DNA from: Alphaproteobacteria bacterium | GTDB lineage: Bacteria; Pseudomonadota; Alphaproteobacteria; UBA9219 | NCBI GenBank assembly: GCA_034002905.1 | Contig: JAVEZQ010000002.1 | Coordinates: forward strand, 31,348 to 95,347 | Length of the DNA: 64,000 bases | Reading direction: 5' to 3' | In this document: positions 1-64,000 of the stretch, one piece after another | Numbering within the stretch: position 1 is the stretch's first letter | How the letters are laid out: each line of letters opens with the position of its first letter | Notes under the pieces: model-generated | Told to the model about the DNA's origin: nothing | Databases searched by the model: none | Seen by the model: only the letters and a program-made list of their open reading frames with translations | Program-made: the position numbers and the translations under genes

Positions 1-1140
1 ACTTTTCAGGGCCTGATACACCTGTCCGGCTATAGCGCGTCCAGCTTGGGTGCTGTTGGTCGTATCGATGGTTTGCACACGATCCTCAAGCAAAGGCGCA
101 TAAACAAACCGCGCCCAAAGAGTCAAAGCCTCCACAAGCTCTGGCGTAAGGTCTGTAAAACCCCACGCCCTAAAACCTTCGGCTAATTTATCCATGTCGT
201 TATCGCGCAAGGCCTGATAGACCGAGATAACAGCTTGAACAATCTGCGGCTCGAACACACGAATACAGCCAAAATCAAGCAGGTTAATGCTGTTATCGTC
301 ACACACCGTATAGTTCCCCATATGGGGATCGCCATGTAAAATGCCATAGCGATAAAACGGCAAGTACCAAAGCGTGAACATGTTGATCGCAATCTGATTC
401 CGTTCTTCTTGCGATCTGTTTTCGATGGCTTCCACCATCTTTTGCCCCTTAAGCCATGTCATAGACAGAAGGCGATGCGTCGTGAGTTCGGGAATAGGTG
501 TAGGCACATGAACGCCAGCAACACCGTCGAGCATGTGACGATAAAGATTCATATTGTGCGCTTCGCGCTGATAATCCAGTTCTTCACGCAACCGCGCGGC
601 CACTTCCTGATAAGCCTTGTCGGTCTGTACCGCGCCATCAAAGGTATCAAAGAGGCGAAAAATGAGTTTAAGTTGTGATAGGTCCGCCTCAACAACCGAG
701 TCCATATCGGGATATTGGAGCTTGCAGGCAAGCTCTGTCCCGTCTTTGGCTATCGCATGATGGACCTGCCCAAGCGAGGCGGCAAAGGAAGCATGCTGAT
801 CGAAAGACCGGAAATTCCCCTGCCACTCAGCACCAAGCTCGGCGGCCATACGCCGCCGGACAAAGGGCCAGCCCATCGAGGGCGCATCGGCCTGTAACGC
901 CAGAAGCTCGCGTGTATATTCGGGAGGTAAGAGATCGGGAATATTGGCTAAAAGCTGGGCAATCTTCATCAGCGGCCCCTTCAGCCCTCCCAAGGCGGCA
1001 CGCAGGAGCAACGATGTCTTTTCGGAATCCTTCTCTTTCGAGAGCACACGCCCCCCAAGAGCACGGGCGCCCACATGAAGTGCAGCGCCCGAGACTTGAG
1101 CATAACGTTTAGCCCGTTTTGGCAGGGTGTTGTGATCCAC
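1..1140 (-). CDS. ABC1/UbiB-family atypical protein kinase; 3' end runs off the window start
   Basis: Manual minus-strand translation in the frame not listed in the ORF track. From a GTG at 1140 it reads VDHNTLPKRAKRYAQVSGAALHVGARALGG...LRAALGGLKGPLMKIAQLLANIPDLLPPEYTRELL (ABC1 N-terminal KxGQ-like region). It continues to ...YGILHGDPHMGNYTVCDDNSINLLDFGCIRVFEPQ (ABC1/aarF catalytic HxDxHxGN motif) and has no stop through position 1. The GTG lies 12 nt after the fabG stop, same strand. The plus-strand ORFs 409..678 and 675..1112 are antisense artefacts. Confidence 0.6.
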   Translation of the reverse strand, partial: MDHNTLPKRAKRYAQVSGAALHVGARALGGRVLSKEKDSEKTSLLLRAALGGLKGPLMKIAQLLANIPDLLPPEYTRELLALQADAPSMGWPFVRRRMAAELGAEWQGNFRSFDQHASFAASLGQVHHAIAKDGTELACKLQYPDMDSVVEADLSQLKLIFRLFDTFDGAVQTDKAYQEVAARLREELDYQREAHNMNLYRHMLDGVAGVHVPTPIPELTTHRLLSMTWLKGQKMVEAIENRSQEERNQIAINMFTLWYLPFYRYGILHGDPHMGNYTVCDDNSINLLDFGCIRVFEPQIVQAVISVYQALRDNDMDKLAEGFRAWGFTDLTPELVEALTLWARFVYAPLLEDRVQTIDTTNSTQAGRAIAGQVYQALKS

Positions 1141-1152
1141 TGCCGCTTTTCC

Positions 1153-1893
1153 TTACACCATGATCATGCCACCATTGACATGGATCGTCTGACCGGTGAT
1201 ATAGCGCGCTTCTTCGCTGGCCAAAAAGGCAACGCTCGCAGCAACATCCTTGGGCTCGCCCAAATAACCGAGAGGGATATTGGCCAACATCTTCGCCTTT
1301 TGCTCCTCGTTCAGTTTGTCGGTCATGGCCGTGATGATGAAGCCCGGCGCGATACAGTTCACCGTAATGTTGCGCGAGGCGATTTCTTGCGCCAGCGACT
1401 TGCTCATGGCGATCAGTCCACCCTTTGACGCGGCATAGTTGAGCTGACCGGCATTGCCCATCACACCAACAACCGAGGCCATATTGATAATACGCCCCCA
1501 ACGGCGGCTCATCATCCCCTTGAGCACCGCGCGAGAGAAACGGAAGGCTGCCGTCAGATTGACTTGCAAAACAAAATCCCAGTCTTCGTCCTTCATACGC
1601 ATGGCAAGGCCATCGCGTGTGACACCGGCATTATTGATCAGGATATCAACGCCGCCACCAAGCTTTTCCTCGGCTTCCTTCAAAAGGGCCTGCGCCGCAT
1701 CCGGCGCGGTAATATCCCCGCAAATTGTGAAGACCTTGTCGCCAAGTTCGGCTTTCAGCTTTTCGATATTGTCCGGTGTCCGGTCGGAAAGGACAACGCG
1801 TGCGCCCTGTGCGACCAAGGTGCGGGAAATATCCGCCCCCAAACCGCCGCCAGCGCCCGTCACAAGAGCGTTCTTTCCAGTCAAATCAAACAT
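1153..1893 (-). CDS. fabG: 3-oxoacyl-[ACP] reductase FabG
   Basis: 246 aa SDR with an N-terminal TGAGGGLG Rossmann motif, NNAG, and a YAASK catalytic Tyr/Lys signature. It sits next to fabD in the usual fab cluster order. Confidence 0.9.
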   Translation of the reverse strand: MFDLTGKNALVTGAGGGLGADISRTLVAQGARVVLSDRTPDNIEKLKAELGDKVFTICGDITAPDAAQALLKEAEEKLGGGVDILINNAGVTRDGLAMRMKDEDWDFVLQVNLTAAFRFSRAVLKGMMSRRWGRIINMASVVGVMGNAGQLNYAASKGGLIAMSKSLAQEIASRNITVNCIAPGFIITAMTDKLNEEQKAKMLANIPLGYLGEPKDVAASVAFLASEEARYITGQTIHVNGGMIMV

Positions 1894-1936
1894 CGTTTAT
1901 CCTTTCTTCTTCCTTGATCTCTTTCAAACGTGATCT

Positions 1937-2935
1937 TCAAATCACGCAGCAACTTACTTGATCCGCAGGCTCATCCTCTTTCCGAAGGACTGAACCCTGC
2001 GCCTCGATAAAAGCCTCGATATCCTCGGGTGTCTGCAAGGCCACTGACGCAACAGACTTGTCAATGCGTTTCGTGAGCCCTGTCAAAACAGAACCGGCAC
2101 CGCACTCGACGAGCTGTTCGATCCCCTGCTCCTTAAGATAGAGAACCGTTTCACGCCAGCGAACAGAGCCACAGACCTGATCGACCAGCATCTTGCGCAA
2201 TACCGCCGGATCGCTTTCTGCCTGAGCCTTTACATTAGGGACAACAGGGATGCAAGGCACCTTGAGCACGACATCGGCCAGCGCCTCTTCCATCACCTTG
2301 GCCGCAGGCATCATAAGGGGCGAATGGAAGGGAGCGCTGACGGGCAATTTAACGGCCCGCTTAAAGCCTCGTTCCGCTGCTATAACGATTGCACGATCAA
2401 TGGCTTCCATATGGCCGCTGATGACGATTTGACCATCGGCATTATCATTCGCCGCCACACACACCTGATCCTGTGCGGAGAGCGCTGCAATCTCGCGGGC
2501 CGCATTGATATCGGCACCAATCAGGGCCGCCATGCCGCCAACACCGACAGGCACGGCCTGTTGCATCGCAAGCCCACGCTTCCGCAGAAGAGCGGCGGTA
2601 TCATGCAATGTCAGGCTCTTAACCGCGCACAAGGCTGCGTATTCCCCTAGACTGTGTCCGGCGACAAAAGAGGCCATCTGGCAGGATCGGAGGTTTGCTT
2701 GCTTGGTCAAAACACGAATCACGGCCATGCTCACGGCCATCAAGGCTGGCTGGGTGTTGGGGGTGAGTTTCAGCTCATCCTCATTCCCTTCAAATATCAA
2801 CTGGGACAGCTTTTCATTCAGGCTGTCATCCACTTCCTGAAAGACTTCCTTGGCTTCAGGATAGGCATCATAGAGCGCTTTGCCCATGCCGATTTTCTGA
2901 CTGCCCTGCCCCGGGAAAATAAATGCTCTTTTCAT
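1937..2935 (-). CDS. fabD: malonyl-CoA:ACP transacylase FabD
   Basis: 332 aa with FPGQGSQ at the N-terminus and the GHSLGEYAAL active-site serine motif. Adjacent to fabG. Confidence 0.9.
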   Translation of the reverse strand: MKRAFIFPGQGSQKIGMGKALYDAYPEAKEVFQEVDDSLNEKLSQLIFEGNEDELKLTPNTQPALMAVSMAVIRVLTKQANLRSCQMASFVAGHSLGEYAALCAVKSLTLHDTAALLRKRGLAMQQAVPVGVGGMAALIGADINAAREIAALSAQDQVCVAANDNADGQIVISGHMEAIDRAIVIAAERGFKRAVKLPVSAPFHSPLMMPAAKVMEEALADVVLKVPCIPVVPNVKAQAESDPAVLRKMLVDQVCGSVRWRETVLYLKEQGIEQLVECGAGSVLTGLTKRIDKSVASVALQTPEDIEAFIEAQGSVLRKEDEPADQVSCCVI

Positions 2936-3043
2936 AGTGTTATCTCCACGTCTTTGTAACGAACAGCAATAAGCCGCTTGTCAAAGGCGCGTCAAGTCGC
3001 TTTAATGCGCCTAACGAAAAAGGTTAACAAATTCAGGCTTATC

Positions 3044-4027
3044 ATGATCCTCATCACTGGAGGGGCTGGCTTCATCGGCTCTTATTTGGCGGCGAAACTC
3101 GAAGAAAGAGGCGAGCGAGTCATTATCTGCGATTGGCTTGGAACCGACGACAAATGGCGCAACATTTCCAAGCGCGACCTTGAACACATCATCGCGCCAG
3201 AGCAAATGATGAGCTATCTGGATGAACAAGCCGGAAATATCAAAGTCATTTATCATATGGGCGCGATCTCCGCGACGACCGAACGAGATGCAGACGCCAT
3301 TGCCGAAAACAACTTTCGCCTCAGCCGCAAGCTCTGGGAATGGTGCAAGGATAACAAGACGCGCCTCATCTATGCCTCATCAGCCGCCACCTATGGCGAC
3401 GGCTCAGCAGGCTTTATCGATAACGAGTCTATTGAAGGACTTGCCAAATACACCCCCCTGAATGCCTATGGGTGGAGCAAGCATCTCTTTGACCGCTGGA
3501 TTGCGCGGCAAAAGGATCGTGGCGTTGCGGGGCCGCATCAATGCGTGGGCCTCAAATTCTTTAACGTCTATGGGCCAAATGAATATCACAAGGGAGGCAT
3601 GCGCTCTGTCGCACACCAGATTTACCCCGTCGCTGTTCGCAAGGAAATCTTCCGCCTCTTTAAATCACATCATCCCGATTACGAAGATGGAGGCCAGCTT
3701 CGTGACTTCGTCTGGGTCGGTGATTGCGCCGATGTCATGCTTTGGCTATTGGACAATCCCAAAGTCAATGGCCTGTTCAATATGGGAACGGGACAGGCGC
3801 GCAGCTTTGCAGATCTTGGCCGCGCTGTTTATGATGCCGTCGGCACACGCCCCATGATTCAGTATCGCGATATGCCTGAGGAATTACGCGGCAAGTACCA
3901 GTATTTCACCCAAGCGAATATGAGCAAGCTCCGCGCTGCCGGTTACAGCAAGCCCTTCTCCTCATTGGAAGACGGCATCAAGGCCTATGTTCAGGACTTC
4001 CTCGCCAAAGACGATCCCTATATCTAA
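3044..4027 (+). CDS. hldD: ADP-L-glycero-D-manno-heptose-6-epimerase HldD (RfaD)
   Basis: Carries ILITGGAGFIGS (NAD Rossmann), YASSAATYGDG, YGWSKHLFDRW, FFNVYGPNEYHKG and GKYQYFTQANMSKLRAAGY, all close to E. coli HldD. The ORF track opens at 2978, but the ATG at 3044 (MILITGGAGF) matches the canonical N-terminus. Confidence 0.85.
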   Translation: MILITGGAGFIGSYLAAKLEERGERVIICDWLGTDDKWRNISKRDLEHIIAPEQMMSYLDEQAGNIKVIYHMGAISATTERDADAIAENNFRLSRKLWEWCKDNKTRLIYASSAATYGDGSAGFIDNESIEGLAKYTPLNAYGWSKHLFDRWIARQKDRGVAGPHQCVGLKFFNVYGPNEYHKGGMRSVAHQIYPVAVRKEIFRLFKSHHPDYEDGGQLRDFVWVGDCADVMLWLLDNPKVNGLFNMGTGQARSFADLGRAVYDAVGTRPMIQYRDMPEELRGKYQYFTQANMSKLRAAGYSKPFSSLEDGIKAYVQDFLAKDDPYI

Positions 4028-4043
4028 CCTTTTGGGTAAACCC

Positions 4044-5501
4044 ATGCTTCAGCATCTCCACAGTAAAATCGAAGAACTTTCGGGCCACCGCATTTTGTGT
4101 ATCGGCGATATCATGCTCGACCGCTTTGTCTATGGTCACGTTGAGCGCGTTTCGCCCGAAGCGCCGATCCCTGTCTTGCGCGTGCAGCGCGAGGAAACAA
4201 CGCTCGGCGGCGGCGGCAACGTTGTGCGAAACATCGTTACGCTCGGTGGCCATGTCGATGTGATCGGCGTTATCGGTCAAGATCAGACAGGCTATCATGT
4301 CACCGAGAAATTTTCGGCCATGGAGGGCGTTGTCCCTTATCTTTTGACAGACAACACACGCCCGACGACAGTCAAAACACGCTATGTCGCGGATGGACAA
4401 CAGCTTCTGCGTGCTGACCGCGAGATTAGTGCCCCGATGTCCTCCAGCCTTGAGGAACAGACTCTGTTGCGCGTACGCGGCGCCATTGACTCCTGCGAGA
4501 TTGTTGTCCTGTCAGACTATGCCAAAGGCGTTTTGACAAACAAAGTCATCTCAGAAATCATCCGCCTTGCTAAATCCAAGAACAAGCCTGTGATCATTGA
4601 CCCTAAGGGACGCGACTTCAGCCGTTATCGCGGGGCCTATATGCTCACGCCCAACCGCAAGGAACTATCCGAAGCGACGGGTCATTTAATCAAAACCATT
4701 CAAGAAGCCGAAAGTGCCGCACGTTATTTGATCGAGGCCTACGAACTCAACGGCATTCTCGCAAAGCTCAGCGGCGATGGCGTCTGTCTCGTGATGAAAG
4801 ATTTCCCCGCACAACATTTTAAAGCCAATGCCCGCGAAGTCTATGATGTCTCGGGCGCAGGCGATACCGTCGTCGCGACGATGGCGCTTTGCATGGCGGG
4901 AGGCCTGACGCTTGCCGATAGCGCAGCATTGAGTAATGTGGCTGGTTCCGTTGTTGTTGGCAAGATCGGCACAGCCACCGTCACGCAAGAAGAACTGGCC
5001 CGCGAACTTCTCTATGATCAATCACGTGCAAGCGATGAAAAAATCGTGCCCTTGCCCGAAGCCGCGGAAACAGCCGAACGCTGGCGCAAGCAAGGGCTCA
5101 AGGTCGGCTTTACGAATGGTGTCTTTGATCTTTTGCATCCGGGGCACCTCTCATTGATCCGGCAATCACGCGCCGCCTGTGACCGATTGATTATTGGCCT
5201 TAACAGCGACAGCTCCGTTAAACGCCTGAAGGGCGAGAACCGCCCTATTCAAAGCGAAGAAGCACGTGCTGCTGTTCTGGCCTCGCTTGCCGATGTGGAT
5301 GATGTCGTAATTTTTACCGAGGACACGCCGCTTGAACTCATCAAAGCCATCCGTCCGAATGTCTTGATCAAGGGGGCCGATTATACTGTAGATACCGTCG
5401 TCGGTTCGGACCTTGTGCAGGGCTGGGGCGGCGAAGTGGTACTTGCCAATCTTGTCGAGGGGCAAAGCACGACCAACACGATCAAGAAAATGCAGGCCTG
5501 A
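4044..5501 (+). CDS. hldE: bifunctional D-beta-D-heptose 7-phosphate kinase / heptose 1-phosphate adenylyltransferase HldE (RfaE)
   Basis: N-terminal PfkB-type sugar kinase (ILCIGDIMLDRF...GGGGNV...DVSGAGDT) and C-terminal cytidylyltransferase (GFTNGVFDLLHPGHLSLI...IKGADYT). The ORF track opens at 3987, overlapping hldD. The in-frame ATG at 4044 (MLQHLHSK...) gives a 16-nt gap instead. Confidence 0.85.
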   Translation: MLQHLHSKIEELSGHRILCIGDIMLDRFVYGHVERVSPEAPIPVLRVQREETTLGGGGNVVRNIVTLGGHVDVIGVIGQDQTGYHVTEKFSAMEGVVPYLLTDNTRPTTVKTRYVADGQQLLRADREISAPMSSSLEEQTLLRVRGAIDSCEIVVLSDYAKGVLTNKVISEIIRLAKSKNKPVIIDPKGRDFSRYRGAYMLTPNRKELSEATGHLIKTIQEAESAARYLIEAYELNGILAKLSGDGVCLVMKDFPAQHFKANAREVYDVSGAGDTVVATMALCMAGGLTLADSAALSNVAGSVVVGKIGTATVTQEELARELLYDQSRASDEKIVPLPEAAETAERWRKQGLKVGFTNGVFDLLHPGHLSLIRQSRAACDRLIIGLNSDSSVKRLKGENRPIQSEEARAAVLASLADVDDVVIFTEDTPLELIKAIRPNVLIKGADYTVDTVVGSDLVQGWGGEVVLANLVEGQSTTNTIKKMQA

Positions 5502-5503
5502 AT

Positions 5504-6292
5504 TTAAGCCTTTGCACGAACATAGCGGCGCAAACCTTTATTGAAAATAAATATTGCCAGCCATGCGTAGAAGATCGTTGCCAGCACGATTTCGCTGAAC
5601 GTGACCCAGTCAAAATGGCGCAACAGCTCGATGGGCAGGTAGGAGATAAACCCAGCCGGTATCAGTGTAAAGACCACAGCCTTCACGCCCCACGGCTGAC
5701 CATGCAGCACATTACAGGAAAAGATAATCAGCATCTCGAACAGTTGCCCTGAAAAGCGCGGATTCCCTTTGAGCCAAAAAGACAGCGAAAAGAGAAGGCA
5801 CATCGTCGACATAAACAAAATGGTCGACAACACCGTTAGCAATAGAAACAAGGGAACCATCGAAAACGTGAAGACAGGAATACCCAGCACACCTTGTATC
5901 AACAAATAGAGTGTTGGCGCGTAAAACACATCCCCCAACGATGCTGGCGACGAAGAACTTAACATGATCGCCGGGAGCGGATGGCGTGGCTTGGTAATAT
6001 AAAAATCGATAGCGCCGGAACTCACCTTATAGGGGATCGTGCGCAGCCCGTCGAAAAAGAAAAGTGACAAACCGCAGACCGATGCGACCATGCCAAACAT
6101 ACGCGTGACATCGACAAGGTCCCAACCTCTGATCGAGCCGACATGATTGAAGAAAATCACCCAAAGCACGAAAAACATCGTGTTCTGCAGGCACATGGCC
6201 AGTGACATCACGTAAAGGCGCTTTTTGTCGATGGCATATGTCCGCACATTCGCGACAAAAAGAGCGGCCAGAGTCTTAAGCGTTGACATCAT
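5504..6292 (-). CDS. ABC-2 family transporter permease (second permease of a three-gene exporter)
   Basis: About 260 aa, polytopic and hydrophobic, with no nucleotide-binding motifs. Its ATG at 6292 overlaps the upstream permease stop as ATGA. The longer ORF track start at 6370 would overlap the upstream gene by 80 nt. Its stop lies 2 nt from the convergent hldE stop. Confidence 0.6.
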   Translation of the reverse strand: MMSTLKTLAALFVANVRTYAIDKKRLYVMSLAMCLQNTMFFVLWVIFFNHVGSIRGWDLVDVTRMFGMVASVCGLSLFFFDGLRTIPYKVSSGAIDFYITKPRHPLPAIMLSSSSPASLGDVFYAPTLYLLIQGVLGIPVFTFSMVPLFLLLTVLSTILFMSTMCLLFSLSFWLKGNPRFSGQLFEMLIIFSCNVLHGQPWGVKAVVFTLIPAGFISYLPIELLRHFDWVTFSEIVLATIFYAWLAIFIFNKGLRRYVRAKA

Positions 6293-7095
6293 GCGGCCCC
6301 CTCGCCCTGTATCCGGCGCAAAACGATCCGCTCGAACTTCATCAGGGCATAAAGAATCAACACGGCCCACACAACCTGATGGGCAAAGGCTGCCCCCAAC
6401 TCAAGGGCGGAGCTACCCAACACCCACTTGCCGCAAACAGCCAAGATGGCAGGAAACGGCGTAAACCAACTGATCGCGCCCAGCCAATCAGGATAAAAAA
6501 CAATTGGCCAAATCATTGCACCAAGAAGGAAGATTCCCTTATGCACGACCCAATAGGCTGGCTCGGATTGAACCACCCACAGACAGGATGTCCCCACGGC
6601 ATAATACATCACAAGCGCCATAAAGAGACTAAGGGGCGCACAGGCGATGATCCCTAAGAGATCAAGAAGAGATGGCTCAAACGCTTCCGCGAAGTAAGTG
6701 GCGGTCAGGATGTAAAACGGAAACAAAACACAAAACCTGACGATCGCTTCGCCATACCAGAACGCGATGCGCAATAAGGCCGGTGAAAACGGACGTATAA
6801 TATCCAAATGCACCTGCTCCGTATTAATCTCGTTTTGTATATCCTTGAATCCCCAGCTTGGCGCTGCGAACAGAATAAACTCTGTTGTTGCGATGTACCA
6901 GATCATCTGGCTTTGTGTCAGGCCAAGGGGCGCAATGTCAGCGGGCGGGATCATGCGCATAACGCCGGCATAAAGCATAATAATCACGCCATAGACCATC
7001 AACGTACCAAGCAGCACGAGCTTTTCCGACCATCCATCGCGTAGGCCCATAATCATGGCCGTCATCAGAACAGATAGGTTGTGTCGTGTATTCAT
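6289..7095 (-). CDS. ABC-2 family transporter permease (first permease)
   Basis: About 268 aa with six or more predicted TM segments. The start ATG at 7095 overlaps the ATPase stop as ATGA. The ORF track start at 7104 is 9 nt further up. Confidence 0.6.
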   Translation of the reverse strand: MNTRHNLSVLMTAMIMGLRDGWSEKLVLLGTLMVYGVIIMLYAGVMRMIPPADIAPLGLTQSQMIWYIATTEFILFAAPSWGFKDIQNEINTEQVHLDIIRPFSPALLRIAFWYGEAIVRFCVLFPFYILTATYFAEAFEPSLLDLLGIIACAPLSLFMALVMYYAVGTSCLWVVQSEPAYWVVHKGIFLLGAMIWPIVFYPDWLGAISWFTPFPAILAVCGKWVLGSSALELGAAFAHQVVWAVLILYALMKFERIVLRRIQGEGAA

Positions 7096-8090
7096 AGATA
7101 ACACACCCTCTGCTCGTAGAGCATTTTGATAATCTCATCGAGCGGCAAGCCTTCAATCCCGATATCATGCAGCTTGAAACGGTTCAGGCAATCTGCCACA
7201 ACAACTTCAATCGGCACCTGTGTGACATCGACCTTGAGTACCAACATATGATCCCCTTGCTGCTCGACAACAACATGGGGATGGTCATAATCCGGTTCTT
7301 TTTCTTCCGTCGCCAATCGCAGGATTTTCGATTGGGCATAACGGCGCTGAAGCTCCATCAGGCTGGTGTCGATGAGTTTCTGCCCATGATCGATCAGGAT
7401 CACACGCTGACAGATTTTCTCGATATCTTCCGTATCATGGCTTGTTAAAAGAATTGTAGTATCAAACTGATCCGCCAGTTTATTCAAGTGATCTCTTAAA
7501 AGGGACTTGGCCGTGACATCAAGGCCAATCGTCGGCTCGTCCAAAAAGAGAACCTGCGGCTTGTGCAAGAGCGCAGCGGCAATATCGCATCGCATTCTCT
7601 GGCCAAGAGACAGGTTCTTGGCATACTGCCCCAGAAACTCTGACAAACTGAACAACTCGATCAAGCGGCTCAGTTGCCTGCGATAGGCTTGTTCATCCAG
7701 ATCATATATCCGCGCAAGCAGATCAAAGCTGTCCTGCACCGGCAGGTTCATCCACAAATGAGATTTCTGGCCAAAGACGAGTCCGATATGGCGCGCAAGT
7801 TCACGTGTCTGATCCCATGGGACGAGGCCGCACACGCGCGCGGTGCCCTCGCAAGGCATCAACAGACCGGAAAGCATCTTGAGCGTTGTGGATTTACCGG
7901 CGCCATTTGGCCCGATAAAGGCGACCTTCTCGCCTTGATCAATCGAAAAAGACAGCTGCGCAACCGCGTCCAGCTCTTTATAAATTTTCTTGGAAAACCA
8001 GCCCCGCTTTGCGTCGTCATTGACGCGAACCTTGAAACGACGGGTCAGCTTTTCGACCTCAACAGTACCGCTAATCATCTTTGTCCCCAA
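7092..8090 (-). CDS. ABC transporter ATP-binding protein with ~90-aa C-terminal extension
   Basis: Walker [13 protein letters not shown] signature LSLGQRMR, Walker B VLFLDEPT, and H-loop TSHD. It is the first gene of the ATPase–permease–permease operon on the minus strand. Confidence 0.8.
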   Translation of the reverse strand: MGTKMISGTVEVEKLTRRFKVRVNDDAKRGWFSKKIYKELDAVAQLSFSIDQGEKVAFIGPNGAGKSTTLKMLSGLLMPCEGTARVCGLVPWDQTRELARHIGLVFGQKSHLWMNLPVQDSFDLLARIYDLDEQAYRRQLSRLIELFSLSEFLGQYAKNLSLGQRMRCDIAAALLHKPQVLFLDEPTIGLDVTAKSLLRDHLNKLADQFDTTILLTSHDTEDIEKICQRVILIDHGQKLIDTSLMELQRRYAQSKILRLATEEKEPDYDHPHVVVEQQGDHMLVLKVDVTQVPIEVVVADCLNRFKLHDIGIEGLPLDEIIKMLYEQRVCYL

Positions 8091-8206
8091 AGATAATGAA
8101 TTTATACCGTGATTTTCCCTGCCCGCAAGAAGTTTATTTCACCAAATACTTTCCAAAGAGGATAGGGAAAGATATATTTTGCTCTAAACGAGCCTGATGG
8201 ACGCAC

Positions 8207-9859
8207 ATGACCTATGCAATTGACTACCTCCATACTGACGCAGCGAACCGGCATGGGATCAATGTTGCGATACAGGAGTTCATGAAAGCATGGCTTCGTC
8301 ATAGTAGTCAGAATACAGCTCTGGCCCATGTCACAGACCAAGCCAGCCATGATGGTTTTCTGGCCTTGGCCAAAAAGTTTGGCAAGAAACCGCAAGATGC
8401 CTATCAAACGATCCATCCCTATCATCAGCGGGAAAACCTGGCAAAACTGGGCTGCCTCTTCTTGCCTGACCCGGATATCAACAAGTCGGCATGGTGGCGC
8501 GCTCAGATTAAAGGCTCCCATACCCTGTGCGGCCTTGTTCATAGTCTGAGCGGCGATCAAGTTGCGCGGGTTCTCAGCGACATGCTGCTCGCCCCGCTTG
8601 GGGCAAACGATGCTTTGATCTGTCCCTCCCTCGCTATTCGCGATGCGGTGCATCAGCATTGGAGCCTTTATAGCGAGTATCTAAGCGCACGCTTTAAAAC
8701 TGATTTCACCCCAAAGGTTCAAACACCCGTCATCCCGCTGGGCATTGATAGCGCCGCCTTTCAAGAACGCGTAACGCCGGATAAACGGGCCGCGCAACGA
8801 CAAACTTTGGGCATCGAGGACGACGAAGTTGTTATCCTGTTTGTTGGGCGATTGAACTTTGCGACCAAGGCCCATCCCCTCCCCCTCCTCCTCGCCGTCG
8901 AAAAAGCCGCCAAGCAAACGGATAAGAAAGTTCGGCTTGTCCTTTACGGCTATTTTTCACCCCGCGAGGAGATGTCTGAACGCTTTCATGCACTGGCCAA
9001 GGATTTTGTTACAAGTTTCCGTTGCGACATTATCGAAAATACCGACAAGCGCTTTCCCGACGGACTCTGGGCCTGTGGCGATATCTTCACTTCTCTGGTT
9101 GACAACATTCAGGAAAGTTTTGGCCTGACACCTATCGAGGCGCAGGCTTGCGGCCTGCCCGTTGTTGTTACGGATTGGGACGGCTATCGCGATGGCGTCA
9201 TTCAAGGGGAAACGGGATTTCTTGTCGAAACCTATGCCCCGCCCGGACAAGCGGGACAGGATTTAGCCGGTCGTTATCTGTTCGATCAGAATTATGGCTC
9301 TTACCTTGCAACAACAAGTCAATCTACGCCTGTCGATATCGACAGCGCCGCGAAAGCTTTTGCGACCTTGATCCTTGATTCAAATATGCGCCAAAAGATG
9401 AGCCAGAGGGCCAAGGCACATGCCTCTACGACTTATGACTGGTCAGTAATCATAAGGCAATATGAAGCGTTATGGGCCGAGCTTGCGGCACACAAAGCAA
9501 CGAACCTGTATCCGGCCATTCCAGAAAACTGGCAGGCCGTTACACCTTGCTATCCGAATCCGCTGACTGTTTTTCGCTCCTTTCCGAGCCGCGAAATTAT
9601 GGCGTCTGACAGCCTTTCGCTTGCCATCCCCCCAGAACAACTCTCCACTGTCATGCGACATGATATGAATTGTTTTGCGACAGATTTGCTCCTGCCGCTG
9701 TCCTTGTGCCTCTCCCTGATTGAAACAATCGGAACAAATGCGCCTCTGCCCGTCTCTGCGCTTCTAGCCATAGCACCGAACGAAGAAAAAAGCCGGATGT
9801 GGCGCACGATCGGCTGGCTCCTCAAACACGGTATCTGCCGTCTTCATAGAGGGGATTAA
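8207..9859 (+). CDS. glycosyltransferase, GT-B fold, family 1/GT4-like, 550 aa with extra N- and C-terminal regions
   Basis: The GT1 C-terminal domain signature ESFGLTPIEAQACGLPVVVTDWDGYRDGVIQGETGFLV is present (conserved E...E and GLP motifs). It is divergent from the ABC-2 exporter operon. Confidence 0.7.
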   Translation: MTYAIDYLHTDAANRHGINVAIQEFMKAWLRHSSQNTALAHVTDQASHDGFLALAKKFGKKPQDAYQTIHPYHQRENLAKLGCLFLPDPDINKSAWWRAQIKGSHTLCGLVHSLSGDQVARVLSDMLLAPLGANDALICPSLAIRDAVHQHWSLYSEYLSARFKTDFTPKVQTPVIPLGIDSAAFQERVTPDKRAAQRQTLGIEDDEVVILFVGRLNFATKAHPLPLLLAVEKAAKQTDKKVRLVLYGYFSPREEMSERFHALAKDFVTSFRCDIIENTDKRFPDGLWACGDIFTSLVDNIQESFGLTPIEAQACGLPVVVTDWDGYRDGVIQGETGFLVETYAPPGQAGQDLAGRYLFDQNYGSYLATTSQSTPVDIDSAAKAFATLILDSNMRQKMSQRAKAHASTTYDWSVIIRQYEALWAELAAHKATNLYPAIPENWQAVTPCYPNPLTVFRSFPSREIMASDSLSLAIPPEQLSTVMRHDMNCFATDLLLPLSLCLSLIETIGTNAPLPVSALLAIAPNEEKSRMWRTIGWLLKHGICRLHRGD

Positions 9860-9861
9860 AA

Positions 9862-10248
9862 ATGGGAGACTATGATATTTTTAGCCTTGGGCCCGTACGC
9901 ATTGTGACAGGCGTTGTCTTCGGTCTCGTTTTTGGCAGCTTTATCACAATGCTGAGCTATCGACTCCCGCGCCGCCTATCAATTATCAAGCCCAGTTCAC
10001 AATGTCCGCTTTGCCACACCCGTTTAAGGCCGCTCGACTTGATCCCCGTACTGTCGTGGGTGTTGACTAAAGGTAAATGCCGACATTGCAAAGCGCCCAT
10101 TAGCCCGCGCTATCCGCTGATCGAGCTATTTACCGCAGCCGCAACGGCCATCCTTTTTTATGTGCTAGGACTCAGCCCAACACTACTGGTGGCGCTATTC
10201 ACGGAAATTGTAATCATCACCGCGATTGTCATGAAAATCGAGCGCTAA
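9862..10248 (+). CDS. type IV prepilin peptidase N-terminal domain only (truncated PilD/TadV-like; no A24 catalytic domain)
   Basis: 128 aa. TM1 is followed by QCPLCHTRLRPLDLIPVLSWVLTKGKCRHCKAPISPRYPLIEL, which aligns residue by residue with the PilD cytoplasmic tetracysteine domain (CPRCGH...IPL.SYL...GKC..C...I..RYPL.EL). The ORF stops exactly where the peptidase domain (D...LPD) should begin. Its start is 3 nt after the GT stop. It may be a gene remnant. Confidence 0.5.
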   Translation: MGDYDIFSLGPVRIVTGVVFGLVFGSFITMLSYRLPRRLSIIKPSSQCPLCHTRLRPLDLIPVLSWVLTKGKCRHCKAPISPRYPLIELFTAAATAILFYVLGLSPTLLVALFTEIVIITAIVMKIER

Positions 10249-10281
10249 AACGCTGAAGCAAAACGCTTAGTTCACCTTGAT

Positions 10282-13200
10282 TTAATTTATCTTGATATCA
10301 ACGCGATCCATATCGCCGCTGGGGACATTAGCACCCATGGGACGGACATCAACACGGCTGGTCGCCACGCCCTTCATCGCTAGATAATCACGAACAGACA
10401 GAGCACGGTTCAACGAAATGCGGCGCGCCTGACGCGGAGAAATATCCCCGCCGGTGTCGGAATAAGCGATGAGCGTAATCCGTGCCTTGGGATTAGCCTT
10501 CAAGATCGCGGCAAGTTTTGCAAGGCTGTCGAGGGAATCCTCGTCAACTTTCTCAATACCACGATCAAAGCTGACGGTGGCAAGATCCGGCTCCAGCACA
10601 AGCTGTGAACCCGGAACCGTCACACCGCTATCATCAACGATTGGGTCCTCAAGGCCATCCAGCGGCCTCGAAGCGTTTGCTTGTTTGACAGAGGGTGGCT
10701 TGAGCGACGAAACCTCGCCGCCGATGTCTGCCGGAGCATCCGGCACAACCGGAGTCGATAGGATATCTTCGGCTGGCTCGATCTCTTCCTTCGTCACCTT
10801 AGCCTTCGGCTTGCTGTCCTTTTTAGACTTGCTCTGTTTCGCAGCAGCCTCTTTCACAGGCTTGGACGGCTTGACCTGAGGCATGGCCCCGCGTTCAAGC
10901 GGTGGCAAAGACGAAGCGGACAACTGCGGCGTCACCAACGAACCAGACGACGGCTTGGCCGGAGCAAACGGTGCTGTAACAGGCGCTTTCATCACAGGGT
11001 CACGTGGTGCCGCCGAAGGTACAGGCTGTTGCCAAGATGGCGTCGAAGAAGAAGGAAGCGGCTGGGGCATCGAAGTGCTTCCACCGACGGGGGCTACGCA
11101 GCTCACCGCACCACCGCCATTTGTACCGGAACAACTCCACGTCCACGGACCACGACCACTCACCGCACTGGCGATACCCGACGAACAAAGACCGGATTTA
11201 GGCGCCTCTATAGCCATGGCGCCGTGCGCCCCGCCACAGCGGCCCACAACAGGCGGCGGCGGCATAAGTGGGGCCGTACAGCTGACTGTCATACCGCCAT
11301 TTTCGCCGATACAGGCCCAATTCCACGGCCCGTCACCACTAACTTCCGTGGGTGTGCCCGCAGAACAGAACCCAGCGCGCGGACGCGAGACAAAGGCCAC
11401 GCCATTGGACGAACCGCATACACCGTTGACGAGCGGCCCCGGAGGCGGTGGCGCCTTGGACACGACTTTAGAGGCCGAGCAGGTGCTTGCGATGCCGCCA
11501 TTCATACCTGAACAGGTCCATGTCCACGGGCCCTCGCCATAGACGGCGCTTGGCATGCCGCTGTCGCACAGATTGGTGGTGGGGCCAGCCGTCAGAACAG
11601 CATTCGCCGAAGAGCCGCAGGTTCCATCCACACGCGTCTGCGCCTGTGAGGTTGCCGAGCAGCTCACACTATTTCCGCCGCCCGAACCAACACAGCTCCA
11701 CAACCATGGGCCCTGTCCACTTACAGTGGTGGCGTTTCCGGCTTGGCAAAGGTCTTCAACTGGCTGCGCCGTCAGGATGGCGCCATTTGCGCGACCGCAG
11801 ATTGCATCCACAAGCTTTTGGGCTTCGCATTTGACCATGACCTTCTTGTCACCGCAGGTCCAGCTCCATGGCCCCTCGCCTTCGACTGCTCCAGCCTCTC
11901 CTGACTTACAAAGGTTATCAAGGGGCTTGGATTTATAGCTGCCTCCAGCCGCAATACCGCATTCGGCCGAGGCCATATTCTGAGGCGCAGAGGACAGCGC
12001 TGCACCATTGCTGCCTTTAGCCGCAGACATATCGCTATCTACCTTGGGCGCACTGCATGAAGCCTTGTCGCCACCAAAGACGCCTTCACACGACCATGTC
12101 CATTTGTCACCTACGAGGATGGCTTTGCCGGGGGTACCCGTATCACAAAGATCATAGATTGGCTCTTCGGCAGAAGGTTCTTTGGTCGCCTTGCCACACG
12201 CACCATCTTTCTTACTTAAAGTCTCGCAAGAAACCTGATGCCCCGCATCGTCAGAGCAACTCCACGTCCAAGGACCGGAGCCCGATACATCGCTTGCTGT
12301 GCCGGTTGCGCAAAGGCCGGCTGATGGTTTTGATAGAACCAGCGTATCCGTCGCCTTGCCGCAAGATACTGTATTGGCAATGGATTCTTTTGTTCCAACC
12401 GAAGCCGTACAGCTTTCGGTCATGCCGCCCCTTTCACCGCCGCAAGTCCAGTTCCATGGCCCTGTTCCCGTGACACGTGAAGGACGACCCGTCTTGCAAA
12501 GCCCGACCGTCGGCGCTTTAAGGTACTGGTTGCCATGAGCAGCACCACATTGTCCGTCAACAAGCGTGAGAGCCTGACAGGCAACACTGGCACCGCCGTT
12601 TTCTCCCTCGCATGTCCAACTCCACGGCCCGCTTCCTGTTACCTTGGTAGACGATCCGACCGCGCACAATCCTTCTTCAGGTGCCGAACGGGCGCCGTTG
12701 ACGCTTGCCTTGCCGCAAACGGCATCGACCTTGCGCATCGCGGAGCAGGTTGCCGCCTCACCGCCATAAAGGCCGGAGCATGTCCAGTTCCACGGGCCCT
12801 CGCCAGATACCGCACTGGCATACCCCGCATTGCAGAGATCGCTCATCGGCATCGTATCAAAACCACGCTTGTCCGCACGTCCACATTCGCCATTAGTTTT
12901 GCGCTGAGCCGTACAGGCAGCCGGAGCCCCACCATTCAATCCGCTGCAAGCCCATGTCCAAGGACCAGCACCGTTCACACGGCTCGGCGCACCCTTTTCA
13001 CACAAATCGGTGACAGGCGGGGTTTCTGTTCCCTGACCTGCGGCCGCACCGCACTTACCATCTTCAATCTGGATTTCAGTTTGCCCCGACGCTTTGGCGG
13101 AATCGATATTAGCTTTTTGCTTTTCATCTTCCTGTGTGACTGGCGCGGCACAGCTAATGCTCATACCACCATTGATCCCTTCACAGGTCCAACGCCATGG

Positions 13201-14574
13201 CCCTGTACCAGTCAGGGCCGAAGCCCGGCCCTTCGTACACAAATCAGCCGAAGGGGCTACAGAAACGGCAAGGCCATTTGCCACACCACACGAGGCATCG
13301 ACAGGGTTCGTGCTTGCTTCGATTGACACGGGCGCAACTTCAGCAACGGCTGGAACGGATGATGCTGCTTTTACCGCAGCGTGATCTTCAAGAGCTGCCG
13401 TTGGCGGAGCCGTTAAATCCTTCATCGCCGTATCCGATGCAGCTTTCGAAACGGGCGCATAGATATTCGCACAACTATTATTCAGCCAAATATCACGCTT
13501 AGCTCCAGAGGGGCATTCAATGCGCGTTTCCCCGACGACCTGTCCGCGATAGTCAACGGGATAGCCGATGTCCTTGCAATCCTTTGTCCATTTGGTGACG
13601 CTTGGCACACATTCGGACGACTGGGAATCCAGAACGGGGGACGCCGCCTCTGGGGTGCTTTCGCGTGAAGGGGAGGATGCAGCACCAGCTGGTGCAGACT
13701 CAGCGGTTTTGGCTTCGGCTTCATCTTCAACCGAACTGCCAAAAACACTCTCGAAAGGCTTGGCCAAACGATCAAAGAAACCAGTTTCTTCCTCTTCCGT
13801 CTTTTTGGGCTGTCCGTCCAGATCAGCTTCATACAGAGGAACAGGCGGAACCGTCAGGTCCGTAGCCTTGTCCACACCCGTATACCCAGTTCCCTTGGCC
13901 TTTGCCATTTCAGGAGGAAAAACGATATCATCTTTATGAACTTTTACCGACGTTGCTCCGGCTTTGTCTGGAGAAACCCACGCTTTGGGTTCTTGGCCGC
14001 TGACATAGTTGCCGTCATCCTCTGCCGTCGCCGTCACAGACAAAGACTGGACGGAATCGTCGGCTTTGCCAACGGAGGCAGCCGTTCCTTCGGCGTCATC
14101 TTTGGTTACCATCATGCCACTGGCGGGAACATCGGTATTTTGTCCGGCCCGACGCAGGATGCTCTTCATCCCCTGCATGAGCATATCAGCCGTAGAGCTT
14201 GTATTTTTAGCATCTATTGCGGGCGGGTTTGTCGTTTCCTCTACCAGCTCACCCTTTCCACCAAGAAGCGGAGCCTTAAGCCCGCCGACCGACTTTTGAG
14301 GCAAAGGATGTTGGCTGGTGCTTTGCACCTTTTTCTTTTCGTTGTCTTGGTGACGCGGCAGCTTCAAATCGCCTGCCTTGAGCGGACGGTTCCAGATTAC
14401 ACCTTGTGGAAAGGTGCGCTCATCGGGCACAGACTCCGTTTGCGGAACGCCATAAACCTCGACAGACGAAGTCGAAGCCGTTGCAGAGAAGCTCGGAGTC
14501 GGATGACAAGCGAGCAAAACCGCAACCAGTCCGCAGAAAGAAAAGATAAAGTGAGAACGTTTAAACACAGACAT
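10282..14574 (-). CDS. giant (1430 aa) putative lipoprotein: ~430-aa N-terminal region, 12 tandem ~55-aa four-Cys repeats, Pro/Lys-rich linker, C-terminal OmpA-like peptidoglycan-binding domain
   Basis: One uninterrupted 4293-nt ORF. The N-terminus MSVFKRSHFIFSFCGLVAVLLAC has a signal peptide and an LLAC lipobox. Repeat consensus is CG.A.G......P...LC..G..S.V.G.GPW.W.C.G.NGG...SC.A. The C-terminus ITLIAYSDTGGDISPRQARRISLNRALSVRDYLAMKGVATSRVDVRPMGANVP...DRVDIKI is OmpA_C-like. Confidence 0.75.
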   Translation of the reverse strand: MSVFKRSHFIFSFCGLVAVLLACHPTPSFSATASTSSVEVYGVPQTESVPDERTFPQGVIWNRPLKAGDLKLPRHQDNEKKKVQSTSQHPLPQKSVGGLKAPLLGGKGELVEETTNPPAIDAKNTSSTADMLMQGMKSILRRAGQNTDVPASGMMVTKDDAEGTAASVGKADDSVQSLSVTATAEDDGNYVSGQEPKAWVSPDKAGATSVKVHKDDIVFPPEMAKAKGTGYTGVDKATDLTVPPVPLYEADLDGQPKKTEEEETGFFDRLAKPFESVFGSSVEDEAEAKTAESAPAGAASSPSRESTPEAASPVLDSQSSECVPSVTKWTKDCKDIGYPVDYRGQVVGETRIECPSGAKRDIWLNNSCANIYAPVSKAASDTAMKDLTAPPTAALEDHAAVKAASSVPAVAEVAPVSIEASTNPVDASCGVANGLAVSVAPSADLCTKGRASALTGTGPWRWTCEGINGGMSISCAAPVTQEDEKQKANIDSAKASGQTEIQIEDGKCGAAAGQGTETPPVTDLCEKGAPSRVNGAGPWTWACSGLNGGAPAACTAQRKTNGECGRADKRGFDTMPMSDLCNAGYASAVSGEGPWNWTCSGLYGGEAATCSAMRKVDAVCGKASVNGARSAPEEGLCAVGSSTKVTGSGPWSWTCEGENGGASVACQALTLVDGQCGAAHGNQYLKAPTVGLCKTGRPSRVTGTGPWNWTCGGERGGMTESCTASVGTKESIANTVSCGKATDTLVLSKPSAGLCATGTASDVSGSGPWTWSCSDDAGHQVSCETLSKKDGACGKATKEPSAEEPIYDLCDTGTPGKAILVGDKWTWSCEGVFGGDKASCSAPKVDSDMSAAKGSNGAALSSAPQNMASAECGIAAGGSYKSKPLDNLCKSGEAGAVEGEGPWSWTCGDKKVMVKCEAQKLVDAICGRANGAILTAQPVEDLCQAGNATTVSGQGPWLWSCVGSGGGNSVSCSATSQAQTRVDGTCGSSANAVLTAGPTTNLCDSGMPSAVYGEGPWTWTCSGMNGGIASTCSASKVVSKAPPPPGPLVNGVCGSSNGVAFVSRPRAGFCSAGTPTEVSGDGPWNWACIGENGGMTVSCTAPLMPPPPVVGRCGGAHGAMAIEAPKSGLCSSGIASAVSGRGPWTWSCSGTNGGGAVSCVAPVGGSTSMPQPLPSSSTPSWQQPVPSAAPRDPVMKAPVTAPFAPAKPSSGSLVTPQLSASSLPPLERGAMPQVKPSKPVKEAAAKQSKSKKDSKPKAKVTKEEIEPAEDILSTPVVPDAPADIGGEVSSLKPPSVKQANASRPLDGLEDPIVDDSGVTVPGSQLVLEPDLATVSFDRGIEKVDEDSLDSLAKLAAILKANPKARITLIAYSDTGGDISPRQARRISLNRALSVRDYLAMKGVATSRVDVRPMGANVPSGDMDRVDIKIN
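11090..13291 (-). repeat. intragenic array of 12 diverged tandem coding repeats (~150–240 nt each) encoding the four-Cys GPW.W.C modules
   Basis: Coordinates were derived by counting residues of the 12 repeat units (734 aa) and the 268-aa C-terminal tail. The many long antisense ORFs on the plus strand in this interval come from the GC-rich repetitive sequence. Confidence 0.65.
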
Positions 14575-14740
14575 AGGCGGGCGTACCCAAGATAGAATCG
14601 CGACAGTTAAGTTCTAAAGGGTAAGATGGCAATAGTCGATAGCTATCAAGGAGATGATTGCAAATTCTCCTCATTTCTGCCGCGAGATGCGACATAGAGG
14701 CAACGCCTCGTTTAGAGAAAGCAAACATTAGGATGCATTA

Positions 14741-14780
14741 TTAAGGGGATACAACCATCATTAAGGGGATACAACCATCC
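14741..14780. repeat. perfect 2 x 20-bp tandem direct repeat (TTAAGGGGATACAACCATC[A/C]) upstream of the giant lipoprotein gene
   Basis: ttaaggggatacaaccatca immediately followed by ttaaggggatacaaccatcc. It lies ~170 nt upstream of the 14574 start codon and just downstream of the suhB stop. Confidence 0.6.
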
Positions 14781-14795
14781 TGCAGTCGATACGAA

Positions 14796-15593
14796 TCAGG
14801 CACTACGGATCACCCGCACCAGCTGATCATGGATCGCTGCATTACTGGCAATCATGCCTCCCGACTTGACGGGGTCTTCCCCCTTGCGCATAGGGGAAAT
14901 AAATCCGCCCGCTTCCTTAACCAGAATAGACCCACCGGCAACATCATATATGCCAAGGCCGGTTTCCCAATAACCATCATAACGGCCAGCCGCGACATAG
15001 GCCAAATCAAGGGCGGCTGCACCAAAACGGCGAATACCGGCGACTTGAGACATTATACCGGCCACTTCACGCATAACAGCCGCATCGTTCTTTTTTGATC
15101 CTTTAAAAGGAAGTCCCGTCGCAATCAGGCACTCGGAAAAGTCCTTGCGCCCCGAAACGCGCAGGCGCTTGCTTCCACAATAGCAACCGATGCCTTTCTC
15201 GGCCCAATACATCTCGTCCGTAATGGGATTATAGACCATGCCCGCGACGATCTCACCCTGCTTCTCGACACCGATCGAAATCGCAAAGTGGGGAATGCCA
15301 TGTAGGAAGTTTGTGGTGCCGTCCAAAGGATCGACAATCCATTTTTCAGGACAAGAGGAGCTGTCGGCGATACCGTCATTCTCTTCCATAATAAAGCCGA
15401 AAGACGGACGTGCTTTGCCTAGTTCTTCGCGCAAGATCTTCTGCGCTTGCAAGTCGGCGTTGCTAACAAAGTCAGCCGGACCCTTACGCGAGATTTGAAG
15501 ATGTTCGACTTCGCCGAAATCACGACGCAAAGACTTTCCGGCCTTTTCGACGGCTTTAGCCATAACATTGATTAACGCCGGACGCATGACCAT
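14796..15593 (-). CDS. suhB: inositol monophosphatase family protein SuhB
   Basis: 265 aa with the IMPase motifs EE.D, WIVDPLDGTTNF and a GG...DVAGG C-terminal region. It sits downstream of efp on the same strand. Confidence 0.8.
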   Translation of the reverse strand: MVMRPALINVMAKAVEKAGKSLRRDFGEVEHLQISRKGPADFVSNADLQAQKILREELGKARPSFGFIMEENDGIADSSSCPEKWIVDPLDGTTNFLHGIPHFAISIGVEKQGEIVAGMVYNPITDEMYWAEKGIGCYCGSKRLRVSGRKDFSECLIATGLPFKGSKKNDAAVMREVAGIMSQVAGIRRFGAAALDLAYVAAGRYDGYWETGLGIYDVAGGSILVKEAGGFISPMRKGEDPVKSGGMIASNAAIHDQLVRVIRSA

Positions 15594-15628
15594 AGCTACT
15601 ATCCCTTAAACTTTACCCAACTTTATAC

Positions 15629-16195
15629 TCAATCCTTCGCGCGCTCGACATAGGTACTGTCGGCTGTCGCAACAACAATTCGCGTCCCCGCCTCGACAAA
15701 AGGAGGCACCATGACGCGCACACCGTTCGACAGTTTCGCAGGTTTGTACGAAGACGATGCCGTCTGACCCTTGACGACCGGGTCCGCTTCGACAACTTCC
15801 AAAATAACCTGTGGCGGCAATTCAACAGAAAGCGGTGTCCCTTCATAGGTCTGGACATTACAAACCATGCCATCCTGAAGATAAACAGCCGAGTCGCCGA
15901 TCACATCGGCAGACACGACATACTGTTCATAGCTTTCCTTATCCATAAAGGTATAGCCATCATCCGCAGCAAACAGGAACTGCATCTCGTGATCCATAAG
16001 CTGGACACGCTCGACCGACTCCTGTGTACGAAAACGCTCATTGGTCTTGATGCCTGTGCGGACATCCTTCATTTCGATCTGGACAATGGCGTTGCCTTTG
16101 CCGGGGATCATGATCTCACTCTTAATAACAACCCACAGCTTGTTATTATGATCAAGGACATGGCCTTTGCGGATGGTATTGGCGTCAACTTTCAT
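15629..16195 (-). CDS. efp: elongation factor P
   Basis: 188 aa. KPGKGNA loop, three OB-like domains, and a typical EF-P length and sequence. Confidence 0.9.
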   Translation of the reverse strand: MKVDANTIRKGHVLDHNNKLWVVIKSEIMIPGKGNAIVQIEMKDVRTGIKTNERFRTQESVERVQLMDHEMQFLFAADDGYTFMDKESYEQYVVSADVIGDSAVYLQDGMVCNVQTYEGTPLSVELPPQVILEVVEADPVVKGQTASSSYKPAKLSNGVRVMVPPFVEAGTRIVVATADSTYVERAKD

Positions 16196-16243
16196 AGGAC
16201 CTGCTCATAAAAAATGTATGTTTTGCTGCGCCTCTTTCCTGCC

Positions 16244-16272
16244 AAGCGCAAAGCGAGGCCGCAGTGTGGCCT
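16244..16272 (-). terminator. putative terminator hairpin (gcgaggcc-N7-ggcctcgc, then TTTG on the minus strand) downstream of the hypothetical gene and upstream of efp
   Basis: 8-bp GC-rich inverted repeat gcgaggccgcagtgtggcctcgc. The U-tract is short, so strength is uncertain. Confidence 0.35.
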
Positions 16273-16316
16273 CGCTTTACCAGAAGTTCAAGAAAAATCA
16301 ACGTTATTTGTTGCAA

Positions 16317-16868
16317 TCAATCCGGATCCCAGATTTCCTGCAAGGACGGATACGCCTGGATCAGGAAATCAGTGACCTTATCGATGGGGCGATACACGCC
16401 AATCCACGGGATAAGCTCTTCCGTAATAATCAGTTTTTCAACATCTTCATCCGTTATGTGGATACGATCCCAATACAGATAATAGAAGTTCTCTTCCCCT
16501 TTGACCAAGACGGCCATAATCGTCTTAGGGAATGCGGGATCATCAAGCTGAACAAGCAAATAATTCTGATCGTTATGCGTCTTTTTCATCCACGCAAAGC
16601 CGATGTCGTGATGAAAGAGCTCCTCACTATCGTTATGCATAACGATATATTCCGGCTCTCCCGGATTCTTTCGATAGGGATTATCCTGTATCTTCGTCCG
16701 ACACTTAAAGTTAAGCGTCGAAATCTGGCCGACATAAATGCCATCGATCAGTTCGAACACACCAATACGACGCATAAAGCGGCAGCGCGAGGCTTCCTCG
16801 TGCGATATCTTCTTTAAAGCTCGATTTTCTTTAACGTTGAGAAAATCAGCAGCAGCGATCAATCCCAT
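16317..16868 (-). CDS. hypothetical protein (~183 aa), AT-richer than its neighbours, no recognisable domain
   Basis: The ORF track gives 16317..16949. The ATG at 16868 (MGLIAAADFLNV...) avoids the hydrophobic read-through N-terminus. No motif recognised. Confidence 0.4.
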   Translation of the reverse strand: MGLIAAADFLNVKENRALKKISHEEASRCRFMRRIGVFELIDGIYVGQISTLNFKCRTKIQDNPYRKNPGEPEYIVMHNDSEELFHHDIGFAWMKKTHNDQNYLLVQLDDPAFPKTIMAVLVKGEENFYYLYWDRIHITDEDVEKLIITEELIPWIGVYRPIDKVTDFLIQAYPSLQEIWDPD

Positions 16869-17372
16869 AACACACCCCCAGTTAAGAGGGGAGATTAACT
16901 CCCAATTCCTTGCCAAAGACAGCAAGAGGTGCCATAGGCCGAGCGCCAAAAAAAGTCATAGGTTCTTGTCGGAGCTGAAGCACTTCGTACCCAGTCACGA
17001 TTCACACGTGTGAGTCATCCGTACCGGCAACCGGCCCTATTTTCTTTGCCACCAACCAAAGCCCCTTTCCAAAACACACACGGAAAGGTACCCTTGCTGT
17101 TATACCACATACTCCTGCTCCCCCATGACAGGGAAACCGAAGAGGCAAAGCGTCGTTACATAAACCAGTGGGGAACGTACTAGGTGGTAAGCCACTACAT
17201 CCTTGGGCCAGTGGTACGTGCGCTTTCGAGGGCAACATGACCTATAGCCCCCCAAGATGCAATAACTATTTTACAATTCTGAATATTTTCATATCCTATT
17301 GTGACACACCTGCACCTTGCGGCGAAAAACGCGCGGACCTGCGGAGGATTAACCTTAACACAAAGGAAACCC

Positions 17373-17663
17373 ATGATGCCGGAAACAGACCACAATATCT
17401 CGCTAATTGTCGCAGGAATTATCTTGGCAGGCTTTGTCCTGATGATAGCCCCCGGCGTTCTTCTCAGAAATAGGGGCGTCATCCTGCGGAACATTGCCAT
17501 CTGGCTGGGTGTCTTCCTTTTGCTTGCCGTGGCCTATCGCACCATCGGGCCGGGCAAGGCCATCCTTGAGCCGACAGTCGCCCAACAACAACCATCTGGG
17601 AGCGCTCCAACGCCGCTTTCACCCTCTTCACGAGAGGATGAAGGGATTCTGACGGTTAAATAG
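17373..17663 (+). CDS. small hypothetical membrane protein (~96 aa, 2 predicted TM helices)
   Basis: An ATG ATG start at 17373 is preceded by aaggaaaccc (RBS). MMPETDHNISLIVAGIILAGFVLMIAPGVLL...IAIWLGVFLLLAVAY. The ORF track opens earlier, at 17301. Confidence 0.4.
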   Translation: MMPETDHNISLIVAGIILAGFVLMIAPGVLLRNRGVILRNIAIWLGVFLLLAVAYRTIGPGKAILEPTVAQQQPSGSAPTPLSPSSREDEGILTVK

Positions 17664-17877
17664 AAGGGCAAAAGGGACGCCAGCAGCCCTCTTCCCAGAA
17701 TCACCTCCCAGAAGGCCTCTAAATAAGCCATAGAAGGGGCATAAACAGCTTTTCTCGACTAGCCTCTACTCCCCTAGCCTAGGATCTTGAAGCCCCTCAC
17801 GCCTCATTTATAGGCTTATATGACTATATTAAGAAATATAGTTAATTTTTCCCCATTTTCAACTTTCTTCAAGCCTC

Positions 17878-17918
17878 AAAAAAACCCCGCTACCAAACGG
17901 CAGCGGGGTTTTTGATTT
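17878..17918. terminator. bidirectional rho-independent terminator between the small membrane protein gene and hppA
   Basis: aaaaaaaccccgctaccaaacggcagcggggtttttgatttt. A 7-bp GC stem (ccccgct/agcgggg) is flanked by an A-tract upstream and a T-tract downstream. It serves convergent transcripts. Confidence 0.75.
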
Positions 17919-17932
17919 TCAGATCAAGCCGA

Positions 17933-20032
17933 TTAGGCCATCGCGTGAAGGATTGCCAAGAGCAAGATCGCAACAATGTTGATGATCTTGATCATCGGGT
18001 TGATGGCGGGGCCAGCCGCATCCTTGTACGGATCGCCCACGGTGTCACCCGTCACAGCGGCCTTGTGAGCATCGGAGCCCTTGCCGCCATGATGGCCTTC
18101 TTCGATGTACTTCTTGGCATTATCCCAAGCGCCGCCGCCCGATGTCATTGACAAGGCAACGAACAGACCTGTGACAATCGTACCAAGCAGCATGGCGCCC
18201 AAAGCCGTAAAGGCTTCAGCCTGACCAGCAACTTGAGACACAATGACATACAAGACGATTGGCGCAGCAATCGGAAGCAGCGAAGGCACAATCATTTCAC
18301 GGATCGCGGCCTTGGTCAGCATATCGACGGCGCGGCCATATTCCGGCTTCGCCTTGCCTTCCATGATGCCTTTGATCTCGCGGAACTGACGACGCACTTC
18401 CTGCACGACCGAACCAGCCGCACGGCCAACAGCCGTCATGGCCATCGCACCGAACAGATAGGGCAACATGCCACCGATGAACAGACCAACCACAACATAC
18501 GGATTCTGAAGATCAAACTTGATATCCAGATCCGCAAAATAGTGGCGCAGGTCTTCGATATAAGCAGCAAACAGAACGAGCGAAGCCAACCCCGCCGAAG
18601 CGATGGCATAGCCCTTCGTCACAGCCTTGGTTGTGTTGCCGACAGCGTCCAGAGCGTCCGTGGTGACACGGATTTCCTTGGGCATTTCCGACATTTCGGC
18701 AATACCGCCCGCATTGTCTGTCACGGGGCCATAAGCGTCAACTGCAACGATCATACCGGCAAGAGCCAGCATCGTTGTAGCTGCAATGGCAATACCGAAC
18801 AGACCGCAGAACATGTACGAGACAATGATACCGACGGAGATCACGATAACCGGCAGAGCTGTCGCTTCCATCGAAACGGCCAGACCTTGGATCACGTTTG
18901 TGCCATGGCCGTTAACAGAAGCCGCAGCAACGCTCTTAACAGGGCGATACTGTGTCGAGGTGTAGTACTCGGTGATCCAGACCATAAGGGCTGTCACACC
19001 AAGACCCGTCAACGAACAATAGAACAGGTTCATGCCCGTGATGGAGAACGCGTCGATCTTGGCGATCTCGGTGTCCAAACCAACCATATAGTTGATGGCA
19101 ACGGCAATCAAACCAGCCGAGATCACACCCGTGGCGATCAGACCCTTATAAAGGGCGCCCATGATGTTTTGCTTGGCGTTCAAGCGAACAAAGTATGTTC
19201 CGATCACCGAAGCGACGATACAAACACCAGCGATCACCAGCGGCAAGGTCATCATGACATCGCGTGTCCCACCGACGAAGAATGTCGCGGCCAACAGCAT
19301 CGTGGCCACAATCGTTACCGCATAGGTTTCGAACAAGTCAGCTGCCATACCAGCACAATCACCGACATTGTCCCCAACGTTGTCAGCGATAACGGCAGGG
19401 TTACGTGGGTCATCCTCGGGGATACCGGCTTCAACCTTACCAACAAGGTCCGCACCGACATCAGCACCCTTTGTGAAGATACCGCCGCCAAGGCGTGCAA
19501 AAATCGAAATCAAAGAAGCGCCGAAGCTCAAGGCAACAAGGGCTTCGATGATGGGGCGAATGTCGGCCCCTTCCATACCCTTCCACTGGATCAAAACCCA
19601 GAAGTACCCGCCGACAGCCAAGATGCCGAGACCGACAACCAGAAGGCCTGTCACAGCGCCCGAACGGAAAGCAATGCTCAGCGCTTCTTTCATGCCGACC
19701 TGTGCCGCGGCAGCCGTGCGGACATTGGCGCGGACGGAAACGTTCATACCAATATAGCCAGCCACACCTGACAAAACAGCACCGACGATAAAGCCTAGCC
19801 CGACATGAACGCCTAGGAAAGCGCCAAGAGCCAGACAGATAACCACGCCGACAATGCCGATAGTCAGATACTGACGGTTAAGATAAGCCTGCGCGCCTTC
19901 TTGAATGGCGCTGGCAATTTCTTGCATGCGAGCGGTGCCGGCTGATGACGACAGCACGGATTTGGCCGTAACCAACCCGTAGGCCAAGGCCAAAAGACCG
20001 CTGGCAAATATAAGTATGAACTCAATACTCAT
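17933..20032 (-). CDS. hppA: H+-translocating (V-type) membrane pyrophosphatase
   Basis: About 700 aa and polytopic, with [31 protein letters not shown] and GDTVGDP motifs characteristic of H+-PPases. The likely start is the ATG at 20032 (MSIEFILIF...), preceded by gaggaa. The ORF track opens at 20080. Confidence 0.9.
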
Positions 20033-20189
20033 TTCTGGTTCCTCACTAATGTCTGAGACAATGCAGGCGTTGGGTATCAAAGAAGCCTACAGGGACACGC
20101 CACCGTTAACTCTGTTAACGACAGGCCGAAAGAGAATGCCGAAAGAAAACGCCAAACGCAAGGGGGGAATAGGAAAGAATCAGGATTTT

Positions 20190-20693
20190 TTACAATTTAC
20201 GCTGCGCGATGCCCTGAATATAGACTTCCGTGACATGTTCTTTTTCAAAATTGTTATTTATCGTATTGATAATCTTTCTTTTTATCATGGGGATATCCAA
20301 ATGCATGGGCGTTGGCTCTTCATCAGAAATGAACCCGTACAAAGCAACAATAAGAGAGTCTTTTAACTTGGGCATTTTCTTTTGAAGACTTTCGGCCGAC
20401 GCTCTGTCTTTCATTTGCAAATCTACGAGCATGGAAACCAACTGCTCCGAGCCATATTCGCCGATAATCGGGAACGTAATCGGCGTGAGATGCAAGTAGA
20501 TTTCACCATCACCTTCGCCACTCGTGATGGTTGCAAACTCCTCTTTCTTGGGTGGCTTTTTTTTCTCGCTGTGCCCCCCTGCCTCGGCATTATGGCCGCC
20601 ACCGCCGCTCGCCAAAGCCGGAGCACTCGGCACGGTTAGGAAAACCGCCAATACAGCCAGAACCAAAAAAGAAGAAATTTTACGTACATCCAT
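20190..20693 (-). CDS. FliL-like protein (flagellar basal-body-associated FliL family fold), no other flagellar genes nearby
   Basis: 167 aa with an N-terminal signal/anchor and a Gly/Lys-rich linker. The C-terminal YLHLTPITFPIIGEYGSEQLVSMLVDLQMKDRASAESLQKKMPKLKDSLIVALYGF follows the FliL pattern (Y.aL.P..vnL...g..YL.v.i.L......a.....mP.ir....). Confidence 0.4.
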   Translation of the reverse strand: MDVRKISSFLVLAVLAVFLTVPSAPALASGGGGHNAEAGGHSEKKKPPKKEEFATITSGEGDGEIYLHLTPITFPIIGEYGSEQLVSMLVDLQMKDRASAESLQKKMPKLKDSLIVALYGFISDEEPTPMHLDIPMIKRKIINTINNNFEKEHVTEVYIQGIAQRKL

Positions 20694-20748
20694 GGAATTA
20701 CACCCACCATACCGAGTGTAATTTTATCAAAGAGGCTTTGAGAATCCG

Positions 20749-21222
20749 TTAAGCTCGTAACTTCTTGCCAATACGGTCAAGCAACGCATTGACAAGTTTA
20801 GATTCTTTCCCTTGAAAAAAAGCGCGGGTTACATCCACATAATCATTAATGATAATGCCAGACGCGACTTCCGGGCAGTAATAGAGTTCATATATACCGG
20901 CAATCAGGATCGTTTTGAGCAACTTTTCCATACGCTCTTTCGATCGATCTTCTCCCAACGCGGCATCCAGAACTTCTTCCAAAGCCGGCTGATGCTCGAC
21001 AACTCCTAAAACAAGCGCACGCATCAAATCGATATCCGGTGTCTCCGGAATGTCCTCACCCTCAAGCTCCTCGTCATTCAGGAATGTTTGCCCTTCCAAC
21101 GCCATGCGTGCGAGAATTTCATCAACGCTTTCTTCTTCATACGCCGACTGAAACAGTGCTTGCACAGCCGAGAGGCGCGCAAGACGCTTTGAAAAGTTTT
21201 TATTCTTATGAGCTGACATCAA
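20749..21222 (-). CDS. nusB: transcription antitermination factor NusB
   Basis: 157 aa. ARLSAVQALFQ and the helical NusB core. It sits downstream of ribH as in the canonical ribH–nusB arrangement. Confidence 0.85.
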   Translation of the reverse strand: MMSAHKNKNFSKRLARLSAVQALFQSAYEEESVDEILARMALEGQTFLNDEELEGEDIPETPDIDLMRALVLGVVEHQPALEEVLDAALGEDRSKERMEKLLKTILIAGIYELYYCPEVASGIIINDYVDVTRAFFQGKESKLVNALLDRIGKKLRA

Positions 21223-21233
21223 CGCCTACCACT

Positions 21234-21764
21234 TTACCGACCGACCCAGCGGCGTTTGGGAATGAGTTTAAAGTTTTGCTTGATCTCGATCATCGAAAGG
21301 CAAGCTTCAGCCGCCGCGCCGCCGCGATCAAGCTGTTTGGGATCGGCACGCTTTTGCGCCTGCTCCAACGTATTGACTGTGAGAATACCGTTGCCGATAG
21401 CGAGCGTATGCTCCAGCGCAATTTGCTGAAGGCCTTGAGCACTTGTCTCGCCGACAATAACATCATGATGCGTCTCGCCCTTGATTACACAGCCCAGCGC
21501 AACATAGCCATCGAAACGACGACGAACCGGATCAAAATCCAGAGATTTAACCGCATAAATGATACAGGCCGGGATTTCAAGCGAACCGGGAACCGTGATC
21601 ACCTCATAGGTCGCTCCAACACGATCCAAAACCGCCTTCGCGCCTTCAAGAAGATTGTCGGCGATATCGTCATAGAAACGCGCCTGCACAATCATGACAT
21701 GAGGCTTTTCCGCAATGTTGAATGCTTTTATTTTCTTGGCCTTTTCCATCGTATACCCCGTCAC
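21234..21764 (-). CDS. ribH: 6,7-dimethyl-8-ribityllumazine synthase RibH
   Basis: About 170 aa with PGSLEIP and [14 protein letters not shown] signatures. It lies between ribB and nusB. Confidence 0.85.
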
Positions 21765-22378
21765 TCGTTGTGCGCCAAACGATAGGCTGCGAGATCTTTA
21801 ACCGTGCCTATCTTTAAGCCATGTTTTTCAGCAAAGATCAACAAATCCGGCAAACGTGCCATATGGCCGTCCTCTCCGATGATCTCACACAGAACACCGG
21901 ACGGGTTGAGCCCTGCCAATCTGGCGATATCAACCGTCGCTTCTGTGTGACCACGTCGCTGTAAAACGCCACCTTTGCGTGCAATGAGTGGAAAGATGTG
22001 TCCAGGCACGACAACATCCTCGGCCACCGCCTTTGGATGGATGGCGACAGAAACCGTCTTGGCACGATCAAAGGCCGAGATACCTGTGGTCACACCTTCC
22101 CTCGCCTCAATCGAAAAGGTAAAGTTTGTCTGGAACGGAGATTCATTCTCGCCACGCACCATCAAGGGCAGATTAAGGCGCTGCGCCTGATCTTCATCAA
22201 TGGCAAGACACACCAGACCACGCCCATGGGTAATCATAAAATTAATCGCCTGCGCATTCGCAAACTCGGCCATGATGATAAGGTCGCCTTCATTCTCGCG
22301 ATCCTCATCATCCACAAGAATAAACATCCGGCCCCGTCGAGCCTCGTCGATAATTTCTTGCGTCGATGCGATGGACAT
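21761..22378 (-). CDS. ribB: 3,4-dihydroxy-2-butanone 4-phosphate synthase RibB (stand-alone, no GTP cyclohydrolase II domain)
   Basis: 205 aa. [23 protein letters not shown]...HGRGLVCLA...[10 protein letters not shown] are DHBP synthase motifs. Its stop overlaps the ribH start. Confidence 0.85.
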
Positions 22379-22974
22379 TAGACAATGCCCCTGTTCGCCA
22401 GAATACGCCCGACATAGCGGGCGATCATATCAATCTCAAAGTTCAGAAAATCGCCGGGCTTGGCCATACTAAGTGTTGTTACATTCTGTGTATGGGGAAT
22501 GATATTCACGCCAAAACGCGGGCCGATCACATCGTTGACCGTCAGCGAAATACCGTCCAAGGCAATCGAACCCTTTGGCGCGAGATAAGAAGCAAACTCG
22601 TCGGGCAGTTCAAAGACAAGGCGCAAGGAGTCATTTTCAGGATCATTTGAAAGAAGGCGGGCCACACCATCCACATGGCCAGACACCATATGTCCGCCAA
22701 TATCATCTCCCATCAAAAGCGAGGATTCCAGATTGATCTTTTGCCCTTCTTGCCATCCGGCAAGCGTCGTTTTGGAAAGCGTTTCAGTAGACACCTGCAC
22801 ATCAAAGCTGTGGTCCGTCATACGAATGACCGTCAGACAGACCCCGCTGCACGCGACAGAAGACCCAATTTTGAGTGTCGGGATGATGTCCTTTGACTCG
22901 ATTGTAAAAACCCAGTCACCCTCTTTGACAATCCGCTTGATCTCGCCTTGATGCTGAATGATACCGGTGAACAT
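22378..22974 (-). CDS. ribE: riboflavin synthase alpha subunit
   Basis: 198 aa. [10 protein letters not shown] with the duplicated lumazine-binding halves ([13 protein letters not shown] / [12 protein letters not shown]). Confidence 0.85.
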
Positions 22975-22976
22975 GA

Positions 22977-23441
22977 CTAACCGATGGATGTTTCGCTTTT
23001 AAGAGTTTCGACAAAGTCGTTAAAATCAGCGGGCGTACGAAAATCGCGATAAACCGAAGCATAACGAACATAGGCAACGTGATCCAGACGCCTGAGCGTG
23101 TCCATCACCATCTCGCCAATCTGTTTGGTTGTAATCTCGCCCTCGCCCATCGTCTCCATTTGACGGACAAGGCCATTGATCACCTGCTCCAAACAATCAT
23201 CATCGACGGGCCGTTTGCGCAAGGCAATGCGCATCGAACGCGCAAGCTTGTCGCGATCAAAGGTTTTTTTCGTACCATCGCTTTTGATCACGGTCAGTTC
23301 ACGGATTTGCACCCGTTCAAAGGTCGTGAAGCGTGCGTCGCAGTTTGGACAAAAACGGCGACGACGAATGGCCGCATTGTCTTCGCTAGGACGGCTGTCC
23401 TTCACCTGTGTGTCGTCAAATCCGCAAAAGGGACAACGCAT
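22977..23441 (-). CDS. nrdR: transcriptional repressor NrdR
   Basis: 154 aa. An N-terminal zinc ribbon (MRCPFCG...CPNC) and an ATP-cone domain. Confidence 0.9.
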
Positions 23442-23444
23442 GCA

Positions 23445-24731
23445 CTAGCCTTTCTGCCCATAGATCGGGAACTTGGCGCAAAGTTCGATCACACGCTTTT
23501 TAACGTCCTGCTCGACAGCACTGTTATCGCCATTTTCGCCAACCTTGGCCAAACCATCAAGAACTTCGGCAATGTAATCGCCGACAAGAACGAACTCTTT
23601 CGTTCCAAAGCCACGCGTTGTTGCCGCAGGCGAGCCAACGCGCACACCAGATGTAACAGCGGGAGGCAGCGGATCAAAGGGAATGCCGTTCTTGTTACAA
23701 GTAATATTTGCCATCTCAAGACTGTGCGAGCTGGCTTTGCCCGTCAGGTTCTTGGGACGCAAATCAACCAGAAGCAAATGCGTATCCGTGCCGCCCGAAA
23801 CAATATCCAGACCATGCTTGATCAGCGTTTCGCCCAGAACTTTCGCATTCTCTTTAACGCTCTTGGCATATTCTTTAAAGGAAGGCTGAAGGGCCTCACC
23901 CAACATCACAGCCTTGGCCGCGATCACATGCATCAGCGGCCCACCCTGCAAACCGGGGAACACGGCAGAGTTGATCTTTTTGGCCAAAGCTTCGTCATTG
24001 GTCATAATCATGCCACCACGCGGACCGCGCAATGTTTTGTGCGTTGTCGTGGTTACAATATGCGCATGGGGAATCGGCGAAGGCGTCACGCCACCGGCCA
24101 CAAGACCCGCAAAGTGAGCCATATCGACCATCAAATACGCGCCAACCTCGTCCGCAATCTTGCGGAAACCGACAAAATCAATCTCGCGTGGATAGGCCGA
24201 GCCACCCGTGATAATCAGCTTGGGTTTATGCTCACGCGCCATCTTGGCGACTTCGTCCATATCAATCCGGCCATCTTCAGCACGAACGCCATAGGGAACC
24301 GCGTTAAACCACTTGCCCGACATGCTGACTTTGGCCCCATGGGTCAAGTGACCGCCCGACGCCATGGAAAGCCCCATAATTGTGTCGCCGGGTTGCAAAA
24401 GCGCGAGGAAGATGGCTTCGTTTGCCTGCGCACCTGAATGGGGCTGTACATTGACATAGCCACAGTTAAAAAGTTTGCACGCGCGGTTGATGGCAAGGCT
24501 TTCGGCAATATCGACCATCTCACAACCGCCATAGTAGCGCTTGCCGGGATAACCTTCGGCATATTTGTTGGTCATAATCGAACCCTGCGCTTCCAACACA
24601 GCTTTCGAGACAATATTTTCCGATGCAATCAGCTCGATATTCTCTTGCTGACGTTTCAACTCAGAACTAATCGAGGCATAAAGTTCAGGATCGTGCGCTT
24701 CCAGTGTTTCCGTAAAAAATCCGCTCGTCAT
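23445..24731 (-). CDS. glyA: serine hydroxymethyltransferase
   Basis: PLP-lysine region [14 protein letters not shown] and full-length SHMT similarity. The ATG at 24731 ([18 protein letters not shown]) is preceded by aaggaag. The ORF track opens at 24773. Confidence 0.9.
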
Positions 24732-24759
24732 CGTTTTCTTCCTTACATTTTCAAACGTC

Positions 24760-25209
24760 TTACAATCCGCCAAGATCTGTCAGAATCTGGCATCTTTCGG
24801 CATAACGACCTCCAAGGGCCTTGGTTTCCATAAAGGTCTGCAAACAATCGACAGCAAGCCCTTCCCCCACAATTTCCGCACCAAGAACCAACACATTCGC
24901 GTCATTATGTTCGCGGGAAAGTCGTACTGTTGTCGTATTCGTGCACAAAGCGGCGCGAATATGGGCAAAGCGGTTAGCGGTCATATTCATGGCCTGTCCC
25001 GTGCCGCAAATCAAAACGCCGCGCGCTGTCTCGTCCTGCCGCATGGCCGTTGCCAAGCGGACAGCAAAATCCGTCGCATTCACGCGCTCAGTCGTCTCGG
25101 GCCCCAGATCCACCGCCTCGTAACCGTGATCCTTTAACCACTTCACAAAAACGCTCTTAAGGGGCAGGCCTCGATGGTCGGAGGCTAAATATATGGTGTT
25201 TTCACTCAT
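24760..25209 (-). CDS. rpiB: ribose-5-phosphate isomerase B
   Basis: About 150 aa of the RpiB/LacAB family (IYLASDHRG...[17 protein letters not shown]...). The ATG at 25209 is the likely start. The ORF track opens at 25245. Confidence 0.8.
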
Positions 25210-25278
25210 GGCCCCCACAATACTGGCCCTTTGGGGAAAAGCCAAGAAACTTTGTTTCTTTTATTATCTTAGAGAGGG

Positions 25279-26253
25279 TTAAGAGATACTCTTGATCGTT
25301 TCGAGCAGGGCTTTGCGGCGGGCTTGATCGTTTTGGCCGACCTTCATCATCGACTCTTGAGCCTTCAGGCCGAGATTTTCCATATCCATCTGAGCGAGCA
25401 GCATTGTTGTAAAGGGCGCGTTCGTCTCGGCCAAGGGATAACTTATACTCCTTAACGAAGAAAAGCTTGGAGAGGAAGAAGATGACGTCCCCGCCAATTC
25501 GGCCAATCGATAAGCCGGCTCCGGTATTGTGAAGGATTGTGGCAACGCAGATGTTGGTGCAGAAGGAGACACCGAGGCCACGCTGACAGCCTCGCCTCCA
25601 AGATCCGGCACCGTTTCAAACTTGGCGGCAAACTTCGCATAAATCTCTTTAACCGTGCGGGCCCGTCCCGTTGACTGGTCGTAAAAGACGGATTTGTTCG
25701 CGCCCGCGGCCGTGGGAAGATAGTCGGCAGCTTTGGCATTTGGGTTTTCCTTGAGCTTATCCAGAAAGAGCGCCGCACCATTGGCCCCAAGAAAATGCGC
25801 CATATAAAGCTCAGTCGAGCCAATATCGCCACCAACACGTTGTTCTAGCGTCGCTTTATTGGCTTTGGCCAGCTCCGCCGCCATATAAGATGAAACCTTA
25901 GGGTCATGACGCAAAGCCAAAATGGCCTTTTTGTCTGCTGCATTCGCCACACGAGCCACGCCATCTGAACCAACGGATATCTTGTTCGCCAAATCCCCTA
26001 ACCCATACTTATCCCCTGCCGTCTTCATGGTTTTTAGCCATGTCTGGTCAATAAATTGGTAAAGGCCCGTCGCACTGCTCGACGAAGCCTTGGCCGTTGG
26101 GTTCAAGCTACTTTCCTGATTGGCTTCATTCAGCAAATAGGCAAAATCGACCCCGCTTTTGAGGCTGGCGGCCTTAATGGCGGCAATAACGCGCCCCTTG
26201 CTCGACAGGTGAGCCGTGGATTGAACGTTGATTATGTTATTACTTTCAAGCAA
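25279..26253 (-). CDS. SLT-domain lytic transglycosylase-like protein with Ser/Ala/Pro-rich C-terminal region
   Basis: The N-terminal third carries the SLT catalytic-Glu region ESSLNPTAKASSSSATGLYQFIDQTW. The remainder is low-complexity. No obvious signal peptide. Confidence 0.55.
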   Translation of the reverse strand: MLESNNIINVQSTAHLSSKGRVIAAIKAASLKSGVDFAYLLNEANQESSLNPTAKASSSSATGLYQFIDQTWLKTMKTAGDKYGLGDLANKISVGSDGVARVANAADKKAILALRHDPKVSSYMAAELAKANKATLEQRVGGDIGSTELYMAHFLGANGAALFLDKLKENPNAKAADYLPTAAGANKSVFYDQSTGRARTVKEIYAKFAAKFETVPDLGGEAVSVASVSPSAPTSALPQSFTIPEPAYRLAELAGTSSSSSPSFSSLRSISYPLAETNAPFTTMLLAQMDMENLGLKAQESMMKVGQNDQARRKALLETIKSIS

Positions 26254-26308
26254 GATAGACTCCAGAACATAACGACGATTTTATCTTGTCACAGAATGTG
26301 CAAGCACT

Positions 26309-27625
26309 GTGCCAAAGCGGGGCCATATGTTAGAGATTACACAGAAAGAAATTACGGAAACGGATCGAGCGGCTCAGTTTGCACGTAATGCCAGAGACAG
26401 AACTACAAACACCAAACAGAGTCGCTTTTATTGCAACACTTCTCCGGCCATACGAGGCCTGATTGATGACGTTATCACCGCCGGTGAAGCCGCTGCCACA
26501 CTGACCTTGTTGGCAAGCCGTACACTCAAGCTAATCAAAACAACCTCCTTTGCGCCCCATCCTGTTGACGATGCTTCAAAATTCAGCAACGTATCAACAA
26601 ACGTCAAAGCCCGAAATCAGATACTTGATACGATGTTAACGGAGGCCACAACGCCTGATACGCAATCCAGTTGCGAACGGGAGCTTTCTGCCAACAAAAA
26701 TATGATGCTCAAATCCATCTCAAGTGTCAGCGCGATAGCAAAGGGCATTTCACGTCGCATACCTTCCTATTGCGAAAAAGACAGGGGTGATTTGATCTTT
26801 AATGACACCTACTATCTTGGACAAGCTAATGACAATCTTGCTATATCAATGCTTAGTTTAATAAATGCGGTTATCAAACATATTCCACAGGAACAGAGCT
26901 CCCATCAAGAGCTCCAGAAAATCCGGCAAAAACTGCATTCCTATACACCCGTGAATAAACGAGAGGCCGGATTAGTAGACACGCAATATACCGACAGTGA
27001 AGAAAGCTTAGCACGGAAATTTGATGCAAGCTTCGCACGCTATCGTATAGCGATGATGGAATATGCCAGCAGACAACAAGATCCTGCCATTGAATCAAAA
27101 CTAAATGATCTAGACCAAGCGATTAAATTATACAGTGCCCAAGCCAAACATATGGCACAAGGACGGGATATTCTCAGCAAGGGCGTTCAGCTACGCATAT
27201 CTAATCAATCTTATAAATCATATGTTCGAGACAACGGATCACATAAGCCTATCTCGACCCATTTTATAGATGTTCGCACAGGCTCCGCTCAGTTTTGTAA
27301 CAAGACATCTCAGGATCTCTTTATACAGGAAAAAAACGAGCGACATGCGATTTACCTGACCCATAATACAACCGCCACACAAGTGCTCATCCATTGCTTT
27401 GACTTGGCAGCCATAGGCCTAACGCGCAACGAACCTCAAGAAATTAGCTTGGCGGCAAAAACCTTGCGACACCACGTCGAAAATTACACGATTGCAGCGC
27501 TTGGATATCACGGTATGAAACTGTTGGAAACCAACCTGCCAACAGTGGAAAAGTTGAATTTCAGAACCAATCGTGCACAAGCCGGAGCCCGCATCAGACC
27601 GCACAAGACGCCTCGCCTTTCCTAG
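26309..27625 (+). CDS. hypothetical protein (438 aa), AT-richer than flanking genes, no recognisable domain, no signal peptide
   Basis: A long ORF inserted between the SLT-domain gene and rnhB, with an alternative start at 26327. It is Ser/Thr/Asn/Gln-rich. I did not recognise any catalytic motif. Confidence 0.5.
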   Translation: MPKRGHMLEITQKEITETDRAAQFARNARDRTTNTKQSRFYCNTSPAIRGLIDDVITAGEAAATLTLLASRTLKLIKTTSFAPHPVDDASKFSNVSTNVKARNQILDTMLTEATTPDTQSSCERELSANKNMMLKSISSVSAIAKGISRRIPSYCEKDRGDLIFNDTYYLGQANDNLAISMLSLINAVIKHIPQEQSSHQELQKIRQKLHSYTPVNKREAGLVDTQYTDSEESLARKFDASFARYRIAMMEYASRQQDPAIESKLNDLDQAIKLYSAQAKHMAQGRDILSKGVQLRISNQSYKSYVRDNGSHKPISTHFIDVRTGSAQFCNKTSQDLFIQEKNERHAIYLTHNTTATQVLIHCFDLAAIGLTRNEPQEISLAAKTLRHHVENYTIAALGYHGMKLLETNLPTVEKLNFRTNRAQAGARIRPHKTPRLS

Positions 27626-27658
27626 CTATGGCTTGCTCATTTTGCCCAAACATGTAAA

Positions 27659-28292
27659 GTGTTCGGCATGCCTGATTTATCTTTAGAAATGGCCCTTGGG
27701 GCAGCCGACGGCCTGCTGATTTGCGGTGTTGACGAGGTTGGACGCGGTCCTCTTGCCGGACCCGTGGTTGCCGCTGCTGTGATTTTACCTGCCGGCGGTC
27801 TGCCAGAGGGCCTAGCCAACAAAATCAACGACAGCAAAAAACTATCGGAAAAGCAACGCGAAGCTCTCTATCCCGCTTTGGTTGAACACTGCACCTATGC
27901 CGTGGCCGAGGCCACCGTTGGTGAGATTGACAAAATAAACATCCTGCACGCCTCTTTGCTCGCCATGACACGCGCTGTGCGACAGCTTGATCCGGTACCG
28001 CATCACGCCCTTATCGACGGCAATAAAATCCCCAAAAATCTTCCCTGCCCCTCTACACCCGTTATCAAGGGTGACAGCTCGAGCCTTTCCATTGCGGCAG
28101 CATCGATTATTGCCAAAGTGACACGTGACAGGATTATGAAAGCGCTTGGCGCAGTTCATACCGTCTATGGTTGGCAGAAAAATGCGGGTTATGGCACCAG
28201 CCTTCATCTTGAAGCCCTGAAAACGCACGGCGTGACGATGTGGCATCGCGGCTCTTTTGCACCAGTTGCTCATGCCAAAGAACTAACTAAAT

Positions 28293-28294
<2 letters not shown>
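27659..28294 (+). CDS. rnhB: ribonuclease HII
   Basis: 211 aa. GVDEVGRGPLAGPVVAAAV (DEV-GRG active site) and DDSKKL. It sits immediately upstream of ccrM, the conserved alphaproteobacterial arrangement. Confidence 0.9.
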
Positions 28295-29536
<1,242 letters not shown>

Positions 29537-29572
29537 CCATAACAACACATCCCTCCCTTATAAGGAAACGAT

Positions 29573-30259
29573 ATGAATAGACATCTCAAGAAGTTGCTTC
29601 ATATTGACCCGATAAAACTAAACCTGCTCATCATATTAATGATCATCTGGACAGGCTATTTCGCCTGGAAGGTGGCGTGGCCATTCACGTGGTTATCAAT
29701 TCCCATTCTTCTTTGTTATGGCTACATCATCTTGCGCCTTGCCTATGAGCAGATTTTCAACAAGGGGCATGCACCGACAATGGCAACGGGTTACGCCGCG
29801 CGACACAAGATATCGGAGATACTGGCAAAAGATGCCGCACGGAATCCCAAGACGCCCTATAACATTCTTGATCTTGGCTCAGGGCGCGGTGAACTAACTC
29901 GTCGTTTAGCCCTTGATATTCCCAACGCTGTCGTTGTCGGCATTGAAAAGGAGTACTTTCCCTTTCACGAGTCAACTTGGGTTCAACGGCTCTTGGGTCC
30001 CCAAAACCTATTTTATAAACGCAGCGATTTCTGGGATTATGACTGTTCAGGCTGTGATGCTGTGATCCTGTACCTTATGCCCGCTATCTCCGAACGGCTT
30101 GGGGAAAAACTCGCAAAAGAGCTCAAGCACGGCGCCTTGATTATCTCACATGACTTTCCCCTTCATGGCAAATGGGAACCTATTGAAATATACAAGCTCC
30201 ACGCACCATTCAAGGATACGCTGTACGTCTACAGGAAAGAACTGCCCTTGAACCAATAA
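29573..30259 (+). CDS. membrane-anchored class I SAM-dependent methyltransferase-like protein
   Basis: Two N-terminal TM helices, then motif I ILDLGSGRGELT and a post-I acidic motif (VVGIEKE). AT-richer than ccrM. Substrate unknown. Confidence 0.5.
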   Translation: MNRHLKKLLHIDPIKLNLLIILMIIWTGYFAWKVAWPFTWLSIPILLCYGYIILRLAYEQIFNKGHAPTMATGYAARHKISEILAKDAARNPKTPYNILDLGSGRGELTRRLALDIPNAVVVGIEKEYFPFHESTWVQRLLGPQNLFYKRSDFWDYDCSGCDAVILYLMPAISERLGEKLAKELKHGALIISHDFPLHGKWEPIEIYKLHAPFKDTLYVYRKELPLNQ

Positions 30260-30266
30260 GTTCGTG

Positions 30267-30692
30267 TCATCCCCTGATGAGCGGACGATTGTGATATGTT
30301 TTTTTGCGTCCGCGAGGTTGAGGTACTGAAGCGATTTGGAGCCGAACTTTCGAGATTCCATCTTCGCCCAAGCCAAGAAGCTGGCCACGCGATTGGAAAT
30401 GATCCGATCGAACTCTCCCTTTATCATCTCTCCACGACAAAGTGATCAGCTTTCCATTGCGCGCAAGACTATCAAGCGTATTGTAAAAAGCATATGAAAA
30501 AGTACTGCCTGTCCAAAATCCGTTTTGATCGATAATCTTGGCCATTCGTTTTCCATACTGTCCCTTGACAGATATATAGGTGGTGTTATCCGAAATCGCG
30601 ATATCAAATGTTGGTGTCTTTTTAGGATTAGCTCCTAAAACACACATGATTTGCTTCATCACCAAAGTCAGTTTGTGCTGTAAAGGATGCAT
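30267..30692 (-). CDS. hypothetical protein (141 aa), convergent with the methyltransferase-like gene
   Basis: An ORF with no recognised domain. A second overlapping ORF (30146..30427) in another frame hints at a possible frameshift or decay. Confidence 0.3.
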   Translation of the reverse strand: MHPLQHKLTLVMKQIMCVLGANPKKTPTFDIAISDNTTYISVKGQYGKRMAKIIDQNGFWTGSTFSYAFYNTLDSLARNGKLITLSWRDDKGRVRSDHFQSRGQLLGLGEDGISKVRLQIASVPQPRGRKKTYHNRPLIRG

Positions 30693-30728
30693 TATTCTCC
30701 CCGCTTATTCGATCGCTAGAAACTCGAT

Positions 30729-31817
<1,089 letters not shown>

Positions 31818-31848
31818 TCACCCTTCTCGCAAAGGGCACCGAGAGCCA

Positions 31849-32094
31849 TTACTCGGTAACGACAGAAACAAACTTGCGCTTCTTCACTTCGCGGAAGGCA
31901 ACCATGCCCTCAACCTTGGCGAACAACGTGTGATCCTTGCCCATACCGACATTCTCACCGGCGTGGAACTTTGTGCCACGTTGGCGAACGATGATCGCGC
32001 CAGCCTTGGCTTTGCCATTGACTTTGACGCCAAGACGACGACCGGCGGAGTCGCGACCGTTACGTGATGAGCCGCCTGCTTTTTTATGTGCCAT
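31849..32094 (-). CDS. rpmA: 50S ribosomal protein L27
   Basis: [24 protein letters not shown]... is canonical L27. 81 aa. Confidence 0.95.
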
Positions 32095-32126
32095 TGACTT
32101 TCTCCTTCAACGTGCGAAGCGTGTGC

Positions 32127-32441
32127 TTACTTCGCTTTGATCTCTGTAATCTTCAGCACCGTAAAGCACTGACGATGGTTGTTACGACGACGATAATTCT
32201 GGCGACGCTTTTTCTTGAAAATGATCAGCTTGCGCGTGCGCTCTTGCGACACAACCTCAGCCAACACCTTGGCACCAGCGATAAAGGGCGAGCCAACGGC
32301 CACTTTGCCATTGTCGCAAATCATCATCACATCATTCAGATCAACGGTCTTTCCAGCCTCAGCTTCGAGCTTTTCGACCTGAACCATATCACCTTGGGCA
32401 ACCTTATACTGCTTGCCGCCTGTCTTTACGACTGCGAACAT
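32127..32441 (-). CDS. rplU: 50S ribosomal protein L21
   Basis: [18 protein letters not shown]... is canonical L21. 104 aa. Confidence 0.95.
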
Positions 32442-32705
32442 CTTTGACCAGCCATTCTTCTTTTAAAGTTAAACACAATACACGGCCACGCCATAGACAG
32501 GCGCGCCGTGGAGAGGCGTTTTTGCCGGATTCTCCCTCTCTTGTCAAGCAAGTGATTTGCTTTTCATACAGTTTTAAAAGCTCCGAGGCCTTCTACAGGC
32601 ACTAAAACAATCAATTAGTTAACAGATAGACATAATCAAGGCTTGATTTAGATATATTTTCATAATTAGATATAAAACGATAAGATTTTGATCAACGGAG
32701 GCACC

Positions 32706-32942
32706 ATGACAAAAAATAAGGTTGAAGAAAAAATTCTTGGTCTAAACCTTACCCCGACAGAAACTAGGCTTTTAGCTACAGTGAATTGTCTGGGAATAGG
32801 CGGTCGAAAAAGCCTCTATGAAACAAATGTCCTTCCGATGACACCTCATACCAATGAGAGTAACGCTCCGCTAAAGCCATTAGTTCCCAAAAAGAAATAT
32901 TTTTACGATTCTGGTGCACCAACAACACCTTACATACATTAA
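32706..32942 (+). CDS. small hypothetical protein (78 aa) in an AT-rich islet
   Basis: The ATG at 32706 is preceded by ggaggcacc (strong RBS) after a very AT-rich upstream region. It ends 3 nt before the HExxH gene. No recognised domain. Confidence 0.35.
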   Translation: MTKNKVEEKILGLNLTPTETRLLATVNCLGIGGRKSLYETNVLPMTPHTNESNAPLKPLVPKKKYFYDSGAPTTPYIH

Positions 32943-32945
32943 GGC

Positions 32946-33896
32946 ATGGGCTGCGAGATCATCAGCACAAACGCAAGACGTGACAATACGCTCAGGCGAA
33001 CTTGCGCTGTTGTGTCTCGATATTTCCCTGAAATCGCGTCAAAAATTGGTGGCAACTTCCAACAGGTCGTTCAAAAAGAACCCTTTACGATCTATATTGT
33101 CGATACAACGAGGGTCAAACCGCCAAGCTATACTTATGACGATATGCCCAAGTTCGCCTCGATAGAAGGACTGAACGGGGTGAGAAAAGTTGCCCTCAGG
33201 CGCAACGACCTCGTTTATGCCCTAAGCGCCTATGCTCTTTCGACGAACGAAATGGTGCTTTACCTCAATCCAAAGCATCCAGACTATCACCGCCCTTATA
33301 TTATTCGACTCATTGCAGCCACTTTGGCGCATGAGATCCACCATAGCGCCTGCATGCTCAATAATGGTGAATGGTACGACAGAGACACCACGAAAAAAAA
33401 AGTGGCGGCCCCTTACGTCAAAGATGCTTATTGCACATCAATGATCAACACCCTCGCCTCCGAGGGTCTAGCCCAGATTTTCGAGAAAGAAATAACAGGC
33501 TATTTACCCTATTGCCCTTACAATATTACACCAACACTTTCAGCGCAGTTACCACATGTCTTTAACAAGAAATTTCTTTTAGATCGCTTTAACTGGAACA
33601 CATATACCAACTTTTTCTTTGGCATGGGAGAGCAAACGCCCGTCTCGGGGCTTGGTTATCAGATGGCAACGCTTCTCATGCATAATTATCTGTCCGACAC
33701 TGGCAAAACAGCCGCCCAATGCACTGGTACGCGAAGTAAAGACATCTATGACTGGCTTGAGGCGAGAAAGTTTGTGCTTAACGATATTGATGTTGTTTAC
33801 CGTCAGTCAGCGCGCCTCCTTACGCGAACAGACTACCTCAATCTCATCACAGCAAAAACACCCAAACCCGCCGAGGCCCCACTGTTCGGGGGATAG
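32946..33896 (+). CDS. hypothetical HExxH-motif protein (putative zinc metallopeptidase-like), 316 aa
   Basis: LIAATLAHEIHHSAC contains an HExxH motif in a hydrophobic helix context. The protein is Cys-rich (CTSM, YCPY). AT-richer than the core genome. It appears co-transcribed with the 78-aa ORF. Confidence 0.5.
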   Translation: MGCEIISTNARRDNTLRRTCAVVSRYFPEIASKIGGNFQQVVQKEPFTIYIVDTTRVKPPSYTYDDMPKFASIEGLNGVRKVALRRNDLVYALSAYALSTNEMVLYLNPKHPDYHRPYIIRLIAATLAHEIHHSACMLNNGEWYDRDTTKKKVAAPYVKDAYCTSMINTLASEGLAQIFEKEITGYLPYCPYNITPTLSAQLPHVFNKKFLLDRFNWNTYTNFFFGMGEQTPVSGLGYQMATLLMHNYLSDTGKTAAQCTGTRSKDIYDWLEARKFVLNDIDVVYRQSARLLTRTDYLNLITAKTPKPAEAPLFGG

Positions 33897-33908
33897 GGTT
33901 GGTTAGGA

Positions 33909-34508
33909 TTACAAAGCGCTAGTGCCGGGAATGATTTCCCTCTGTTTACGTGGAAAATAGAGGATGATGGCGATAAAGGTATCTATAAAAACGGCATAGA
34001 GGGGATAAGCCATTTCGGCAAAGCTCCAATCCTTGATTGCAAACAAGCCCAACACATAGCTGAGCCCACCAATGGCATAGGAAATCCGCGTTTCGCTTTC
34101 TGGATGAGAGATGGACTTCTTGATGGTCGGGATCGCGGCCATGATATCCGCCACTATCGCGAAAAAGATAGCCCAATTGGCATCTGCCGTCGCCCACCAC
34201 GCCAACAGCGCCGTAACAGACATAGCCCCGCACAACCAGTCAAATAGGGTGAGCTTCCACTGGGCCTGTTTTAACGTCAGCGCAAGGACAAAGCCAACCA
34301 TAGGACATAAAAAGGCGCTGAGCACGGGAATGTTTGTGAGAATAGCCCCTTCCGACCACGCCGCCACAAGCGCAATCCCGCTTTCAAAAGCCCATAGACC
34401 AGCCGTAATCTGATTGGGTTTTGTCGTACCCTTGAACATATCCCTGTAATAGGGAAGCGCAGCCGCGATACCCATCGCCAAACCAACAAAAGGAAGCCAT
34501 TCAAGCAT
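33909..34508 (-). CDS. hypothetical polytopic membrane protein (199 aa, ~6 TM)
   Basis: Hydrophobic throughout (LEWLPFVGLAMGIAAALPYY..., LAAWSEGAILTNIPVL...). No recognised family. Confidence 0.45.
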   Translation of the reverse strand: MLEWLPFVGLAMGIAAALPYYRDMFKGTTKPNQITAGLWAFESGIALVAAWSEGAILTNIPVLSAFLCPMVGFVLALTLKQAQWKLTLFDWLCGAMSVTALLAWWATADANWAIFFAIVADIMAAIPTIKKSISHPESETRISYAIGGLSYVLGLFAIKDWSFAEMAYPLYAVFIDTFIAIILYFPRKQREIIPGTSAL

Positions 34509-34716
34509 ATTCTATTATCCGCGTAATAAGTTTTCGGGCCAGAATTCTTACATTAAAATCATCTGTCATCCCCGCGAAAGCGCGGATCCATATAACGATT
34601 CAGAAAGAAGCAAGCGCTAAGTTTTTACCGACTGGCCACATAGACTCCCGCCTACGCGGGAGTGACATAGATTTCTTATTGTATAGTCATCCCCATCAAC
34701 CCGTCGTTTACGTTCA

Positions 34717-36396
34717 TTACCGCTCGATTGGCTTGTACTTAATCCGGTGAGGTTGATCAGCATCAGTTCCAAGGCGGCGATGGCGATCAATTTCGTAATC
34801 CTGATAATTACCTTCAAACCAGACAACTTGGCTGTCACCCTCAAAAGCAAGGATATGCGTCGCGATACGGTCAAGGAACCAGCGATCATGGCTGATTACT
34901 ACGATACAGCCGGGGAAATCCACCAGCGCATCTTCAAGTGCGCGCAGCGTTTCGATATCCAGATCGTTGCTCGGCTCGTCAAGAAGCAGGACATTCGCCC
35001 CAGACTTGAGCATCTTGGCCATATGGACGCGGTTACGCTCACCGCCTGACAGATCGCCGACTTTCTTTTGCTGATCCGGCCCCTTAAACCCGAAGGACGC
35101 GACATAGCCACGGCTGGCCACCGTGCGCTTGCCAAACTCAAGCATATCAAGCCCGTCGGAAATCTCTTCCCAGACAGTCTTGGTTGCGGCAAGGGAGTCA
35201 CGGCTTTGATCAACATAGCCAAGCTGAACCGTCTCGCCGACACGGATCGTGCCGCCATCTGGCTTCTCCACACCCGTAATCATTTTAAAGAGCGTCGATT
35301 TACCCGCGCCGTTCGCACCGATGATGCCAACGATACCACCCGGCGGTAGCTTAAAGGTCAGATCGTCAATCAACAAACGATCACCATATCCTTTTCGCAG
35401 ATGCTCGACCTCGACCACGACACTGCCAAGACGTGGCGGTGTGGGGATCAAGATTTGTGCTGTTTCTGGAGCCTTATCCGCATTTTTGGCCAACAAATCT
35501 TCATAAGCCGTAATACGCGCCTTGTTTTTGGCTTGGCGCGCCTTGGGCGCTGTGCGCACCCATTCAAGTTCGCGAGACAAAGTCCGCTGACGCGCCTTAT
35601 CATCACGCACTTCTTGTTCGAGGCGTTTTTGCTTTTGCTCAAGCCACGAAGAGTAATTCCCTTCATAGGGGATGCCATTTCCGCGATCGAGCTCCAAGAT
35701 CCAGCCCGTGACCTGATCAAGGAAGTAACGATCGTGGGTAACCAGAATGACGGCCCCCTTATATTCAACCAAATGGCGTTGAAGCCACGCAATGGATTCC
35801 GCGTCCAAATGGTTGGTTGGTTCGTCAAGAAGCAACAAATCAGGCTTTTGCATCAACAAACGACACAGGGCCACCCGACGCCGTTCACCGCCCGAAAGCT
35901 TGGTCACGTCGGCATCACCCGGCGGACAGCGCAAAGCATCCATCGCGATTTCAACACGGCGGCTGAGATCCCACGCATCGGCGGCATCTATTTTTTCCTG
36001 AAGTTCACCCTGCTCTTCAAGTAGCTTTTGCATCTCGTCGGGATCTTCGACCTCGCCCAGCTTCATGCTGAGTTCTTCAAAACGATCAACCAGAGCTTTG
36101 ATCTCGCCAAGGCCGGTCAAGATGTTTTGCTCGACAGTTAGAGCCGGATCAAGCTGAGGCTCCTGCTGCAAGTAACCAACCGTTGCGCCGTCCGCAACAA
36201 AAGCTTCACCGCTAAAATCCGTGTCCAGACCCGCCATGATTTTCATAAGCGTGGATTTACCCGCGCCATTAGGTCCCAGAATGCCAATCTTAGCATCAGG
36301 ATAAAAAGAGAGTGAAATATTGTTCAAGACCGTTTTCCCGTTGGTAAAGGTCTTGGTTACGCGATTCATCACGTAGATATATTGATAAGCAGCCAT
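34717..36396 (-). CDS. ettA: energy-dependent translational throttle protein EttA (ABC-F ATPase)
   Basis: 559 aa. Two ABC cassettes (GPNGAGKST / [20 protein letters not shown] / [11 protein letters not shown]). The N-terminus [17 protein letters not shown] parallels E. coli MAQFVYTMHRVGK. Confidence 0.9.
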
Positions 36397-36434
36397 GCGG
36401 TTTTCTAACTTGGATCGGTGGAAAAGTCTATATG

Positions 36435-38699
36435 TTATCTGGGCTTGGCGCGCTCGACAGAGACAATGGCGCTATTCGAGCGGAGGGCGGCGATGACGTT
36501 GAGGAGATGATCCGTGTCATTGACCTCGACATCCACAAGAATGTCAAAGAAATCAATCGAGCGATTGGTAATCTTGAGGTTTGTAATGTTGGCATTACTC
36601 TTGCCAATAATTGTCGTAAGAGCGCCAAGTGAATTCGGCTTGTTCGTCAGAACGACATTCAGGCGCCCGACAAGAAGATTCCCCTTGTCCTGATTATCAC
36701 CCCAATCCACATCAATCCAACGCTCTGGCATATCGCGGAAGGATTCAAGCGTGTCGCAGTCTCTCGTATGAATGGTCACGCCGCGTCCTGTTGCAACGAT
36801 GCCGACAATCCGATCACCGGGCAACGGATGGCAACAGCGGGCGAAGTGAACGGCCATTCCCGGAATAAGCCCCTTAAGCGTGAGGGGAGTGCCCGATTGT
36901 GGTGTGGCCTTTGTTTTGATCTTTTGTGCGGCAGCCTCAACATCGGCGGGAAGCTTCTCGACAGGTTTGGCTTTTTGTTCAGGATAAGCGGCATAAAACA
37001 CATCACGAGCAGACTGGAGCGACGCCCCGACATTCGCGAACAAATCCTCGATGTTCGAGGCTTGAAAGTTTTTGGCAATCGCTTCAAACGGCTTTTCGCC
37101 GAAATCCACATTTTCCTGTCGGCAAAGTTTTTCCAGCATCGCACGGCCCAGCGCGATATATTCTACCCGCTGTTGAATACGCACAAAGCGACGAATCCGC
37201 GAGCGCGCCTTGCCTGACACAACAAAGCGTTCCCACGCGGGAGATGGTGTCCCATTCTTTTGCGTGATAATTTCAACCTGATCGCCATTGTGAAGCTCGG
37301 TGCGCAAGGGCACCATACGACCATTGACTTTGGACCCGACGCACTCGTCACCGATGCGGCTATGCACAGCATAGGCAAAATCAACCGGCGTCGCACCACG
37401 TGGCAGGGCAATCAAATCGCCTTTCGGCGAGAAGCAAAACACCTGATCCTGAAACAGCTCAAGCCGCGTATGCTCAAGGAACTCTTCAGGCTTTTGAGCA
37501 TGTTCGACAATATCCAGAATATCGCGCAACCACCGATACTCTGATGAATCCGACGCTTGTGCGCCTTGTTTATAGCTCCAATGAGCGGCAACGCCTAACT
37601 CGGCCACCTCGTGCATCTCGTGCGTACGGATCTGGATCTCGATGCGATGACGCTCCGGTCCGATAATGGTGGTATGAATGCTTTGGTATTTATTGGGCTT
37701 CGGTGTGGAGATATAATCTTTGAAACGACCGGGGATGCCATGGAAGTGATTGTGGATGATGCCGAGCGCCTGATAACAATTCCCCACGGTATCGACGAGA
37801 ATACGAAAGGCCATGATATCCGACAATTGCTCAAAGCTAATGTCTTTTTTGTTCATCTTGCGCCAGATAGAGTATGGCTTTTTCTCACGCCCTTCAATTT
37901 CGGCGTGAAGCCCCTCCTCCTCCAGCAACTGGGTCAACGCGACACGAATACGCTCGGCGATATTGCCGCCCTCGGACCGCAGATAATTTAAACGCGCCAC
38001 AATACTGTCGCGCGCGTCCGGATTGATTTCTGCAAAAGCAAGATCTTGAAGCTCGTCTTGCATTTTCTCAATACCAATGCGCTCGGCCAATGGTGCGTAG
38101 ATATCAAGAGTCTCGCGCGCGATACGCGTGCGTTTATCAGGATTCTTGACGAAGTGGAGCGTTCGCATATTGTGCAAACGATCCGCGAGTTTGATCAAAA
38201 GGATGCGAATGTCCGTAGACATCGCCACGACCAGTTTGCGAAAGTTCTCGGCCTGTTTGGCCGCCTGATCATTCTGAAACTCGATGCGCGAAAGCTTTGT
38301 CACACCATCGACAAGGCGAGCAATCTCCGCACCAAAATGTTTTTCAATATCGGCAAGCGTTACACCAGTGTCTTCGACCGTATCATGCAAAAGCGCCGTA
38401 GCAATTGCCGCGCTATCCATTTTCATTTCGGTCAAAATGCCGGCGACGTCCAGCGGATGAGAAAAATAGGGATCGCCGGATTCACGCGTCTGGTTGCCAT
38501 GCGCCTGCATGGAAAAGACATAAGCGCGGTTAAGAAGGTCTTCATCAGCCGTCGGGTCATAGGATTTAACGCGCTCGACAAGCTCATATTGCCGCATCAG
38601 GCGAACCGGGCGAAGCTTCGGCTTGACGTCATCCCCCAAAGCGGAAACAGTTAGGGTATCAGATGGTGTAAAGGAATCCATGCCCAGCCTACCCTTCAA
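36435..38699 (-). CDS. rsh: bifunctional (p)ppGpp synthetase/hydrolase (RelA/SpoT homologue, Rsh)
   Basis: HD hydrolase domain ([15 protein letters not shown]...HDTVEDT), synthetase domain, and TGS and ACT C-terminal domains. The position-38699 start is a TTG. In-frame ATGs at 38681 or 38597 ([10 protein letters not shown]...) are alternative starts. Confidence 0.9.
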
Positions 38700-38796
38700 T
38701 CCGGGGGCCGATAAATAAAAGTGTTCGTCGTGATGTTGGCTGGGGAAGTCTCACTTTATCAGTACGCCAATCCATCTTGCTTCCCCGCCTTTGACC

Positions 38797-39219
38797 TCAA
38801 TCTCTTACATCGACGTCTTCAAAGGCTCCGGCCCCTCCAAAATCGGCATCACTGCCCATACCATCCTCTTCCTCATCCTCGTCCATGTCGAGGGAGAAAT
38901 CATCATCACCTTCACCGATATCGGCAGCGCCGATCCAGTTCTGTTGTTCGCTGCTCATCAACTCGACAACCTCGTCTTCGGGGCGATCCGGTTCAATGCG
39001 CTTCTGCAACCCTTTAATCAAAGATTCCTTCACGACGTCGAAATCCAGCTTTTCTTCGGCAATCTCGCGCAAGGCTACAACAGGGTTTTTATCGCGATCG
39101 CGTTCCACGCGAAGCTCGGCGCCAGAGGAAAGCGCACGGGCGCGGTGTGATGCCATCATCACAAGCTCAAAGCGGTTGGGAACGAGCAAGACACAATCTT
39201 CAACTGTAACGCGAGCCAT
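38797..39219 (-). CDS. rpoZ: DNA-directed RNA polymerase subunit omega with acidic C-terminal extension
   Basis: [30 protein letters not shown]... is the canonical omega N-terminus. It is immediately upstream of rsh. Confidence 0.9.
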
Positions 39220-39587
39220 TAAGCGATCCTCTTTTGACTTTCAATTCACAAACATGCAGCGCTCTTGGCGCTACGGAAAACGTAAACTACCCCTTTTCGC
39301 CGGATTGGCGCAAGGGCTTATTCTCTGTCCGAAACCTTATATTAACCTTGAAAGTATTTCCTTGTAAAGGGTTGCTTATATGAAACGATCAATATTCCTC
39401 CCGTCTTGCAGAACTGCCTCTTGCGCAAGGGTTCTGCATGCCGTATCAAGCTCCCCACACAGCCGGCGGGTCCACGACTTTTCATTGCCTTTTTTGGGTA
39501 ATACAGCTAAGCTCAGCTATACAGTTGTGAAGTATCGTAGAAGGGTTGTTATAGTTAATCGTCCGGTACGTATCAGAAAGGGATGTT

Positions 39588-40259
39588 ATGATTTTTTATA
39601 AAGAAGAACGAATGGCGATGTTTATTGACGGCGCTAATCTCTATGCGGCCTCCCGCGGACTTGGGTTTGATATTGACTACAAACGTCTTTTAGAGCTATT
39701 CGCCGGACGTGCGCGCCTTGTCCGCGCTTTCTACTACACAGCCCTTGTCGAGAACGAGGAATACTCACCGATTCGCCCACTCGTGGACTGGCTAGACTAC
39801 AATGGCTATGCCATGATCACAAAACCGACCAAGGAGTTCACGGACGCCTTTGGCCGTCGCAAGATCAAGGGCAATATGGATATCGAGCTTGCCATCGATG
39901 TCATGGAAATGAGCGATAATGTCGATCACATCATGATTTTCTCTGGCGACGGCGATTTCCGCCGCCTCGTCGAGGCCGTACAACGTCGCGGCAAGCGCGT
40001 CAGCGTTGTCAGCACCATGCGCACGAATCCGCCCATGGTTGCAGACGAGTTGCGCCGTCAGGCCGATAACTTTATCGAGCTGCAAGAGCTGATGCCGCAC
40101 ATTGCGCGCGCCCGTGATCCGAACGCTCCCGCAATTCAAACCGCGCCCGCCGCCCAGCAACCTTCCCTTGAGGAAGTTACAGAGTCCATCATGGCAACAC
40201 AGGAATCGATGAAGGAAGAAGCTGACACAACGCCGCGGTCCAAGCAGGACGTTGCTTAA
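39588..40259 (+). CDS. NYN-domain (LabA-like, PIN-related) protein
   Basis: FIDGANLY...DIELAIDVM...IFSGDGDF...RRGKRV are NYN/DUF88 signature acidic residues. The Ala/Pro/Gln-rich C-terminal tail is of unknown role. Confidence 0.7.
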   Translation: MIFYKEERMAMFIDGANLYAASRGLGFDIDYKRLLELFAGRARLVRAFYYTALVENEEYSPIRPLVDWLDYNGYAMITKPTKEFTDAFGRRKIKGNMDIELAIDVMEMSDNVDHIMIFSGDGDFRRLVEAVQRRGKRVSVVSTMRTNPPMVADELRRQADNFIELQELMPHIARARDPNAPAIQTAPAAQQPSLEEVTESIMATQESMKEEADTTPRSKQDVA

Positions 40260-40282
40260 AGCCTTTCTTGGCACAATCCATA

Positions 40283-40309
40283 AAAAAGCGGCCAAATGGC
40301 CGCTTTTTC
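40283..40309. terminator. bidirectional rho-independent terminator between the NYN-domain gene and smpB
   Basis: aaaaaagcggccaaatggccgcttttt. A 6–7 bp GC stem is flanked by an A-tract and a T-tract. Confidence 0.75.
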
Positions 40310-40797
40310 TATCCGTTCTTGTTACGCATAATACGGGCCTGATCCCGGCTCCAGTCGCGATCCTTAATAGCCGCACGTTTGTCGGCTTGCTGTTTACCTT
40401 TCGCAAGCCCCAAATCAACCTTGGCTATTCCCCTTTTATTAAAATAAATACTCAAGGGAACAATGGTCAGCCCCTCTTTTTTGACGGCGCCAAGCAACTT
40501 GTTACGCTCGCGTTTGTGCAGCAAAAGAATGCGCGGACGGTGGGACTCATGCTGGAGATGTTGGCCCGCCTGTTTATATTCGGCAATATAGGCATTCATG
40601 AGTTGAAGCTCGCCATCTTTCATGACGGCAAAAGACTCCTGAATACTGACTTCGCCACGGCGCAACGATTTAACCTCTGTGCCGGTCAGGATAATGCCAG
40701 CCTCGTAATTATCGATGATGGCATAGTCGTGCCGCGCGCGACGATTGAGCGCGACATACTTCTGAGCCTTTAATCGATCTGCCTTGTCACTTGACAT
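40309..40797 (-). CDS. smpB: SsrA-binding protein SmpB
   Basis: 162 aa. NRRARHDY...GTEVKSLR...LLLHKRE is canonical SmpB. Confidence 0.9.
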
Positions 40798-40884
40798 AAA
40801 AAATCCATACTCGTTACTTACGGTGGCATCCTATCGAAGATCGTTTATAATGCGTTCGCACCGCCTTCCCAAAGGGATTCTTCT

Positions 40885-42810
40885 ATGCTTCGTCTGATTT
40901 TTGCTATTTTTGCCTTGTTTTTAGCAGGATTAACGCCCGCTCAGGCCTCCCACGGCTATCTTGACGCCTTTGTTGCGCTGGACAAAAGAGAGACTGGACC
41001 CGCCAAATCCCTTGTTTATCGGGGCGGTAACGCAGTCCTTAACAAAGTTCTGAAAGCCGAGTTGATGGCCCAGCCGGGCAATGACTATTCTTTTGATGAA
41101 CTCGCAACCTTTATTACCGAAAATCCGAACTGGCCCGGCCTCAACGGTATCCGCATGATCGCCGAGCAAAAACTGCCCTCCGGTGCAAACTCACAACGAG
41201 TCATCCGCTGGTTTACAAGCTACCCTCCCCTTACACTGGCCGGTTTTTTTCGCTATGCTGACGCGCTTGAAAATAGCAGTGGTCGCAAAAAGGTTGTCGA
41301 GCTTGCGCGTGAACGCTGGATCAATAAAGATATGTCCAAGGCCGAGCAAACAGAATTTCTTGGCCGTTATCGTCACCTTCTGACAAAAAAAGATCATGAA
41401 AAACGTCTAAGCCGCCTTTTATGGGATAACCAAATCGCCGGGGCACGCGCGATGTACAGCTATGTCAGCAAAGACTGGCAAGCTCTGGCCGAAGCCCGCA
41501 TAGCCTTGGCCAACCAGACCAACACAGCGAATGGCTTGCTCAGCAAAGTCCCAGCTTCGTTACGCAAGGATCCGGGGCTCTTGTATGACCGCCTCAAATG
41601 GCGGCGCAAAAACGATCTGGATAAGGAGGCGCTGGATATCCTGCTTAATCCACCCAACGATCCGGATCATGCAGACAAATGGTGGGACGAGCGCAATATC
41701 ATGATCCGCCGTGCGATGGAGGGCAAGGATTTCAACCTTGCCTACCGTTTGGCCTCCAATCACGGCACGATGAAAGGCTTTGACTATATTCAGGCCGAGT
41801 TTCTTGCCGGATGGCTTGCGTTGCGTTTTAAAAACCGGCCTGATATCGCCCACAAACATTTCTCGCATTTTATTGAAGAAGCCGGAACCCCGATCAGCCG
41901 CGCACGCGGGTACTATTGGCTAGGCCGGACCTATGAAGCCGCCAATCAGCCTCATGACGCGCGGCAGGCCTATGAAACAGCAGGCACTATCAACACCACT
42001 TTCTATGGGCAACTTGCTCTGGCCCGCCTTGATTCGAGCCCTGTGATCCAAGCTATGCCGGAGCCCGCCATCCCTGAAAATATCCGTACCGCCTTTTACC
42101 GCAGCAGCCTTATTACAGCCGTTGAGCAACTCTATAATGCTGGCGTCTATGGTCGCGCTGAAAAGTTCTTTAAAGCCGCAAGCGATGTGGCCACAAAGCG
42201 TGTTGACTTTGCCCTTCTCCTTGAGCTCGCCTACCAGCTCCAGCGCCCTGATTGGGCCGTCAAGGCTGCAAAAGCGGCCAACCAGCACAACATCATCGTG
42301 CCGGGTGGTTCTTTCCCTGTTCTCGACATCAAAATACCCCAACCACCAGAGCTTGCTCTAACACATGCCTTGATCCGTCAGGAAAGCCAGTTCCAAGCCG
42401 ATGTGGGCAGCCCTGCTGGTGCCAAAGGCCTGATGCAACTTATGCCCGGAACCGCCAAGGATGTCTGTAAAGAGCTGGGCATCGCCTATCGCCCTCAGTC
42501 TTTGAGCGATCCCGACTATAATGTCCGGCTTGGCACGACATTTATTCAAAAACAGATCGATTCTTTTGATGGATCATATGTTCTGGCACTCGCGGGGTAT
42601 AATGCAGGACCTCGCCGTGCCCGCCAGTGGATCGATCTTTTTGGCGATCCACGCACCGCCAATGTGGACGCCATCGACTGGATCGAGCTAATCCCTATCT
42701 ATGAAACACGCAATTATGTTCAGCGGATTATAGAAAATCTCCAATTCTACAGGGCCAAGCTCAATGGCGGACAAGCTCCTTTGCTCATTATGCAGGATCT
42801 CAAGAGATAG
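40885..42810 (+). CDS. slt: soluble lytic murein transglycosylase (Slt70 family)
   Basis: 641 aa. A signal peptide, a superhelical N-terminal region, and the C-terminal SLT catalytic domain IRQESQFQADVGSPAGAKGLMQLMPGTA...AGYNAGP. Confidence 0.85.
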   Translation: MLRLIFAIFALFLAGLTPAQASHGYLDAFVALDKRETGPAKSLVYRGGNAVLNKVLKAELMAQPGNDYSFDELATFITENPNWPGLNGIRMIAEQKLPSGANSQRVIRWFTSYPPLTLAGFFRYADALENSSGRKKVVELARERWINKDMSKAEQTEFLGRYRHLLTKKDHEKRLSRLLWDNQIAGARAMYSYVSKDWQALAEARIALANQTNTANGLLSKVPASLRKDPGLLYDRLKWRRKNDLDKEALDILLNPPNDPDHADKWWDERNIMIRRAMEGKDFNLAYRLASNHGTMKGFDYIQAEFLAGWLALRFKNRPDIAHKHFSHFIEEAGTPISRARGYYWLGRTYEAANQPHDARQAYETAGTINTTFYGQLALARLDSSPVIQAMPEPAIPENIRTAFYRSSLITAVEQLYNAGVYGRAEKFFKAASDVATKRVDFALLLELAYQLQRPDWAVKAAKAANQHNIIVPGGSFPVLDIKIPQPPELALTHALIRQESQFQADVGSPAGAKGLMQLMPGTAKDVCKELGIAYRPQSLSDPDYNVRLGTTFIQKQIDSFDGSYVLALAGYNAGPRRARQWIDLFGDPRTANVDAIDWIELIPIYETRNYVQRIIENLQFYRAKLNGGQAPLLIMQDLKR

Positions 42811-42837
42811 AACCGAATGCTGCTCGCGCATGGGGGA

Positions 42838-43068
42838 TTACCGTCGCTTCAGTTCATCCAAAACAAACAGGCGCAGGGCGCTTGAAAGATTGCCACGGCG
42901 TGCATGATCGATCTGGGTTACGAGGTGGTTGATCGATACGCCGCGATCCAAAGCGATCCTACACAGCTCGTCCCAAAAAGCGGGCTCGAGCGAAATCGAC
43001 GTGCGATGACCCTCGATCAAGACAGAGCGCTTGCGGCAGCCATCCAGCGTTTTATCCGGCTCAGTCAA
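42838..43068 (-). CDS. ribbon-helix-helix domain protein (RHH_4-like, 76 aa)
   Basis: [31 protein letters not shown]....[11 protein letters not shown] matches the RHH_4 pattern common in alphaproteobacteria. Its start overlaps the fumC stop by 8 nt. Confidence 0.55.
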
Positions 43069-44491
43069 GGGGCTTCACCATATCGGCTGGACGGATCAGG
43101 CGGTCATAATCTTCTGCGCTGAGCAGGCCCAGCTCGACCGCCACTTGTTTGAGCGTTTTCTTTTCGGCATGCGCTGTCTTGGCGATCTTGGCCGCATTAT
43201 CATACCCAACATGCGGGTTAAGCGCCGTGACAAGCATCAGCGACTGTGAAAGCAGGCTTTGAATACGATCTTCATTCGCCGTGATGCCCATCACACAATT
43301 CTTTGTAAAGCTGTCGGCGACATCGGCCAGCAGGTTGATTGATTGCAGGACATTATAAGCAATGACGGGCTTAAAGACGTTTAGCTCGAAATGGCCGTTT
43401 GATCCGGCAATCGTGACCGTTACATGGTTGCCCATCACTTGCGCCGCAACCATCGTCATAGCCTCGGACTGTGTCGGGTTCACCTTGCCGGGCATGATGG
43501 ACGACCCAGGCTCGTTCTCTGGCAAGTTGATTTCGCCAATTCCGCAATTCGGCCCCGAAGCGAGCAGCCGGATATCGTTCGCGATCTTCATGAAGCTAAC
43601 CGCAATCGTGTTGAGCATCCCTGAAGCCTCAACGAGCGCATCACGCGAGGCCAGCGCCTCAAACTTGTTTTCAGCGGTCACAAAAGGCTTGCCCGTCAAT
43701 TGTGCGATTTCCTGAGCAAAAGCCTCGGCAAAATCCTTCTTGGCATTAAGGCCGGTACCGACAGCCGTACCGCCTTGAGCGAGCGGGTAAAGCCGCTTCA
43801 TCGCATCGCGGGAGCGTTCGATGGAAAGCTGAAGCTGGGCGGCATAACCGGAAAACTCTTGCCCCAAGGTGATAGGGGTCGCGTCCTGCAAATGCGTGCG
43901 TCCGATCTTCACAATGCTATCGAAAGCCTGAGCCTTTTCATCCATGGCCGTGTAAAAACGCTCAAGCGCAGGAATCAATTTATCGGAAATCTCCGTAACC
44001 GCCGCAACGTGGATTGCGGTCGGGAAGCAATCATTCGTGCTTTGTCCCCTATTCACATGATCATTCGGATGAACGGGCGACTTGCTCCCAATGGTGCCTC
44101 CCAGAATCTCGATAGCGCGGTTGGCGATGACCTCGTTCACATTCATATTGGTTTGAGAGCCTGAGCCCGTCTGCCAAACAACGAGAGGAAACTCGCCATC
44201 CCATTGGCCATCATAGACTTCCTGCGCGGCCTGAATGATCGCATCACCCAATGCCCGATCAAGAACCCCAAGCTTTATATTGGCAAGGGCTGCCGATTTC
44301 TTAACGGCGCCGAAGGCACGGATCAGGGGGCGTGGCATCTTTTCTCCACCGATTGAAAAATTGCGCAGGCTACGCTGGGTTTGCGCCCCCCAATAACGGT
44401 TGCTTGGAACATCTATCGGCCCCAAAGTGTCTGTTTCAACGCGTGTTGTGGATTCTTCTACGAGTTGTAGGGACATTTCGAGAGCCTCCAT
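43061..44491 (-). CDS. fumC: fumarate hydratase class II
   Basis: [16 protein letters not shown] signature, a [23 protein letters not shown]-terminal region, and typical class II length (476 aa). Confidence 0.9.
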
Positions 44492-44557
44492 GTCAGGGAT
44501 GGATTTTTTTTCAATACCTATCTATAACATCCAAGGCCCCTTTTTGGCCATCATGTT

Positions 44558-45208
44558 TTGTTATCTGTTTTCGTCATGTGGATCGCAACAAAATCTACTT
44601 TTTGCACTGCAATAACCGTTTCCCTTTTATGCCTGAGCACTCCAGCTTTGGCTTCGGAGCAGTCACAAACTGCGCCTGAGGGAAAGATTGCAGGCGTTCC
44701 TTATGTTCAAGATTCAGGTGTGCTCTCGATCAATGGCCGCGATGTCAATTTGTGGGGCATTGAGCGGCTGGCTCCCGATCAACAGTGCTGGCAAGCCGAA
44801 ATGGCATGGTGTTGCGGTGAATATGCCGCCATGGCCCTTAAGCACTTTGTGCAAGGCCGCATGGTAGAATGCGAGATCAAAGAGCCCGCAGCGGAAGGAC
44901 TTCCCGCCTTTGCCGTTTGTACACGCAATAAAGGTCAGCACAAAACGGACATCGCCGAACATCTCGTCTCCTTTGGCTGGGCTTTGGCTAAAAAAGATAT
45001 TGTCGACAACCCTTACGAAGAGTTCGAAGAAGACGCACGGGAAAACAAACGAGGCGCATGGTCAAGCCGTTTCCAAAGCGCGCAGGACTGGCGCGACGGC
45101 ATACAACGTTATATTAGTGAGTCGAATGATGACTCGGCTCAAACGCTAGAGCCACCGGCAGAAGAACCTGCTGACGTAGGAGCCGCCGCCGAAGTGGCGG
45201 AAGAGTAA
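44558..45208 (+). CDS. secreted thermonuclease-family (SNase-like) protein with acidic C-terminal tail
   Basis: A signal peptide (…LLCLSTPALA), then an SNase-fold pattern (GVPYVQDSGVLSINGRDVNLWGIERLAP...ALKHFVQGRMVECEIKEP...FAVC...EHLVSFGWALA...RENKRGAWS). Cys-rich (CWQAEMAWCCGEY). The catalytic residues were not checked. Confidence 0.5.
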   Translation: MLSVFVMWIATKSTFCTAITVSLLCLSTPALASEQSQTAPEGKIAGVPYVQDSGVLSINGRDVNLWGIERLAPDQQCWQAEMAWCCGEYAAMALKHFVQGRMVECEIKEPAAEGLPAFAVCTRNKGQHKTDIAEHLVSFGWALAKKDIVDNPYEEFEEDARENKRGAWSSRFQSAQDWRDGIQRYISESNDDSAQTLEPPAEEPADVGAAAEVAEE

Positions 45209-45209
45209 T

Positions 45210-48200
45210 CTACCTTACGGGAGCAGTCTCCTTACGGGGCTGGTCAGGTGTCGGCTGGGCCAGATTGTTTGGCGAAGGCACAGATTCATTTTGCGACTTA
45301 CTCTTGGGTGCGCTTGGTTGTGTCGAGGACTCGCCAGCATCACCCGAGAAAAAGATATTCCGCAAAAAGCCCGGCGTCAGTAGAGAAACAGGGTTCACGC
45401 TAATATCAGGCTTTGACAAGTCACCTTTCACATCAAAAGAGGCAGCGATGACCCCCTCTCCGCTCCCCCCGGTAAGCACATCACCCAGCAAAGGGATAGA
45501 GCCAAGAATACTGTTCACAAAACTAAACGGCACAACGGTCCCGCGCAGATTGGCTGTATTGTCTTCAAGATTGATACGGCCATCCATATTAATCCCCACG
45601 ACGGAACCAGCCGTACGCACATTGCGCAGATCAATCCGGTCATAATCCCAGATAAACTCGCCCTTGAGGCGATCAAAAGAGGCGTTCCCCGTGATCAGAT
45701 CGATAAAGCCAAAGGGTGAAACAGCGCTAAACAATCGGGCAAGAAACGGCATATCGACAACAGTAAAAGATGTGACCTTAAGCTCGCCCTTAATCTCGTG
45801 GGGCTTTTCCACGGTACTCTCTCCCTCAATCGTAACCTTGCCGCCACGTATACTATTACCAAAGCCAAGACCTTGTACCATCATGCCGAAATCATCGCTC
45901 GCGACAGAAAGCACCTTTTTCCCAAGTTGAGGCGTCAGCTTAATGGTAACGGGCACAGATGACTGCGCAATCCCGAACAGATCTACAGACTCCCACCCTT
46001 TTGCACTCCGTGACGCCTGTAGTTTGAAACTCCCAATCACCCCGTCTTCGCTCGTATAAAGTTTGACAACGCGTGCGGAGATCACCATAGGTGTCGGCGG
46101 CTTTTTTTCTTCGGTCGGCTTAGTCTCTGTCAACGGCTTATCGACTGTCTCGGCACCTGCCTTGCCTGAATCCAGTCCTGAAAGATCAACAGACTCGCCG
46201 GCAACATTAATTGTACTGCTTCCATCCCGCGCAATAGAATAGGCAATATCGGCATTGGTACGGCCCAACACAAACGGCGAAAGAGCCACACTCTTTAACG
46301 TGCTCGTGTTGGCATCCAGCGAGGCGCTGCCTTTGACGGTCAATCCCGCCCCTTGCAAATTGATGTTTGTAAACTGGGAGTCCTTGCCGTCTTGCATATA
46401 AAGGGTGAAGGACACGCGCGCGCTTTCTCCTAACGGTTTGGTCCACGCAATGTCAGGGACCTTTACTTCGGCAGCGTTGAGCGTCGCCTTGACACCGACA
46501 CTATGACGACCCTTTGCAACATTCTGATAATCGACTGTTACGGGTGTCTCACCTTTGACGCTCATATAACGGCCAAGACCATAAAAACGGTTCCACTCGT
46601 CATCCTTGACGACAGCCTTAACATTCGCCTCGTTGATGGGTTTTGATTTACCGCCATCTGGGCCAAAGCGGCTCGTCCACTTAAGCTGCGAGGACACATC
46701 GTTCATGCTAACGGTTCCCTCAAGACCAAATCCGTTTTGTGTCAGATCAAGCGCCATCGCGCCTTTTGATATCTCGATTGAAGGGATCAGGTTTTTCGCC
46801 GCAAAGTCCTTAAGCTGGGCCTTCGCTTTGACATCGATATCTTCAAGCAAAAGATCACTTAACAAGGGCATCGAAAGAGTGACGATGCCTTCGGCTTGCC
46901 CGCTGCAATCATCGGGAACAAGCCCCACGGCTTTGGCATAGCCCAAGGGCGGCAAATCAATCAGTTTCAGAACATCCCGCACCGGCCCCTTGACCTTAAG
47001 GGGAATCTTAATTGTCTGGGTTTCTTTCTGAAAAGCCGCCATCACGATGGTAAAAGGCTCCAGCGTGATCGGACCCGTATGGCCCTGCTCGATCAACACC
47101 TCCATATGGTCCAGATCAAACTTTGCCTTAGCACTCGTATTTTCAACGGCAGGCATACCGTCAAGATAGGTCACGCGTCCGCCCTCGGCCTCGATATGAC
47201 CGCTGCCGGATTCGAGGATAACATTCTCTATGTCATCCAGACGTAAACGCCCATGAAGAGTTACCTCGCCCTGCTTGAAAATACCCTTTGTCATATTCTC
47301 CGCGATCCAACTCCGCGCATTCGGCACAACCGGCTTTGGCCAGATTGTGGTAAAAGCATCCATCGGCAAATCAAACAACTGCAGCTTGAGCACAAATTTA
47401 TTATTTTCCTTTTTCCGGCTCTGCCAGAGCAAATCTTTGGGAACCGGCGTATTCGCCTCAAGAGACAGCTTCATTCTGGGCCCGCCGAAATCAACATCGC
47501 CCTTGGTAATTTTCAGCTTCTCGTCTTCTTTGTCATAGGCCACAGCCAGAATAGCGTTTTTAACCGTACGCGGTTGTTCCCAGAGATCCGGCGCATAGAT
47601 TTTCCCTTCACCAAAAGAAAGATCCAGCGAGGCTGTCGCAATATCCAAGCGGCGATCCGTTCGCACCGAAAACGTTCCAGAAGCCGGCATATCCATCTGT
47701 TGAAGGAAAGTGGCTTCTGGCGCAAAGGGTTGAAATGTTGCTAACCTTATATCTTGAAAAGACACCGACACATTGTGCAGCGCCGTACCACTTTCATGTT
47801 TATAGGTTAGTTGCAGCGCAGATTTGCGTTCTCCTTCTTGCAGATCTACAACAGCGTGCCCAATGGCCTGTAGCTTGTTGTGCGTGAGAGAAAACTCGCG
47901 GACATTCAGGTCCCAGATCTGATCGGGCTTATCCATATCGCTAATCGCTAGCTTAAGATTTTTGATTGCGATATCGTGCTTGGTAAAGGGACTGGCGATT
48001 TCGTCGGCAATGGTTTGCAACACATCAAAAATGCTGATCCAGTTCGTCTTGCTTGCAACACGCGGCAAAGGCGCAACTTTTTGAAGCATCGACGGCGCAC
48101 CGACGCCCAAAAGAACCTGTCCATCTTTTGTCCGAAACAGACGGAACAAAGCCTCGTCGGCCTCGAACGCACGTGGCAAGACCCGTCCTCTTAAAATGCT

Positions 48201-48509
48201 CCAGACACTAACCTGTACACGCGCACGCGGGAAGTTGATGATCGCATGGCTCTGCACATCACTGATCACGACATTCTCGCACTCCAACGCGAGCGTAAAT
48301 TTGGTATTGTCCCACGCGACCGTCGTCTTCCCAATAGCGGCATGACTGTCGGGTACAAGGCGCTCGAAATAACTGACAATATAGGGGGTCCATGCGTTAG
48401 AGTTCATCTGTGCCGTTGAAAGCGACCACACGCCTAGAGCAATCAACACCGTCGCCAAAGCGAAGAGTGAAGCCATAACTCGTGTCAGGATACGCAGCAT
48501 TCGGGTCAT
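45210..48509 (-). CDS. AsmA-family / YhdP-like large envelope protein (1099 aa)
   Basis: An N-terminal TM anchor, a long predicted beta-rich body, and a C-terminal AsmA-like region (…GVIAASFDVKGDLSKPDISVNPVSLLTPGFLRNIFF). Its stop is 2 nt from the convergent SNase-like gene. Confidence 0.65.
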   Translation of the reverse strand: MTRMLRILTRVMASLFALATVLIALGVWSLSTAQMNSNAWTPYIVSYFERLVPDSHAAIGKTTVAWDNTKFTLALECENVVISDVQSHAIINFPRARVQVSVWSILRGRVLPRAFEADEALFRLFRTKDGQVLLGVGAPSMLQKVAPLPRVASKTNWISIFDVLQTIADEIASPFTKHDIAIKNLKLAISDMDKPDQIWDLNVREFSLTHNKLQAIGHAVVDLQEGERKSALQLTYKHESGTALHNVSVSFQDIRLATFQPFAPEATFLQQMDMPASGTFSVRTDRRLDIATASLDLSFGEGKIYAPDLWEQPRTVKNAILAVAYDKEDEKLKITKGDVDFGGPRMKLSLEANTPVPKDLLWQSRKKENNKFVLKLQLFDLPMDAFTTIWPKPVVPNARSWIAENMTKGIFKQGEVTLHGRLRLDDIENVILESGSGHIEAEGGRVTYLDGMPAVENTSAKAKFDLDHMEVLIEQGHTGPITLEPFTIVMAAFQKETQTIKIPLKVKGPVRDVLKLIDLPPLGYAKAVGLVPDDCSGQAEGIVTLSMPLLSDLLLEDIDVKAKAQLKDFAAKNLIPSIEISKGAMALDLTQNGFGLEGTVSMNDVSSQLKWTSRFGPDGGKSKPINEANVKAVVKDDEWNRFYGLGRYMSVKGETPVTVDYQNVAKGRHSVGVKATLNAAEVKVPDIAWTKPLGESARVSFTLYMQDGKDSQFTNINLQGAGLTVKGSASLDANTSTLKSVALSPFVLGRTNADIAYSIARDGSSTINVAGESVDLSGLDSGKAGAETVDKPLTETKPTEEKKPPTPMVISARVVKLYTSEDGVIGSFKLQASRSAKGWESVDLFGIAQSSVPVTIKLTPQLGKKVLSVASDDFGMMVQGLGFGNSIRGGKVTIEGESTVEKPHEIKGELKVTSFTVVDMPFLARLFSAVSPFGFIDLITGNASFDRLKGEFIWDYDRIDLRNVRTAGSVVGINMDGRINLEDNTANLRGTVVPFSFVNSILGSIPLLGDVLTGGSGEGVIAASFDVKGDLSKPDISVNPVSLLTPGFLRNIFFSGDAGESSTQPSAPKSKSQNESVPSPNNLAQPTPDQPRKETAPVR

Positions 48510-48651
48510 GATATCACAGGGTATCCAACTAACTCGTTGATGTCACTAGCAAAGGGCCTCCACTGGCAAAGTGCGCACGAAAGTGATCGCGGGATTGATC
48601 CTTCGCCGCTTCTATGGTTTTATCCCAACAATTTATAATAAACAGATAACA

Positions 48652-49611
48652 ATGGCTATATCCTCTTCCATCCTTACCGCTGACGATACGACTATTGCGC
48701 AGGCTGCTACGCTTCTTCGTCAGGGACAGATTGTTGCGTTCCCGACCGAAACGGTTTACGGGCTTGGCGCCGATGCGACCAATGATACGGCCATCGCACG
48801 AATCTATGAGGCCAAAGGCAGGCCCCAGTTCAATCCCCTTATTATTCATGTGGATGATGCGGCCAGTCTTGATCGCTACGTCGCGGTGAATGATACGGCG
48901 CGCACGCTGATCAAGGCCTTCTGGCCGGGACCATTGACGCTTGTTCTGCCACGCGCTGCGGCTTCGCCCATTGGGCTACTGGCCAGCGCCGGTCTAGAAA
49001 CGCTGGCTGTGCGTTGCCCCGCCCATCCGATTGCGCGGGCCCTCATTCATACGCTTGGTAAACCGATTGCCGCGCCATCGGCTAACGCCTCCGGCACGAT
49101 CAGCCCGACACGCGCCGAGCACGTGGCGCTTTCGCTTGGCGACAAAGTGCCAATGATCCTTGATGGCGGTTCTTGTGATGTTGGTCTGGAATCCACAGTG
49201 CTGGATCTAACCACAGCGACACCGACCATTCTGCGCCACGGGGCGATCACAAAAGAAATGCTGCAAGAGCTTTTGGGTACGATCCAAGAATCCCTCGACC
49301 ATCCCACGCATCCCAAAAGCCCTGGCATGCTGCTCAGTCACTATGCCCCGCGTCTTCCCTTACGGCTTAATGCAACCGAGGCAGGCGATCAGGAAGTCCT
49401 TTTAACTTTTGGTGACGATGCGGGTTGCACAGGTGGGGCGATGCGTTTTCATCTAAGCCCCAAAGGTGACTTGATCGAGTCAGCGGCCAATCTCTTCGCT
49501 ATGCTACGCGAGGCCGATCAGCTTCGTTTTTCCGGCATAGCCGTAATGCCCATTCCGATGCACGGGTTGGGTGCCGCGATCAACGACCGCCTTTCTCGCG
49601 CCGCGCATTGA
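48652..49611 (+). CDS. tsaC: L-threonylcarbamoyladenylate synthase (Sua5/TsaC family with C-terminal Sua5 domain)
   Basis: GQIVAFPTETVYGLGADATN...AKGRP..NPLIIHV YrdC-domain motifs plus a ~130-aa C-terminal domain. The ATG at 48652 is the likely start. The ORF track opens at 48571. Confidence 0.8.
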   Translation: MAISSSILTADDTTIAQAATLLRQGQIVAFPTETVYGLGADATNDTAIARIYEAKGRPQFNPLIIHVDDAASLDRYVAVNDTARTLIKAFWPGPLTLVLPRAAASPIGLLASAGLETLAVRCPAHPIARALIHTLGKPIAAPSANASGTISPTRAEHVALSLGDKVPMILDGGSCDVGLESTVLDLTTATPTILRHGAITKEMLQELLGTIQESLDHPTHPKSPGMLLSHYAPRLPLRLNATEAGDQEVLLTFGDDAGCTGGAMRFHLSPKGDLIESAANLFAMLREADQLRFSGIAVMPIPMHGLGAAINDRLSRAAH

Positions 49612-49631
49612 GATATTGAGAAACGATCGTC

Positions 49632-50237
49632 CTAGGCGTGCCCGACATCGGTGGACAGCATGGTTGGGCTGACACCGATCTTTTCAAGCGCGCGTTTCCA
49701 TTTGCTATCCATATCCCCATCAAAGAGCAAAGCTTCATCCGCTGGTACGGTCAGCCAGCCATTGCCCTGTAACTCGCTCTCCAACTGGCCCGGAGCCCAT
49801 CCGGCATAACCCAAAAGAAGAATAGAGCTTTCGGGCCCGCAGCCTTTGGCCAGATCTTCAAGGATCTCTACCGTCGCAGTGAGGCAAAGACGCTGCGTGA
49901 TAAGAGTCGTTCCCTCTTTCTGATAGTCCGATGTATGCAGAACAAAACCGCGCACTGGATCAACGGGCCCACCATAATGCACAAGACGATCCGCAACACC
50001 CAAATCAGGCTGAATATCGAACTGGGCGAGAAGCCCCTTAAAATTCAGTTCACCGAACAAACGATTGACAACGAGCCCCATCGCCCCTTCGGGCCCATGG
50101 GAGCATATAAACACGATTGACTTTTCAAAGCGGGGGTCAAGCATCGATGGCATGGCAACGAGAAACTGGCCCGTCAGCCACGGACTGTTACGAGGTGGTT
50201 TTGGTTCTTTGCTTTCCGCCATCTTGAATCCACACAT
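49632..50237 (-). CDS. yqgE: YqgE/AlgH family protein (UPF0301)
   Basis: 201 aa. GQFLVAMPSMLDPRFEKSIVFICSHGPEGAMGLVVNR is the family signature. Confidence 0.8.
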   Translation of the reverse strand: MCGFKMAESKEPKPPRNSPWLTGQFLVAMPSMLDPRFEKSIVFICSHGPEGAMGLVVNRLFGELNFKGLLAQFDIQPDLGVADRLVHYGGPVDPVRGFVLHTSDYQKEGTTLITQRLCLTATVEILEDLAKGCGPESSILLLGYAGWAPGQLESELQGNGWLTVPADEALLFDGDMDSKWKRALEKIGVSPTMLSTDVGHA

Positions 50238-50311
50238 TTAAGATCTACTCTTGATCCTATAATATGTTAGGCTTTAACGCAAAGCCTGAATCGTTTTGAC
50301 CGAGCCACAAC

Positions 50312-52438
50312 ATGCCCCGCTTTTTGATCCGTTTTGCTGCCCTGTTTGTTCTTTTCTTTTTGGGGGCTATTAACTCTGGCCAAGCAAGCGACAGCTTTAC
50401 CGCGCCAGAACTTAAAGCCCAACTCAAAATAGCGCCCTCGCCGCGCAAGGATTTTGATGCAATCGTGGGACTTGACTTACAATTGGCCGATGGGTGGCAT
50501 GCCTACTGGCGTTCGCCGGGCGACACAGGCGAGCCAATCGCAATAGACTGGACGGGCTCAGAAAATATCGAAAACCCGACACTTCTCTTCCCCGCACCCC
50601 AACGCTTTCAGGTCGAAGGGGGCGAAATCATCGGGTATGACAGGCAGGTTGTCTTTCCCATAGGGATCAAAATCCCAATTGCGGAGCAAAGCATCACACT
50701 TAAAGCCGATATCAATATCCTTCTATGCAAAGATATCTGCCTACCTTTGATGTTCCAACTGGATCTAGCAGCTCCCACTTTACGAGATGTCGAAGAAGTA
50801 ACGTGGGTCAAAGACGCCTTGCGCGCTATTCCATCAACGGAAAATGCAGTAGGCCTTGCCATCAAAGCCATCCGCAAAGATAATCACGGTTATACCATCG
50901 ATGCGACAAGCCCTACTGCCTTGAACGATCCCGATCTCTTCCTTGAAGAAGGGGACAACCGAACCGTCTTTTTAAAACCAGAGATAAGCTATACGAACGA
51001 ACGCAAGGACGCACAATTTGTCGTTGCCTACGCAACACCCCCAGAAAAGCAATCAACAAGTGATGTGCGCGCTACGCTTGTCGACAAAACCGACACGGGA
51101 AGCAAGCGCGCGTTGGAAGTCACACTCACGCCGACAGCGCAAGCCACAAAAGCGCCCAGCTACACAACACGCTCCCCAAGCGAGGATACAGCGCCGCCAT
51201 CCCTTCTTTTCATCTTGCTGCTTTCTATTCTCGGCGGTTTTATCCTGAACTTGATGCCGTGCGTGTTGCCTGTTCTCTCCCTCAAAATCATGGCGGCCAT
51301 CCGTCATCGCGAACTAGAGCACAGAGCAATTCGTCACAGCTTTCTCTCAACCGCGCTAGGTATTGTCTGTTCCTTTCTTTTGCTCGCCCTCTTGACGATT
51401 GGGCTCAGGCATATTGGCCTGTCTATCGGCTGGGGCATCCAGTTCCAACAGCCCCTCTTCCTCATTCTGATGATTATGCTGCTCACCTTCTTCGCGGCGA
51501 ATATGTGGGGTTTTTTCGAACTCAATCTGCCCCGCTTTATTATGGACAATCTGGATACAACCCAGCATCCGCGTCTGGCTGGCGACTTTGCAACGGGTTT
51601 TCTAGCGACGCTGCTGGCCACACCATGCACCGCGCCGTTTCTGGGCACGGCAATAGGCTTCGCGCTTACAGCAGGAGCTTATCAAACGCTGGCCATCTTC
51701 GCCCTTCTTGGCATCGGCATGGCTACGCCCTACCTGCTTATTGCGGCGGTTCCGCGCTTAGCAACTGTTTTGCCCAAACCGGGACGCTGGATGATGGTCC
51801 TGACCCATCTTCTTGGCGCTGGCATTCTGGGCACCGCGCTTTGGCTCACCTATGTCCTGCAGGCCCAGATTGGGCAGCTTGCGAGCCTCCTTGTTTTGGG
51901 CGGCGTCCTTCTTGTCTTGCTGCTAAGTTACTGGCGTCATCACGCAAAAATCAAAACTTTGTTCACACCACTCATCGCCACGATTATGGCAGGAGCAATA
52001 TTTCTTGTGCATGTTTCATCGATCCCTGCCCCGCTTCAAAATCAAAGTGGCCTGTGGCAACAGTTCGACGAAAGCAAAATTGAACAAGCTATTAAAGACG
52101 GGAAAATCGTCTTTGTCGATATCACGGCGGATTGGTGTTTGAACTGCAAATACAACAAGCGCTTTGTTCTGTCTGACCCGCAGATTGTGGATCAGCTTGC
52201 CGACAAGGATCATGTCCTCGCGATGCAGGGGGACTGGACAAATCCCGATCCGGCCATTACGGCCTATCTTCACAAGCATGGACGATACGGCATACCTTTT
52301 AACGCCGTCTATGGCCCACGCGCACCTGATGGAATCCTACTTCCCGAACTTCTAACTAAGGACGCCGTGCAAAAAGCGATCGACAGCGCGGCCGCGCCAG
52401 CCTGTAGCCGCGATCTGCCGCACGGCAAAACCTGTTAG
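50312..52438 (+). CDS. dsbD: thiol:disulfide interchange protein DsbD
   Basis: 708 aa. A signal peptide, a periplasmic alpha domain, a central 8-TM domain, and a C-terminal thioredoxin domain with WCLNC. Confidence 0.85.
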   Translation: MPRFLIRFAALFVLFFLGAINSGQASDSFTAPELKAQLKIAPSPRKDFDAIVGLDLQLADGWHAYWRSPGDTGEPIAIDWTGSENIENPTLLFPAPQRFQVEGGEIIGYDRQVVFPIGIKIPIAEQSITLKADINILLCKDICLPLMFQLDLAAPTLRDVEEVTWVKDALRAIPSTENAVGLAIKAIRKDNHGYTIDATSPTALNDPDLFLEEGDNRTVFLKPEISYTNERKDAQFVVAYATPPEKQSTSDVRATLVDKTDTGSKRALEVTLTPTAQATKAPSYTTRSPSEDTAPPSLLFILLLSILGGFILNLMPCVLPVLSLKIMAAIRHRELEHRAIRHSFLSTALGIVCSFLLLALLTIGLRHIGLSIGWGIQFQQPLFLILMIMLLTFFAANMWGFFELNLPRFIMDNLDTTQHPRLAGDFATGFLATLLATPCTAPFLGTAIGFALTAGAYQTLAIFALLGIGMATPYLLIAAVPRLATVLPKPGRWMMVLTHLLGAGILGTALWLTYVLQAQIGQLASLLVLGGVLLVLLLSYWRHHAKIKTLFTPLIATIMAGAIFLVHVSSIPAPLQNQSGLWQQFDESKIEQAIKDGKIVFVDITADWCLNCKYNKRFVLSDPQIVDQLADKDHVLAMQGDWTNPDPAITAYLHKHGRYGIPFNAVYGPRAPDGILLPELLTKDAVQKAIDSAAAPACSRDLPHGKTC

Positions 52439-52728
52439 TCTTAACGGTTGAGGGGGTCTGACGATCCGCGTGCCGGGTATGGTCTGGCCGGGAAAATAGG
52501 AACCATTTGAAACCTAGAAAATCCGATGCTCTGGCTCAAGCTCAAAGAGAGGGCGTGCGCTTTCAAGAACGGTGGCACGGCGGCCTTGATCATGAGGTTC
52601 TAGATAGATTCTCATATAACCTCTTTGTAATTATCCGTTTTAATACAGATATTCCATCCTGCGGTTCGCGAGAATAACAACGTATGAAGAATAACAAAGA
52701 ATAAAGGTACAACTTCAATAAAATTCTT

Positions 52729-53184
52729 TTATTTCCTTGGCACAGCCTCGACAGCAAGGCGATCGACGCGCTCGTTTTCCTCATGGCCGTTATGGCCGCG
52801 CACCCAATGAAATTCCACATCATGGCGCGCGACAGCGGCGGCGAGGCGTTGCCACAGATCGACATTCTTCACGGGCTTGTTATCAGCAGTTTTCCAGCCG
52901 CGCTTGATCCATTGCGGCATCCATTTCGTGACGCCATCCATGACATATTTGCTATCCGTCGTAAGTTTGACCTGAGCAGGCTTCTTGAGCGCCTCAAGCG
53001 CCATAATGGCCCCCGTCATTTCCATACGATTATTGGTGGTTTCGACTTCACCGCCTGAAAGCTCTTTTTCTACGTTGCCATAGCGCAATAAAGCCCCCCA
53101 TCCACCGGGACCGGGATTACCGCTGCACGCACCATCTGTAAAAATCTCGACGATTGCTTGATTTGCCGTTTGTTCTTTTGACAT
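52729..53184 (-). CDS. rnhA: ribonuclease HI
   Basis: 151 aa. [20 protein letters not shown]...[13 protein letters not shown]...[19 protein letters not shown] is canonical RNase H. The ORF track extends the frame to 53619, but that upstream part is antisense to the GT9 gene and has no RNase H similarity. Confidence 0.85.
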
Positions 53185-53238
53185 CAACGCCTTTTGCCCT
53201 GTACATTTACGGCCTGAACCATAGACCAATCGACTGCC

Positions 53239-54231
53239 ATGCGCATCCTTTTTATTACAGCCAACTGTATCGGCGATGCCGTCCTGACAACGGGCGTCTT
53301 GTCCTATCTGGTCGACAAATACCCGCAAGCACTGTTCACCATCGCTTGCGGCCCTGTCGCAGCGGATCTGTTCCGCGCCGTACCGCGCCTTGAGAAATTG
53401 ATCCTTCTCCAAAAGCAAAAGCGCCATGGTCATTGGCGGCGTCTTTGGCGCGAATGCGTGGGAACGAAGTGGGATATCATAGTCGATCTGCGCAACAGCT
53501 TGATCACACGTTTTCTCTTCGCGGGGAAAGTCTATTACCGCCTGTCCCATAACACGGGCGCGCATAAGGTTGTCGATCATGCCCGTGCGCTCAAGCTTAA
53601 TCACATTCCGGCACCTCATATCTGGATAGACCCTCTAGCCGAAGCCAAAGCCAAGGCGATTTGCTCCAACAACATGACCCCGATCATCGCCTTTGGCCCT
53701 GCCGCCAACTGGCCGCCTAAACAATGGCCCATCGAGAATTTTGTGGACTTGGCACGCGCCTTGGTTGGCCCGCATGGCCCCTATGAAGGCGCAAAGGTGA
53801 TGATCATCGCCGCACCGCATGAACGCGAACAAGTCGCATGGTTGATGGGGGCCTTCCCGCGTGAACAAGTCCTCGACCTGATCGGCTTTGACTTGTTGAG
53901 CGTGGCCGCCTGCCTCAAGCGTTGTCAATTGTTCGTCGGGAATGACAGTGGCCTGATGCATATCGCCGCCGCCGTGGGAACACCGACCATCGGACTGTTT
54001 GGACCGGGCTGGGAAAAAGTCTATGGCCCATGGGGCGAGCACACACGCGTCGTGCACACGCCCGAAGGTTCACAAGAACTACTTGATCAATTGCCAACTG
54101 TCGGGGCCAACGCGCCGAACCTAATGGGGTCGTTAACCGTCGAATCCGTGCTGGATGGCGTTCAAGAACTGATAGAAAGCGCACCCGCTCCTAGAAAGCC
54201 TCAAAAATCGCCACAGAGAGGCCGTGAGTAG
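53239..54231 (+). CDS. glycosyltransferase family 9 (ADP-heptose:LPS heptosyltransferase-like)
   Basis: [21 protein letters not shown]...[28 protein letters not shown] match GT9 heptosyltransferase motifs. This is consistent with hldD/hldE elsewhere in the window. Confidence 0.8.
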
Positions 54232-54322
54232 CCTAAAACGACTCACATGCCACTCTCACTTAGCCCAAGATTCTTTGCTTATCCACAGCTCGTTTTTAGT
54301 GATTTATGACTATGGTGCGAAT

Positions 54323-54622
54323 TTAGGTTAACGCCATCTCTTTAGCAGTACCACATGCCGGAACTTGTCTGATTCCTCGGCACCCTTTGCCAATCATCTC
54401 GCGACCAATCGTGACGAGCACATCGGCATGCTCCTGCGGTAAAGTTACACTATAGACGAATTCATGGGTCATAGGATTGAGATCGACCTTCGTAGCGTCA
54501 TGCGGATCAAAACCATGGCCCTTCACCGTCTCTTCCACCGCACGCCTGAACGCGTTCTTATACGTAATAGATGTATAGCGCAAAAAACAATTGCTATCAT
54601 CGACATGAATATTGCGGTTCAT
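54323..54622 (-). CDS. hypothetical small protein (99 aa)
   Basis: A clean ORF between the GT9 gene and ppdK. No recognised domain. Confidence 0.3.
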   Translation of the reverse strand: MNRNIHVDDSNCFLRYTSITYKNAFRRAVEETVKGHGFDPHDATKVDLNPMTHEFVYSVTLPQEHADVLVTIGREMIGKGCRGIRQVPACGTAKEMALT

Positions 54623-54643
54623 AACCTTCTCCTAACTCAACTC

Positions 54644-57343
54644 TTATGCTGCATTCAAACGCGCTTGCACGTCCTTGTCGGACTCAATCGCAGCCTGCGC
54701 AGCGGCAAGGCGAGCGATAGGCACGCGATAAGGCGAGCAAGAAACGTAATTCAATCCGACGCGATGACAGAAACGAACCGAAGCCGGATCGCCGCCATGC
54801 TCGCCGCAAATGCCGAGCTTGATATCCTTGCGTGTGGCGCGTCCGCGTTCCGTCGCAATCTTGATCAACTCGCCCACGCCATCCTGATCGATGGTGACAA
54901 AGGGGTCCTGCTCCAGCACGTTATTGCGATAATAGTCCGGCAAGAAAGAACCTGCGTCATCACGGCTGAGACCAAAGGTGGTCTGCGTAAGGTCGTTGGT
55001 GCCAAAGCTGAAGAACTCTGCCGTTTCAGCAATCTTGCCCGCCTGAAGCGCTGCGCGCGGCAGCTCGATCATCGTACCGACCATATAGGCAAACTCAATG
55101 CCCGCTTCCTTCATCATCTCTGACGCAACGCCACGCACCAACTTCTCAAGCTTATCCAGCTCGGCCTTGATCGCAACAAGCGGGATCATGACTTCGGGAA
55201 GAACCGTCTTGCCCTGTTTCTTCATGGCGATGACCGCACCAAAGATCGCACGCGCCTGCATCTCATAAATCTCGGGATACGAAATACCGAGGCGGCACCC
55301 ACGATGGCCGAGCATCGGGTTGGATTCATGAAGCGCGGCGGCGCGTCGCTCAACCTGCGCGACATTAATGCCAGCCCCTTTCGCAACGTCGGCCATCTCG
55401 CTTGCCGTCTTGGGAAGGAATTCATGCAATGGCGGATCGAGTAAACGGATCGTGACGGGCAAACCATCCATGATCGTGAACAAATCCTCAAAATCCTTTT
55501 GCTGCATCGGCAAAAGCTTGGCAAGCGCGGCGCGACGACCAGCTTCATCCGAAGCGATAATCATCTCGCGCATTGCAATGATACGATCGGCATCAAAGAA
55601 CATATGCTCCGTACGGCACAAGCCAATGCCCTCGGCCCCAAACTTGACCGCCGTACGCGCATCAAGCGGCGTTTCCGCATTGGTGCGGACCTTCAGCGTA
55701 CGCACAGCATCCGCCCATCGCATGATTGTCGCAAAATCACCGGAAAGCTCGGGCTGGATCGTCGGGACTTCACCCAGCATGATCTCACCTTTCGAACCAT
55801 CGATCGTGATCTTGTCACCCTCTTTGACGGTCACGCCCTTGACGCTCATCGTCTTGGCTTTGTAGTCGATGGAAAGTTCACCCGCGCCAGCGACACAAGC
55901 GCGACCCATGCCACGTGCAACGACGGCGGCATGGCTTGTCATACCGCCACGGCTCGTGATGATTCCCTGCGCGGCATGCATGCCGTGAATATCTTCTGGG
56001 CTTGTCTCGATACGACAGAGAATGACTTTGTGACCCTTGTTCGCCATGTCTTCGGCTTCATCAGCGGAAAAGACGGCCATACCCGACGCCGCACCTGGCG
56101 AAGCGGGCAAGCCCTTTGCAATAATGTTCCGCTGCGCCTTCGGATCAAGCATCGGGTGCAAAAGCTGATCGAGCGACGAAGGCTCGATCCGTTTGATCGC
56201 TTCTTCTTTTGAGATCACGCCTTCTTCGACCATCGACACGGCAATTTTGAGCGCGGCGGGAGCCGTACGCTTGCCCGTGCGAGTCTGCAGCATATAAAGC
56301 TTCTTTTGCTGCACCGTAAACTCGATATCCTGCATATCGCGATAGTGCGCTTCAAGCTTCAGGCGCACATCATTCAACTGGGTAAAGACGTCCGGCATCA
56401 CTTCTTCCATCGCAGGAAGGTTCGAGCCATTTTCTTGTTTGCCCTTGATGGTCAAATGCTGCGGCGTGCGGATACCGGCAACGACATCCTCGCCCTGTGC
56501 ATTGACGAGATATTCACCATAGAACGCATTCTCACCCGTCGAAGGATTGCGCGTAAACGCAACGCCCGTGCAGCAATCTTCGCCCATATTGCCAAAGACC
56601 ATCGCTTGGACATTGACAGCCGTGCCCCAATCGGCGGGGATATCGTTCAAACGGCGATAGGTGATGGCGCGTTGGTTCATCCATGAACCGAACACGGCAC
56701 CAACCGCCCCCCAAAGCTGTTCGTGCACATCTTGCGGGAAAGGCTTGCCAAGCTCTTTTTGAACCAAGGCAAGATAAGATTCGATCACCTCGCTCCAGTC
56801 TTGCGCTGTCATCTGCGTATCTTGCGTATATCCGCGTGCGCGTTTGACATCGTCCATCACATCTTCAAACTTGTGCATGGAGATTTCGAGCACGACCGAG
56901 CTGTACATCTGGATAAAGCGACGATAGCTGTCATAAGCGAAACGCGCATCGCCGCTACGGGCGACAAGGCCTTCGACAGTCTGCTTATTCAAACCAAGAT
57001 TGAGAATAGTGTCCATCATGCCCGGCATTGAAGCGCGCGCGCCCGAACGCACGGATACGAGCAAAGGATTAGCCGCATCGCCAAACGTGCAACCGACGAT
57101 TCCCTCAACCGCTTTGATTGCCGCGGCGACCTCATCCTTCAGGCTTTCGGGATAACTGTTGTTGTTCGCATAGAAATAGGTGCAAACCTCAGTCGTGATT
57201 GTAAAGCCGGGAGGAACGGGAAGACCAAGGCTACTCATTTCGGCCAAGCCAGCCCCTTTACCGCCAAGCAGATTGCGCATATCGGCGCGACCTTCTGCTT
57301 GACCATCACCAAAAGAATAAACCCATTTGGTTTGACCCGTCAT
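54644..57343 (-). CDS. ppdK: pyruvate, phosphate dikinase
   Basis: About 900 aa. An N-terminal ATP-grasp region (…GGKGAGLAEM), the central phospho-His domain (GGMTSHAAVVARGMG), and a C-terminal PEP-utilising TIM barrel (…NDLTQ…, ICGE). The ATG at 57343 (MTGQTKWVYSF) is preceded by aaggag. The ORF track opens at 57472. Confidence 0.9.
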   Translation of the reverse strand: MTGQTKWVYSFGDGQAEGRADMRNLLGGKGAGLAEMSSLGLPVPPGFTITTEVCTYFYANNNSYPESLKDEVAAAIKAVEGIVGCTFGDAANPLLVSVRSGARASMPGMMDTILNLGLNKQTVEGLVARSGDARFAYDSYRRFIQMYSSVVLEISMHKFEDVMDDVKRARGYTQDTQMTAQDWSEVIESYLALVQKELGKPFPQDVHEQLWGAVGAVFGSWMNQRAITYRRLNDIPADWGTAVNVQAMVFGNMGEDCCTGVAFTRNPSTGENAFYGEYLVNAQGEDVVAGIRTPQHLTIKGKQENGSNLPAMEEVMPDVFTQLNDVRLKLEAHYRDMQDIEFTVQQKKLYMLQTRTGKRTAPAALKIAVSMVEEGVISKEEAIKRIEPSSLDQLLHPMLDPKAQRNIIAKGLPASPGAASGMAVFSADEAEDMANKGHKVILCRIETSPEDIHGMHAAQGIITSRGGMTSHAAVVARGMGRACVAGAGELSIDYKAKTMSVKGVTVKEGDKITIDGSKGEIMLGEVPTIQPELSGDFATIMRWADAVRTLKVRTNAETPLDARTAVKFGAEGIGLCRTEHMFFDADRIIAMREMIIASDEAGRRAALAKLLPMQQKDFEDLFTIMDGLPVTIRLLDPPLHEFLPKTASEMADVAKGAGINVAQVERRAAALHESNPMLGHRGCRLGISYPEIYEMQARAIFGAVIAMKKQGKTVLPEVMIPLVAIKAELDKLEKLVRGVASEMMKEAGIEFAYMVGTMIELPRAALQAGKIAETAEFFSFGTNDLTQTTFGLSRDDAGSFLPDYYRNNVLEQDPFVTIDQDGVGELIKIATERGRATRKDIKLGICGEHGGDPASVRFCHRVGLNYVSCSPYRVPIARLAAAQAAIESDKDVQARLNAA

Positions 57344-57565
57344 TGCCCCTATCTCCTTTGAAAGGTTGGTGTCGTAATGCGCGGGACGATAGCCTTTTTG
57401 CCGCACAGACTCAATGGCAATCCGATTGATACCAAAATTAACTATTAGCACTCTTTCAAATACTGATTTCACCGATTATTTATTTACATCTTGTCGTTTT
57501 CAGAGACTCAACTTAGCATTCGCGTGGCTTCATTAGATTCTCACTTTAAGAAGAAAGGCGGGGTA

Positions 57566-58414
57566 ATGAATATGCAGATTGGCAAGGCTTACACCCTTGC
57601 CTCCAAGATGACTGAATCCTTCCCCTATGACCGGGTCCTCATCTCACTCGGCGCCTGTATCCACACTCAATCGGACTTGTTTGAACAAACAAACAAAAAA
57701 TATAGAAGTGCCAGAACAACAGTAACGGAAACCGTCAATATCATGCAACGGGTGGATACTGATGCCTTTATTAATTCGATCCCGAACCCCTTTTCTTCTA
57801 AACAGCTCTCCCTTTTGCGCTACAATCCAAACCGCAAAGAAAACAACAAGAATCCTGAAACCAGCTGGCTGCAGGCTCTAGAACAAACGCTCAACCAATC
57901 CCATGCGCATGTCGCAGTTGGTCTTTTTGAAGCGCTCGAATGGTTCCAAGAACAGAAGATCACCCCGTATATCCTTTCGCATCGGCCTAAAGAAGTTATC
58001 AATTTATACCTGACGAAAATCTCCGGTTCTGATCGTGACAGCCTTTTAGGACTGATTCCAAGTGACAGGCATATCACATGTGATCTGGTTGAACCCTCTC
58101 GCCGTAACGTCGTGCTCAATGGCGCTCGAGTCCATGCTGATATCTACCCTGATCTTCAACGGATAAAGGGGTTCAAACCGGAAACAACGCTTGTCATCGA
58201 AAATCATCTCAAATCCACGCTGGATGCAACTGAGAATGGTTATACAACAATAGGTTACACAGATGATCGCTGTGATGTTGTTTGTGCAGACGGCATTCGC
58301 TTTGCCGGAGCTGTAACCACTTTTACCATGTGGGACGAGGTTCAGGATGCCGTCAGAAGCAGCCTTTACAGCCAAAAGACTGGCCCCGCCCCCCAAAACG
58401 CCGCCCCCTGTTAA
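57566..58414 (+). CDS. hypothetical protein (~282 aa) in an AT-richer islet between ppdK and rpsF
   Basis: ORF track 57491..58414. The ATG at 57566 (MNMQIGKAYTL) is preceded by aaggcgggg. No recognised domain and no signal peptide. Confidence 0.45.
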   Translation: MNMQIGKAYTLASKMTESFPYDRVLISLGACIHTQSDLFEQTNKKYRSARTTVTETVNIMQRVDTDAFINSIPNPFSSKQLSLLRYNPNRKENNKNPETSWLQALEQTLNQSHAHVAVGLFEALEWFQEQKITPYILSHRPKEVINLYLTKISGSDRDSLLGLIPSDRHITCDLVEPSRRNVVLNGARVHADIYPDLQRIKGFKPETTLVIENHLKSTLDATENGYTTIGYTDDRCDVVCADGIRFAGAVTTFTMWDEVQDAVRSSLYSQKTGPAPQNAAPC

Positions 58415-58593
58415 GGGGTTTAGACCTGAAATTATTCGGCTTTAGGCTTGCATTGCCTGCTTGAGGGCGCTATAGACCCCCTCATACCTCCTTGCTGGAC
58501 GTATAGGACGTTCAGCTTGGTCAATGCGGCTGATGCTTTGGGGTGGGCCCAAACCAGCGGTTGACCGCCCAAATCCATAGGGAGTGTGGATCG

Positions 58594-58983
58594 ATGCCAT
58601 ACTATGAGTCTATCTTTATTGCGCGTCAGGATGTTCCTGCGACGCAAGTTGAAGCCCTCACCAAAACATTCAGCGAAATCGTGACGAACCACGGCGGCGC
58701 GGTCAAAAAGACCGAGCAATGGGGTCTGCGTACCTTGGCCTATCGTATTCGCAAGAACAAGAAGGGCCATTATGTCCTGATGAACCTCGACGCGCCGGCT
58801 GACGCCGTTGCGGAGATGGAGCGCAATATGCGCCTGAACGAAGACGTGCTTCGCTATTTGACCGTCAAGGTTGAAAAGCTGGAGGACGGTCCCTCGGTCA
58901 TGATGCGCCGTGACGAACGCGACAGCAACGAACGGGTCGCCCGCGGTCCTCGCGCACCTCGCAGCGCCGCCATTGAAGAATAA
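58594..58983 (+). CDS. rpsF: 30S ribosomal protein S6
   Basis: MPYYESIFIARQDV... is canonical S6 with an acidic C-terminal tail. GGAG lies 9 nt upstream. The ORF track opens at a GTG at 58543. Confidence 0.9.
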   Translation: MPYYESIFIARQDVPATQVEALTKTFSEIVTNHGGAVKKTEQWGLRTLAYRIRKNKKGHYVLMNLDAPADAVAEMERNMRLNEDVLRYLTVKVEKLEDGPSVMMRRDERDSNERVARGPRAPRSAAIEE

Positions 58984-59011
58984 CCCATTTTGATGATCAG
59001 GAGATAATCCC

Positions 59012-59320
59012 ATGAGCACTGAAAGAACACCAAGCAGCAAGCCAGCTTCCGGCGGCCGTCGTCCCTCAGGTGGGGGCGCCAGCGGGGGCGGTCATTTCTG
59101 GGGCCGTCGCAAGACCGATCCTTTTGAAGGGGCCGAAGGCATCAAGATCGATTACAAAGACGTCCGGACACTTGGCCGCTTTATTTCCGAGCGCGGCAAA
59201 ATCGTCCCTTCGCGCATCACGGCCGTTTCAGGCAAGAACCAGCGCAAGCTGGCGCAGGCGATCAAGGTCGCCCGCTATCTCGCCCTGTTGCCTTATGTCA
59301 ATGATCGCGCCGGCGCCTAA
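59012..59320 (+). CDS. rpsR: 30S ribosomal protein S18 (with Gly/Arg-rich N-terminal extension)
   Basis: …[53 protein letters not shown] is canonical S18. Confidence 0.9.
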
Positions 59321-59347
59321 GATTGCCCGGACTGAGAGGAGAACACC

Positions 59348-59962
59348 ATGATTGAAGTTATCTTGTTAGAGAGAATTGAACGTCTGGGCACGATGGGCCA
59401 GACGGTCAAGGTTCGCCCGGGCTACGCCCGCAACTACCTCCTGCCCCAGAAAAAGGCGCTTCGTGCAACGAAGGCCAATCTGGAGCTGTTTGAAAAGCAA
59501 CGCGCCGAACTGGAAGCAAAGAATGCCACCAAGCGCGTCGACGCCGAAAAGCTTGCAACGACAATGAACGACATGAAGGTCATCATCATTCGTCAGGCCA
59601 GTGAAATGGGCATGCTTTACGGTTCTGTTTCCGCACGTGACGTGGCTGATGCTTTGAAGGAAGCCGGAAAGCCAGCCGATCGTTCGATGATCCAGATCGA
59701 TACACCGATCAAGACGCTGGGCCTGTTCCCCGTCAAAGTGAAGCTTCATCCCGAAGTATCAATCAAGATCACGGTCAACGTTGCCCGTTCACCTGAAGAA
59801 GCCATTATTCAGGCTGAAAAAGGTATCGCTATTCTGAAGGCTGCTGAAAAAGCTGCACAAGAAGAAGCCGAACGCGCGATGATCGAATCCATCGGCGTTC
59901 CTTCGAACGAAGCGCAGATGATCGCCGAGGCTGAAGCAGCTAAGGAAGAAAAGGCGAAGTAA
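59348..59962 (+). CDS. rplI: 50S ribosomal protein L9 (with Ala/Glu-rich C-terminal extension)
   Basis: MIEVILLERIERLGTMGQTVKVRPGYARNYLLPQKKA is canonical L9. Confidence 0.9.
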   Translation: MIEVILLERIERLGTMGQTVKVRPGYARNYLLPQKKALRATKANLELFEKQRAELEAKNATKRVDAEKLATTMNDMKVIIIRQASEMGMLYGSVSARDVADALKEAGKPADRSMIQIDTPIKTLGLFPVKVKLHPEVSIKITVNVARSPEEAIIQAEKGIAILKAAEKAAQEEAERAMIESIGVPSNEAQMIAEAEAAKEEKAK

Positions 59963-59985
59963 TCCCTTTTCTCATACGACACAAA

Positions 59986-60023
59986 CGGGGCGTCTTTCCC
60001 AACGAAAGGCGCCCTGTTTTTTT
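59986..60023 (+). terminator. rho-independent terminator after rpsF-rpsR-rplI
   Basis: gggcgtctttcccaacgaaaggcgccc followed by TGTTTTTTT. The stem is ~10–11 bp including one G·U pair. Confidence 0.8.
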
Positions 60024-60264
60024 GTGTTGTAACGCAGGATCAAAACATAGCCGAGGGCTTGGCTCCTGTGGATTGGATGTTTGGATACCCGTCCGCGCGG
60101 GAATAACAGAGCTTATATAGAAATGACATCGCCCGATTCACAGTTGTCACTCCCACGAAAGCGGAAGCCCATACACCGCTTCAATATAAAGCAGGCGATA
60201 GGTGTATTTGCGGAAAGTCACAGACCATATTCCCTTTGGCAACAAAAAGGACTAGTCTATACGG

Positions 60265-61416
60265 ATGACCATCTCCTCCCAGCCTAACCATTTTATTCTT
60301 CCCGATATGCCGACCACGGACGATCTAATTCCGTATCTGCGTGAGATTGATCACAACCAATGGTACACCAATTTCGGCCCCCTATCACAACGCTTTGAAA
60401 AGCTGTTTGCCGAAAGAATGGCGCAAGCGCATGGCACGACAATGCCCCATTATTGCGTCGCCATCAATTCCGGCACGCGGGCGCTTAGCCTTGGCCTACG
60501 TTTTCTCGGGATAAAAGCTGGCGATAACGTCCTTGTGCCAACCGTGACCTTTCCGGCTTGCCCGCTTGCCGCACTTCATATCGGCGCTAATGCGATACTT
60601 TCGGATGTCGATCCCGAAAGCTGGACGCTCACCCCTGCTATTGCACGCGCGGCCGCTGCTCATAACAAAATCGATGCGGTGATGCCCGTTGCAATCTATG
60701 GCATGCCCATCGATGCCGTTGCATGGGATGCTTTCACCGAAGAGACGGGCATTCCCGTCCTGATCGATGCCGCCGCCGCTGTCGAGTCTCAACACTATCT
60801 GAATAAAGGACTTGTGGCGCACAGCCTGCATGCGCTCAAACCTTTTGGTATTGGAGAAGGCGGCATGCTTGTAACGTCTGACCCACAGACAGCTGAAAAG
60901 GCCCATCAGACCATCAACTTTGGAATGAAAGACCGCATTACCATGCTGGATGGCGAAAACGCCAAAATCAGCGAATATCATGCCGCCGTAGGTTTGGCGC
61001 AACTTGAACGCTGGGTGGGGATCAAAACACGGCGACGTAAGGTGATGGCCCTTTATCTTGATGCTCTTGCCCAAGAACAGCGCCTCGGCACGCTTCCCGC
61101 TTTCAAATACTGCATCCCTGGCAATCTGATGATCGATCTTAAAGCTGGCGGCGCAACGGCGCTTTTAGAAAGGCTTAAAGCGCGCGATATCGCCGCACAT
61201 CGTACCTATCTGCCGCCTCTTTACGATCATCCCTATTTCATGTCACTGACCTGTCTAAACGCCAAGGGCGAGACCGTGACACCGGATCAAATGACTGGCG
61301 CCATTTTTATGCAGGAGCACGTGATTGGCCTGCCGTTTCATCCCTTTATGACCGCAGAGGACATTGCCCATACGGTCATGATCTTGTCGCAATGTCTTGA
61401 TAAAAATTATTTGTAA
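60265..61416 (+). CDS. DegT/DnrJ/EryC1/StrS-family PLP-dependent (sugar) aminotransferase
   Basis: 383 aa. The fold-type I aminotransferase pattern has the PLP-lysine in HSLHALKPFGIGEGG and a DegT-like N-terminus. Confidence 0.8.
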   Translation: MTISSQPNHFILPDMPTTDDLIPYLREIDHNQWYTNFGPLSQRFEKLFAERMAQAHGTTMPHYCVAINSGTRALSLGLRFLGIKAGDNVLVPTVTFPACPLAALHIGANAILSDVDPESWTLTPAIARAAAAHNKIDAVMPVAIYGMPIDAVAWDAFTEETGIPVLIDAAAAVESQHYLNKGLVAHSLHALKPFGIGEGGMLVTSDPQTAEKAHQTINFGMKDRITMLDGENAKISEYHAAVGLAQLERWVGIKTRRRKVMALYLDALAQEQRLGTLPAFKYCIPGNLMIDLKAGGATALLERLKARDIAAHRTYLPPLYDHPYFMSLTCLNAKGETVTPDQMTGAIFMQEHVIGLPFHPFMTAEDIAHTVMILSQCLDKNYL

Positions 61417-61434
61417 AGGGCCTTTTTCGGGAGA

Positions 61435-61830
61435 ATGCGTATCATGAACGTCAAGACTCTGTTCCTCATTCCGCTGTCGGCCATGCTTCTTTCTGCCTGC
61501 ACCCATTACGCATGGGTCAAGCCCATCGGAGATCCGGCCACTTATCCTGCCGATCATTACGCCTGCAGTCAAGCGGCCATCCAGTCCTTGCCCCCTGTTT
61601 ATAAGGTTTACGACCCCTACCCCGCCTATTATGGCTGGCATGAGCCAAGGCCTTGTTTCTACGAATCACATCACCTGCGTTGCCCGCCACACCTACGACC
61701 GCTGGACTTGCCCCCACCGCCACGAACAATCGATTTGAACCGTTCGGGCCGCGAAGACCTCTATAATTCATGTATGAATGCCCATGGTTGGTACCTGCAG
61801 CCTATCGACAACGAGCCCGCAAACCCTTAA
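61435..61830 (+). CDS. hypothetical lipoprotein, Pro/Tyr/His-rich (131 aa)
   Basis: Signal peptide with an LLSAC lipobox. The mature part is rich in P, Y and H (PPVYKVYDPYPAYYGWHEPRPCFYESHHLRCPPHLRPLDLPPPPRT). Confidence 0.45.
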   Translation: MRIMNVKTLFLIPLSAMLLSACTHYAWVKPIGDPATYPADHYACSQAAIQSLPPVYKVYDPYPAYYGWHEPRPCFYESHHLRCPPHLRPLDLPPPPRTIDLNRSGREDLYNSCMNAHGWYLQPIDNEPANP

Positions 61831-61878
61831 AGTCATATTGGCGCCTCGCCGCAAACGTGAATCACTAAGGATCGTGAA

Positions 61879-62703
61879 ATGATGAAACCTTTTCATCTCG
61901 CTCGCCTATTACGTCCAACCCTCTTTCTTTTCATCGGCCTACTCAGCATTCCGGGCTGTTCGTCCGAGGAAAAGGTGATTGATGATCGTCCGGTCGAGGA
62001 GCTGTATGGCGAAGCGCAACGCCTTATGAAAGAAGAGGACTACAACGCTGCCGCCAAGCAGTTTGAAGAAGTTGAGCGCCAGCATCCCTATTCAGCTTGG
62101 GCCACACGCGCGCAGCTCATGACTGGCTATGCCTTTTATGAGGCTATGGACTATGACTCGGCTATCGTCGCCCTCGACCAGTTCGTCCAGATCCATCCGG
62201 GACATAAAGATGTCGCCTATGCCTATTATCTGGCTGCCCTGTCCGAATATGAACGATTGGCCGACGTCCGCCGCGACCAAAGCAATGCAAAGAATGCGCT
62301 CACGCGCTTACAAGCCGTTGTCAATCGCTTCCCCGACACCGCCTATGCCAAGGATGCGCAACTTAAAATCGCGCTGGTCAATGACCACCTCGCTGGTGCG
62401 GAGATGGAAGTTGGCCGCAACTACCTGAAGCAAAAACTCTACACCGCCGCCGTGGGGCGTTTCCGCACCGTTGTTGAAAAGTACCAGACGACAAGCCATG
62501 TTCCCGAAGCGCTGCACCGCCTTGTTGAATGTTACCTTGCGCTGGGGATTACCGAAGAAGCCAAAGCCGTCGCGGCCGTTCTGGGCCACAACTTCCCCGG
62601 CTCGTCTTGGTATGAAAACAGCTATAAGCTTCTTGTCAAAGAAAACCTCGCCCCCGAACGCAGTGACAAGAGTTGGGTCTCTGGCCTGTGGGATACGCTT
62701 TAA
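61879..62703 (+). CDS. bamD: outer membrane protein assembly factor BamD
   Basis: A lipoprotein signal (…IPGCSS) and TPR-like repeats matching BamD/YfiO. It lies upstream of recN. Confidence 0.8.
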   Translation: MMKPFHLARLLRPTLFLFIGLLSIPGCSSEEKVIDDRPVEELYGEAQRLMKEEDYNAAAKQFEEVERQHPYSAWATRAQLMTGYAFYEAMDYDSAIVALDQFVQIHPGHKDVAYAYYLAALSEYERLADVRRDQSNAKNALTRLQAVVNRFPDTAYAKDAQLKIALVNDHLAGAEMEVGRNYLKQKLYTAAVGRFRTVVEKYQTTSHVPEALHRLVECYLALGITEEAKAVAAVLGHNFPGSSWYENSYKLLVKENLAPERSDKSWVSGLWDTL

Positions 62704-62712
62704 GGCTTGCCC

Positions 62713-64000
62713 ATGCTTGCGCGCCTGACGATCCAGAATGTTGTCCTGATCGACAAGCTCGTTGTGCCCTTTAAAGAAGGACTGAACGTGCTGACAGGCG
62801 AAACAGGCGCAGGCAAATCCATCTTGCTGGATTCCCTCGGCCTCGCGCTTGGCGGACGCAGCGAGGCAGCCCTTGTCCGCAAAGATGCCGAACAGGCAAC
62901 CGTGACGGCCGAGTTCACAGGCCCCCTGCCCGCTTCGCTTGCCACGCTTTTACGCGAACAATCCCTTGAAGTCGAAGAACCCCTGATCCTGCGCCGTATT
63001 GTAGGCAAAGACGGCAAAAGCCGCGCTTGTCTGTGCGATCAACCAGTCAGCATTGCTCTTTTGAAAAATATTGGCGAGAGCCTTGTCGAAATCCATGGGC
63101 AATTTGAAACGCATGGTCTGCTCAATCCCGCCAACCACCGCATGATCCTTGATGCCTTTGCGAGTGTCGGCGCGCTCAAACAAAAAGTCGCTCAAGCCTA
63201 TGAGGCATGGCATACGGCGGTGACAGCGCACCAAACAGCACTTCAGGAACAAGAACGCGCACAAGCGGAAGAAGACTTCCTCAAAGCCGCTGTCGCCGAG
63301 CTGAATAACCTTGCGCCCCAAGAAGACGAAATTGACAAGCTGGCGCAGCAACGCACAACCCTTCAGCATCGTGAAAAACTTGTTGAGGCCTTAGAGACAA
63401 CCGAAAGCGCCTTGTCAGGCGAACGCGGTGCGGTCGCTTCGCTGTCACAAGCTGGCAAAACACTCTCCCGCATCGCGGACAAAGCCCCGGATGCCCAAAA
63501 AATCCTTGAGATAATCGATCGCGCAGCAAGTGACCTTGACGAGGCCACGCACCAACTCAGCCGCATGATCCGCGATATCGGCAGTGATACGACAACGCTT
63601 GAATCGATTGAAGAACGCCTCTTCAAGCTTCGCGCTGTGGCGCGAAAGCATAATGTGCCGGCCGAAACACTCCACAAGCTGCAAACGACGCTCGCGGCGC
63701 GGCTCGATTTGTTAATGGATCAGGGTGAACATATCGCGGCATTGGCCAAAGAAGCGATGAAAGCGCGCGCAGCCTATCACGAGCTTGCGCTCAAACTGAG
63801 CAACGAACGAACCAAAGCCGCAGAGAAACTCGCGCAAAAGATTATGCAAGAACTGCCGCCGCTCAAACTCGAACGCGCGATCTTCAAAGTTGAATGCACC
63901 CCTATGGATCAAAACCAGTGGAACGCGGAAGGGATGGACAAAATAACATTCACCGCTGCCACCAATCCGGGGCAAAGCCTTTCGGCGCTCAACAAGGTTG
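62713..64000 (+). CDS. recN: DNA repair protein RecN (5' part; continues beyond window end)
   Basis: Manual translation from the ATG at 62713 gives MLARLTIQNVVLIDKLVVPFKEGLNVLTGETGAGKSILLDSLGLALGGRSEA, the RecN N-terminal Walker A region. No stop before position 64000. It is absent from the ORF track because it is partial. Confidence 0.8.
   Translation, partial: MLARLTIQNVVLIDKLVVPFKEGLNVLTGETGAGKSILLDSLGLALGGRSEAALVRKDAEQATVTAEFTGPLPASLATLLREQSLEVEEPLILRRIVGKDGKSRACLCDQPVSIALLKNIGESLVEIHGQFETHGLLNPANHRMILDAFASVGALKQKVAQAYEAWHTAVTAHQTALQEQERAQAEEDFLKAAVAELNNLAPQEDEIDKLAQQRTTLQHREKLVEALETTESALSGERGAVASLSQAGKTLSRIADKAPDAQKILEIIDRAASDLDEATHQLSRMIRDIGSDTTTLESIEERLFKLRAVARKHNVPAETLHKLQTTLAARLDLLMDQGEHIAALAKEAMKARAAYHELALKLSNERTKAAEKLAQKIMQELPPLKLERAIFKVECTPMDQNQWNAEGMDKITFTAATNPGQSLSALNKV

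Follow-up and report, generated by a model that had tools for sequence, protein, structure and literature searches.

Prepilin peptidases of the PilD/XcpA type (P. aeruginosa; MEROPS A24A; IPR010627 plus IPR000045) are proteins of approximately 290 aa that possess eight helices and combine an N-terminal module with a Peptidase_A24 domain. The zinc finger of the P. aeruginosa enzyme is formed by C72, C75, C97 and C100 (PMC3584216), and N-methylation, which uses SAM, requires zinc, whereas cleavage does not (PMC3584216; PMC10191384). Residues assigned to methylation by mutagenesis are these four cysteines, together with Gly95 and Lys96, which lie next to the third cysteine (PMC3584216). Pilus assembly in P. 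aeruginosa does not depend on methylation of the pilin N-terminus (cited in PMC3584216), and the role of this modification is regarded as a mystery after more than 40 years (PMC10191384). A review from 2023 presents prepilin peptidases as either bimodular or peptidase-only, and describes no methylase-only proteins (PMC10191384). That the two modules are separable in nature is apparent from the TadV/CpaA/FppA enzymes of type IVc/Tad pili, with TadV lacking the methylation domain (PMC10191384). For stand-alone A24_N proteins, our literature search returned nothing relevant.

The gene considered here lies within the window, i.e. the whole 64-kb stretch of DNA that was analysed, and its 128-aa product is a mirror image of the TadV/CpaA/FppA arrangement: whilst those enzymes keep the peptidase and are devoid of the methylase module, the window protein presents the reverse. 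By its sequence it belongs to the A24_N family (PF06750 / IPR010627, 'methylase domain'). Its N-terminal module is homologous throughout to that of PilD/GspO, with which it shares the CxxC-x21-CxxC spacing, a glycine and a basic residue before the third cysteine, and a topology of TM1, cytoplasmic loop and TM2; its third helix corresponds to the PilD helix that carries the first catalytic aspartate (Asp1). In contrast to PilD, the window protein has 128 residues, three helices and no Peptidase_A24 domain, displays a lysine in the Asp1 column, has no GxGD motif, and lacks linkage to genes for pili or T2SS, being coupled instead to a GT4 glycosyltransferase in an rfaD-hldE operon. None of the hallmarks of a prepilin peptidase is found, be it the domain, the two aspartates, the eight helices or, across the 64-kb window, linkage to filament genes. 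Public annotation nevertheless lists the protein as 'prepilin peptidase', a label that is misleading.

The short A24_N gene and its product

The reading frame is a genuine ORF that extends from ATG to TAA and yields a product of 128 aa (Table 1). Residues 19–100 match A24_N_bact (PF06750) with an E-value of 2.4e-32 and 111.3 bits (Pfam cut-off 23), covering positions 1–82 of the 84 in the model. Pfam detects no Peptidase_A24 (PF01478 / IPR000045) in the protein, and NCBIfam holds no model for it. The gene follows that of the glycosyltransferase after a spacer of 2 nt, rather than the 3 nt given by the first-pass annotation, as the glycosyltransferase TAA occupies positions 9857-9859; the 33 nt said to separate the A24_N stop from the 3′ end of the convergent giant gene, i.e. 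from its stop codon, are correct when measured on the sequence. A Shine–Dalgarno-like motif within the 3′ end of the glycosyltransferase gene is consistent with translational coupling, and a scan for promoter-like sites between the two genes saw none (weak evidence). The surroundings are those of a core chromosome, with riboflavin synthesis genes, NrdR, SHMT, a CcrM-like methylase, SpoT and PPDK all contained within the 64-kb window.

Table 1. Features of the A24_N locus and of the surrounding operon region (positions in the window)
Feature	Position	Strand	Details
rfaD-like epimerase	3044-4027	+	Pfam, called genes, synteny
hldE-like bifunctional heptose kinase/adenylyltransferase	4044-5501	+	Pfam, called genes, synteny
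ABC-2 transporter, inverted	5504-8078	-	Between hldE and GT4
GT4 glycosyltransferase, 550 aa	8207-9859	+	Pfam Glycos_transf_1, E 7.9e-22; stop 2 nt before A24_N start
Shine–Dalgarno-like GAGGGG	9849-9854	+	7 nt 5′ of A24_N ATG, within GT4 gene 3′ end; read from sequence
A24_N-only membrane protein gene	9862-10248	+	ATG 9862, TAA 10246-10248, 128 aa; Pfam PF06750
TM helix 1	9889-9963	+	Residues 10-34; AlphaFold2 helix, hydropathy scan; region of invariant G21, G25-S26-F27, Y33-R34, P36
Cytoplasmic C4 zinc-finger loop	9964-10107	+	Residues 35-82; C48, C51, C73, C76; G71-K72 before third Cys
TM helix 2	10108-10167	+	Residues 83-102; begins with invariant R83-Y84...E88; AlphaFold2, column statistics
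TM helix 3	10177-10242	+	Residues 106-127; homologous to first Peptidase_A24 helix; AlphaFold2, alignment
Lys125	10234-10236	+	In catalytic Asp1 column (alignment with full-length relatives)
Glu127	10240-10242	+	Conserved; corresponds to E/D of the 'D-x-E/D-H' motif
1430-aa OmpA-type giant gene	10282-14574	-	Convergent, 3′ of A24_N gene

An AlphaFold2 model of the protein, generated from an alignment of 23 sequences (pLDDT 94.1, pTM 0.84), consists of three long helices and a zinc-ribbon loop. Hydropathy agrees on this number of helices, as opposed to the eight found in prepilin peptidases. The first-pass annotation had aligned the protein with PilD through TM1, the zinc-binding loop and TM2, and had placed its end directly thereafter, exactly at the boundary of the missing catalytic domain. 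The PilD-like arrangement of TM1, loop and TM2 is borne out, the quoted loop being present with its four cysteines in CxxC-x21-CxxC spacing, and the catalytic part is indeed absent; the chain does not, however, stop behind TM2, but retains the first helix of the peptidase domain and terminates 3 residues past the Asp1 column, with the GxGD motif missing. All six residues needed for methylation in PilD are retained, namely the four cysteines, G71 (equivalent to G95) and K72 (equivalent to K96).

Alignment of the short family reveals 18 invariant columns, which include all four cysteines. The conserved set comprises C48, C51, C73, C76, G71, a basic residue at position 72, P62 and S65, with further conservation at G21, G25, S26, F27, R34, P36, S46, R83, Y84 and E88. 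Conservation is 100 % for the cysteines and G71, position 72 carries K or R in 86 % of members, and E127 is kept in 84 %. The residues of the A24_N signature are at or near 100 % in active, degenerate and short groups alike. The Asp1 column contains aspartate in 98 % of active full-length enzymes (n=67) and in 75 % of degenerate full-size forms (n=28), and asparagine, arginine or lysine in the short family (n=53). Because this column is occupied by Lys125 and the second aspartate, that of GxGD, is gone together with five of the helices, the window protein cannot be an aspartic protease. With regard to known structures, searching the PDB by sequence yielded only unrelated eukaryotic zinc fingers (CTCF) as chance matches, and Foldseek comparison of the model with the PDB returned nothing below E=2; no solved structure with an A24_N domain was found by either route.

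Intramembrane proteases that are catalytically dead, yet retained for binding roles, are known from other families, e.g. the iRhoms. Like these and the Derlins (both rhomboids), the window protein derives from a polytopic protease scaffold that lost catalysis and is conserved under selection. The folds are unrelated, however, and the window protein has additionally lost most of its scaffold whilst keeping an accessory enzymatic domain.

Separate A24_N modules and a candidate role in methylation

Type IV pilus loci from other lineages contain A24_N modules that are likewise encoded on their own. At one of these (L128/L129), a 213-aa peptidase-only protein (IDIEHHRLPD, GMGMGDVKL) is followed by an A24_N-only protein of 128 aa (P0023), then by an N_methyl pilin gene (KREEGFTLIEM), and then by pilT, pilB and pilC. 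Its gene content marks this locus as a naturally split prepilin peptidase, in which the modules stand in the opposite order to that of the fused form; no description of such a split enzyme was found in the literature searched. Over 97 residues, P0023 shares 53 % identity with the window protein; it likewise has three helices and a zinc finger and ends soon after TM3. The two nevertheless differ in lineage and in subgroup motif (LNVVIYR in place of TMLSYR), and P0023 resides amongst type IV pilus genes, with an active peptidase-only gene next to it, whilst the window protein has no such neighbours. A second locus (L126/L127) harbours an A24_N-only protein of 146 aa (P0037) amongst pilC, pilB and pilT-like genes. 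Since A24_N-only proteins occur in pilus loci, in one case beside a peptidase-only gene, the module may well function as its own polypeptide, and these arrangements suggest that it can work separately from the protease.

The reading that we favour is that of a peptidase-dead, stand-alone PilD methylase module, in which the zinc-dependent function is kept in trans and uncoupled from cleavage; taken as a whole, we consider its chances to be evenly balanced. The window protein would be the descendant of a PilD-type prepilin peptidase, reduced to TM1, the C4 zinc finger, TM2 and the first peptidase helix. [quoted passage not shown] Candidate substrates may be type IV pilin-like proteins that are cleaved by a separate peptidase (of the TadV/CpaA type, without an A24_N module) or, alternatively, the product of the co-transcribed GT4/ADP-heptose pathway. 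That methylase-type activity in particular is retained in trans by the short protein is a tentative proposition, with a likelihood of one half or slightly less.

A number of observations sit uneasily with a methylase. The retained A24_N residues could be purely structural, and the sole recurrent partner of the gene is a glycosyltransferase. Furthermore, the dispensability of pilin methylation in P. aeruginosa (PMC3584216) accords badly with strong conservation. More than 40 short or degenerate loci of the lineage all lack linkage to pilus, T2SS or Tad genes, and the 64-kb window and the flanks of 33 loci are free of such genes. Class III signal peptides and Flp motifs were likewise sought there by regex in all frames, with nothing credible returned.

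Potential substrates of the pilin type do appear to exist in the lineage. M. aeruginosavorus ARL-13 encodes eight proteins of the prepilin type, together with an Flp pilin that is highly expressed, a TadV-like peptidase of 552 nt, and an 825-nt leader peptidase gene situated beside pilT (PMC3189940). The 825-nt leader peptidase probably carries its own methylase domain, and because of this an additional pilin methylase is not obviously needed.

A conserved methylase-only protein, considered alongside natural split enzymes, indicates that the module probably suffices on its own. With no more than three helices and a single zinc finger, it also provides a minimal system in which to locate the sites for SAM and substrate.

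The glycosyltransferase neighbour and the origin of the short form

Synteny comparisons place the short gene in a recurrent neighbourhood consisting of fabG-fabD, divergent rfaD-hldE, an optional inverted ABC-2 transporter, an optional GT4 and the short gene itself. The rfaD and hldE genes are, as read from this gene order, the conserved upstream part of an ancestral rfaD-hldE-GT4-A24_N operon. The GT4 protein carries a conserved yet unannotated C-terminal extension of approximately 200 aa, evident from alignment of its orthologues, and displays no clear TM segment (top 19-residue hydropathy 1.67). Amongst 29 short-form loci with enough upstream sequence, GT4 is directly 5′ in 11, hldE in 4 and a divergent ABC transporter in 6; neighbours at the remaining loci are unrelated, and include an aldo-keto reductase, MdoG, CcmE, GT2, a transposase and GlnA.

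In the reverse comparison, the GT4 orthologue alignment was scanned against metagenome contigs. A short A24_N gene follows GT4 in 19 of 21 close loci (at least 44 % identity, with downstream room). The stop codon of GT4 and the start codon of the A24_N-containing gene behind it, which is short or full-size (see below for L039-L041), overlap in L001, L005, L039 and L040 and abut in L041. The first-pass annotation had offered, as one of two possibilities, a stand-alone zinc-ribbon module recruited to the glycosyltransferase operon. This is the better description, given the 19/21 pairing and the full-size forms that occupy the same slot (below), although the association is not obligate, since 18 of the 29 short-form loci have no adjacent GT4.

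The coupling raises the possibility of a role outside pilus biogenesis, and the main rival to a methylase in trans is correspondingly a non-enzymatic membrane partner of GT4. [quoted passage not shown] The start/stop coupling, including the 2 nt spacer of the window, fits such a partnership, as does the want of a clear TM segment in GT4 and the preservation of the pair in 11 short-form species and in all four of the degenerate full-size forms examined (including that at L043). Loss of catalysis, moreover, coincides with residence in the GT4 operon, with an active relative that has both domains (P0124) adjoining a secretin instead. Against this, not only do most short-form loci have no GT4 beside them, but approximately 45 more distant GT4 relatives (33-42 % identity) have neither an A24_N gene nor any recurrent alternative small membrane protein 3′ of them. 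Fusions of GT4 and A24_N, of the Rosetta-stone kind, are absent from the best 120 GT4 homologues, an A24_N domain in glycosylation is without precedent, and an anchoring role would not require the full set of methylation residues. Overall, we view a purely non-enzymatic partnership as rather unlikely.

A related proposal, somewhat doubtful in our estimation, is that the A24_N module was co-opted in Micavibrio-like Alphaproteobacteria to an envelope pathway that is independent of pili, as a membrane subunit of the GT4/ADP-heptose system. It might then transfer a methyl group to the amino group of a glycoconjugate bound to the membrane, or bring GT4 to a lipid or protein acceptor. Were this so, A24_N would be a free-standing and reusable membrane enzyme or adaptor, as opposed to an appendage of a protease.

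Less probable still is a regulatory or decoy subunit, which would bind to the N-termini of prepilins or to an A24 enzyme of the peptidase-only kind (TadV/CpaA), and modulate pilin processing without catalysis. Retention of TM3 and of the conserved Glu127 by the former active site would suit such a function, split systems do show the module paired with a separate peptidase polypeptide, and dead intramembrane proteases with binding roles, such as the iRhoms, provide an analogy. The suggestion is nonetheless conjectural; it finds no type IV filament gene linkage in the lineage to support it, and leaves the coupling to GT4 unexplained.

Clues to the origin of the window protein come from four full-size PilD-like proteins of 243-264 aa (P0068, P0075, P0116 and P0110), all of which are without GxGD and which, judged by synteny, are its nearest relatives. 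Pfam finds A24_N only in three, and a weak Peptidase_A24 match in P0110. Each of the four sits in the slot of the short gene, start/stop-coupled to an orthologous GT4 of 551-554 aa (L039-L043 context). The rfaD-hldE pair is located 5′ in the case of P0075 (L040) and P0116 (L041), the contig of P0068 (L039) ends upstream of GT4, and at L043 the GT4 pair lies in a different chromosomal neighbourhood without hldE. As to whether related genomes hold an intact peptidase in this position, full-size PilD-like proteins are thus to be found there, but their catalytic GxGD is lost. They resemble the window protein in operon slot and in the subgroup motif of the N-terminal part, which reads TxLSYRLP in P0068 and P0075, and differ from it in keeping the downstream helices and, usually, an aspartate in the Asp1 column, both of which the window protein has lost.

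Because these degenerate forms share the slot of the short gene, a sequence of events can be proposed in which a PilD paralogue would have entered the GT4 operon, lost catalysis whilst there, and then been truncated after the third helix, with GT4 later lost or moved in many lineages. This four-step history is the most economical account. In a neighbour-joining tree, the short family forms one clade beside the degenerate forms, with bootstrap values of 11/100 for monophyly of the short family and 26/100 for the short family together with the four degenerate forms; in light of such weak support, the order of events rests mainly on synteny.

Conservation of the short form

A search over 5.8 billion proteins recovered approximately 30 homologues of 123-147 aa, with 46-69 % identity to the window protein and more than 90 % of the query covered. 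Scanning one genome per species identified 28 loci, all of them in Alphaproteobacteria MAGs, several labelled Micavibrio; 24 of these are complete short ORFs, 2 run off the end of their contig and 2 encode full-length proteins. Another 19 short genes lie 3′ of GT4 in metagenome contigs. The short orthologues of these Micavibrio-like Alphaproteobacteria are 123-150 aa in length, and in every case the frame stops 0-10 residues past a conserved x-E-[RK]. More than 50 orthologues, from at least 28 species-level genomes, have this end-point in common, and many of these genomes are without the giant gene. Nei–Gojobori estimates of dN/dS range from 0.08 to 0.42 (24 pairs with unsaturated dS), and the short gene is under purifying selection. 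The same end-point throughout the family, the invariant columns and the low dN/dS together indicate that the gene is old and vertically inherited. In all likelihood, the short protein is a conserved, functional and non-proteolytic stand-alone module.

The other possibility raised by the first-pass annotation, i.e. a scar left when a deletion or insertion took away the 3′ half of a pilD/tadV-like gene, survives as ancient history, given the PilD-like descent and the loss of the peptidase half, but not as a local or recent event. The neighbouring giant gene, similarly, is not the cause of the truncation, as many orthologue genomes that lack it share the end-point. A decaying pseudogene or local scar, and with it a non-functional ORF, would be in keeping with the missing peptidase half and with a stop only 33 nt from that of the convergent giant gene. 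This reading is effectively excluded by the shared end-point of the orthologues, the constraint seen in dN/dS and in the 18 invariant columns with all four cysteines, the good Shine–Dalgarno sequence and the compact, confidently modelled fold.

A sequencing or assembly frameshift splitting an ordinary pilD, with the peptidase domain encoded downstream in another frame, has nothing but the short length of the protein to recommend it, and is ruled out: an HMM of the peptidase domain, built from 45 active relatives, finds no such domain when the 64-kb window and the flanks of the short-form loci are searched in all six frames, the DNA 3′ of the ORF belongs to the 1430-aa gene on the opposite strand, and an identical 128-aa ORF with the same neighbours is present in the NCBI MAG and in four independent SRA (Logan) assemblies. 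Amongst the 33 loci searched alongside the window, this HMM matches only L031 and L032, both of which are genuinely full length. The 100 % identical NCBI protein (P0001) is encoded on a contig of 312 kb. As short genes that do not specify a protease are annotated as 'prepilin peptidase', the capacity of these genomes for pilin processing is overcounted.

Separate and variant modules of the prepilin peptidase

Outside the lineage of the window protein, a naturally split prepilin peptidase occurs in two type IV pilus loci (L128 and L129), where a 213-aa peptidase-only protein harbouring both catalytic motifs is followed by a 128-aa protein containing only A24_N (the N-terminal zinc-finger module of PilD), an N_methyl pilin, and then pilT, pilB and pilC. 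Compared with fused PilD, the modules of this split pair are in reverse order, and a simple frameshift is therefore rejected as the origin of the split. In two further pilus loci (L126 and L127), a 146-aa A24_N-only protein is likewise found amongst pil genes, with no Peptidase_A24 gene within 6 kb of it.

The PilD-like proteins of L039, L040, L041 and L043 are of full size, lack the GxGD motif and are apparent pseudo-peptidases. Their genes display start/stop coupling to orthologues (551–554 aa) of GT4, the glycosyltransferase encoded directly upstream of the window A24_N-only gene. Further degenerate full-size forms (e.g. P0090, P0093 and P0099) are found in unrelated GC-rich lineages. Two A24_N matches per protein are present in P0070 (383 aa), P0084 (494 aa), P0078 (345 aa) and P0156 (354 aa), with P0070 and P0084 looking like tandem duplications of the whole prepilin peptidase within a single polypeptide.

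Neighbouring genes in the window

GT4 belongs to a large family (2216 matches at E ≤ 1e-20), and its C-terminal extension, which has no match in Pfam or NCBIfam, contains many invariant positions, e.g. W412, Y419-E420, P450-N451-P452, H485 and W537. The ABC-2 transporter, one permease of which matches ABC2_membrane_6, separates hldE from GT4 as an insertion that runs in the opposite orientation, and occupies that site in only some relatives.

The 1430-aa OmpA-type protein has a signal-peptide/lipobox-like N-terminus. It also contains a four-cysteine module of ~47 aa, repeated 11 times in tandem (CG...LC..G....V.G.GPW.W.C.G..GG....C), to which no Pfam family corresponds; the protein's orthologues in L005, L008, L010 and L025 display 44–49% identity. 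CcrM-like methylases with a RAMA domain are typical of Alphaproteobacteria, and the example encoded here fits the placement of the window within this class.

Positions of the features discussed, in the window or in the loci compared
Feature	Position	Strand	Remark
ABC-2 type transporter	window 5504-8090	-	three genes (two permeases, ATPase)
GT4 C-terminal extension	residues ~350-550; gene, window 8207-9859	+	~200 residues, strongly conserved
OmpA-type protein	window 10282-14574	-	1430 aa; C-terminal OmpA domain
DUF736 protein	window 16317-16949	-	
CcrM-like N6/N4 DNA methylase, RAMA domain	window 28361-29536	+	
Split prepilin peptidase	L128:3268-4980; L129:875-2587		Logan ERR8482638 / ERR8482627
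A24_N-only protein, 146 aa	L126:6001-6441; L127:6001-6441		between pilC/pilB and pilT-like ATPase
PilD-like proteins without GxGD	L039:2263-3018; L040:5433-6227; L041:8001-8732; L043:8001-8771		243-264 aa

Follow-up and report, generated by a model that had tools for sequence, protein, structure and literature searches.

Judged by profile matches and conserved motifs, the 316-aa ORF that lies divergent from rplU encodes a very divergent member of DUF2268 (PF10026), a catalogued, uncharacterised family of predicted zinc proteases. Our overall verdict on the locus is that of an ordinary new member of this known family. The gene sits in the window, i.e., the whole 64-kb stretch of alphaproteobacterial DNA that was analysed, and is preceded by a small ORF of 78 codons that is most likely translated. 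The product of this small ORF is a young, species-restricted and largely disordered peptide, and no evidence singles it out as a dedicated partner of the predicted protease.

The features of the locus are collected in Table 1. A first, sequence-only reading had described a compact pair, with the small ORF followed after 3 nt by the 316-aa ORF, and this description held, both ORFs being encoded on the plus strand. From its sequence, the two-ORF layout has the appearance of a single operon, preceded by AT-rich DNA and equipped with a strong ribosome binding site. Only TAA and GGC separate the last sense codon of the small ORF from the ATG of the DUF2268 gene, and both ORFs share the same reading frame, with an ATG-to-ATG offset of exactly 240 nt. 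The AT-richness emphasised by that reading was confirmed: positions 32560-32945 comprise 36.8% G+C, while the mean of the window is 52.0% (sd 4.2% for windows of 300 nt). Of the 300-nt windows with less than 40% G+C, a single one lies outside this region, and the stretch 32450-32950 has the lowest G+C content of the entire window.

Table 1. Features of the rplU-DUF2268 locus (positions refer to the window; residues refer to the 316-aa protein).
Feature	Position	Strand	Remarks
rplU (ribosomal protein L21)	32127..32441	-	Listed ORF; Pfam Ribosomal_L21p; divergent neighbour that anchors the conserved synteny
Block conserved between window and L005, read as rplU promoter	32505..32547	-	TTGACA (32547-32542), 17-nt spacer, CAAAAA
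AT-rich upstream region of the two-ORF unit	32550..32705	+	32% G+C; promoter presumed
Candidate promoter of the two-ORF unit	TTTAGA 32647-32652; TATAAA 32671-32676	+	18 nt between hexamers; read from the sequence
Direct repeat TTAGATATA, two exact copies	32648-32656 and 32666-32674	+	18 nt start to start
Shine-Dalgarno sequence GGAGG	32697..32701	+	4 nt upstream of the small ORF ATG
Small ORF	32706-32942	+	78 codons
Stop-start junction TAA GGC ATG	32940..32948	+	Read from the sequence
DUF2268 gene	32946-33896	+	316 codons; HExxH motif
HEIHH (H129, E130, H132, H133)	33330..33344	+	Alignment A1; predicted helix 119-139
Lys-rich insert, residues 140-162	33363..33431	+	Between HExxH helix and Glu helix; alignments A1 and A2; pLDDT <50
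E173 of the invariant EGLA motif	33462..33464	+	Invariant in alignments A1, A2, and A5; predicted helix 166-184

The family assignment is based on several searches. Pfam PF10026, described as "predicted Zn-dependent protease" and belonging to the zincins of Peptidase_MA type, matched the 316-aa protein in two stretches with 38.6 bits (E 1.1e-9), while the gathering cut-off of this family is 23.6 bits. The precomputed annotation of P0001, a protein with 99% identity, likewise names PF10026. Among 1.8 billion representatives searched with phmmer, all nine remote matches were DUF2268 proteins, and hhalign comparison of the sub-branch alignment (A2) with an alignment of canonical members (A5) led to a probability of 99.9% (E 1.4e-33, 177 aligned columns). 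Neither protein had been recognisable to the sequence-only reading. This was wrong for the large protein, which exceeds the Pfam gathering score of DUF2268. For the small one, neither a homologue nor a family match was obtained. The motifs LAHEIHHSAC, YCPY, and CTSM that had been pointed out are all present. To call the protein Cys-rich was an overstatement, since only 6 of its 316 residues (1.9%) are Cys and none of the six is conserved in the family alignment.

Residues H129, E130, H132, H133, E173, G174, L175, and A176 are family-invariant in alignment A1. By analogy to gluzincins, zinc would be held by H129 and H133 of the HExHH helix together with E173 of the EGLA helix as presumed third ligand, while E130, the presumed catalytic base, would activate water in a gluzincin-like active site. 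The earlier suggestion of a putative zinc hydrolase is supported by the membership in DUF2268, by the HExHH motif and by the downstream EGLA glutamate; the proposed Pfam check and search for a third ligand returned DUF2268 and, as a candidate from the sequence, E173. Zinc binding and peptidase activity of the 316-aa protein are presumed from this likeness, peptidase activity being an assumption for the whole DUF2268 family: the literature on DUF2268, PF10026, and IPR018728 contains no functional study, and no member has been characterised or solved. The core of the AF2 model (residues 90-280) reached pLDDT values of 70-92 with a pTM of 0.69, and 125 residues of the model fall below pLDDT 50. 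The best PDB and viral fold matches to this model are all zincin peptidases and all weak, comprising 4fgm (probability 0.98), anthrax lethal factor, BepA, thermolysin-like and SprT-like proteins, with a best E-value of 0.017 and a TM-score of 0.45 for the top match. Single-sequence and profile searches of the PDB with the 316-aa protein delivered nothing significant.

Signal peptides and transmembrane segments are absent from both proteins, as hydropathy analysis demonstrates in agreement with the earlier statement on signal peptides (maximum 19-residue Kyte-Doolittle values of 1.13 for the large and 0.64 for the small protein). Export of the large protein through Sec or Tat, or a membrane anchor, was rejected based on this maximum and on its polar N-terminus MGCEIISTNARRDN. 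An N-myristoylation-like MGC start was considered and dropped as well: the consensus wants Ser, Thr, Ala, Gly, Cys, or Asn at position 6, where the protein has Ile, and the start is not conserved in its relatives P0003 and P0004. We consider the 316-aa protein to be, with fair probability, a soluble cytoplasmic DUF2268 predicted zinc metallopeptidase of the gluzincin type.

Within the family, sequence alignment places the protein in a very small and fast-diverging sub-branch of three known sequences. In public data, the features that set the 316-aa protein apart from canonical members recur only in P0003, its closest homologue (encoded at locus L005), and P0004 (locus L006), whose N-termini align with M1 of its ORF. 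Between its two ligand helices the sub-branch has a Lys-rich loop, and its N-terminal region is longer; inserts comparable to the Lys-rich one were found solely in P0003 and P0004 (alignments A1 and A2). Word-indexed protein searches with the large protein, the small protein and the alignment of the three sequences returned their own cluster only, plus P0004 in case of the alignment. Genome and metagenome scans with the sub-branch alignment revealed only canonical DUF2268 genes of 22-31% identity, and none of the DUF2268 loci from the genome scans adjoins rplU or rpmA.

At L005, which belongs to a distant relative, the rpmA-rplU genes are divergent from the gene of P0003 in the same chromosomal place, without the small ORF. 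Because a positional orthologue is divergent from rplU-rpmA in such a distant relative, the DUF2268 gene is, by this synteny, ancestral beside rplU rather than part of an acquired island. L21 is 74% identical between the window and L005, while the positional DUF2268 orthologues share about 29% identity. The spacers are of nearly equal length, the DUF2268 ATG of L005 following after 254 nt and the small ORF ATG of the window after 264 nt, and their rplU-proximal block is conserved: the pairwise alignment keeps GCCGTGGA..GCGTTTTTGCCGGATTC..CTCTTGTCAA, whereas the remaining spacer is not conserved. Read against the alphaproteobacterial promoter consensus, this block is presumably the rplU promoter. 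The sequence-only reading had spoken of an islet, and a recent acquisition was rejected in view of the rplU junction in L005, a GC3 of 0.52 that is inside the genome's range, and the lack of plasmid or phage matches for either protein. As an acquired unit the islet did not stand up, given the same rplU junction in a relative with a 74% identical L21; the compositionally atypical and lineage-specific parts are just the 240-nt small-ORF segment and the promoter region. The comparative depth is thin: a single positional orthologue was available, together with a few haplotypes less than 0.5% different from the window.

Besides its divergence between lineages, the locus varies among near-identical strains. 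The ORF pair shows an excess of amino-acid changes, with 5 non-synonymous and 1 synonymous changes compared to 3 and 26 in neighbouring genes. For the DUF2268 gene alone the counts are 4 and 1, whereas eight genes around it have 3 and 25 (Fisher p = 0.004), and judged by these sequences the DUF2268 gene is fast-evolving at the protein level. All four of its amino-acid changes affect non-conserved positions and two of the four, K151N and V153A, are located in the Lys-rich insert. The small ORF contains a single polymorphism, P47H, which is non-synonymous. Alternatively, a dN/dS near 1 could reflect relaxed constraint on a dispensable gene.

The case for translation of the small ORF has to be weighed against the possibility that it is no gene at all, but a chance open frame in the AT-rich 5' UTR of a monocistronic DUF2268 gene. 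We regard the latter as unlikely, while granting it a considerable share of probability. No homologue of the small ORF other than itself was found in 5.8 billion protein clusters and it is absent at the syntenic L005 locus, as expected for a chance frame. An ATG-initiated ORF of at least 78 codons arose in 4.2% of the shuffles of the 504-nt spacer between rplU and the DUF2268 gene. Its GC3 of 0.29 is unlike that of any of the window's genes (0.45-0.68), its codon score falls into the 75th-90th percentile of spurious 60-110 aa ORFs that overlap genes out of frame, the small protein lacks a confident fold, and the sole SNP is non-synonymous. However, the codon log-likelihood of this frame is positive (+0.13 per codon) while the other five frames are strongly negative, and GC1 > GC2 > GC3 (.47/.41/.29) follows the order of coding sequence. 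In addition, a perfect GGAGG, a motif that occurs just 22 times on the plus strand in 64 kb, stands 4 nt before the ATG. None of the 42 gene starts listed in the window has a better Shine-Dalgarno match, and this bears out the strong ribosome binding site of the sequence-only reading. Finally, the stop codon is located exactly 3 nt before the ATG of the DUF2268 gene, which itself lacks a Shine-Dalgarno sequence. The small protein had no match in Pfam, NCBIfam, PADLOC, PHROGs, or the PDB, and its single-sequence AF2 model displays one helix (residues 17-30), the rest being unstructured (pLDDT 60, pTM 0.24). A LuxR-type helix-turn-helix ('LTPTETRLL') was dropped, as Pfam gave no match at E-values up to 1.

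The lineage of the window has 240 additional nt, exactly 80 codons, between the leader and the start codon of the protease gene, and these form the 78-codon ORF with its perfect GGAGG. If this ORF is translated, as we assume, ribosomes would reach the protease gene by termination-reinitiation, i.e., by translational coupling. Since only 3 nt separate the stop codon from the following ATG, and a usable Shine-Dalgarno sequence is missing in front of the protease gene (AAGG alone, 1 nt from the ATG), the small ORF may, and to judge from the layout probably does, feed ribosomes to the DUF2268 gene. RNA folds around both start codons, including the stop-start junction, were no better than those of shuffled sequences, and no attenuator-like RNA structure was found. 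An Rfam scan of positions 30000-36000 delivered sub-threshold chance matches only and neither an r-protein leader nor a riboswitch.

For transcription of the two-ORF unit, TTTAGA and TATAAA might serve as promoter and are listed as a candidate. These hexamers were missed by our consensus promoter scan, which requires the -10 hexamer to end in T. The counts of the promoter and terminator scan were not above those of shuffled sequences and it found no terminator 3' of the DUF2268 gene. The two repeat copies described by the sequence-only reading are present, spaced 18 nt from start to start and not 20 nt, and overlap the candidate -35 and -10 elements. This 9-nt repeat is only marginally non-random: when the 264-nt spacer was dinucleotide-shuffled, 4% of the shuffles contained an exact 9-mer repeat within 40 nt. 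Pairwise alignment shows that the repeat is not conserved in the L005 spacer, and regulon-like enrichment was not detected within the window.

The two ORFs had further been likened to toxin/inhibitor or effector/chaperone pairs. The 316-aa protein would then be a toxic or exported metalloprotease, and the small protein its inhibitor, antitoxin, immunity protein, or chaperone. This idea fits the tight layout with its 3-nt gap and shared upstream region. It also fits the observation that most differences between strains alter the protein in both genes, a frequent trait of conflict genes; moreover, some antitoxins are intrinsically disordered. However, the small ORF is absent at both other loci of the sub-branch, that is upstream of P0003 at the syntenic L005 and upstream of P0004 at L006, and tblastn against 55 other DUF2268 loci gave no significant match, the best one (E 0.021) being 3 kb away on the opposite strand. 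The proposed check for co-occurrence in other genomes thus turned out negative: the small ORF was found only here and beside no relative in the 55 loci, which does not bear out the pair. Furthermore, the immediate neighbours of 46 canonical DUF2268 genes include no recurrent partner of any kind. Matches in PADLOC, Pfam, NCBIfam, PHROGs, and the PDB are lacking, a Sec/Tat-type secretion signal is missing, and the locus is not mobile, with no phage or plasmid matches and an ancestral position beside rplU. Since the orthologue at L005 exists without any partner, the protease should not be intrinsically toxic there. Consequently, we consider a functional pair improbable.

One might speculate that the 78-aa peptide is instead a recently born, species-specific partner that acts in trans, as inhibitor or pro-segment, on a rapidly evolving DUF2268 peptidase. 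We give this idea little credence. If true, the locus would show a very young protease-modulator pair just as it arises and would offer genetic access to DUF2268, a family without known function. As far as the layout shows, the two ORFs are co-transcribed; their changes are mostly at the protein level (5 non-synonymous, 1 synonymous), and sampling of the lineage is too sparse for co-occurrence to carry full weight.

A single interrupted gene is very improbable, whether a nonsense mutation had divided an original protein of 396 aa or stop-codon readthrough yields an N-terminally extended isoform. In its favour, the frame is shared, the ATG offset is exactly 240 nt and the small ORF ATG is found, relative to rplU, where the DUF2268 ATG is found in L005. 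Against it, P0003 and P0004 start, in the alignments, at M1 of the 316-aa ORF rather than in the small ORF, and nothing resembling the 78-aa segment is encoded at any of the DUF2268 loci examined. Moreover, every recovered assembly has the TAA, with a junction identical to the window wherever covered, a shared frame has a one-in-three prior, and TAA followed by G is a poor context for readthrough in bacteria.

The reading we prefer is that of a divergent DUF2268 gene behind a young small ORF that probably supplies it with ribosomes. Its practical value is modest. DUF2268 is widespread without a characterised member. The sub-branch evolves about 10 times faster at non-synonymous sites than its neighbours, with all putative catalytic residues kept, and could help to tell catalytic from specificity-determining positions. 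The in-frame, lineage-specific 240-nt ORF offers a small, clear-cut instance of what may be a de novo or orphan ORF with a strong ribosome binding site. The locus has no bearing on any long-standing open question.

Compared to known systems, the protein resembles solved gluzincins, namely M1/M61-like 4fgm, anthrax lethal factor, M4 thermolysin-like proteins and M48 BepA/3c37, in that one helix bears HExxH and the next one a Glu. These gluzincins were the top, yet weak, fold matches, and M48 was the top, non-significant sequence-profile match. However, the best sequence E-value of 0.032 is not significant, TM-scores are 0.45 or lower and the domain architectures are different; the 316-aa protein belongs to none of the M1/M61, lethal factor, M4, or M48 families. 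With translationally coupled leader ORF pairs the locus has in common a strong upstream Shine-Dalgarno sequence, a stop and a start codon 3 nt apart and a poor downstream Shine-Dalgarno sequence. In contrast to these, 78 codons are long for a regulatory leader peptide, attenuator-like RNA structure is missing, and coupling is read from the layout only. A predicted protease gene that adjoins the rplU-rpmA operon, here in two lineages, recalls Prp of Firmicutes, the L27-processing cysteine protease encoded between rplU and rpmA. Prp, however, is unrelated and lies inside the operon, while the gene discussed here is divergent from it. According to its translation, L27 lacks an N-terminal extension that could be cut off, and the idea that the protein matures L27 as Prp does was therefore dropped. 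Canonical DUF2268 proteins differ in that they comprise about 210-250 aa instead of 316 aa and share only 22-26% identity with the protein described here, which in addition has a Lys-rich insert of about 23 residues, an extra segment (residues 54-92) and a C-terminal tail of 40 residues; an orphan ORF precedes the 316-aa gene as well. Nevertheless, both have AHExHH, EGLA..F..E, the F-G pair of the W/F-F-x-G motif and an invariant G-Y in common, and both are stand-alone genes in varied contexts whose products carry no signal peptide.

Membership of the 316-aa protein in the family DUF2268 is well supported by its Pfam score, its phmmer matches, a profile comparison, invariant residues and a structural model. 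While the sequence-only reading had found this protein unrecognisable, it matches Pfam PF10026 (DUF2268, 'predicted Zn-dependent protease') with 38.6 bits against a cut-off of 23.6 bits; the related DUF5700 gave a weaker, sub-threshold match. An exhaustive phmmer search of 1.84 billion representatives (E up to 1e-3) returned ten proteins, namely the query and nine others, and all nine are assigned to PF10026. Residues H129, E130, H132, H133, E173, G174, L175, A176, F179, G226, Y238 and L249 are invariant across the ten-sequence alignment and comprise the DUF2268 AHExHH motif and the EGLA on the following helix. In the AF2 model (pTM 0.69; core residues 90-280 mostly at pLDDT 70-92), HExHH lies within helix 119-139 and E173 within helix 166-184, which is a predicted gluzincin arrangement with E173 as presumed third zinc ligand, the position named earlier as the point to check. 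The motifs LAHEIHHSAC, YCPY and CTSM are all found, whereas the label 'Cys-rich' does not fit six cysteines per 316 residues, none of them conserved. Peptidase activity is an assumption made for the entire family, and no DUF2268 structure or functional study was found in the structure and literature resources searched.

The locus recurs nearly unchanged in other assemblies: MAG GCA_009929575.1, from dairy-wastewater stabilisation ponds (PRJNA508305; PMC8929167), is 99.78% identical to the window, and a contig from the separate run SRR25572339 matches it with 100% identity across 6.8 kb. Several claims of the sequence-only reading stood up here. The region is indeed AT-rich, 32450-32950 being the G+C minimum of the 64-kb window (36.8% in 32560-32945 and 32% in 32550-32705; window mean 52.0%, sd 4.2%), the Shine-Dalgarno sequence ahead of the small ORF is the best match among the 42 starts listed, and both proteins lack a signal peptide, a transmembrane segment and a hydrophobic N-terminus. 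What had been missed is that both ORFs share one reading frame, separated by TAA-GGC and with exactly 240 nt from ATG to ATG. The small ORF stops 3 nt from the DUF2268 ATG, which lacks a usable Shine-Dalgarno sequence. The convergent neighbour encodes a multi-pass protein without family match (faint sub-threshold holin, PycTM and ECF-subunit matches only); 12 nt separate its stop from that of the DUF2268 gene, no terminator was found between them, and the two differences between strains in this neighbour gene are both synonymous.

Features of the two-ORF locus and further ORFs of the window
Feature	Position	Strand	Remark
1430-aa ORF	10282-14574	-	
DUF736-family gene	16317-16949	-	
ORF without Pfam match	26309-27625	+	
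141-aa ORF	30267-30692	-	
rplU	32127-32441	-	left neighbour of the two-ORF unit
Conserved block	32505-32547	-	TTGACA, 17 nt, CAAAAA (GCAAAAAC); sole spacer part kept in L005
Repeat TTAGATATA	32648 and 32666		two copies whose starts are 18 nt apart
Shine-Dalgarno GGAGG	32697-32701	+	4 nt 5' of the small ORF's ATG
78-codon ORF	32706-32942	+	between rplU and membrane-protein gene
316-codon ORF	32946-33896	+	between rplU and membrane-protein gene
199-aa membrane-protein gene	33909-34508	-	convergent with 316-codon ORF
ORF without Pfam match	44558-45208	+	
ORF without Pfam match	57491-58414	+	
ORF without Pfam match	58432-59040	-	

Within DUF2268, only the large protein, P0003 (274 aa) and P0004 (307 aa) resemble each other in their N-terminal regions and have a Lys-rich insert separating the two ligand helices; alignment-seeded searches of proteins, GTDB genomes and JGI metagenomes gave no further members. 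This sub-branch matched seven canonical members in a profile-profile comparison with 99.9% probability (E 1.4e-33). On the 1.8-kb contig carrying P0003 (L005), the DUF2268 gene is divergent from rplU, which shares its strand with rpmA, as in the window, while L21 and L27 are 74-75% identical and the DUF2268 proteins only about 29%. Counted from rplU, the DUF2268 ATG of L005 follows after 254 nt and the ATG of the window's small ORF after 264 nt, and the rplU-proximal block of the spacer is conserved. This block is presumably the promoter of rplU-rpmA, given its resemblance to the housekeeping promoter consensus of the Caulobacter type. The shared arrangement, the near-equal spacers and the conserved block show that the DUF2268 gene is ancestral at this mildly interesting junction, and not an acquired islet; its GC3 of 0.52 is inside the genome's range, and neither the large nor the small protein has phage or plasmid matches. 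The P0004 gene is flanked by an autotransporter beta-domain gene on one side and a lipocalin gene on the other (L006, a Logan contig of 4131 nt from SRR15237817). The species of the window occurs in the same run (L063, a single SNP), and P0004 may be a paralogue from a related strain or a protein of another organism.

The best reading overall, which we consider fairly probable, is that a promoter in the AT-rich spacer (candidate TTTAGA-18-TATAAA, picked by eye) would drive a short bicistronic transcript with GGAGG as ribosome loading site. The 78-codon ORF would be translated first, and reinitiation at the adjacent ATG would yield a cytoplasmic DUF2268 zinc peptidase with predicted zinc ligands H129, H133 and E173 and predicted base E130. 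The 9-nt repeat in this spacer is present as described, although 18 and not 20 nt apart. Evidence that it is an operator is at best weak: when the spacer is shuffled with its dinucleotides preserved, an exact 9-mer recurs within 40 nt in 4% of cases, near-matches are not enriched within the window, and L005 does not keep the repeat.

A chance frame inside the 5' UTR seems an unlikely account of the small ORF; the evidence is mixed but leans towards a gene. The codon log-likelihood of the ORF is +0.13 per codon in its own frame, all five alternative frames score clearly below zero, GC1 > GC2 > GC3, and both the perfect Shine-Dalgarno sequence and the stop close to an ATG without one count in its favour. 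In contrast, an ORF of this length arises in 4.2% of shuffles, GC3 is 0.29, and the sole polymorphism found (P47H in L064, a near-identical strain) is non-synonymous. Orphans are common here, given how many ORFs of the window lack a Pfam match and how thinly the lineage has been sampled. An in-frame 240-nt ORF with a strong ribosome binding site is mildly interesting as a candidate young gene. Pfam gave no match (E up to 1e-3) for another four ORFs, 200-440 aa long, and family databases seem to cover the lineage poorly.

It is improbable that the two ORFs form a toxin/inhibitor or effector/chaperone system, as the sequence-only reading envisioned. The small protein is as unrecognised as had been stated (no matches in family, defence-system, phage-family or PDB searches, and, among 5.8 billion protein clusters, no homologue beyond its own 100%-identical cluster), and a single-sequence AF2 model gave one helix (17-30) with the remainder unstructured. 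Co-occurrence, set beforehand as the test, came out negative: the small ORF is missing 5' of the P0003 and P0004 genes, tblastn against 55 other DUF2268 loci gave no significant match, and no family recurs beside 46 canonical DUF2268 genes (maximum 3 of 46). Since leader and protease ATG are 240 nt further apart in the window than in L005, and P0003 and P0004 align with their N-termini at M1 of the 316-aa ORF, the small ORF is a lineage-specific addition outside the ancestral protein; a single interrupted or read-through gene, despite the shared frame, is very improbable.

Against a 99.8%-identical haplotype, the DUF2268 gene differs by just five substitutions, four non-synonymous (L16F, L122R, K151N and V153A, all at family-variable positions) and one synonymous, versus 3 and 25 in eight pooled neighbouring genes (Fisher p = 0.004). 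The pattern suggests a protein that is still intact and changes fast in its variable parts, not one in decay; with so few substitutions, relaxed constraint may also be the cause. A tenfold excess of amino-acid changes with every putative catalytic residue kept is mildly interesting.

Elsewhere in the window, a methyltransferase-like gene and obgE flank the 141-aa ORF, which falls in another patch of low G+C (about 40%). This ORF has no matches in Pfam, NCBIfam, PADLOC or PHROGs, and its two differences between strains are both synonymous, so it has the look of a genuine orphan gene under constraint. The only recognisable part of the 1430-aa ORF, whose second-codon-position G+C is unusually high (0.58), is a C-terminal OmpA-family domain. 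The DUF736-family gene overlaps an alternative opposite-strand ORF with a poor codon score; DUF736 proteins are often found on alphaproteobacterial integrative or conjugative elements.

Among canonical DUF2268 genes, gene order is conserved around those of L010, L011, L012, L014, L015, L020, L021, L027, L035, L043 and L044 (Alphaproteobacteria and Rhodospirillales MAGs and metagenome contigs), with two tandem copies in each of L021 and L027. The best PDB and viral Foldseek matches of the large protein are all zincin peptidases and all weak: 4fgm, anthrax lethal factor, BepA, thermolysin-like and SprT-like proteins. With the large protein, the already known, uncharacterised DUF2268 family gains a highly divergent member, and such membership with a species-restricted orphan ORF ahead would not surprise a specialist.
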